Assembly: GCA_000708835.1 (NCBI GenBank)
Contig: DF237731.1
Coordinates: 1-33,436 of the forward strand
From: Klebsormidium nitens
Lineage: Eukaryota > Plantae > Klebsormidiophyceae
Length of the DNA stretch: 33,436 bases
Direction: 5' to 3'
Shown: in pieces, positions 1 to 33,436 of the stretch
Numbering within the stretch: the stretch's first letter is position 1
How the letters are laid out: each line of letters starts with the position of its first letter
Translations under genes and position numbers: made by a program
The notes under the pieces: model-generated
Seen by the model: the letters and a program-made list of their open reading frames with translations, nothing else
The model's database searches: none
What the model was told of the DNA's origin: nothing

Positions 1-2171
1 TGTACCAGAAGAGAGCTTGTTTTACAAATGGCGTCCCTTCTGAGCCATGGATGCTGCCCCAGAGCTCTACAGGCCCGGCGTTGCCTGCCATGACTGCGGA
101 ATGCGTTTCTGAGTGTGTGATGCAGCTTCCAGCAACCATGGAACGTGGTCTTTAGCTGAGTGTTCGGTCCGTGGTGCTGCGCCCAGCTGACGCTAGCTAT
201 CAGCTTGGTTGTGAGAGGAGACCACGTTTGGTTTAGGTTGCAGACTGGCTGGACTGCAGCAGAGTTTAGGGTCGGACATTTTTATTTAGAGTGCTGGTAA
301 ACTGACGGTCCTCCATTTTCATTCGGGGGGGCACCTAATTTTTAGGATAGGCTGGGAGGTCGTATGCTAGATAATTCCGTTTTTTCAGAGCCGTCCGATG
401 GACCCCCGGGCACTTTGGACCGGAAGATAGCCCTGAAAAACCAGAGCTCAACCCCACTCAAAAGGGGAGTTTTTGGCTGCTTTTGGCAGTTTTACGGCTA
501 CCGAGGACCATTTCAGGGTTATTTTACCTTTCCGAATTTTCACTTTCCGAATGGGAAATCCGAATTTCTGACTTTCTGAACGCAGATAATTATTTATTTA
601 TTCGGAATCATCACGTTGGACTACGGTAGACACAAGCTACCTATGGTGGGTACCGGCCGAGTCGATTCCGACTCCGACCGCCACGAAATCGACTTATCGC
701 GAATCGAATATCGTCAGTATTACCGGCGGTTCGCGTCACGGCGACTCAGGTTTATGTTACTCGGGCGGTACAAGTACTGACAAGATTTTGCTGGGCCGTA
801 AGTGACTGTGAGGAAGTCGATAGACAGTGTCATATTTTACACTTTGAGAGCAGCATCAAATTGGCACGCAAAGAAGAGCCCTATGCAGCTTAAAAAACCC
901 TCTGACAAGCAAAAAAAAATGTTGGGAGAGCGTCATGGAGGCTCCTTTGAAGGTCCAGCATCATGTTATGTTGAGGACAAATCGGAACAAGCACCATGAT
1001 AGATCGATTGCTTATGATCGACTTCCTTGGCATACACACGGTTTATTGTTTGAGCTTTGGATATCCGAGTCTAGCTACCCTACCGGCCGAATCTGACTCG
1101 TGCATGCTGCCCTATAGACCAACTTATAGCCTATAGCAACAGCCTATCACCGTTACGTTCAGCGAACCACGCGAGCATGACTACTACACTATCGGATGTA
1201 GCAACAGACAGGCAGATCGTCGGAGCTATGGTTGCACTATAGTAATAGCTATAGCCGGGGGCATGGTCTCGGAAGGGATGTAGACCGCGCAGAAGCACGC
1301 ATACTAACTCAGCTCACTTGCAGGGCATCGAGGTACATGTGCATCATGATTCAAACGCACGTGAGGATTGGAGGTATGTAGTATGTTTGAATGATGACAG
1401 CCCAACCCAAGTACGCAACAAGTGCGCACTAATTATAAGCATCATTGTTCTTGTGGGTATAGCAGGCCCGCGTGGCACATGTTGAGGGATGTGTAAGTTT
1501 TGGCCGCGCAGGCCTCGGCGTCGATCATGCAGAGCGTCTTCTTTTAGTACGGCAATGACATGTTAAGCGGTAATACGAAAGTTTATTGATCAGCAACACG
1601 TACTCCTTGGATGAGCGTGGGCACAGCCTTCGTTCACCCGAAAGTAACGGCCGACAAGCCGCCGAGCTGGCTTCAATGAGAACTTATCCCATCTTTCAAT
1701 GCATCCTCACATGCACGAGTCATAATCCCGAGACTAGGGTAAGCAGATTACCGGTTTGTCTGCCATCCGTACTTTTCCATCGACTCCATACTCGACGGGC
1801 ATCATGCGGCCTCGGGATTGCACAATTGTGTGCTGGAATCTCACGAGCACGCCAGCTTCTTGCCAACCTTTCCTGCTGGAAGCAATCGTGTCCAACATCT
1901 GATTCAAATCTCCAAGAGTAGTCCAAAATTATGCTTTCGGAAATCCAATCACAATTATATACAGTGACATCAACAATACACGCGCATACTTTATCCATCG
2001 GCTGGTGCTTCCAAGCACGGTTGGCCAACAAAGATCACGGTGTCGTGGCCCTTGCGCAGCCCCCGGCTGTGCGGCCTCCTCGGACACTGCCTCCCCCGGC
2101 CTGTCTGTTCCCCCCCCTGCGCGTCCCCAATAAATACGCGCGGGTCCCTCCATGCGCCTCTGGCGGGCGCG

Positions 2172-7390
<5,219 letters not shown>

Positions 7391-9520
7391 GGTACTGCGT
7401 CCCGACACTTGTTCCCCACAGTGGATCGGAGCTTCGCTTGTGCTGGCAGGCGGAGAGCTGCGGCAGAGCAATGGGTCACAGCGGGGACACCCGATCAGGA
7501 CGGCGCAGTGGCAGAGGCCACAGCGAGCCAAGGCAAGACGGCGTCCGCTCCGCAAGCGAGAACGATAAAACGAAGATGGCCGCAAAACGGGAGTCAGCAA
7601 TCCGAACAGCAATGAACAGCTAGCTTTCGCCAGCAGGTTGGATTGGCAGCGAAACTCCCTTAGAACAGCGAAACTCCCTCGACTTGCAAGCAACCTAGGT
7701 AGTCCTAGTTGAACTTGCAGTGCTTGCTTCTTCCTGAATCCTGGAAGAGCACGAGCTGACGGACACTGACAGTAGCCTATCGGCGTAGGCGGCAGATTGT
7801 GCACTCTGCAGTGTGCACTGTGCATGCCAATTTGCAATTTGCCACTAGTGCATGGACTGCGGCGTGCGCAGTGACTGACGGTGCATAATGCGTCGCACGG
7901 AGAGTACGAGCAGCGGCATTCACCAGCGTTTGCATGTGATTGGTCGATCGAGTTTCAGAGCCTGGCGCGTCAGACATGCTGAGGTCATATATGACATTTG
8001 GCGTGATAACACAGTAGCAAATAATGAAAGCTGACGTCGGCATGGCGCCCCTTTCCCTCGGGGCCATCTTGATCCGGACTCACATGGACGGACGGTCACT
8101 CTAGTCTCACTGGACTGGCCGCGCCCCGTCCAATTAGGGACTCTGGACTGATCAGGGCGGGGATTGCAGGGCCAAGGCCCAATACTACGTCCTACTCACG
8201 ATTAGTGATCCGGCCTAGCTTTTATAGTCTTGCATATATGGCATGAGTATGATAGTACTGTAGCAGCAACGGTAGTCCATCAAGGTCATGCATATATATT
8301 GACTGGGAAAGCTCAGGAGCGGGCGCGTTTGGAGTACTGATGTGCGAAGGTGCTGTCGACTCCCCCGCCTGCACTCGCTCCGCCGCGGGCGCACCTCGTC
8401 TGATCCTCTCAGGATCCTGACTCATGAGGTAGGCGGCGGCATGGCTACGGTGGCTTCAACTTTCAGACAATATTCTGAATCAAGCTGATCTGTATGGCAC
8501 AAATCTTGCCCTTTCTTTACTTATCTGGCCGAGCCTTCCTCCAAATCTTGACCAGTTGATTCAGAACGAGTTCAGAACGGTCTTTTAAAGTTTCCAGCCT
8601 GTGAGACGAAGTCTTCAAAGTCTTACTCTAAGCTTCGTACCGTAGATTGCGAAAAGCCAGAAAAGCAACGTAACAGTGCCCTCGAGGCGCTCTGAAGCTC
8701 TGAGCCTTCAATTTAGAGCGGCGGCTGCAGCTTCCTGGACCTTTCATATATTGGGTTGTCAGTGCCAATCCGTCAATACTAGTCGGCGACTGGATCACTG
8801 TCGTCTTGGCCCGGCCCCGGCCCGATCAACAGGCGTTGCAGTGCTTCTTGACTCGACTTTCAAAGACGGGCGACGTTACAAGCACGTTACAAGTTGGCAA
8901 GATTTTGGAATCGTGACTAGACGGCTTGGACAGAGACGATTGGCTTCCCGAGCTGGCCATCATCGAATTCGGGCCGCCGCGCAGCAAAGGCTCGAGACGC
9001 TGCAACCTGAGACCGTGGTGACACCATTCAATTATCCGCTGACTCTAACCGTCAACAAGTTTATCCTACTTGCAACCTACTTGCAATCAAGACACACCGT
9101 TTATGATTATGTTTACGGGTCGGACTCTCCTATCTGTCCTATAATGAGCTAGCGCTCCCATCGAGCTTGAACCATTGCGGTCCCTCCTGGTGGCCTCCCA
9201 CTGCTACTTTCGGCCCCATCTAGTCCAAGATGACATGATGGACTGGACGGTTCATTGTGGACTTGCAGCACATTTCGCTCGAGGCCAGTGTAGGAGGTGT
9301 CTGAACTTTAGGCTGGGCATCTGTTTGCCAACGTGTGCCGACAGGCTTGTGTACCGCTTGTCTACGCCCGTAGTAGAATAATCTGTGTGATCAAGTGGCA
9401 ATGGGCGTTAATCAGCATTCTCCAAGTTTGCCGATCCACTTTAAATCATACAACTCAAGCTCGCGTTTGTGTACTAGTATGCACAATCCACAGCTGCACG
9501 GACGTTGTCAGCAATATATA

Positions 9521-9797
9521 GGCCTATCCTGGGCCCGGAGGTTGCCAAAGTTGCCCGCGACGTTGCGCGACTTTCCGCGATTCTGCGCGACTTTCCGCGA
9601 CTGCTCCGCGACTTTGTTTCGCGATCTTCGCGACTTTCATCGAAACCTTACAAAGCTTTGACAAACATGTTTTCAAGAATGATTTGCATTTAGATATTTG
9701 CAGATCTGCGCGACGTTCCGCGACTTTCCGCGACTTTGCGCGACTTTCGTCCGCGACTTTCACCGCGACTCTGCGACCTCCGGGCCCAGGATAGGCC
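9521..9797. mobile_element. MITE (non-autonomous DNA transposon), 277 bp
   Basis: Perfect 22-bp terminal inverted repeats GGCCTATCCTGGGCCCGGAGGT (9521-9542) and ACCTCCGGGCCCAGGATAGGCC (9776-9797), each flanked by TA (9519-9520, 9798-9799). No coding capacity; about 14 internal CGCGAC(T/G)TT-like repeats. Superfamily is uncertain: the TA duplication suggests Tc1/mariner, the GGCC termini resemble PIF/Harbinger-Tourist. Confidence 0.9.
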
Positions 9798-9929
9798 TAA
9801 TATTTAGTCCTTGAAGGTCGTTCCCACCTATTCAGGCGAGTCGACAGATTACTTGTTGTCAAGAAACACCCCAAAGCCATGATCCATCTTCAACGGCGTG
9901 CATTTCTTCATCGATCATGACTGTCAACC

Positions 9930-10556
9930 AGGCTTCAGACGTTTTTGCAACGAGCTGGCGGTCTGCGTTGTCATTAAGGGGCAATCAACTCATTATAGCC
10001 TAACTCAACATCATAGAATCGATGCACATGCACAGTCTTCAAACTTCTATGCAGCCCGCCGGCTTTTGATGAAGGATCATTGCCCATCATTGCCATTAAC
10101 GTCTTGCAACACCATTTGTAGAATAGTAGAACACTGACGAATAGATAAATGCTAACAAGCAGTAGTCGTGATCTCCAAAATTACGATCGCGCATGTTTCA
10201 AGGCCTCGAGTTGGTTCCACGTACTGCTTCAATATTGATGGCGCACTGCAAGCTAAGAAAATCGCGCGGATGTTTTGTAAGAATTTTGTTCTCGAATGGC
10301 AGAGAACGTTTTGCGCTGGCCAAGTCACTGCCAAGCCTACAAGCGGAGTGTCATGCATCTGAAAGAAGAGCCATTGAATGCAATCATGTAAGGGTACCGT
10401 CACTATCCGGTAAGGTGTTCTAGATCGAGGCACCTGTGCGAGAAGGTCGCCAGGGCCTCCCCATTCCCCGCCCTGTTGTTCTATCATTGACAAAGGCCCG
10501 ATCCATTTATACACCAGTTGAGCTGAATTCCAGGCATTTTGCGCCGTCTTATTCAC
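9930..10556 (-). mobile_element. Possible decayed Ty3/gypsy pol fragments
   Basis: ORF 10556-10152 contains QLVYKWIGPLSMIEQ (like the integrase C-terminal KW.GPF motif) and MHDTPLVG...NIRAIFLACS (like the integrase H2C2 zinc-binding region). A stop-riddled frame near 10080-9930 reads RLCMCIDSMMLS*...LPL, reminiscent of RT LRMCIDYRxLN. The motif order is not canonical and the similarity was judged by eye only. Confidence 0.35.
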
Positions 10557-11614
10557 CTCTCCAGTCCTCGTATGCCCGTTTCCAGAACCAGTGCATCATC
10601 GATAGAACGGCATAAACAATTAGCGTGTCCGGCTATGCGTATACCGTAAAAAGCAAGCTGGGCCGGGCTTCGCCCGGCGGTCACAAAGCCTGAATTTCTG
10701 GCATGCAAGGCGGCCCCCCGCCCTCCCTCATGAGTTGGCCAGATGAAGCTGCAAGCCCTGGCCCCTGGCCTTCGAGGGCCGGGGTGCCACTCAAGCTAGG
10801 CAAAGTAATTGAACCCTAGATCCTAAGATCAAAGCTGATTTGGGCAGCGCATGTGAGTATTCAACATACATGATCCAACATATTGCCGGCCATGCCCTGG
10901 CCGCGGGCCAACTTGGCAATACTGATTCACTTCAAGATCCACTAGAATGCACAGAACATGTATCACTACCATGCAGGCCGCCGGTTCAGCATGATTCAGT
11001 TGGGTCATAAAGTCACGCGTATCCTATGAGGCATCTGGCTCGAGAATCTTTGATTGCTCAGCCGGCAAGCGTACAAGCAGGCTTGCCCGTCTACTACAGA
11101 AGCATATACATGTTAGTTCTTCCATGAAAGCTAGGACGCTACATCTACCCTCATGGGCTTGAGGATGTGACGGTATATAAGGCCGGAAAGTCTTGTGCAT
11201 GTGGGAAATTTTATGATTGGCACGAGATGGTACACTAGTGACGCCAGGTCGAACTCGAATTGACATCCACACCAGCGCATTTTGCAGGATGATTTGAAGC
11301 CACGGACTGACATCAATCGTATCATCGACGAGCCAGAAAAGAATGTAATGCACTCAATGATGCAAAGATGCTAAAACCCCTCGCAATTAGTGAGATCAAT
11401 GCATAAGAACTTCAGCACATGGATTTCAATGACAAGCTGCAGATTGGACCAGGCTCGACGCACCGGTCGCATTCTGACGATTGTTTCCCATCGACCCACG
11501 CGTCATGCCCACGAACTACCAGATGGCATGGACGTGAGGATTTGGCCTTGACAATATGCGCTTGCACTTGTATGCACAGTATGGTACACAACGATCCCGA
11601 AGCATAAGGCAGCA

Positions 11615-14600
11615 TCACACTGTTCGGAACAGTTCGCGCATCTCCGGGGAGGAGGGGCTGAGCTGTTCGCTGGGGTAGCACTGCGCGAGCAGCGCCTCCA
11701 GGTCCTCGTACTGCGCCAGGAACTCCTCCTTGGCCTTGTCCCAGAGGCTGGGCAGCAGGTCGTCCGCGGTCAGGTGCTTGGCCATGCGCTTGTACATGCC
11801 GCCCAGCTGCTTCTCCACCTGCACACCACACGCACCACCGCCTCAGGCCCCTGGCACGGCGCACACACCGCACGCGACCGCCGCAGCGCACGCCACGCCC
11901 CAGCGGGGCAGCACGAGACCAAAGGCAGGGCGGGGGCGCAGCTCACCCCGGCGAGCGTGCTCTTGAGCAGCTTGCGCAGGTCCGCCTTGCTGAAGCCGGG
12001 CGAGAAGGGCACCTGCAGCAGCGGCGGGGGAGCAGCGCGCGTCAGCTGACGGACAGCGGAATTGGGGCAGGGCGGAGCGAGGGGCGAGCACGGCCAACCT
12101 GCGGCGGGCATGGCCACAAGACACCCCGGGTGATCTTTGAGAGGGACTCCGGTCGGGGCAGCCAGCGGTCTCTGATACCCGGTCAACGAAAGAGCACAAA
12201 AGCGTCGCGGCAAGCCGGGCAAGACGTTGGAGGCCTTGACAACCGATCCCAAGGAAGAAGTCCAGTCCTGATTGGTTGATAAGGGCGAAGCAGTCTTGGT
12301 GGGATAAGGGGCGCCAGCCGGCTACTGCCTTTGTTGCAGGAAAGAGGGGGGGCTGTCATTGCGCCCCCCCGCCAGGCTGGTACCTCTGCGCGTCCGCCTC
12401 AATAGTCGGGCAGCGCTGGCCGCTCGGTGGGGCGCAGTGCGGCAGGAGACGAGGGGGGGGGCTCACCTCCTCGGGGCGGACGTCGAGGGCCTTGATGCGC
12501 TCGCCGAACTGGAACAGCTTCCCGAATTGCTGCACCACCCACCCGCCCGGGCATCAGCTGCCGCGCAGGGAACACCGCACGCAGCACGCAGCAGACATCA
12601 CACAGAGCAGCGGCAGAGAGCAGGGCCGTGACGAAGAGCGGGGCTGGGGGGGGTGGCCCTCACGTAGGCGATGGCCGCGTGGACGTAGTCGGCGCAGGCC
12701 TGCTCGTAGGCGTCGCTGGCCTGCTGGTAGAAGACGGCGAGGGCGGGCACGCTGTTGGCGAGGTCGAAGGTGCTGTTCTGGAACGCGGCGTAGTTCTCGA
12801 GCAGCAGGATCGGCGCGTGCTTGGGGTCCGCGGCGGCGATGCGGTGCAGCACGGCGAACATGGTGCCCACCAGCCGCTCGTACGCGCCGTCCACCGCGTC
12901 GCGCGCGCCGCCCTGCACCAGCTGCTCCATGCGACCCGCCAGCAGCGCAAAGCGCGGGATGTACGGCAGCACGCCCGCCTGCTTCAGCCCCTTATCGTAC
13001 CGCTCGATCTGGTGCGTCACCTCCTCGATGAACTGCGCGCACGGGCAGAGAGGCGCGCGTGGGGAGCAGGACGCAGACGGGACATCCGAGCCTGGTCATC
13101 CTTGATGCATTGGTGGCATTGGGTGCATCTCCGTCTTGCAATCGCTTTTGCCCTCTGGCCACACCATGGATGCCAGCCGCAGCAGGTCGACGCCGGCCGG
13201 AGGGGCGCACTTTTCCCCGGCTGATCCGGTGTGGGGCGCGCACCTTGGCCCAGCTGGCCCGGATCCTGTCGGCGCAGTCGGCGAGGAGCTGCGCGATGGC
13301 GGGGCTGCCGTGGTCGGCGGTGCCATGGGAGGCGAGCCAGGCCTCGGTGATGCCGTCCAGCGTGATGGCCTGCACCGCGTCCAGCCGGCACGCCCAGTCC
13401 ACCAGCCCCACGAAGTCCTCCGACAGCCCCGCCACCAGTGCGCCCTGCCCCGCCGCCAGCGCCGCCTGCTCCGCCACGCCGCGCGCCACCACCACTGCAC
13501 GCACCACGCCCACCGCACGCGCGTAAGCGGGCCAGGCAGAGTGCGACCAGGGGGCAGAGCAGGGCAAGGGGGCGGCCACACAGGCGCCGGCCCTGCCGCC
13601 TGCTGGCTTGATCAAGCCATAGGGGTGGGAGGGGGGGTAAGCCCTCACCAGTCTTGCCATCAGGGGCGGCAGGCGCGTCGGTCTCGTCGTCGGAGAGGTC
13701 GATGTTGAGGGAGTCACTGCGCGTGCGGCTGGGCGCTTCCACGTCGAAGCACATGAAGCCCGCAAAGAAATTGCTCTGCCACACCCGGCCACAGCGCGGC
13801 CGTTAGGCGGTGCCGATGCGGGGGGAGGATGCGAGCAGACATGGGGCCGGCAGCACAGGAGGCATGCGTAAGCAAGGACGGGAGCAGGTCAAGTGGCGTG
13901 CACCATGCCCGGATGCCAACGCGATGCCACCACCCAAGCCCGCATGGCGAGTGAGAGCACCCCGGGAAGGCAGAGACTGGAGGGTGGCTAGCGCCCGGGC
14001 CCTGCACACGCACCTCGTCGACGATGAGCGGCACGAACGTGCGCAGCATAGTAGTGTAGGCCTCCCCTGCGGGCGAAAGCGCGGGCCCCCCCGTGCCGTT
14101 GGCGGCCCCCGCCAGGTTCTCCAGCCACGAGTTGGTCGTGCGCACCAGCTTGCTGCTGGCGCGCAGCTCCTCCGCAAACGCGCGCGCCTGCACATGCCGC
14201 CCGTGCGCCGCGCCTCAGGCCACGCCAAGCAGGGGCACCCCAGGCCAGAGGACAGCGGCACAGGAGGGAGGGAAGCCACATGGACGGCGCACGGAAGAGG
14301 GGAGCGGGCGGGGCTCACCTCGCGTCGCAGGAGGCTATTCAGGGAGTGACAGTAGGCCTGGCGCAGGGGCGGCAGGCACGCGGGGTCCAGCTCCTGCACC
14401 ACGCACCAGCCACGGCCGCCAGTCAGCCCAGCAAGCAGCACCGCAGCAGGGGGCGGCCCCTGGCGCGTCAGGCAAGCAAAAGCGAGAGCCGACGCAGGGC
14501 TTGCTGACAGGGCAAGCCGCGAGGGGGCGGCGCCGGCACAGAGCAGGGGGCGCAACAGCGGCGGCGGACCTTGAGGTGCTGCAGCAGGGGCGCGTAGGCG

Positions 14601-17107
14601 CGGCAGCGATAGCGCAGCTCCGAGTGGTCTGGCCGCTTGAGGGCGCCGCGCTGGGAGAAGGCGGCCCGGTTGGCCAGCAGGGGGTCGGCAATGGCGGCGA
14701 GGTAGGTGCGCAGGAAGTCGGTGGCACGGCGCACCCACGTGCTGCGCAGCCGCTCTAGCTCCGCGCGCTTCTCGCGCACCGCCTGCATGCCGGCGTACTG
14801 GGCGGGGAGCGCAGGGGGCTCCAGCGCGGCGCGCGCCTGCGTGAGCCAGCGCGCAGCCTCCATGTTCTGCGCCATGCACGGCTCCTCAAAGGGTCCCCCC
14901 AGCAGCAGCGAAGAGAACTCGGGGGGCACGCGCAGGCGGGCCAGCAGCGCCGCCAGCTCCGCCAGCAGCGCGCCGTTGTTCTCCGCCTGCTGCTCCAGCC
15001 GGTTGTTGCGCAGCTCAATCTGGCACACGCACACGCGGCAGGTAGGCACGCATGGAGGCCGCGGAAAGACACACATGACCGGGGCTTCACTCCCGACCAC
15101 TTCACGCAGGTGTGGAAAAAATGCGGCAAGGTGCGGACCACAAGAGTTCCAAAGAGCAGGGCACCAAAACTTGTCGAGTTCCTGTGCGAACCGCAGGTTG
15201 CCCTCGTCTTGGCGACAAGCGGGTCAACCAGCAGACTCAATCACAACACTTTGAGGCTGCCCGGGGCCGCCCGACCATGGAGAGTGCGAGCGGGAGTCCC
15301 CAGCAGCCACGCCCAAAGGGCAGCCCTGCTCCCTGCCTGCCCGCGCGCTCACCGCCTCAATGTCCTCGCGCATGTGGCGCAGCTTGGTGTTGAACACGGC
15401 CAGCGTCTCGTCCATGTCGTCCGCGCGCCCGGCCGCCTCGTCCAGCGCGGCCAGCACCGCGTCCACCAGCGGCTCGCTTTCCAGGATTGCGTGCACGTTG
15501 GCCGCCTCCAGCGCCGCCAGCTCGCGCCGGAGCCGCTCGCTGAACGCCTCCGCCTGCCCGATGCCCAGCGTGTAGCTGCCCAGCAGCGCGGCCATGCCCG
15601 CCTCCTCTTCCGCGCTCACCAGCGCCTCCGCGGGGCCCACGCCCACCAGCGCCGCCGCGCCGCCCTCCGCGCCGCCGCCCACCGCCACGCCCACCCCCGC
15701 CACCATGGGCGGGCCCAGCTCGGGCGCCCCGGCGGGCAGCGGGGCAGCGTGCGCCTGCGGTGGGGGGGGGACAAAAGGAGAGGGCCTGAGGCACACCGCG
15801 TACACAAGCAGGGCGGGCCAGCAAGGGGAGTGGCGCAGCAGGCCGCCTGAGGCACACTGTAACCAGTCAGGTGGGGCAGGAGAGGAGAGGGGGGGGACTG
15901 ACCTGGGCCCAGAGCGCCATCTCCACAACGTCGAGGCCCACGACGACGGGCAGCTTGAGGCCATTCTCTCGACAGAGGCGCAGCAAGGTAACCACCAGCA
16001 GGTTCCTGCACGCACGCACACCGCGCACAGTGAGGGAGCAGGCAGACCCCGCAAGCGCCAACCAAAGGGGGCACACAAGAAGAGATGCGGCCACTGAGAG
16101 GGCCGGCCAACGGAGGGAGGCGGGAGCGCACCTGTCATCCGGCGTGCGCGCAGTCCACTGTGGCACGGGGATCCCTGGTTTGGCATTGTCAAATCTCTGC
16201 ACAAAAGGGCAGGGGCGGACGACGGTGAGGAAGGGCACCAAAGGGGCAGGCACCGGCCTCGCAGGGAGTCCCACCGAAGCGGAGTTGGCGCTTGGCCACC
16301 CAGCCGACAGTATAGCGGCGAAGCACAGGGGCACGGGCGCTGCAAAGGGACTGAGCGCCATTGAGAGAAAAGGGGGCAAAGGAAGGATGGTGTACCAGGA
16401 AGAAAGAAAGGGCGGCCGCATCTCCGGGTAGCGCCTCAATCTTGACAAGGTGCTTCAGCTTGTACGTCTTGGACACCTGCACGGGCGCGCACCGGCGTCA
16501 GCAGCGCCCACGTGGAGCGGCCCAGGACCCGAGCAGGCGGCAAGGAAGCAGTCGGAAGGAAGCACAGGGGTGCTCCGCCTCCCACAGCGGTCACTCTCTG
16601 CAATGTGGTTGAGGCAAGGTGGCGGCAGTGCTTGCCTGCAGCCCCGCATTGCTCTGTTTGATGACGTGCAGGTTGACTTTGAAGCGCTGCGTCGCCGGGG
16701 AGCGCTTGGCTGCACACCCAGTCAGCACGGGACAGTCATGGAAAAGGGGCAACACACGACAGCATGGCGCACCAACAAAAGGGACTTCTCCGCATCCTTG
16801 GAGCTAATAGCAACTCATTGACGCCACACCGCCCCGTCAATTCCGAATGCACGTCCTGGCCAATTGCACCGCGGTGCAGCTGCGGGGATGGCTGGGCAGG
16901 CGGCCCGTGCGCAGGCGAGCTGGCGTGCTGACCTGTGACGGCGAGCACGCGCGGCTTGCTGGTCACCCGGTTCCTGCGCACGCTGAGGTTCCAGGCGGAC
17001 GCGGGCGCGCTCTTGGCCAGGCGCACCGCCGTGACCACGCTGCTCTCGGACGCCGCAAACAGCGCCTCCACCGCGGCCACCAGGCCGCCGTCCGCAGCGC
17101 CAGCCAT
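11615..17107 (-). CDS. SEC3: Exocyst complex component SEC3 (plant type), 15 exons, 892 aa
   Basis: Exons (minus strand): 17107-16933, 16709-16636, 16476-16396, 16196-16132, 16005-15903, 15754-15353, 15019-14570, 14393-14319, 14187-14014, 13775-13649, 13494-13244, 13032-12664, 12529-12467, 12012-11947, 11818-11615; total 2679 nt. N-terminal KPRVLAVT...[10 protein letters not shown]...[14 protein letters not shown]...[13 protein letters not shown], central [15 protein letters not shown]...[23 protein letters not shown] and C-terminal MYKRMAKHL...[14 protein letters not shown] match land-plant SEC3 as recalled. Intron 2 needs a GC donor. Confidence 0.95.
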
Positions 17108-17157
17108 GGCGCGCCCCGGCAGGAGCAGGCACGAGCAGGGCGGGTCAGAGGAGCGGA

Positions 17158-17178
17158 TCAGAGGCCAGGCCCGGCCAT
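17158..17178 (-). promoter_or_regulatory. Short upstream ORF (MAGPGL*) before SEC3
   Basis: GCCATGG context at 17178, TGA ending at 17158, out of frame with the SEC3 ATG at 17107. Confidence 0.4.
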
Positions 17179-17755
17179 GGCAATCAGAATCTGACCCTCG
17201 GGCCCTTCTCGGGCCGTGAACTTGAAGTAGGTACGTTGAGCTCAGCGAGGGAAGTGCAGACGCCGGCCGGAGCCTGAGGTGGTCATGCGCAGGGAGACGA
17301 ACTTAGGGCCCGGCGCCGAGCTGGCGGCCGCGCCCTGCCCGGCGGGCCGCCCGGTCCAGACTCCGCAACCGACGGTCCGACCCCTCAATGTTTTGCTCAT
17401 GAGCACCTCGCGAGTCGCTTCTCTAGTTCGGCGCACCACGTCACCAGGACTAACGCAGCGCGGTACGGCCCGTGGGACACCGTACGCGGACCGTGGTACC
17501 GTGACGTGACCTTCCCGTACCCTGCTGCTTCAGGGCTTCGCTGACTTCACGATGCACTCACGACTCACGAGACACGAGTGGTTGCGTCGGCTGAGAGTCT
17601 CTGCCTCTGACTCTGACTCACAGTCTGCAGCGTAGAGAACCCTGCAGGCTCCTTGAGCAGCATTCGACCGCAAGTGAGCGTGTGTTGCCTGGCATGCCAC
17701 CGCTTGCTCTTCCAGCGACGTGCTTGCTCGAGGTAGCAGAGGGGAGCGGCTCAAG

Positions 17756-17791
17756 ATGGCCGGGGGGTTGCCTGTGTCCCAGCAAGAGTAG
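17756..17791 (+). promoter_or_regulatory. In-frame upstream ORF (MAGGLPVSQQE*) before the SnRK2-like gene
   Basis: AAGATGG context at 17756, TAG at 17789-17791, 63 nt upstream of and in frame with the ATG at 17819. Inclusion in the transcript is not demonstrated. Confidence 0.5.
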
Positions 17792-17818
17792 AGTGCGAGC
17801 CGTAGTAGTGCAGAAAGA

Positions 17819-19951
17819 ATGACTAGTCCTCTTCAGACGGTGACGCCAAGCTCGTCTGACAGCGACGCTTCGGTCCTGTCTGTTGGAAAGGTGGTTGGGG
17901 GTGAGGGGTGGAAGCAGAGCGCGGGGAGAGGCCGGGCCGGGTCTGGGCTAACAGCCAGCAAGGAGCGCGCAGGGCGGCCTCTTGAAGTGCTTGCGCCGGA
18001 GCTACGCGAGCAATACGAGGATACAGGGGCGGTGCTGGGCAAGGGTACGTACGGGGTGATCCGCCTGCTTAAGGACAAGCGGAGCGGCACGCATGTGGCG
18101 GCACGGTTCATTCCACTGCGGCTGTGGTCGCGGCAGAATGAGAAGGAGATCATTCTCATGGCGCAGCTGCAGCACCCGTGCATGGTGCGCTTCCAGAAGG
18201 CCGTCCTGACAAGTGCGGATCTAGTGGTCATCACCGAGGCCTATGGGATGGGGAACACGCTGATGCGCTTTGTGGACAAGAAGATGCTGACAGAGTCACA
18301 GGCAAGGTAAGGCGTGTGCTGGTTCAGGCCCTCGGCCAGATTTGTGAAATGGTGCACCTTTTTACCAGGTTTGGTTGGTTCTGCTATGACTTAGTTTTTG
18401 TTGCGCCAGATCTTGGTTGTGGCCCATGTCCTCTTGCGCCCTCCAGCCTGTGTGAGCTTGTATTGCTGGTGGGGTAGGGTATGGAAACTGGTAACCTTTA
18501 AGCGGCAGACTTTGATGCTGTACAAAGGGAACTGTTTTGGGACGGACGGTTCGTTGAAAAGCAAGTGGAGTCCTGCAGCTGGGGTAAGAAAGAGGGACTA
18601 ATGACACTGTCGTGCCAAAGAGTTTTAGATGGGTGCACAAGAGCAGACCCAGCCTCGGGCTATGTCGGATGCTGACTGTAGAGCAGTCGCGTGTGTGCCC
18701 AGCGCCGCCCCGCGCAGCTCTGACGCGGGTGCCTCGTGGGGGGCTGTCAGGTGGCGGGTCTCTTGGAAGCCCCTCTTCCTGAGCGGCCTGTCGGCTGCAC
18801 ATGCCAACAGTATAACCCTGTGTGGAACACCGTGAGCAGAAGCATATTTGCCTGGAGCCAAGAGCCTCCCCTTTGCCATGCGGAGCTCTGCAGGGGCTCA
18901 GGTGTCTTGGCGGTACAACTTACCCCAGATCTGTCCGATGGCCTTTCCACCACCTGCTGCTTACTGGTTCCCATGGGAGTTGTAATGTGTTTGTTGCCAT
19001 TCCCCGGCAGAAACTTGGGGGAGTGTTGCTGGCGCGCGTGGGTGTTGTATGGGTCCGCCCTCTCTGTGGCGCTCCTGGTGGGCATGCACCAGGGACGCCA
19101 CAGAGGGAAGGCCATCACCGCATTGTGGCCCTCTTCCGGCATTGGGTTTCTGCCCGTCGTCAGGTGTCAGGAGATCAGGTGGCGAATTGAGCACGTATAC
19201 TTGGGACATGTGTTCACGTCCTTTTCAGCAGCCGCGTAACAGCGGGTCCCCTTCCTCCCCCTGGCCTGGGCGCTCACGGGCGCGCGGCTGTGCGCTGGAT
19301 TGCAGGTACCTGTTCCAGCAGCTGGTGGCGGCCACGGAGCTGTGCCACGAGGTGGGGGCCAGCGGGCGGGACCTCAACATGGAGACGGTCATCCTGGGCA
19401 AGGCCAACCCGCCGGGCCTCAAGATGCTGCCCCTGGGGAACACGCGCACGGCGCTCATGCGCGGCTCGGAGCAGGCCGTGCTGCCCAGCAGCATCTACGC
19501 AGCGCCGGAGATCTTGCAAACGCGGGGGCCGGGTGCGGAGGGGGCGGTGGAGCAGCACGACCGAGCGGAGTTGGCCAATGGGAAACAAGCGGACGTGTGG
19601 TCGCTGGGGGTAATCCTTGCAGCGCTGGTCTTTCACACATACCCCTTCGCAGACAAAGGCCCCGAGAAGAACGTGCAGCGCATGTTCGAGCGCATCACGG
19701 CGGGAGAATATCAAATCCCAGCCAACGTGCAAGTGGATGATAGTTTAAGGGATCTCTTAGATAGAATATTCCAAATCGACCCCAACAAGCGGATCACGTT
19801 GCAGCAAATTAAGGAGCACGAGTGGGTGAAGGTAAACATGCCACCGAAGCTGCGGAGAAGGTATCAGCCAGTACTCGCAGAAGGTGTGCAGAGCTTTACG
19901 GATGTTTTGATGGTGCTGAAAAGTGCGAGGGCTGCGTCAAACAATTCTTGA
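17819..19951 (+). CDS. SnRK2-derived protein kinase-like protein, predicted pseudokinase, 2 exons, 377 aa
   Basis: Exon 1 is 17819-18306 (donor AG|GTAAGG) and exon 2 is 19306-19951 (acceptor TTGCAG|G); phase-2 junction, intact frame. It aligns by eye to SnRK2 throughout: GKGTYGV, KEIILM..LQHPCMVRF, ARYLFQQLV, YAAPE, ADVWSLGV, YPF, DLLDRIFQIDPNKRITLQQIKEHEWVKVNMP and SnRK2-box-like QSFTDVLMVLKSA. Catalytic motifs are degenerate (VAAR, GRDLNMET, PLG). Confidence 0.88.
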
Positions 19952-20832
19952 AAATGATAAAGGATGTACATAAAAGATTCTCAGGAAAGGGCTCCCTTCC
20001 AACCTGACGCGTAAGTGCCAAAAGACATAGCTAGCATGGTGACAAGAACGAAAACTAAATTGAAGTTAAATGATGGCCAAAAATAATCTTGTGTCGTGAG
20101 ACTTCGAGATCTTCTGATCTGGAAAACACACTTAGCCGCATTGGCTACGAAGACCACTGTGTCGACATTTAAACGTGCTCCAAAGCTGCCGGGACACACG
20201 TTTTCGAAGAATTGGATCAATGTATTTCATGTATTTTGCACACTGGACACGCACGGAAATTGGAGATGATTGTGGAGTGCATGAGAATCGCTTGACACCG
20301 TCCTAGACCTCGGGTCTAGCTCACCAGCCTACGGGTCGGAAATCAGTCACTAGCTTGACGGTGAGTGTGTAATTGCTCGCTGTTCGCTGATGTGTGCTTA
20401 CTATCTACATGATATACATGGCAGTCATACTTAATGATATTCACCGGGCGTCTACCCTTGCAAAGTAGTACGTGGCAATCCTTGTGACAACTAGAGCGGA
20501 CGGCCGCCGGGCCCGCATCAATTATCATATCTAGTTTCTTTAATTATGCATGATATGCCAGGTTCACATCCACTGACCGGCGTACGTACAGTAGGACCTC
20601 AAGTGCATGTACTATACTTATGCAATTAAGAGCGAGATCCCACTAAACTCTTCAAATAGAGGGTCCCGTGCCTTGCACAAACTCCGCAGACTAACCACCC
20701 ATTAATCTCATGCATGATGGTTATTAACACCGCAACAATGCCTTTTACCCTCGCGTTCAGCGAGCCCGCGATCGGCCCCGAATCGGAAGCATGCACGGTA
20801 AGTTTTTGGGATGGGTGTTTTTGATCCTAGCT

Positions 20833-21402
20833 CTAACTATACAGCTCTTGCAACCATGCCGCGTCATTCAATGGGGCCGTTGGGGCTGCTGCCAATTCCG
20901 CCGCCGCAGGCTTCCGCAATGTTCGAGTGTGCGCTCCAGCGCGTCCTCCACCTGCTCCGCTGGTGGTCATTGCTGCCGCCGCTGGGCCGTTAATTGTCAC
21001 GTAAGCTTGCAGCAATATTGAACAATGATGCACGCGGAACTCGCGAGGAGGTTCATTTTGATAGAAGCTATTTGGCCCATAAGGCGTCAGCATCCTCAAT
21101 TGCCCGCTCGATTGATTCGAAGCATTCAAGAAGCCCCCCAGGTAGTACATTTGATCGAGATCGATCCGAATCATGTCCCCGGCCGTTTGGTGATTGAAGG
21201 GGCGCCACTTCTGGACCTCAAAGCAGTGATGATGCGTCGTTCGAACCTTGCGGCCGAAAGTGACTTTGATTTTTGGACGTCCTGGGTGGAGTCGACGATC
21301 AAGGAACTTGTCCGGATTATACTCCCATTCAAGTTGATGATCATGGGATGGTCGTTGGGGACTCAACTCCTTCGATCTTGTTGAGGGCCGGCCCCATGGC
21401 AT
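20833..21402 (-). other. Intronless orphan ORF (189 codons, non-ATG start), possibly a TE remnant
   Basis: 570-nt open frame in intergenic DNA of moderate GC. EWEYNPDKFLDRR weakly resembles a chromodomain start; no firm family assignment. Confidence 0.25.
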
Positions 21403-22626
21403 TGAGACCGGCCTTAATTTGAGCTTGGATCGCGTGGTTGCTTTACCGGATTGGCCAGGAGTTTGCAGATAATTGTCCGACCGGGAGCGCTTCCGACGCG
21501 AGCCTCTACAAAAGCGGAGCCTGCTCTAGTTTATGCATGTACAGCAGGGCTCGTTTGTGTATCTGACGGCTTTTTGGGATCAAAGTACGTGCAATATCAC
21601 TACTTACGTCCATGTTGTTCCCTTCGATTTTACATGCACATGCAAACTCTGACGATGCTCGAAGTGACTTTGAAGTTTGACGCCAAATTCGATCCGAGAG
21701 TGGCCATGTCATGCATAAACCTTATGCTACCATTGACTTCTTTTGGTACGAAAATTTGGAAATAGCTATGACTTGCATGCTATATGCCAGGTATTGAGGG
21801 TTTGATGACTTTCAACGTTCAATTGCTTGCGCAAGCTGGGCCGGCATATATAGGATGAATTTGATCGAAACATCTTTTAGATGCCTTGTGCAAGAATCGA
21901 GCTGACGGGAGCCTGCTCTGGACGGTCCATCTATATAGACCATCCAATTGAGCGGCACCCAATATTTTGGGGCAAACTGATGATATGTACATAATCGACT
22001 TCACATCAAGTCTGATCCGTGAACGGTTAAGGCGGGTATCTTGGTGCAGCTCATCCGATCAATACTTCTGACCAGTCTGATTCAACATTTGTCGATCATG
22101 GCGGATAGGTGCTAACGACAAACAGGTCAAGCAGAAGAGTCAGTTCTTGAGCTGTAGATCTCAATAGGTCAGAGGTTACCATCTCCCCTTCTCACAGGCA
22201 AACGAGCATATCACAAAAGCTACACAAGTCCATGAATCATAAGCCAAAGAGTTAGAAATGATGATCTCAGCTAGCTTCTGACGCTTACCGTTTGGTACAA
22301 CATGTCGTAATGGCCCCATGTCCAATCACAATCCATTCTCAATGGTCCCGCCATGCGTCAAAGTCTCGGTACAGCAAGATGGCAGGACTACTTGTTCAAA
22401 GAATTTTAAAAGCTTTTAAAGAAGTTAACTCTAGGTATGAGAAAAGTGAGCTATACCACAAAGTGTCAAGGGGCCCTTGACTCGAATGAGTTATCTCAAA
22501 GTTGGTCAATCCTGTATCCTATCTATATAGCATCCACTTGCTTGTTGCAGCAATAGCCGATTGCAGAACCGTATCGTGCTCTCCTCATGCACCCCTCTCA
22601 TAAATACATAAAGCTGCTCGCATTGG

Positions 22627-25600
22627 TTACTGGGCGACAAGAGGAGCGCCCTTGGAGCTTGGCCAAGCTGCTGGCGAGCTCTGCACATGATGCATCCCGT
22701 TGCTTGCTCCTTGCGACGGCTCCAAGCCAGCCCCCGTCGTGTCTGCCCCCGCGCCTGTCGTTGCCCCACTTTCCCCGGAATACGCTCCCCTCGTCTCCTC
22801 TCCACTCAGTACCTGATCCGCCCCGTCTCTTGCCCCCTCGTGAGGCGACACTGCTGCCAGGGCCTGCTCCGCGTGCGCTCCTGCAGCGCCACCATCGCCG
22901 ACACTGCCCGGCTGCACACCACGGAGCCAAAAGGGATCAGTCGCATTGCGAAGCTGGCCAACGCAGCGCTTGCGGCCAGCAGAGCCCGGAGGATGTGGAT
23001 CTTTCATCGCACTCGCGCTCTCTGCAGCCCGTCTGGTCGAGCTTCGGTCGGCGGCCGCTCGCTGCAGGGGAGCAGTAAGTAGAAGAAAGCCCTCTCGATT
23101 GCTTCCATTACGAGAGGAGCCCTGCCAGCACGTACACGGAGCGCATCAGAACGGCAGGAGGCGCCTGCCATACTCCGGCAGCGACTCCCAGCTCAGCGCA
23201 GCCTCCACGAGGGGGATGGCACGGCCTGGAGGCAGGGCGGTCCTGCGACCTCCAGTGCCTCAGCCACGATGCGACTCTGGTCATTGCCCCTCCTCGCGCT
23301 GCGGGCCTCACCTCCACCTTGGGCGTGCTGTCGAGGCGTCCGTTGGCGTGCGGGGTGGCGGGCGGCGGGGTGGCCAGGCTGGCCTCGGTGGGCACCGCCT
23401 TAGGGGTGCCCCTGTCGGCGGAGGGGCTGGGCTTGAGGCGCGGGGAGGGCGTGCTGGTGCGGAACTTGGGCAGCGACGACGCGGTGGGCTGCATGAAGCG
23501 CGGGGTGCCCATGGGGGACATGATGCTCTTGGGCGTGCCCGGCGACGCGGCCGCCACCTGGAGGGGGGCCACCCACGGGGAGAGGCTTAGCTCAGCGAGC
23601 AAGGCAGGCAAGGCAGCACCCGCTAGGAGAAGTGCAGCATTCAAGGGCTCACACGCAGTGCACGCGCAGGATGCCCGGCTGTGCATCTGGCCCCGGGCTC
23701 ACCTTGGGGGATGGCGGGAAGCTCAGGCGGCGCTCGGCGCGGGCCGCGGTGGGGGATGGCGTGGCTGCCTTCCTGCAGCAGCGGCAGCAGGACATGTGAG
23801 CAGAGCGGGAGGAAGAAGGGGGGGGGGTGGGGCGGGAGGCAGGCAAGGCGAAGGTGCGGGAGGCCAATCTGATCCCTCTCCCATGCAATCACCCCGGCTA
23901 GGCTGCCCGGACTTACCGAGGGATGGCCAGGGTTGCGGGCACACTGCGGGTCTTGCTGCTTGCCGCGGTGGGGGAGTCCGTCTGCGCGCCAGTCAGACAC
24001 AGCAATCAGCACCGTGCCTGGGCAAGTCACGCACTATCCAGGCATGCCCTCTTGGGACCTGAGTGCAGCAGGATCAAGGCAGCCGCGATTTCGGGGCAGA
24101 GGGAAGACAGCACTGGGCGTGTGTCCTTGTGGCCGGCAGTCCCTCGGCCCTGACCTTGGGGCCTGCAGCCACGTATGGATCCTTGTTGAGGCGCGTGGCG
24201 GTGGCAGTGTTGAGCTGGCACACCCCGCACAGCGGCCCCGCCTCGGTGTCCTTGACGCGGCTGGAGAGGCGGCCGCACCACTTGCACTGGCGCTGCTCGC
24301 TCGCGGCCTTCCCCAGGTTCGGCTCCTCCCAGTCCACCACCTTGGTCGGGAAGTCTGGCTCCTGCACACCAACCCCTCCCCGCACAGCTGCGTCAGAGCA
24401 AGCAAGCACGTCACACACACACATGCCCCGCCCATGAGACTGCCCCTTCAGCCCTGGCCCTTGTTGCAACCTTCTTGCACAGCAGGGCCGGGCAGCCCTT
24501 GCGAGCTGTCGTATGATGCTCCACCAGCAGGGCGCGACGGTGCCCCGCACTCTGGGGCCCCTCACCTGCTTGGGGACCTTGGTGCCGGTCTGGGCGTACG
24601 GATCCTTGTTGAGGCGCGTCGCAGTGGCGGTGTTGAGCTGGCACACCCCGCACAGCGGCCCCGCCTCCGTGTCCTTGACGCGGCTGGAGAGGCGGCCGCA
24701 CCACTTGCACTGGCGCTGCTCGCCAAAGTCGCGCTCCAGGTTCGGCTCCTCCCGCTCCACCACCTTGGCCGGGAAGGCACCGCCGTCCTGCACACAGGGC
24801 ATGCGCACTCGTTCGCGCAGCCAGGACCAGCGTGCAGCGCAACGGGGGACAGCTCAGCGCAGCACACCAGGGTGCAGGTAGCCCCTACGTCAGGGCAGAG
24901 ATTGACAGCAGGAAGAGGCCACGACTGGTATCGACGCATCCTTAAAGTGTGCTAGACGGCAGGGGCCAGGCAGGGGGCTTACAGACAGACGACGAGAAAG
25001 AGGCCCCCCCCCCTCGCTGTTGAACCTGATCACTCTGCGAGGTGGTGCCCAGTCCTGTACAAGCAAGAGCAAACCCTGAGTTTAAGAGAGAAGGCAAGCA
25101 TCAGGACATTGCAAAAGAACCGGCTCGCAACTGCTGCACTAACATAGAGGCAGCAGACACAGACACTTGCAATCCGGGGCAGGGGCTCTCAGGGGCACCA
25201 CAGGCGCAGCACACGGATGCACCTTGCGAGAGAGGTCGGAGGCGTCGATGAAGCTGCGGTTCCTCCAGGGGCGGGCCACCATCCAGCGCTCCAGCCAGCC
25301 CCAGCCCCACCCCTCGTGGTCGGGGTCGTTGGGGATGTACGTCACCGTCTGCACAGGCCAGCCCCCAACAGCGCAGCACATCAGGCCCCATGCGCGCCCT
25401 GGGCGAGAGCACACCCAATGAGACACAGGGCGATAGGAGCCGGCTGTGGGAGATGCTGCGGTAGGGAAGGCCGCACATAGAGATGATGCTGCCTCCCGGA
25501 GCCCCGGTGGCTCACCTTGGGCGCGGGCCCCGTCTTCCAGTTCTGGAAAGAGGCGGCATACGCGCGGGCCCTCTCCCGCTTGATGAAGCCGGTCTGGCGG

Positions 25601-27007
25601 CGGTGGTAGTCCGCCTCCAGCTCACTGATGGGGGCAGCGCTGCTCACCCAGCCCTGCACGCACCCGCCGCACAGCGCGGGTCAGAGGGGGGGGGGAGAGC
25701 GCCGGCCACTCACTGGTGCTTGCTAAACATGGCTTCAAACCCCTTGCGATGAGAATCTAGAACCTTAGTGCTGGATCTATGGCCGGTGTCCTCCATCAGG
25801 GGCCAGGCCACGCTTACATCTGTCCTCTTCTTCTCCGGCCCATCGGGCTCCCGGAACCCGCCGGCCTCAAGCCGCTGCTGCACCTCCCTGCCCGTAGCCG
25901 ACTTGCGCACGGCATTGGCACGCGCGCGGGCCTGCACGCGCACGAGCGCGTTCATGCAGCGGAGCGTGATGGCGGCCTGGCGGCGCACGATGTGGCCGCG
26001 CACCAGCGCCTGCACCTTGACCAGGCTCTTGTGCGTGCGCACCGAGCGCCGCACCTGCCACACACAATCACGCGCAGTGAGCCTCAAGGACGGGGAAGAG
26101 AAACAAATGTTGCAATGTGACAGCAAGGAGGCAGAAAGCGAGCAACGAAGTGGCGAGCCACAAATGCTTTATTCCTGCTTGACAGTCACTCACCAGATGG
26201 CCCCGGTATGCGGCTTGGATCTTGGTGGCAGCCCTGGCATCTCTGCTGGCCGCCCTGCTCTTGCTCCCGGCTAGCGCGCGCTGCGGGTCTGGCTTGGGGG
26301 GATTTAGCACCACATTCAGTTTGTCCAGGCCAGAAAGGGGTACCCGCTTCGCCTCCCCTGACTTGTAGCCCACTGTGCTGCCATTTGCTTTTGCCACATC
26401 CCCACGCTGCAAAACGAGCCAGGAAGGAGTGAATGCCATACAAAAAATCCTGGTGTCAGGTTCATAGCGAAGAAGCAATCAGAAGAATGAACCTGGAAGG
26501 GACAAGAGCACTGTGGCCAGGACTCCAGCTTTTCTGAAAGCAAGTAAGAAAAGATGGAGAATCCTTTTAGGCAAGCAGGCACCGGACTTGTGGGTGAGGC
26601 TTTGAGATACGAAGCGGGTGGTATGCCATCTGTCGCCAAATAGGTTCATCAGAGATTTAGCTTGTTGCGATATCTGTGTTGCAGGAGGTGCACAGGCTCA
26701 CCAGTGCGGCAACCCCTGCGACAGGGGTGCCCCCCACTGCAGGATCTGCCGAGGAGCCGTCCTTGGCCTTTTTCTGCATAGAGCCAGACGTCAGGTATCA
26801 TTGCACACTAGGCCAGGCCCTCTGGTTGCGTGCAGAACATGACACTGCAAATGTACAAAAGCCTTTGACAAACATAGTTCAGGACTAGTCAAGCACAATT
26901 TGAGTACAACAAAGGAACAATGTCCAGGCATTGCAATCAACCAGATCCACCAGGAGTGCCATGCTGCTCACACTGAAAATCCTTGTCAGCGTTTTCTTCA
27001 TGCCCAT
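22627..27007 (-). CDS. IQD: IQ67-domain (IQD) calmodulin-binding protein with two tandem C4 zinc-finger-like modules, 13 coding exons, about 712 aa
   Basis: Exons (minus strand): 27007-26972, 26773-26702, 26406-26194, 26054-25818, 25653-25516, 25348-25223, 25054-24983, 24787-24566, 24361-24155, 23981-23917, 23772-23703, 23557-23312, 23061-22627. IQ67 domain [13 protein letters not shown]|[46 protein letters not shown] is split by the family-typical phase-0 intron. Other IQD motifs: [34 protein letters not shown]4005-like [15 protein letters not shown], basic N-terminus [14 protein letters not shown]. 11 of 12 coding introns are phase 0. The last exon is the least certain. Confidence 0.9.
24173..24721 (-). 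repeat. Duplicated 126-nt coding module (24596-24721 and 24173-24298) inside two paralogous IQD exons
   Basis: Direct repeat with a 423-bp offset. Both copies encode [42 protein letters not shown]; the 5 nucleotide differences are all at synonymous third positions. Confidence 0.97.
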
Positions 27008-27041
27008 TGCGCTGGAGAGTGCAATGACCAGCTAGGAACAC

Positions 27042-27369
27042 CTGCAGAGCGCGAAGGTCATGTTGTGACACAATGGCACACCACCACACCTCAGAGCGAG
27101 AGAAGAAGCATTTTAAGGGCTTTGTTGGATAGTCTAATAAAGCAGAATTGCTTCAGCTTTGCTCTGTCATTACCAATGCCAGGAACATGGGCACACAAAC
27201 ATCCTTTCCAGGTGCTGCTAAGCTTAGTCTAGCAGACCCTGACGGCATCTAACTGCGCTCCGGAAACAGGAAACTCACAAGGCTCTCTGTCGCACTCTAG
27301 AAGCATGAAACCGCCTCGCTGCTTTATTCCACACCCCACACGTCCTGTTGTCAAAGTTTTTCAACTTAC
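27042..27369 (-). other. Probable 5'UTR intron of the IQD gene
   Basis: Strong donor GTAAGT at 27369 and acceptor CTCTGCAG ending at 27042, which leaves 34 nt of UTR before the ATG at 27007. No transcript evidence. Confidence 0.55.
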
Positions 27370-27976
27370 TTTTAGAGAATGCCCCAGCTAGCACTGTCCT
27401 TAAAACCTCTCGCGCTTTACTTTGGCTAGAAGTTAGAACCTGCGTACAACTTGGCGCTTTTGAGATGGCCACCTTCCAATTTTCCTGCTATCGTAGCTAC
27501 CCCGAGCTAAAAACGTGCCCTGGAATTTCTGCGACTCGTGGCGGAGCTCCTTCTTTTGCTGATCTGCAGATCAGATCTCAGAGTCACAGTGGCACTGGAA
27601 CTTTGCCACTGCGGCGGTAGCCCCACTACAGGCTACAGCGTACCGTGCTGTCGGCGTAGGTACCTACGTCTGGTCTCAGCACGGCTGACCGAGTACGAGT
27701 ATTTCTGGCGGTTTGACACAGCCCAATCTTTTGTCCCCCAATGGACAATGTGTGTCAAACAAACCTTCGGAAACGCCGACGCCACATCGATCAAACCAAA
27801 AGACCATCGACCGAAAAACTCCCGAGTGCCACTGATTTTAGGGTTTCTCTAGTCCTACGGTAGGTAGCGCTAGGGTTGCAGAGGTTGCACTTGCAGCTAC
27901 GGTAGGTTGACCGTTTACAGGTCCCATGGCATTGCTTGTCGCTTCGTAGGTTCTGTAGGAACAAATCTGAGGTTGC
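27370..27976. promoter_or_regulatory. Divergent promoter region shared by IQD and UTP5
   Basis: Head-to-head arrangement. Contains a telo-box, two GGTAGGT motifs and a 14-bp palindrome. Confidence 0.65.
27836..27846. promoter_or_regulatory. Telo-box (TTTTAGGGTTT, reverse complement contains AAACCCTA) upstream of UTP5
   Basis: Exact AAACCCTA on the minus strand 130 nt before the UTP5 ATG. Telo-boxes are established elements of plant translation and ribosome-biogenesis genes. Confidence 0.6.
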
Positions 27977-30900
27977 ATGGATTCCTCAGGAGCTGCCCCG
28001 TTGGAGGGTCTTCTGGCAGCCTTCAGCCCTGAGGGGGACACTCTGGCCGTCACCTCTGGAGATGGCCGGATCAAGGTGAGCGCCCCCTTGGTCGCGAGTG
28101 TCACCTGCAGGGGTGCTTGACTTGCAGTTTGCGTAATGCTGGCCCCTGCGGCTGCCCCTCTTCCTGCTTCACAGCTGGAGGCATCCCTGCATCATCTGAG
28201 TGTCATCATTCTCCCTGCAGACCTGGGACGTGAGCAGCGGCCGTCTCCGCGCAGATCTGGCTGCTGGAGATGCAACCATTACCAAAGCAGCTGCAGGAAC
28301 ACCGGGGGGCCTAGGCCTGCATATCAGTGCACTCACATGGGGCCAGGGGCCCGCTGCCAAGGCTGCCAAGGTGAGGCTGGGCCCAGTGCGCGCATGGAAA
28401 CTTGTTGGCTGCTCATTTGGTGCTGCACCCCTTGGTGGAGGGACGGGCCGTCAGGCAGGGCTGCTGCGTGGGCGTGAAGCGTGATGGTAATGGTGCACCG
28501 ATGGAGTAATCGCTAAGTGACGTTTGTTGCCCGCAGAAGAAGAAGGCGCGAGCGCCACCGCCTCTCATTGCTGCTGCGTCCAGCACGGGGGACGTTTTGG
28601 CGTGGGATGCGGCGCTGGGCGAGCTGCGGTGGCGCACCACCGCGGTCCATGCTGGGCCGGTGGGCGCCCTGGCGGCGGGGCCCCAGGGGGCGGTGGTGTA
28701 CACCGGGGGCGCAGACGGGCGGGTGTGCCAGCTGGCGGCGGCCACGGGGGCGCTCCTGGCGCAGGACCGCCTAGAGCGCCATGGGGTGGCTGCACTTGCC
28801 GTCTCCCCAGGTAAGCCCACACTTAGCCGAGTGCGGCATACGAGGGTCCTGCTTGCGTGTGCCAGGCTGTGCTTCTGGCGCTCTCTCGCCGGCGCGGGCC
28901 CCCAGCTGATGCGGGGGGTGGCTGCTGTGCAGACGGGGCGCGCCTGCTGGTGGCGAGCGCGCGCATCCGCCTGGTGGACTTAGCCAGCAAGAGGAAGCTG
29001 CGCAAGCTGGCGGGGCACGCGGTGAGGCCCCCTCGCCGCTCCCTAGCCCACTCTCAAGGCGGGCTTGGTGTCTCGGCAGACCATGATAATTTTGGTCTTG
29101 CAGGGCGGCCCACATTGTCAGTTGTCTCATTGCTTCGCTGCTCTACTTACTTCGTTTGCTGTGCGTTTGCTGTGCTTTGATGGTCATCACACTGTTGTGC
29201 ACTGGTGCAGGGCCGCGTACGTGCGCTGGCTTATACCCCCGACGGTGCATACGGCCTGAGTGCCGCAGCCGGGGACCGCCATGTGGCGCTGTGGGATCTG
29301 AGCGATGAGCGCAGCGATGGCGGCGTGCAGCCCGCCGCGGCGCTGCTGGCCATGGAGGAGCCGGCGGTGGCAGTGAGCTGCGCTGCGGGGCCTGCGCACA
29401 GGGGGGTGACCATTGTGGCGCTGGCGCAGAACGGGGATGCGTACGTGTGGCGCGGCGAGGGGGGGCTGGGGGCCGCCGCTGCGGCGCCCACACGGATCAG
29501 GTAGGTCTTTGCTGCGTGAGGAGATAATTTGCGGGTTGAGACTGGGGGCGAAAGCCCTCTCATGATTGTCTCTGGCTGAGGTGAGCTCTGTTGGATTTGC
29601 ACCGCCCTTTCCGATGTGGCAGATATGAGCAACAGGGCTCAGCGCAATTGGCCGCATGCCCCGGCTCCTGCAGTCACCTTGTAAGACGCCCAATGGTTCA
29701 TCATGCGTGTGCCCCTGCCTCTTTGCAGGTCGGGTGGACAGCGGTCGGCGGCAGAGTCCAGCGGTGCCGTGCTTGCGGCATGCGCGCTGGAGGGGGGCTC
29801 TGTGCTGCTGGCTCACGGGTCTGCCGCCTCCCCCTCGTTTGAGACTGTCCCTGCCAGCCGGCTGGTCGGGGGGCAGGTCACGCTGAGCCCCCCCCTGCAG
29901 AATGGGCTGTTGGAGGATGGGGCCACGCCGGCAGCGCGCACGAGCAGGGAGGCAGGTGAGGCGGGGTGCCAGGGCACTGCTGCAAGAGTCCCCCAAAAGC
30001 AGGGGGTGGACCCCCATGTGTGGCGCTGCAGGTCTCTGGCTTGCCTCTGCCATGCCCTCTTTTTGCGGGATCTCATGCAGCTGGGGCGCATGCAGGCACA
30101 CCAGCGGTGGTGGGCCCCGACAGCGGCGGTGGAGGGGTGTCGGCTGTGCTGCACGAGCGCGATGCCGGCAGGGCGGGGAAGCAGGGCAGGAAGAAGCGCA
30201 GGGCAGAGGACGAGGCAGGGGCGGCGGGGGCGGAGCCCGCCACGAGGGCCGAGTGGGAGGTGGAAGAGGGCGACGCGCAGGAGGGGCCGCGGGGTGGGCG
30301 GGCGAGGGCGGGGCGGAGGAGAAGGGAGGAGACGGNNNNNNNNNNNNNNNNNNNNNNNNNNNNNNNNNNNNNNNNNNNNNNNNNNNNNNNNNNNNNNNNN
30401 NNNNNNNNNNNNGGAGGGCGGCGGGGGCGGGAGGGGCGGGGGCGGGGCGGAGGAGAAGGAGGAGACGCTGGGGGAGCGCGTGGCCGCGCTGGAGCTGGCG
30501 GGGGCGGCGGGGGGCAGCGGGAGGCAGGACGAGGTGGCAGGGGGAGCGGCAGGGAGCAGTGCTCCACGCGCGCACTCGCTACAGGTGCTGTTGACGCAGG
30601 CGCTGGCCTCGCAGGACGGGCAGCTCCTGGAAAAGTGCCTAGCGGTGGGCGATGAAAAGGTGAGCCGGGCGAGGGAGGGAACAGGCAGCGAGGGAGCCGT
30701 CTCTGCATCATGCTGCAAGCAGAGGTTGCCTTCTCGCTCCTGCTCTTGCTCCTTGGCGCCCTTGGTGCGGAGGTCCCCTTGAGGCGCCGGTGCTGACCCT
30801 GGGTGCCCCGTCCCCACACCCCGCAGGTGATTGGCAACACGGTGCGGCGGCTGCGCGCCAGCGATGCAGCGGCGCTGCTGGCCAGCCTGACGGCCAAGCT

Positions 30901-31536
30901 GCAGGCGCGGCCCAGCCGGGGGATGACGCTGCTGCCCTGGATCCGCGCCGCACTGCTCCAGGTGACCCACGCAGCGCCGGGCCCCTTCGGGTGCCGTCGC
31001 TCTCTCGGTGGGGGCAGTAGCTCAGTATGGCACAGCATCTGCCGGACATGGGCCGTTGGGGTCTGCAAATGACCTCTTAGAATTCGACAGATGCGGATGC
31101 TCGCGTGGGTCGTTGTTGCTGACCCTGCGGCTCTCCCGTGTGTCTGGTGCAGCATGCTGGCACGCTGATGGCAGCCCCCGGCGCGCAGCCCAGCCTCCTG
31201 GCCCTGCACCAGCTGATTGACGCGCGGCTGGCCGTCTTCCCCCCGCTGCTGGCTCTGTCCGGGAGGCTGGACCTCATGATGGCGCAAGTGGCGGCGTTCT
31301 CTGATGCGCACCACGGCAGCGGCGGGGCCAGCGCACTCGATGCTGGCACTGCCGTGTACGAGGAGGGCCACAGTGATGAGGAGGGGGACGCGGAGGGGGT
31401 GGTGGAGGAGGTGGGCGACATGGAGACGTCGGACAGCGACGCAGCAGGGGGCGCGGAGGACGAGGAGACCGGGGACTGGGAGACGGACGACGAGGACGAC
31501 GACGAGGACGACGACGACAACGACGAGGGACCGTGA
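27977..31536 (+). CDS. UTP5: U3 snoRNP / SSU processome WD40 protein UTP5 (WDR43) with C-terminal Utp12-type domain and acidic tail, 9 exons
   Basis: Exons (plus strand): 27977-28075, 28221-28370, 28537-28810, 28933-29021, 29211-29500, 29729-29955, 30096-30659 (spans the N-gap), 30827-30961, 31153-31536. Motifs: AFSPEGDTLAVTSGDGRIKTWD, WD repeats (GHAGRVRALAYTPDG, DRHVALWD), EETLGERVAAL, SLQVLLTQALASQDGQLLEKCL, LLPWIRAALLQHAG, LSGRLDLMMAQ and a D/E-rich tail. The frame changes across the gap, consistent with a wrong gap length. Confidence 0.88.
30336..30412. other. Assembly gap (77 N) in a G-rich stretch of UTP5 exon 7
   Basis: Run of n from 30336 to 30412. Confidence 1.
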
Positions 31537-33257
31537 GAGGCCTGCAGGGACGGGATGAACGGATGCGGGACTCAGGCGTCCCCATAAGCTTACTAACCCG
31601 CTTCAACTGCTAGGGGGCTCGGAACCATTGGGTGACCTTGCTCCATGTGTTCAAGCAAGCATCGCCGTATAGTAAGAATTATTGAAACCCGGGCCCCATG
31701 CAGCTGGGCGACAACTTCGTTCGTGCTCAATTTGCAACAGGTAGATTCGACAGTGATAGTTGATCACATGCGTTTTGCTGGCGCTCAATTTTGTCGCTCA
31801 TCCCGCGTCCACTTTTTCATTTCAAATTTGAACGGCCTTCTTTCCAATCCGCCGTGTTGCCTTGCAATCTTGTTTCAGCGGCGGCTTATAAGACCGCATC
31901 TACATGTGTAGGCAAAATGCAACTATAAGGCCCGGATTTTTGTACTGTGAATCATAAAAGTTTCTTGTTGGAGCTAGCCGTATGATGTATGTAACAAATT
32001 ATGAGTTTAAGCGGTACTATAGTAATGCATAAAGGAGCTCGATCGTTGAATCAATGATCTATGACTGATGTCCGTCGAATTGAACATGATATGTACGTCA
32101 GAACATGGCGGCCTATAGGCAAATATGCTTCAATGCATGTGGCGGCCGGTGAGCTTGCGACTCTAGATCGTGCATCTTGACTCCTCAAAGGAAATGTTAA
32201 AGGTCGCGCCGGCCGAAAGCAATGGCGGAGCGCGCCCGGCCCTTGATCCAAACGTATGTGATGTAGTAAATGTGATCTGATGATCTCTTCGATCATTTCA
32301 ATTGAACGCGCCGTAGCCACAGTGACATGGCGGTAATCGGACTCTATGCCTACTACTATGCTTACTACTATGCTTACATACTTTGATGGATCAGTTCATG
32401 ATTGTTCGAGGAAGTACAAATGCCTAGTTTGCTGCCGAACCGTACCGTCTACAAGCCACCGTCGGGACGTACGGTACCGGCCCTCCTTGCACCGCGATCA
32501 ATCTGCATGGACTCGAAATTCGGGCCCGTTGCAACGAGCCCGAATTTTGCAACTGCCACAATCAATCTAAATAGTACATATATTGCCCGGCGCCACATAC
32601 AATCCAAATAAATGATAATATTAGCTACCGTGACTGATTGATCGGACGGCCGTTCAGCTAATGATGCCAGCGCTTGCATGACCGGACTCAGTGACAGCTT
32701 TACGCGCGGCTTGCATGCACAGATGCAGCATGTGACACGATATGCTAACCTACCTATAGCTGCTGCTAGCTCGGGCAACTTGGCAAATTGGCAATTACTC
32801 ATATGCCAAAGCTAGTCCGGTACGGTCACGCCCTTACAAAAACTTACGGCCGGTTCATTGAATCAATGTGTATAGGCTTGGCTCGATGTGTAAATACATA
32901 TACGTACGCATGCGCGCGCATATATAATACATTTAACATTCGGTCACAGTATTGCATGAAATCCGTTGATTTAAAGAACTAGAAGAACTGCAGATTCAAG
33001 AGCTGGCTTTCAAAACCATATAATGCTTGTGCTATTACACGTGCATGCCGCTTACCATGATGTTCATTGTTTTTATGCATGTTAGTACGCGTCATGACGC
33101 GTACTAACCTCTAGGCCGTCAGCAAATGCATGTTTGGGTACCTTTCTATTATACCGGCCACAACTTCAATTTGAAATTCATGACCTCGACAAATTATCAA
33201 TGAAGTCACACTCTGTGTGCGCTTTTTGAATCTGCCAAAATCGCGAAATCTGGACGG

Positions 33258-33273
33258 TAGGGTTTTAGGGTTT
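33258..33273 (+). repeat. Detached telomere-like seed TAGGGTTTTAGGGTTT
   Basis: Two telomeric units separated from the main array by 31 bp of non-telomeric sequence. Confidence 0.75.
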
Positions 33274-33304
33274 CCGTAATTTTCGGATATGACGTCATCT
33301 TGCG

Positions 33305-33436
33305 TTTTCAAGGGTTTTAGGGTTTTAGGGTTTTAGAGTTTTAGGGTTTTAGGGTTTTTTGGGTTTTAGGGTTTTTGGGTTTTTGGGTTTTTAGGGTTTT
33401 AGGGTTTTAGGGTTTAAGGGTTTTAGGGTTTTAGGG
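33305..33436 (+). repeat. Telomeric repeat array, TTTTAGGG type, running to the window end
   Basis: After a degenerate first unit TTTTCAAGGG there are 15 units: 9 exact TTTTAGGG plus TTTTAGAG, TTTTTTGGG, TTTTTGGG (x2), TTTTTAGGG and TTTAAGGG. The G-rich strand points toward the end, as expected for a right chromosome end. Confidence 0.95.

What the first reader, a model, noticed from the sequence alone, without database searches (positions are those of the whole stretch)
17819..19951. Intact SnRK2-derived pseudokinase: catalytic and activation residues lost, SnRK2 box kept, ABA box absent
Seen, compared with recalled SnRK2.6/OST1: beta3 VAVK is VAAR (Lys to Arg); CHRDLKLEN is SGRDLNMET (His, Lys and Asn lost, Asp kept); DFG is PLG (metal-binding Asp lost). 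The 27-residue DFG-to-APE segment aligns without gaps and places Ala at the activating Ser175 position and Pro-Ser at the Gly-Thr. There is an insert of about 15 aa after APE. The Gly-loop (GKGTYG), the alphaC Glu, the whole C-lobe and a SnRK2-box-like helix (QSFTDVLMVLKSA) are retained, and the protein ends before any acidic ABA box. The frame and splice sites are intact, so it looks like a maintained gene rather than a pseudogene. Inference: a catalytically dead scaffold or decoy that might titrate PP2Cs, Raf-like activators or active SnRK2s in an early-diverging streptophyte. I know of no described SnRK2 pseudokinase clade, but could not search.
Basis: partly seen in the sequence, partly recalled or inferred. 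Interest (0 to 1): 0.75.

Follow-up and report, generated by a model that had tools for sequence, protein, structure and literature searches.

The report
Conserved dead SnRK2-family kinase in Klebsormidium
This green alga keeps, transcribes and strongly conserves a copy of a plant stress kinase (SnRK2 family) that has lost four residues needed for catalysis, so it most likely works by binding partners, not by phosphorylating them.

Summary
The window is scaffold DF237731.1 of Klebsormidium nitens. The two-exon gene (17819-18306, 19306-19951, + strand) encodes the annotated 377-aa protein GAQ91421.1.

- **Lost residues:** beta3 Lys is Arg, catalytic-loop Lys is Asn, catalytic-loop Asn is Thr, and the DFG Asp is Pro. 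All four positions are invariant in 66-68 other SnRK2-family proteins. The activating serines are Gly and Ala.
- **Kept features:** Gly-loop, alphaC Glu, HRD Asp and a SnRK2-box helix. The protein ends 7 residues after that helix, with no acidic box.
- **Family:** SnRK2.6 scores 155 bits against 97 for SNF1/AMPK. A mixture-model tree puts it inside SnRK2, apart from SnRK1, CIPK, AMPK and MARK (100/100). It sits on a very long stem, and its place inside the family is unresolved.
- **Not a decaying copy:** other Klebsormidium have orthologues with the same substitutions. Spliced transcripts exist. dN/dS is 0.05-0.14.
- **Distribution:** a search of 1.84 billion representative proteins found no relative between this clade and ordinary SnRK2s.

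The decoy or scaffold mechanism is untested. Loss of the PP2C-targeted serine and the acidic box argues against simple PP2C titration. I found no paper on it. This scan had already noted another SnRK2-like pseudokinase elsewhere in this genome.

The parts
17819..18306 (+). Exon 1: residues 1-162 plus the first two bases of the Arg163 codon. It holds the N-terminal extension and the N-lobe.
   Evidence: ORF and donor AG|GTAAGG read. Pfam Pkinase E 4.9e-09. The product matches P0001. The same junction is seen in intronless transcript contigs L004 and L005 of an orthologue.
18307..19305 (+). Single intron, GT..AG, 999 bases, phase 2, inside the Arg163 codon.
   Evidence: Orthologous introns at the same codon position in L001, L006 and L008. 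Intron identity to L008 is 0.76, against 0.95-0.98 at non-synonymous coding sites (pN 0.016-0.048). It lies 5 nt downstream of intron 3 of a canonical SnRK2 gene from Riccia.
19306..19951 (+). Exon 2: last base of the Arg163 codon, residues 164-377 and the stop. It holds the C-lobe, SnRK2 box and tail.
   Evidence: Pfam Pkinase E 1.3e-20. Best solved relatives are SAPK10 and SnRK2.6 at E 4e-27, against AMPK at 5e-18.
17819..17995 (+). N-terminal extension, residues 1-59. It is predicted disordered and has conserved islands (MTSP; GGEGWKQSA at 17897-17923).
   Evidence: pLDDT below 50 for residues 1-52. It is 53% identical to the distant orthologue, with invariant islands. dN/dS is 0.25 here against about 0.05-0.08 in the domain.
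18038..18055 (+). Gly-rich loop GKGTYG (residues 74-79), intact.
18095..18106 (+). beta3 motif VAAR. The ATP-anchoring Lys is replaced by Arg96.
   Evidence: Aligned to VAVK of SnRK2.6. Lys in 66 of 66 family members with a residue there; Arg in all three orthologues.
18146..18148 (+). alphaC Glu110, kept.
   Evidence: Invariant column in A1.
19361..19387 (+). Pseudo-catalytic loop SGRDLNMET (residues 182-190). His is Gly, Asp185 is kept, Lys is Asn187, Asn is Thr190.
   Evidence: The 15-residue segment around it (residues 179-193) is 13/15 identical to the distant orthologue.
19430..19510 (+). Activation segment PLG...APE (residues 205-231). The DFG Asp is Pro205, the Ser171 equivalent is Gly216, the Ser175 equivalent is Ala220 (19475-19477), and Gly-Thr is Pro-Ser.
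   Evidence: Gap-free 27-residue alignment to SnRK2.6. Column counts. It is 25/27 identical to the distant orthologue although residues 211-221 are predicted disordered.
19529..19579 (+). Lineage-specific insert of about 15 residues between APE and alphaF (about residues 238-254). The first half varies and the second half (EQHDRAELAN) is conserved.
   Evidence: Gap columns in the SnRK2.6 alignment. Orthologue comparison. Low pLDDT for residues 241-250.
19889..19927 (+). SnRK2 box (domain I) helix, QSFTDVLMVLKSA, residues 358-370.
   Evidence: Aligned with the box of 68 family members; Ala370 is nearly invariant. The AF2 helix 360-376 has pLDDT about 87-97. The model superposes on SnRK2.3 and SnRK2.6 out to chain residues 317-319, whereas AMPK alignments stop at model residues 346-361.
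19928..19951 (+). Seven-residue tail RAASNNS and the stop. There is no acidic domain II / ABA box.
   Evidence: Zero acidic residues after the box, against a median of 7 in 71 family members. The tail is invariant in all orthologues.

Best explanation
The gene encodes a SnRK2-family pseudokinase that is found so far only in Klebsormidium.

Shown:
- It descends from the SnRK2 family.
- It went through a burst of change, seen as a stem of 2.5-2.9 substitutions per site. In that burst four catalytic residues (beta3 Lys, catalytic-loop Lys and Asn, DFG Asp) and both activating serines were replaced.
- Since then it has been under strong purifying selection.
- It is transcribed and correctly spliced in related species.

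Inferred:
- It cannot carry out ordinary Mg-ATP phosphotransfer, and acts through protein binding.
- The kept SnRK2 box, alphaC Glu and C-lobe suggest a stable kinase fold. The most conserved parts are the non-phosphorylatable activation segment, alphaD-alphaF and the box with its tail. I take these as the likely contact surfaces.
- My preferred mechanism is that it pairs with, or competes with, the alga's active SnRK2 (KnSnRK2/KnOST1) for shared partners in the ABA-independent osmostress module. It would then tune that kinase allosterically or by sequestration.
- The identity of the partner and the sign of the effect are guesses.
For: **Family**
- P0001 against solved structures: SnRK2.6 E 1.9e-44 (155 bits); next best SNF1/AMPK 1e-26 (97 bits); CIPK24 8e-23.
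- Careful IQ-TREE (LG+C20) trees put it inside SnRK2 with 100/100 support against named SnRK1, CIPK, AMPK and MARK, and 100/99 in a second sample.
- Foldseek's best matches are all SnRK2.6, SAPK10 and SnRK2.3.
- VIA-align gives Z 29.4, rmsd 2.2 to SnRK2.3 over model residues 55-373.

**Dead by sequence**
-.

**Maintained**
- dN/dS against L008 is 0.137 (exon 1) and 0.064 (exon 2), at dS 0.26-0.36.
- dN/dS against the distant orthologue is 0.05-0.08, with saturated dS.
- Downstream IQD synteny is conserved.

**Expressed**
- A K. subtile Trinity transcript of 377 aa.
- Intronless 1.4-kb contigs L004 and L005 encoding 378 aa.
- Fragment P0012, which spans the junction.

**Conservation pattern**
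- Activation segment 93%, box plus tail 90%, alphaF 100%, against 53-56% in the N-tail and the linker.
Against: - No biochemical test exists. Arg at beta3, the intact Gly-loop, the alphaC Glu and the HRD Asp leave room for nucleotide binding or an unusual activity.
- No transcript of K. nitens itself was recovered; the exact-protein look-up found only the genome contig.
- No partner was tested.
- The SnRK2-box packing rests on an AlphaFold model built from an SnRK2-rich alignment, so it is partly circular.
- Only four close orthologues are known, so surface conservation is weakly resolved.
Confidence: 0.7

Rival explanations
1. It is an atypical but active kinase. It would use a non-canonical mechanism, for example cation-independent catalysis as reported for CASK (my recollection of the literature, not checked here), or displaced catalytic residues as in WNK.
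For: The Gly-loop GKGTYG, alphaC Glu110 and HRD Asp185 are kept. beta3 carries a positively charged Arg. The pseudo-catalytic loop and activation segment remain highly conserved.
Against: Four residues that are invariant in 66-68 family members are lost together. They include the catalytic-loop Lys and both metal ligands (Asn, DFG Asp). By my recollection CASK keeps its beta3 Lys and catalytic-loop Lys. Both activation-loop serines are also gone.
Confidence: 0.1
2. It is a PP2C or Raf decoy in the reader's strict sense: a pseudo-substrate that soaks up clade A PP2C or B-group Raf kinases.
For: Two of the three SnRK2.6 residues that contact HAB1 Trp385 have equivalents here (Arg184, Glu189). 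The alphaG helix is SnRK2-like. The activation segment is the most conserved loop.
Against: The Ser175 equivalent, which is the PP2C target, is Ala. The Ser171 equivalent is Gly. The Ile183 equivalent is Ala. The acidic ABA box that stabilises PP2C binding is absent. Arg184 and Glu189 are general kinase residues, so keeping them says little.
Confidence: 0.15
3. It is a decaying duplicate or an annotation artefact.
For: It has lost catalytic residues, sits on a very long branch, and has no K. nitens transcript on record.
Against: The frame is intact in at least four genomes or strains, and the splice junction is identical. Spliced transcripts exist. dN/dS is 0.05-0.14 while introns are only 76% identical.
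Confidence: 0.02
4. It is not derived from the canonical streptophyte (ABA-type) SnRK2. Instead it comes from an older algal SnRK2-like paralogue line that never had domain II, for example the P0021 group.
For: It grouped with P0021 at 90/89 in one tree. P0021-group proteins also end soon after the box and have a small insert after APE. It falls outside the starred canonical clade.
Against: The P0021 pairing disappears when more members of that group are added. The AU test does not reject a clade with the canonical streptophyte SnRK2s (p 0.358). Its single intron lies only 5 nt from canonical intron 3. Long-branch effects are likely.
Confidence: 0.35

Closest known systems
SnRK2.6/OST1 and other canonical SnRK2s (Arabidopsis SRK2E/SRK2I, SAPK10; KnSnRK2/KnOST1 of the same alga, PMC6340887)
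   Same: It is the best sequence and fold match. It groups in the same family clade, has a SnRK2-box helix after the kinase domain, has an SnRK2-like alphaG, and has a gap-free activation segment of the same length.
   Different: It is about 30-36% identical. It has lost the beta3 Lys, catalytic-loop Lys and Asn, DFG Asp, and the Ser171 and Ser175 equivalents. It has no acidic domain II, a 59-residue N-terminal extension, a 15-residue insert after APE, and one intron instead of eight.
Tribbles (TRIB1/2), CAMK-group pseudokinases
   Same: It is a CAMK-like fold with a degraded metal-binding motif. Tribbles are thought to act as scaffolds (established knowledge). They appear among the hits for exon 2 at E about 1e-13.
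   Different: They are far weaker matches than SnRK2 (1e-27). They are an animal lineage. By my recollection Tribbles has a degraded Gly-loop and a COP1-binding tail, whereas here the Gly-loop is intact and the tail is a SnRK2 box. It is not a member.
Pseudokinase partners of active kinases (STRADalpha-LKB1, KSR-RAF, HER3-EGFR)
   Same: A dead paralogue or relative that keeps an ordered fold and could regulate an active kinase allosterically. This is an analogy for the proposed mechanism (established knowledge, not tested here).
   Different: They are unrelated families, and no interaction has been shown for this protein.
Second SnRK2-like pseudokinase of K. nitens, noted earlier by this scan (s1-324398)
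   Same: It is in the same genome and has the same general description: a conserved, spliced, catalytically dead SnRK2-like protein.
   Different: It is a different scaffold. It is not a close paralogue. The word search with exon 2 found only this gene's own clade at E 1e-10 or better. The profile-free search showed nothing between 395 and 162 bits. I could not fetch its sequence to compare.

Membership tests
SnRK2 (SNF1-related protein kinase 2; CAMK-OST1L) | The kinase domain groups with SnRK2s to the exclusion of SnRK1/AMPK and SnRK3/CIPK. | tested here: met
   100/100 support in the careful mixture-model tree with named SnRK1, CIPK, AMPK and MARK. 155 bits to SnRK2.6 against 97 to SNF1/AMPK and 84 to CIPK24.
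SnRK2 (SNF1-related protein kinase 2; CAMK-OST1L) | Domain I (SnRK2 box): a helix just after the kinase domain that packs on alphaC. | tested here: met
   The Q-S-x-x-[DE]-[IV]-x-x-[IV]-[IL]-x-x-A pattern is aligned in A1. The predicted helix 360-376 superposes on the box region of 3uc3, 3zut and 3uc4. The packing is prediction-level only.
SnRK2 (SNF1-related protein kinase 2; CAMK-OST1L) | Acidic domain II (ABA box, or a poly-Asp/Glu stretch). | tested here: not met
   The tail is 7 residues with 0 acidic residues. However, 19 of 71 aligned family members, mostly algal, also lack it.
SnRK2 (SNF1-related protein kinase 2; CAMK-OST1L) | Catalytic residues (beta3 Lys, HRD Asp, catalytic-loop Lys and Asn, DFG Asp). 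| tested here: not met
   Only the HRD Asp is kept. The others are R96, N187, T190 and P205.
SnRK2 (SNF1-related protein kinase 2; CAMK-OST1L) | Activation-loop serines that are phosphorylated by Raf-like kinases or autophosphorylation and removed by PP2C (Ser171, Ser175 of SnRK2.6). | tested here: not met
   Gly216 and Ala220 at these positions in all orthologues.
Canonical streptophyte (ABA-type) SnRK2 clade | Nested within the clade that holds Chlorokybus, Mesostigma, bryophyte and vascular-plant SnRK2s. | tested here: inconclusive
   It falls outside the 99/92 clade in the free tree, but the AU test does not reject holding them together (p 0.358).
Pseudokinase (sequence definition) | A kinase fold that lacks at least one of the VAIK Lys, HRD Asp or DFG Asp. 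| tested here: met
   The Lys and the DFG Asp are lost, and so are the catalytic-loop Lys and Asn. The fold is confirmed by Pfam, PDB and the AF2 model.
Pseudokinase (biochemical definition) | No phosphotransfer activity; nucleotide-binding class. | not testable with these tools
   This needs recombinant protein, thermal shift and kinase assays.

The most novel reading that the evidence does not exclude
Klebsormidium has SnRK2, PP2C-A and Raf-like kinases but no PYL receptor. In this reading it evolved its own regulatory layer for the ancestral ABA-independent SnRK2 osmostress module. The layer would be a dedicated dead SnRK2 paralogue that binds the active SnRK2 or its substrates and sets its activity. 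With the second pseudokinase noted by the scan, there may be a small set of such proteins. That would be a kinase-pseudokinase pair in a pathway so far described only in terms of phosphatase and upstream-kinase control.
Probability: 0.22. Interest if true: 0.75.

Novelty: new variant of a known kind. Interest (0 to 1): 0.55.

Why it matters
SnRK2 kinases are the core of osmotic-stress and ABA signalling. Klebsormidium is a standard model for how that module looked before land plants gained ABA receptors. In the searches of the held paper library I found no description of a catalytically dead SnRK2-family member. A selectively maintained one gives a concrete, testable candidate regulator of the ancestral module. 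Its partners can be sought by pull-down with KnSnRK2, PP2C-A and ARK/Raf.

It is also a caution for comparative genomics. This protein is annotated simply as a serine/threonine protein kinase, and by an earlier scan note a second dead copy is labelled SnRK2.6. Gene counts of "SnRK2" in streptophyte algae may therefore include non-catalytic members.

The limits are its narrow distribution (one genus so far) and the lack of any functional data.

Tried and rejected
1. **K. nitens SnRK2 paralogues:** the word-index searches returned mostly angiosperm SnRK2s and unnamed transcripts. No K. nitens paralogue appeared in the top 120. The tree therefore lacks the alga's own active SnRK2 and the second pseudokinase.
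2. **Sister group to P0021:** support was 90/89 in one tree but dissolved when five more members of that group were added. I do not rely on it.
3. **Shared intron position with canonical SnRK2:** the intron is close but not identical. It is 5 nt downstream of intron 3 of the Riccia gene and in a different phase. By my rough estimate, one intron would fall within 5 nt of one of eight positions by chance about 8% of the time. This is suggestive only.
4. **Exon 1 alone:** it does not discriminate the family. DAPK1 and SnRK2.6 score alike.
5. **Other multiply-degraded SnRK2-family members among the best 150 hits:** none was clear. Apparent beta3 losses are mostly N-terminal truncations.
6. **Eutrema SnRK2 gene for a second intron map:** it is not on record.
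7. **Sequence look-up in the scan's notes:** blank.
8. **Literature:** SnRK2 with pseudokinase, Klebsormidium with pseudokinase, the accession, and kinome surveys gave nothing on this protein.
9. **Exon joining:** Exon-wise searches were made by reference and dN/dS was computed per exon. Full-length work used the database protein P0001 returned.
Full report
**What is there**

The window is the whole 33,436-base scaffold DF237731.1 of the Klebsormidium nitens assembly GCA_000708835.1. On the + strand, an ORF starting at ATG 17819 runs into a GTAAGG donor at 18307. A second ORF is entered after the acceptor AG at 19304-19305 and ends at TGA 19949-19951.

I searched the two exons separately by reference and did not join them myself:
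- Both exons are Pfam protein-kinase halves.
- Exon 2 matches solved SnRK2 structures best: SAPK10 and SnRK2.6 at E about 4e-27, against AMPK at 5e-18.
- Exon 1 alone is ambiguous.
- A word-index search with exon 2 returned the annotated protein P0001 (GAQ91421.1, "serine/threonine protein kinase", 377 aa) at 100% identity. This is exactly the two-exon product.

I used P0001 for all full-length work.

**Check of the observation**

| SnRK2.6 feature | This protein |
|---|---|
| beta3 VAVK | VAAR |
| CHRDLKLEN | SGRDLNMET |
| DFG | PLG |
| Ser171 | Gly216 |
| Ser175 | Ala220 |
| Gly-Thr | Pro-Ser |

- The DFG-to-APE segment is 27 residues and aligns without gaps.
- There are 15 extra residues after APE.
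- The Gly-loop and the alphaC Glu are kept.
- In an alignment with 68 other SnRK2-family proteins, the beta3 Lys, catalytic-loop Lys and Asn, DFG Asp and Gly178 are invariant. The three full-length orthologues all carry the replacements.
- The C-terminal QSFTDVLMVLKSA aligns with the SnRK2 box of the family. Only seven non-acidic residues follow it.

**Family**

- Full-length scores are 155 bits to SnRK2.6, 97 to SNF1/AMPK and 84 to CIPK24.
- I built two careful IQ-TREE trees under LG+C20. One used the best hits of the large search. The other used named SnRK1 (Thlaspi, Kalanchoe, Closterium), CIPKs (NAF domain), AMPK-like and MARK sequences as outgroup. Domain content was checked.
- Both trees place the Klebsormidium clade inside the SnRK2 family with 100/99 and 100/100 support.
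- The clade sits on a stem of 2.5-2.9 substitutions per site, and its position inside the family is unresolved. It lies outside the starred canonical streptophyte clade.
- An AU test does not reject joining it to that clade (p 0.358).
- A pairing with an unnamed short-tailed algal group (P0021) at 90/89 vanished when that group was sampled better.
- "SnRK2-derived" therefore holds at family level. Descent from the ABA-type streptophyte SnRK2 is neither shown nor rejected.

**Structure**

- AlphaFold2 with a 71-sequence alignment gives mean pLDDT 79.5 and pTM 0.79. Residues 1-52 and 211-221 are disordered, and there is a confident C-terminal helix at 360-376.
- Foldseek's top twelve matches are all SnRK2.6, SAPK10 or SnRK2.3.
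- VIA-align superposes model residues 55-373 on residues 11-319 of SnRK2.3 (Z 29.4, rmsd 2.2). Alignments to AMPK stop at model residues 346-361. The last helix therefore takes the place of the SnRK2 box.
- This is prediction-level evidence and partly circular, because the alignment is SnRK2-rich.

**A maintained gene, not a decaying copy**

- Cluster look-ups gave a K. subtile Trinity transcript of 377 aa (97% identical) and a 378-aa orthologue (about 80% identical).
- The 378-aa orthologue lies on two intronless 1.4-kb contigs, L004 and L005. In them exon 1 runs straight into exon 2 at the predicted junction.
- It also lies on genomic contigs L001, L006 and L008, with an intron at the same codon position.
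- Fragment P0012 also spans the junction.
- All copies keep R96, N187, T/S190, P205, G216 and A220.
- The IQD gene downstream is syntenic in L006.

Nei-Gojobori estimates, exon by exon:

| Comparison | Exon 1 dN/dS | Exon 2 dN/dS | dS |
|---|---|---|---|
| K. nitens vs L008 | 0.137 | 0.064 | 0.36 / 0.26 |
| K. nitens vs distant orthologue (L001) | 0.082 | 0.053 | saturated |

The intron is only 76% identical to that of L008. I did not recover a transcript of K. nitens itself.

**Distribution**

A filter-only HMMER search of 1.84 billion representative proteins found this clade's own cluster at 395 bits. The next hit was at 162 bits: a Chloropicon SnRK2-like kinase, 36% identical. No intermediate relatives are on record, so the clade is known only from Klebsormidium-type algae. 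Among the best 150 hits, no other SnRK2-family member has lost several catalytic residues.

**Mechanism**

What is shown is the loss of four catalytic residues and both activating serines, a kept fold and SnRK2 box, strong constraint, and expression in relatives.

Between the most distant orthologues, conservation differs by region:

| Region | Identity |
|---|---|
| alphaF | 100% |
| alphaD-alphaE | 94% |
| Activation segment | 93% |
| SnRK2 box plus tail | 90% |
| Linker | 56% |
| N-terminal tail | 53% |

A predicted-disordered activation loop that can no longer be phosphorylated at the canonical sites is nevertheless almost invariant. This points to a binding role.

I infer a non-catalytic protein that binds partners of the SnRK2 module. 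The most likely target is the active KnSnRK2 or its shared partners.

The strict PP2C or Raf decoy idea is weakened:
- Published work names the Ser175 loop, the alphaG helix, the pocket of Arg139, Glu144 and Ile183, and the acidic ABA box as the PP2C contacts (PMC4333806; PMC8465348).
- Here the serine is Ala, the Ile equivalent is Ala, and the box is absent.
- Only the generic Arg and Glu remain.

**Comparison with what is known**

- K. nitens has an active SnRK2 that complements moss snrk2 mutants (PMC6340887). A 2026 preprint says it is inhibited by Arabidopsis PP2CA (10.64898/2026.05.21.726866).
- I found no paper that describes a dead SnRK2-family member or this accession. The library holds only open papers and preprints.
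- This scan had already noted another conserved SnRK2-like pseudokinase on a different scaffold of the same genome (s1-324398). I could not fetch it. It is not a close paralogue of this one.

**Verdict**

The reading as an intact, selected SnRK2-family pseudokinase is supported. The proposed decoy mechanism is open, and in its PP2C form it is disfavoured. It is a new variant of a known kind, of moderate interest.

Noticed in passing
window 18307-19305, compared with L009 (Riccia sorocarpa SnRK2 gene): The pseudokinase's only intron (phase 2, in the Arg163 codon of ...SQAR|YLFQQ...) lies 5 nt downstream of intron 3 (phase 0, ...SEDE|ARFFFQQ...) of a canonical nine-exon SnRK2 gene with exon lengths 144, 75, 102, 54, 93, 93, 105, 99 and 288. 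It may be a slid remnant of the canonical structure after loss of seven introns, or a coincidence (my rough estimate is about 8%).
   Followed up: partly
window 19928-19948 (residues 371-377): The very C-terminal RAASNNS is invariant in all orthologues. It contains a basic R-x-x-S motif of the kind AMPK/SnRK/CDPK-type kinases phosphorylate (my knowledge, not tested). It may be a phospho-acceptor or docking tail.
   Followed up: no
window 17897-17923 (residues 27-35) within the disordered N-terminal extension: GGEGWKQSA is a conserved island in an otherwise fast-evolving, predicted-disordered 59-residue extension that canonical SnRK2s lack. It is a candidate short linear motif.
   Followed up: partly
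window about 4340-17790, compared with L006 1081-8185: The Sec3 exocyst gene directly upstream in K. nitens (Pfam Sec3_CC at 15224-16342, - strand) has no detectable counterpart upstream of the orthologue on the 30-kb metagenome contig L006. Yet window 2175-4339 matches L006 29-1081, and the downstream IQD gene is syntenic. The upstream flank has therefore been rearranged or has gained about 6 kb.
   Followed up: partly
P0021, P0305-P0309 (Logan, JGI and MMETSP transcripts): This is a group of catalytically intact SnRK2-like kinases of unnamed algae or protists. They end 5-14 residues after the SnRK2 box and have a small insert after APE. They may be a short-tailed SnRK2 subfamily that is not described under that name.
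   Followed up: partly
whole window: G+C alternates sharply between about 0.66-0.73 in gene bodies and about 0.47-0.53 in intergenic stretches.
   Followed up: no

Follow-up and report, generated by a model that had tools for sequence, protein, structure and literature searches.

Tandem C4 finger-like exons in the single IQD gene of Klebsormidium nitens and their relatives in Helentron transposases

IQD proteins are calmodulin-binding, microtubule-linked scaffolds that are treated as disordered outside two regions, IQ67 and DUF4005, with their specificity ascribed to short linear motifs. IQ67 is a block of roughly 67 aa with three IQ motifs that the family conserves. A phase-0 intron within IQ67 after codon 16, between ..RG[YH]L and [AV]RR.., is a hallmark of the family. 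A single IQD is present in K. nitens (PMC13443282). Helitron-type elements are known to capture host fragments, and DUF6570 serves as a marker of HLE2 elements and the endonuclease as one of the Helentron subgroup (PMC11417382). The window analyzed here, a 33,436-nt stretch of K. nitens DNA (contig DF237731.1), carries an IQD gene on its minus strand.

The coding region of this gene (22627..27007) comprises 13 exons encoding 662 aa, as delineated by spliced contigs with 13 GT..AG joints and by per-exon reading frames, within a transcript span of ~22319-27581 that includes one 5' non-coding exon; the gene model is exactly identical to the public protein P0014, 'IQ calmodulin-binding motif domain containing protein [Klebsormidium nitens]'. 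The IQ67 domain occupies residues about 92-158 (25902..26241, minus strand), as judged from Pfam IQ, which matches P0014 in two stretches (E 4e-8), from invariant columns in an alignment of IQD homologues (A3; about 40 such columns in residues 100-166), and from the position of an intron. This phase-0 intron (26055-26193) splits IQ67 after ..YRGHL, with RNA joints and reading frames giving the exon 4/5 border as YRGHL/VRRS; a Closterium IQD has the same IQ67 intron, with the border YRGYL/ARKAL. Exon 7 (25223..25348, minus strand) encodes an IQD-typical 17-residue motif with invariant W/G/L/E/R/W/M..R/P/W columns in A3. Exon 13 (23312..23557, minus strand) contains a DUF4005-like core, recognized by BLASTP against the DUF4005 core of Physcomitrium IQD18 (44% over 32 aa, E 0.026 for a single comparison; motif P.[FY]M..T.S...K.R). 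The Pfam DUF4005 model (PF13178) has no match to P0014 at E<=1, and such a match is missing from many other IQD family members too. Named IQ-DOMAIN/DUF4005 proteins of moss, fern, and angiosperms match the K. nitens protein at E about 1e-43. Together with the invariant IQ67 columns, a 13-residue motif that is likewise invariant in A3, and the phase-0 intron, these matches bear out the assignment made in the initial annotation: the protein is a genuine IQD.

The linker between the IQ67 core and the DUF4005-like motif contains two finger modules, each on an exon of its own. A 202-nt direct repeat is present at 24152-24353 and 24575-24776 (88% identical, spacing 423), with one shared frame on the minus strand, and exons 9 and 10 are tandem duplicates. 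Finger exon 1 (exon 9; 24566..24787, 74 aa) and finger exon 2 (exon 10; 24155..24361, 69 aa), both on the minus strand, both phase 0/0, and both delimited by spliced RNA contigs with a GT..AG check, each encode FP.KVV..EEPNL followed by a 42-residue module, CxxC-x15-CxxC, with EQRQ-CKWC at the first Cys pair. The modules correspond to residues 321-362 and 394-435 of P0014, with Cys at 325/328/344/347 (minus-strand codons 24709-24707, 24700-24698, 24652-24650, and 24643-24641) and 398/401/417/420 (codons 24286-24284, 24277-24275, 24229-24227, and 24220-24218). The intron between them (24362..24565, minus strand, GT..AG) is represented by the joint 24360>24565 in all four RNA runs, and RNA contigs of 4/4 runs, which come from four studies under two organism labels, likewise span the join of exon 10 to exon 9 and the outer junction on either side. 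Two in-frame exons with a C4 module at these residues had been read from the DNA in the initial annotation, and the RNA-based borders and P0014 agree with it; its concern that the exons might be absent from mature IQD mRNA is dispelled by their joining in the contigs of all four studies. The placement that it gave, between IQ67 and a DUF4005-like region, is right as to position, with the second region only 'like' DUF4005 given the absence of a Pfam match at E<=1. The linker around the modules is otherwise poorly conserved and disordered (A3).

Pfam searches with the exons, P0014, and 14 family members returned nothing reaching cut-off, the best sub-threshold scores being those of PknG_rubred (0.0076-0.011), DUF7573 (4e-4, below its 30-bit cut-off), and zf-C4_ClpX (0.069). 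In the PDB, neither a single exon nor the profile of the finger alignment A1 found a significant sequence match (FCGBP 0.059, ZNF483 0.41, ClpX 0.72, GATA-4 1.5). The finger is an orphan zinc-finger-like family without a Pfam model. A phmmer search against 1.84e9 representatives yielded 13 matches, 11 of them true relatives: two orthologue fragments, P0001 and P0002, the latter representing a third lineage with the finger, and nine others (P0003, P0005, and P0007-P0013). The remaining matches, P0004 (a 1864-aa repetitive protein) and P0006 (a saposin repeat protein), were rejected as false positives. Columns C11, C14, R16, S18, R20, V21, L29, and C33 are invariant in A1 and C30 is nearly so, and the resulting family pattern, C..CGR.S.RVK.T..G.LC..C, is carried by the IQD fingers over the whole finger.

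Outside the orthologues, all strong relatives are fingers at the N-terminus of Helentron (HLE2) transposase proteins from Klebsormidium-type algae, with phmmer E values from 2.3e-16 (P0003) to 7e-5. DUF6570 is present in P0003, P0134, and P0137 (E 1e-11 to 1e-14), and the relatives at loci L003 and L004 reside in an element with DUF6570, Rep (HUH), PIF1 helicase, and AP endonuclease; at L004, ORFs for DUF6570, Helitron_like_N/REP, PIF1, and Exo_endo_phos come after the finger ORF, all on one strand. The finger copies in the window belong to an ordinary host gene, with no surrounding transposon sequence; when L001 and L003-L005 were compared with the window by blastn, the matching part was limited to 72-87 nt of finger core. 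Profile scans of metagenome contigs with A1 and A2 confirmed no locus. The same domain occurs in IQD and as an N-terminal Helentron finger, and host gene and transposon have therefore exchanged it. This link between the IQD finger and the Helentron transposase fingers is new. The finger module, then, is not IQD-specific, its Helentron homologues having been missed in the initial annotation.

The initial annotation also held that no IQD is known with a zinc-binding domain. This stands insofar as the compact C4 module was found in 0/119 best IQD homologues and no paper describing a finger in an IQD was found in the searchable literature. A looser CKSCGRR...CNIC pair in zygnematophycean IQDs was missed in the initial annotation. 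At the collinear position, after PWENR, ..VELVD.GKCKSCGRR.. is present in three Closterium species, one EukProt alga, and Spirogloea. In Closterium and P0075, CNIC.PT.SW.AK lies 36-39 aa beyond CKSCGRR; the Spirogloea IQDs have the first CxxC only, the second pair being missing. A 19-residue stretch aligned to FEAQLVESKPHR..CKSCGR with E 0.015, and a profile of four IQD finger exons scored the zygnematophycean sites at E 0.85-1.4 in a 121-protein database, where they took four of the top five places, a similarity to the Klebsormidium finger that falls short of significance by profile score. Knuckles with the consensus CxxCG[RK] are common, and look-alike matches to this consensus came from L37e and ClpX. 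Other CxxC pairs in the retrieved IQDs are rare and located elsewhere. In Closterium, a single long exon covers the region and no exon borders are shared with Klebsormidium, so the comparison of exon borders is uninformative. The looser Cys pair at the same place is a hint of an old origin of the finger among algal IQDs, and it may thus not be a Klebsormidium invention.

As to the direction of exchange, capture by the transposon from its host is the reading toward which the analysis leans. The most likely course, with about an even chance of being correct, would start from an ancestral streptophyte-algal IQD with a CKxCGR...CxxC site; land plants would have lost this site, the Klebsormidium lineage would have made it compact and duplicated its exon, and an ancestral Helentron would have captured a finger copy from the host IQD. 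Neither synonymous sites nor GC3 gives a signal of direction, since both have reached full equilibrium in the IQD as well as in the Helentron. The main rival is transposon-to-host domestication, in which a P0003-type Helentron fragment with the coding sequence of the N-terminal finger inserted into the IQD gene of an ancestral Klebsormidium, became a symmetric phase-0 exon there, was tandem-duplicated, and was retained by selection, the zygnematophycean site being unrelated. The IQD finger cores are 88-94% identical to P0003 and only 59-72% to all other Helentron fingers, and close identity to this one lineage fits a later donation from it without invoking unequal rates. Finger-bearing Helentron proteins fall into two separate clades of a weakly supported tree of the downstream repeats, and their fingers have diverged to the same degree as the remainder of the protein (50-70%). 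Finger-bearing elements lie on either side of the midpoint of this tree, with the finger at the same protein position, which suggests that it is old there. Domestication is also favored by the absence of the compact module from the 119 best IQD homologues, by the symmetric phase-0 exons, which are typical of inserted or shuffled exons, and by the non-significance of the zygnematophycean similarity on sequence statistics alone. It is nevertheless judged somewhat unlikely: the CKxCGR knuckle follows a collinear F.A..VE... at the same place of the IQD in a lineage long split from Klebsormidium; the 13-residue part of the exon upstream of the finger has no counterpart in Helentron proteins; several Helentron relatives have no finger at that exact place, P0136 retaining a remnant KCGRC; and capture of host fragments is known for Helitron-type elements (PMC11417382).

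The finger is predicted to fold. AlphaFold with a 14-sequence alignment gave pLDDT 90-92 across the Cys-bearing core (82-92 over the core of the exon 9 finger), and the single-sequence model agrees with the alignment-based one. Strands are placed at 9-10, 17-18, 22-24, and 27-29 and a helix at 31-45, with Cys at 11, 14, 30, and 33; in this layout, a CxxC knuckle is followed by a basic beta-hairpin (G-R-x-S-S-R-V-K-D-T) and then by a second CxxC at the opening of the helix, with Cys3 and Cys4 at the strand end and in the first turn of the 15-residue helix. A knuckle, a hairpin, and a helix N-terminus that gives the last two ligands define the treble clef, and the predicted structure has all three. 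Structural neighbours are nearly all zinc-binding domains and mostly treble-clef (GATA, FYVE, LIM, RING, B-box, nuclear-receptor, and ClpX ZBD), all with low Z or E values, in keeping with a length of about 35 residues; Foldseek against the PDB gave no match at E<=1e-3 for either model, and a wide VIA-align structural comparison gave no Z>=5. The TFIIB/TFB-type zinc ribbon suggested in the initial annotation is not supported: such ribbons build a three-stranded sheet from two beta-hairpin zinc knuckles and have no ligand-bearing helix, whereas in the predicted structure the second CxxC begins a helix, giving a treble-clef layout, and Pfam returned no ribbon match of any weight. The loose likeness to GATA fingers suggested there survives as a shared fold class; membership in the GATA family does not, given the x15 rather than x17-20 spacer, the absence of TPxWR and CNACG, the absence of a Pfam GATA match for the 14 family members at E<=10, and the absence of a significant PDB sequence match.

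Functionally, such a finger would provide a folded docking surface in an otherwise disordered IQD scaffold, and two tandem copies would raise its avidity. Binding of nucleic acid or chromatin is tentatively the first candidate role, proposed because the transposase finger lies directly upstream of putative DNA-binding repeats (a Pfam AP2 test on these Helentron repeats gave no match at E<=10); a protein partner is also possible as the ligand, if still more tentatively. A broader reading, considered unlikely, is that the finger was an ancient docking domain of streptophyte-algal IQDs, lost by land plants, and that a Helentron transposase family took a copy as its means of reaching the cellular target of IQD, in effect borrowing the host scaffold's 'address label'; use of the finger by the transposase for this target would account for 29/29 core residues having been kept despite complete turnover of synonymous sites. 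It is quite improbable that the four Cys instead sense redox state or metal, or dimerise IQD through an intermolecular 'zinc hook', rather than forming a ligand-binding finger. Metal binding would be possible only between two chains in the Spirogloea IQDs, which keep just the first CxxC, tandem copies could make a pseudo-dimer, and the ClpX ZBD, a weak look-alike in sequence and structure, is a dimerisation domain; AlphaFold, however, predicts with confidence an intramolecular fold that brings the four Cys of a single module together, and the conserved non-Cys residues R16, S18, R20, V21, K22, and T24 point to a specific surface beyond metal ligation.

Conservation of the fingers is evident beyond K. 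nitens. L002, a syntenic orthologue from a relative, conserves both copies, all eight Cys, and the AG/GT splice sites, which removes the possibility raised in the initial annotation that the Cys residues might not be conserved in orthologues; the intron between the finger exons is not conserved in L002, with no blastn match outside the exons. Over the 42-codon core, the two finger paralogues differ by five synonymous and no non-synonymous changes, and core pN/pS between orthologues is 0.11-0.16 (Fisher p 3e-4 to 8e-4). At 0.91-0.95, GC3 is the same in the finger exons as in the exons of the IQD gene that are conserved best. That the fingers are a neutral passenger, a duplicated and exonised fragment staying in frame by chance and useless to the IQD protein, is very improbable, for although their location in a poorly conserved, disordered linker would suit it, the strong purifying selection on the core (p<1e-3), the retention of all Cys and both splice-site pairs in a diverged relative with non-aligning introns, the inclusion of both exons in RNA contigs of four studies, and a GC3 as high as that of core IQD exons speak against it. 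The explanation that best accounts for the data, held as a whole with moderate confidence, is that the fingers belong constitutively to the single IQD of Klebsormidium and are maintained there by selection, that each is probably a compact C4 mini-domain stabilised by zinc, treble-clef in class, and that the host gene and a Helentron have exchanged this domain.

A folded, putatively metal-binding domain in the lone IQD of an early-branching streptophyte alga offers a testable handle on what the ancestral scaffold tethered, whether DNA/chromatin, RNA, or a partner protein. The link between IQD and Helentron cleanly illustrates the passage of a domain between host gene and rolling-circle transposon, with constraint on both sides. 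If the zygnematophycean site is truly homologous, an IQD domain was lost by land plants during the expansion of the family.

Among known systems, the N-terminal zf-C4_ClpX domain, a bacterial dimerisation and adaptor-docking domain, is the best PDB profile match, a non-significant one (E 0.72; C-x-[FW]-C-G-[KR]-x-x-S-x-V-K..G), and recurs among the Foldseek neighbours; it falls below every threshold (Pfam E 0.069 in 1/14 members) and has a longer spacer than the finger, and no homology is claimed. GATA fingers (C-x2-C-x17-20-C-x2-C) share the predicted fold class and element order, with AtGATA18 (1.8 A over 35 residues), GATA1, and AreA among the closest low-rmsd neighbours at Z of just 2.1-2.6; the G-P-L-C-x-x-C of the finger loosely resembles the G-x-x-L-C-N-A-C of GATA, and the PDB sequence match to GATA-4 has E 1.5.

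Land-plant IQDs (Physcomitrium IQD18 and the Arabidopsis IQD1/5 type) resemble the K. nitens protein in IQ67 with its phase-0 intron, GWxWLERWM..PWENR, an MG.KK N-terminal start, and a DUF4005-like C-terminal motif. Those in the set have no Cys-pair module, with a median of three Cys per protein and none with the C4 pattern, whereas the K. nitens IQD has two. The zygnematophycean CKSCGRR...CNIC site shares the protein family, the position, the CKxCGR knuckle, and the collinear upstream stretch, but it has 36-39 Ala/Gly-rich residues between the Cys pairs, compared to 15 in the Klebsormidium finger, and is single-copy with no exon of its own, while the Klebsormidium finger is duplicated and on its own exons. 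True sequence homology is found with the Helentron/HLE2 RepHel proteins, which have the same Cys spacing and R/S/R/V/K/T hairpin, P0003 and a finger copy of L002 being identical at 29/29 residues across EQRTC..CQL. The two sides share only the finger, and their codon composition is entirely different (GC3 0.45-0.51 in Helentron, compared to 0.91-0.95 in the IQD finger exons); in the Helentron protein, a single finger is followed by two roughly 60-aa repeats and then the transposase, whereas the IQD carries two fingers.

Both copies of the C4 zinc-finger-like module belong to a true IQD gene on the minus strand and are carried together in its mature RNA. A domain-restricted protein search returned P0014, a 662-aa public protein named 'IQ calmodulin-binding motif domain containing protein [Klebsormidium nitens]', which is identical to the model assembled exon by exon and in which the modules occupy exactly the residues initially proposed, 321-362 and 394-435. 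The gene is assigned to the IQD family by its closest relatives (IQ-DOMAIN/DUF4005 proteins from mosses, ferns, angiosperms, and streptophyte algae, E ~1e-43), by an IQ67 block that is invariant in their alignment, as is a 13-residue motif, and by a phase-0 intron inside IQ67 (between YRGHL and VRR) that is also found in Closterium. The DUF4005-like region of the initial annotation was only partly upheld: Pfam has no match at E<=1, local alignment with the Physcomitrium core gives E 0.026, and DUF4005 is present in P0014 at the motif level only.

In the region 24155-24787, the gene contains a direct repeat of 202 nt, with copies at 24152-24353 and 24575-24776 (88% identity, spacing 423 nt) that share one minus-strand frame and each encode the finger module. 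To define exon borders, Logan contigs from four public runs, drawn from four studies under two organism labels, were aligned to 21900-27800, and every border was checked after cut correction of the contig joints. Thirteen identical joints were recovered in all four runs, with ends reading CT..AC throughout, i.e., GT..AG on the minus strand. These joints place copy 1 in exon 9 (24566-24787, minus strand, 74 aa) and copy 2 in exon 10 (24155-24361, minus strand, 69 aa), each in phase 0 at both ends. The junction between exons 10 and 9 occurs in contigs of every run, indicating that both fingers are included in the same mature IQD mRNA; no exon-skipping joints were reported in the contigs of these runs, which may hide rare isoforms. 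Unspliced contigs of low depth (2.9 and 7-10, versus 40-250 for spliced ones) cover two introns, within 24361-24586 and 22884-23341, and represent either retained introns or DNA traces in the RNA runs. Across the IQD exons (22627-27007), GC3 is bimodal: 0.91-0.98 in the conserved exons (IQ67, GWGWLERW, both fingers, and DUF4005-like) versus 0.58-0.68 in the disordered exons 3, 4, 8, and 14. A telomere-like repeat, (AGGGTTTT) x15.5 of the TTTTAGGG type, occupies 33311-33436 with its G-rich strand running 5'->3' right up to the scaffold terminus, so that only ~6 kb separate the IQD gene from what is probably a chromosome end.

The fingers are conserved beyond K. nitens. A syntenic IQD orthologue from a relative is present on L002, a JGI metagenome contig of 21 kb, where the IQ exons, the two finger exons, and a downstream kinase are collinear with the window; exons are 76-91% identical, introns are unalignable, and both finger exons retain their length, AG/GT borders, and all eight Cys residues. 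The kinase-like gene itself (window 19301-19949; L002 11150-11801) has 78% nucleotide identity over 652 nt. A further orthologue fragment, P0002 (97% identity), represents a third lineage with the finger. Between orthologues, dN/dS is 0.24-0.35 for the whole finger exon and pN/pS is 0.11-0.16 for the 42-codon core (Fisher p 3e-4 to 8e-4), and the cores of the two K. nitens copies differ by five synonymous and no non-synonymous changes. Residues that tell the two copies apart (VVEREEPNL versus VVDWEEPNL for copies 1 and 2, plus the VPKQ tail) are common to both species, indicating that the duplication predates the species split. dS is lower between within-species paralogues (0.19-0.26) than between orthologues (0.34-0.35), suggesting some gene conversion in the core.

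An AlphaFold model built with a 14-sequence finger alignment (pLDDT 90-92 at residues 11-30, 82 at 31-40), with which the single-sequence model agrees, contains short strands at 9-10, 17-18, 22-24, and 27-29, a helix at 31-45, and Cys residues at 11, 14, 30, and 33. The predicted finger is thus a knuckle, a hairpin, and a ligand-bearing helix in a treble-clef layout, rather than the two hairpins of the TFIIB-type zinc ribbon initially suggested. A GATA-like reading is likewise reduced to general treble-clef likeness in the model, and GATA family membership was rejected by the Cys spacing and missing signature. Nearly all structural neighbors are treble-clef-type zinc domains, including AtGATA18 (1.8 Å, 35 residues), GATA1, AreA, FYVE, LIM, RING, B-box, nuclear receptors, and the ClpX ZBD, all at scores (Z 2-3 or E>0.07) that are uninformative for family assignment. 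Pfam and PDB sequence searches with the finger gave no significant families.

Outside IQDs, the finger was found in Helentrons, rolling-circle transposons of the HLE2 group. A phmmer search with exon 9 against 1.84 billion representatives matched 13 proteins: two orthologue fragments (P0001 and P0002), two judged false positives (P0004 and P0006), and nine non-IQD proteins in which this finger sits in another context (P0003, P0005, and P0007-P0013). In P0003, the finger, two ~60-aa repeats, and DUF6570 share a single ORF; on contigs L003 and L004, the P0013 ORF is followed by same-strand ORFs for DUF6570, Helitron_like_N/REP, PIF1, and Exo_endo_phos. Of these domains, DUF6570 serves as a marker of the HLE2 group, within which the endonuclease distinguishes the Helentron subgroup (PMC11417382). 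The modular head of the N-terminal proteins (L003 10001-16437, L004 237-6673, P0003, P0013, P0134, and P0147) comprises an optional ~60-aa domain (SVTPAWLE..GP.ELV..G.DG...KG.V..WDGP..GYTVRLL), EDVPIAQL repeats, the C4 finger (present or absent), and two ~60-aa repeats (ECPASIF.GV.PFW.G..YR....YG.Y.DEN.AALARDYA.RRI; no Pfam AP2 match at E<=10) preceding DUF6570. A profile search with the N-terminal alignment returned 17 proteins, several without a finger at that exact place; P0136 has a remnant, KCGRC, at the finger position. The JGI automatic names of two finger-bearing ORFs, 'transcription elongation factor Elf1' (P0008) and 'ribosomal protein L37E' (P0149), were dismissed as zinc-knuckle look-alikes.

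P0003 and the IQD copies have diverged to effective saturation at synonymous positions (pS 0.75-0.85), yet 29 of 29 core residues are identical between P0003 and an L002 finger copy; the exchange is thus old, with constraint on both sides ever since. Movement from host to transposon is given about an even chance. It is favored by a Cys knuckle at the collinear position in IQDs from three Closterium species (..FEAQLVESKPHRTVELVDMGKCKSCGRRVLVK.., aligned with P0014), one EukProt alga (..QRCKSCGRRIRAR..), and Spirogloea (..VDVGKCKSCNRRIR..), the first two groups additionally having CNIC.PT.SW.AK 36-39 residues downstream. Also counted in its favor are a pairwise match over the pre-finger stretch and knuckle (E 0.015) and the rarity of other CxxC pairs, with only two, unrelated and N-terminal (P0016 and P0034), among 119 IQDs screened. 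This likeness should not be over-read, since a profile of four IQD exons ranks these algal IQDs 2nd-5th of 121 yet at E ~1, CxxCG[KR] is a common knuckle type, and the Closterium IQD gene has no exon border at the finger position. Movement from transposon to host, against which the algal Cys pairs tell, is less probable; it would fit the 88-94% identity of the IQD finger cores to P0003, the 50-72% identity of other Helentron fingers to these and among themselves, and the distribution of finger bearers over two clades of a weakly supported downstream-repeat tree. Some other or undecidable exchange takes the small remaining share. Codon composition does not help with direction: GC3 of the IQD finger exons (0.91-0.95) resembles that of other conserved IQD exons, and Helentron ORFs are at 0.45-0.51 throughout.

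The annotated 720-aa IQD product of Closterium sp. Yama58-4 (L006 3001-7185) ends in a 130-aa tail encoded at 6793-7182, ~1.5 kb downstream and past the DUF4005-like motif; missing from the other two Closterium proteins, this tail may reflect a fused annotation.

The conserved basic hairpin (R16, S18, R20, V21, K22, and T24) suggests a specific binding surface, as does the position of the finger in the transposase, where putative DNA-binding repeats follow immediately. Nucleic acid or chromatin is tentatively favored as the ligand over a protein partner, itself a candidate only slightly less likely. Two copies in a flexible IQD linker would confer higher avidity. The proposal that this architecture is uncatalogued holds insofar as P0014 carries only IQ annotation in public databases and the literature search found no paper that links a zinc finger to IQDs and Klebsormidium (the motif may have been noticed before, an SSRN manuscript on IQD evolution lying outside that search); the module itself, being shared with Helentrons, is not restricted to IQDs. 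A 2026 review of the family mentions neither zinc nor cysteine (PMC13443282); it describes algal IQDs as largely single-copy and their motif composition as differing between Klebsormidiophyceae and Phragmoplastophyta.
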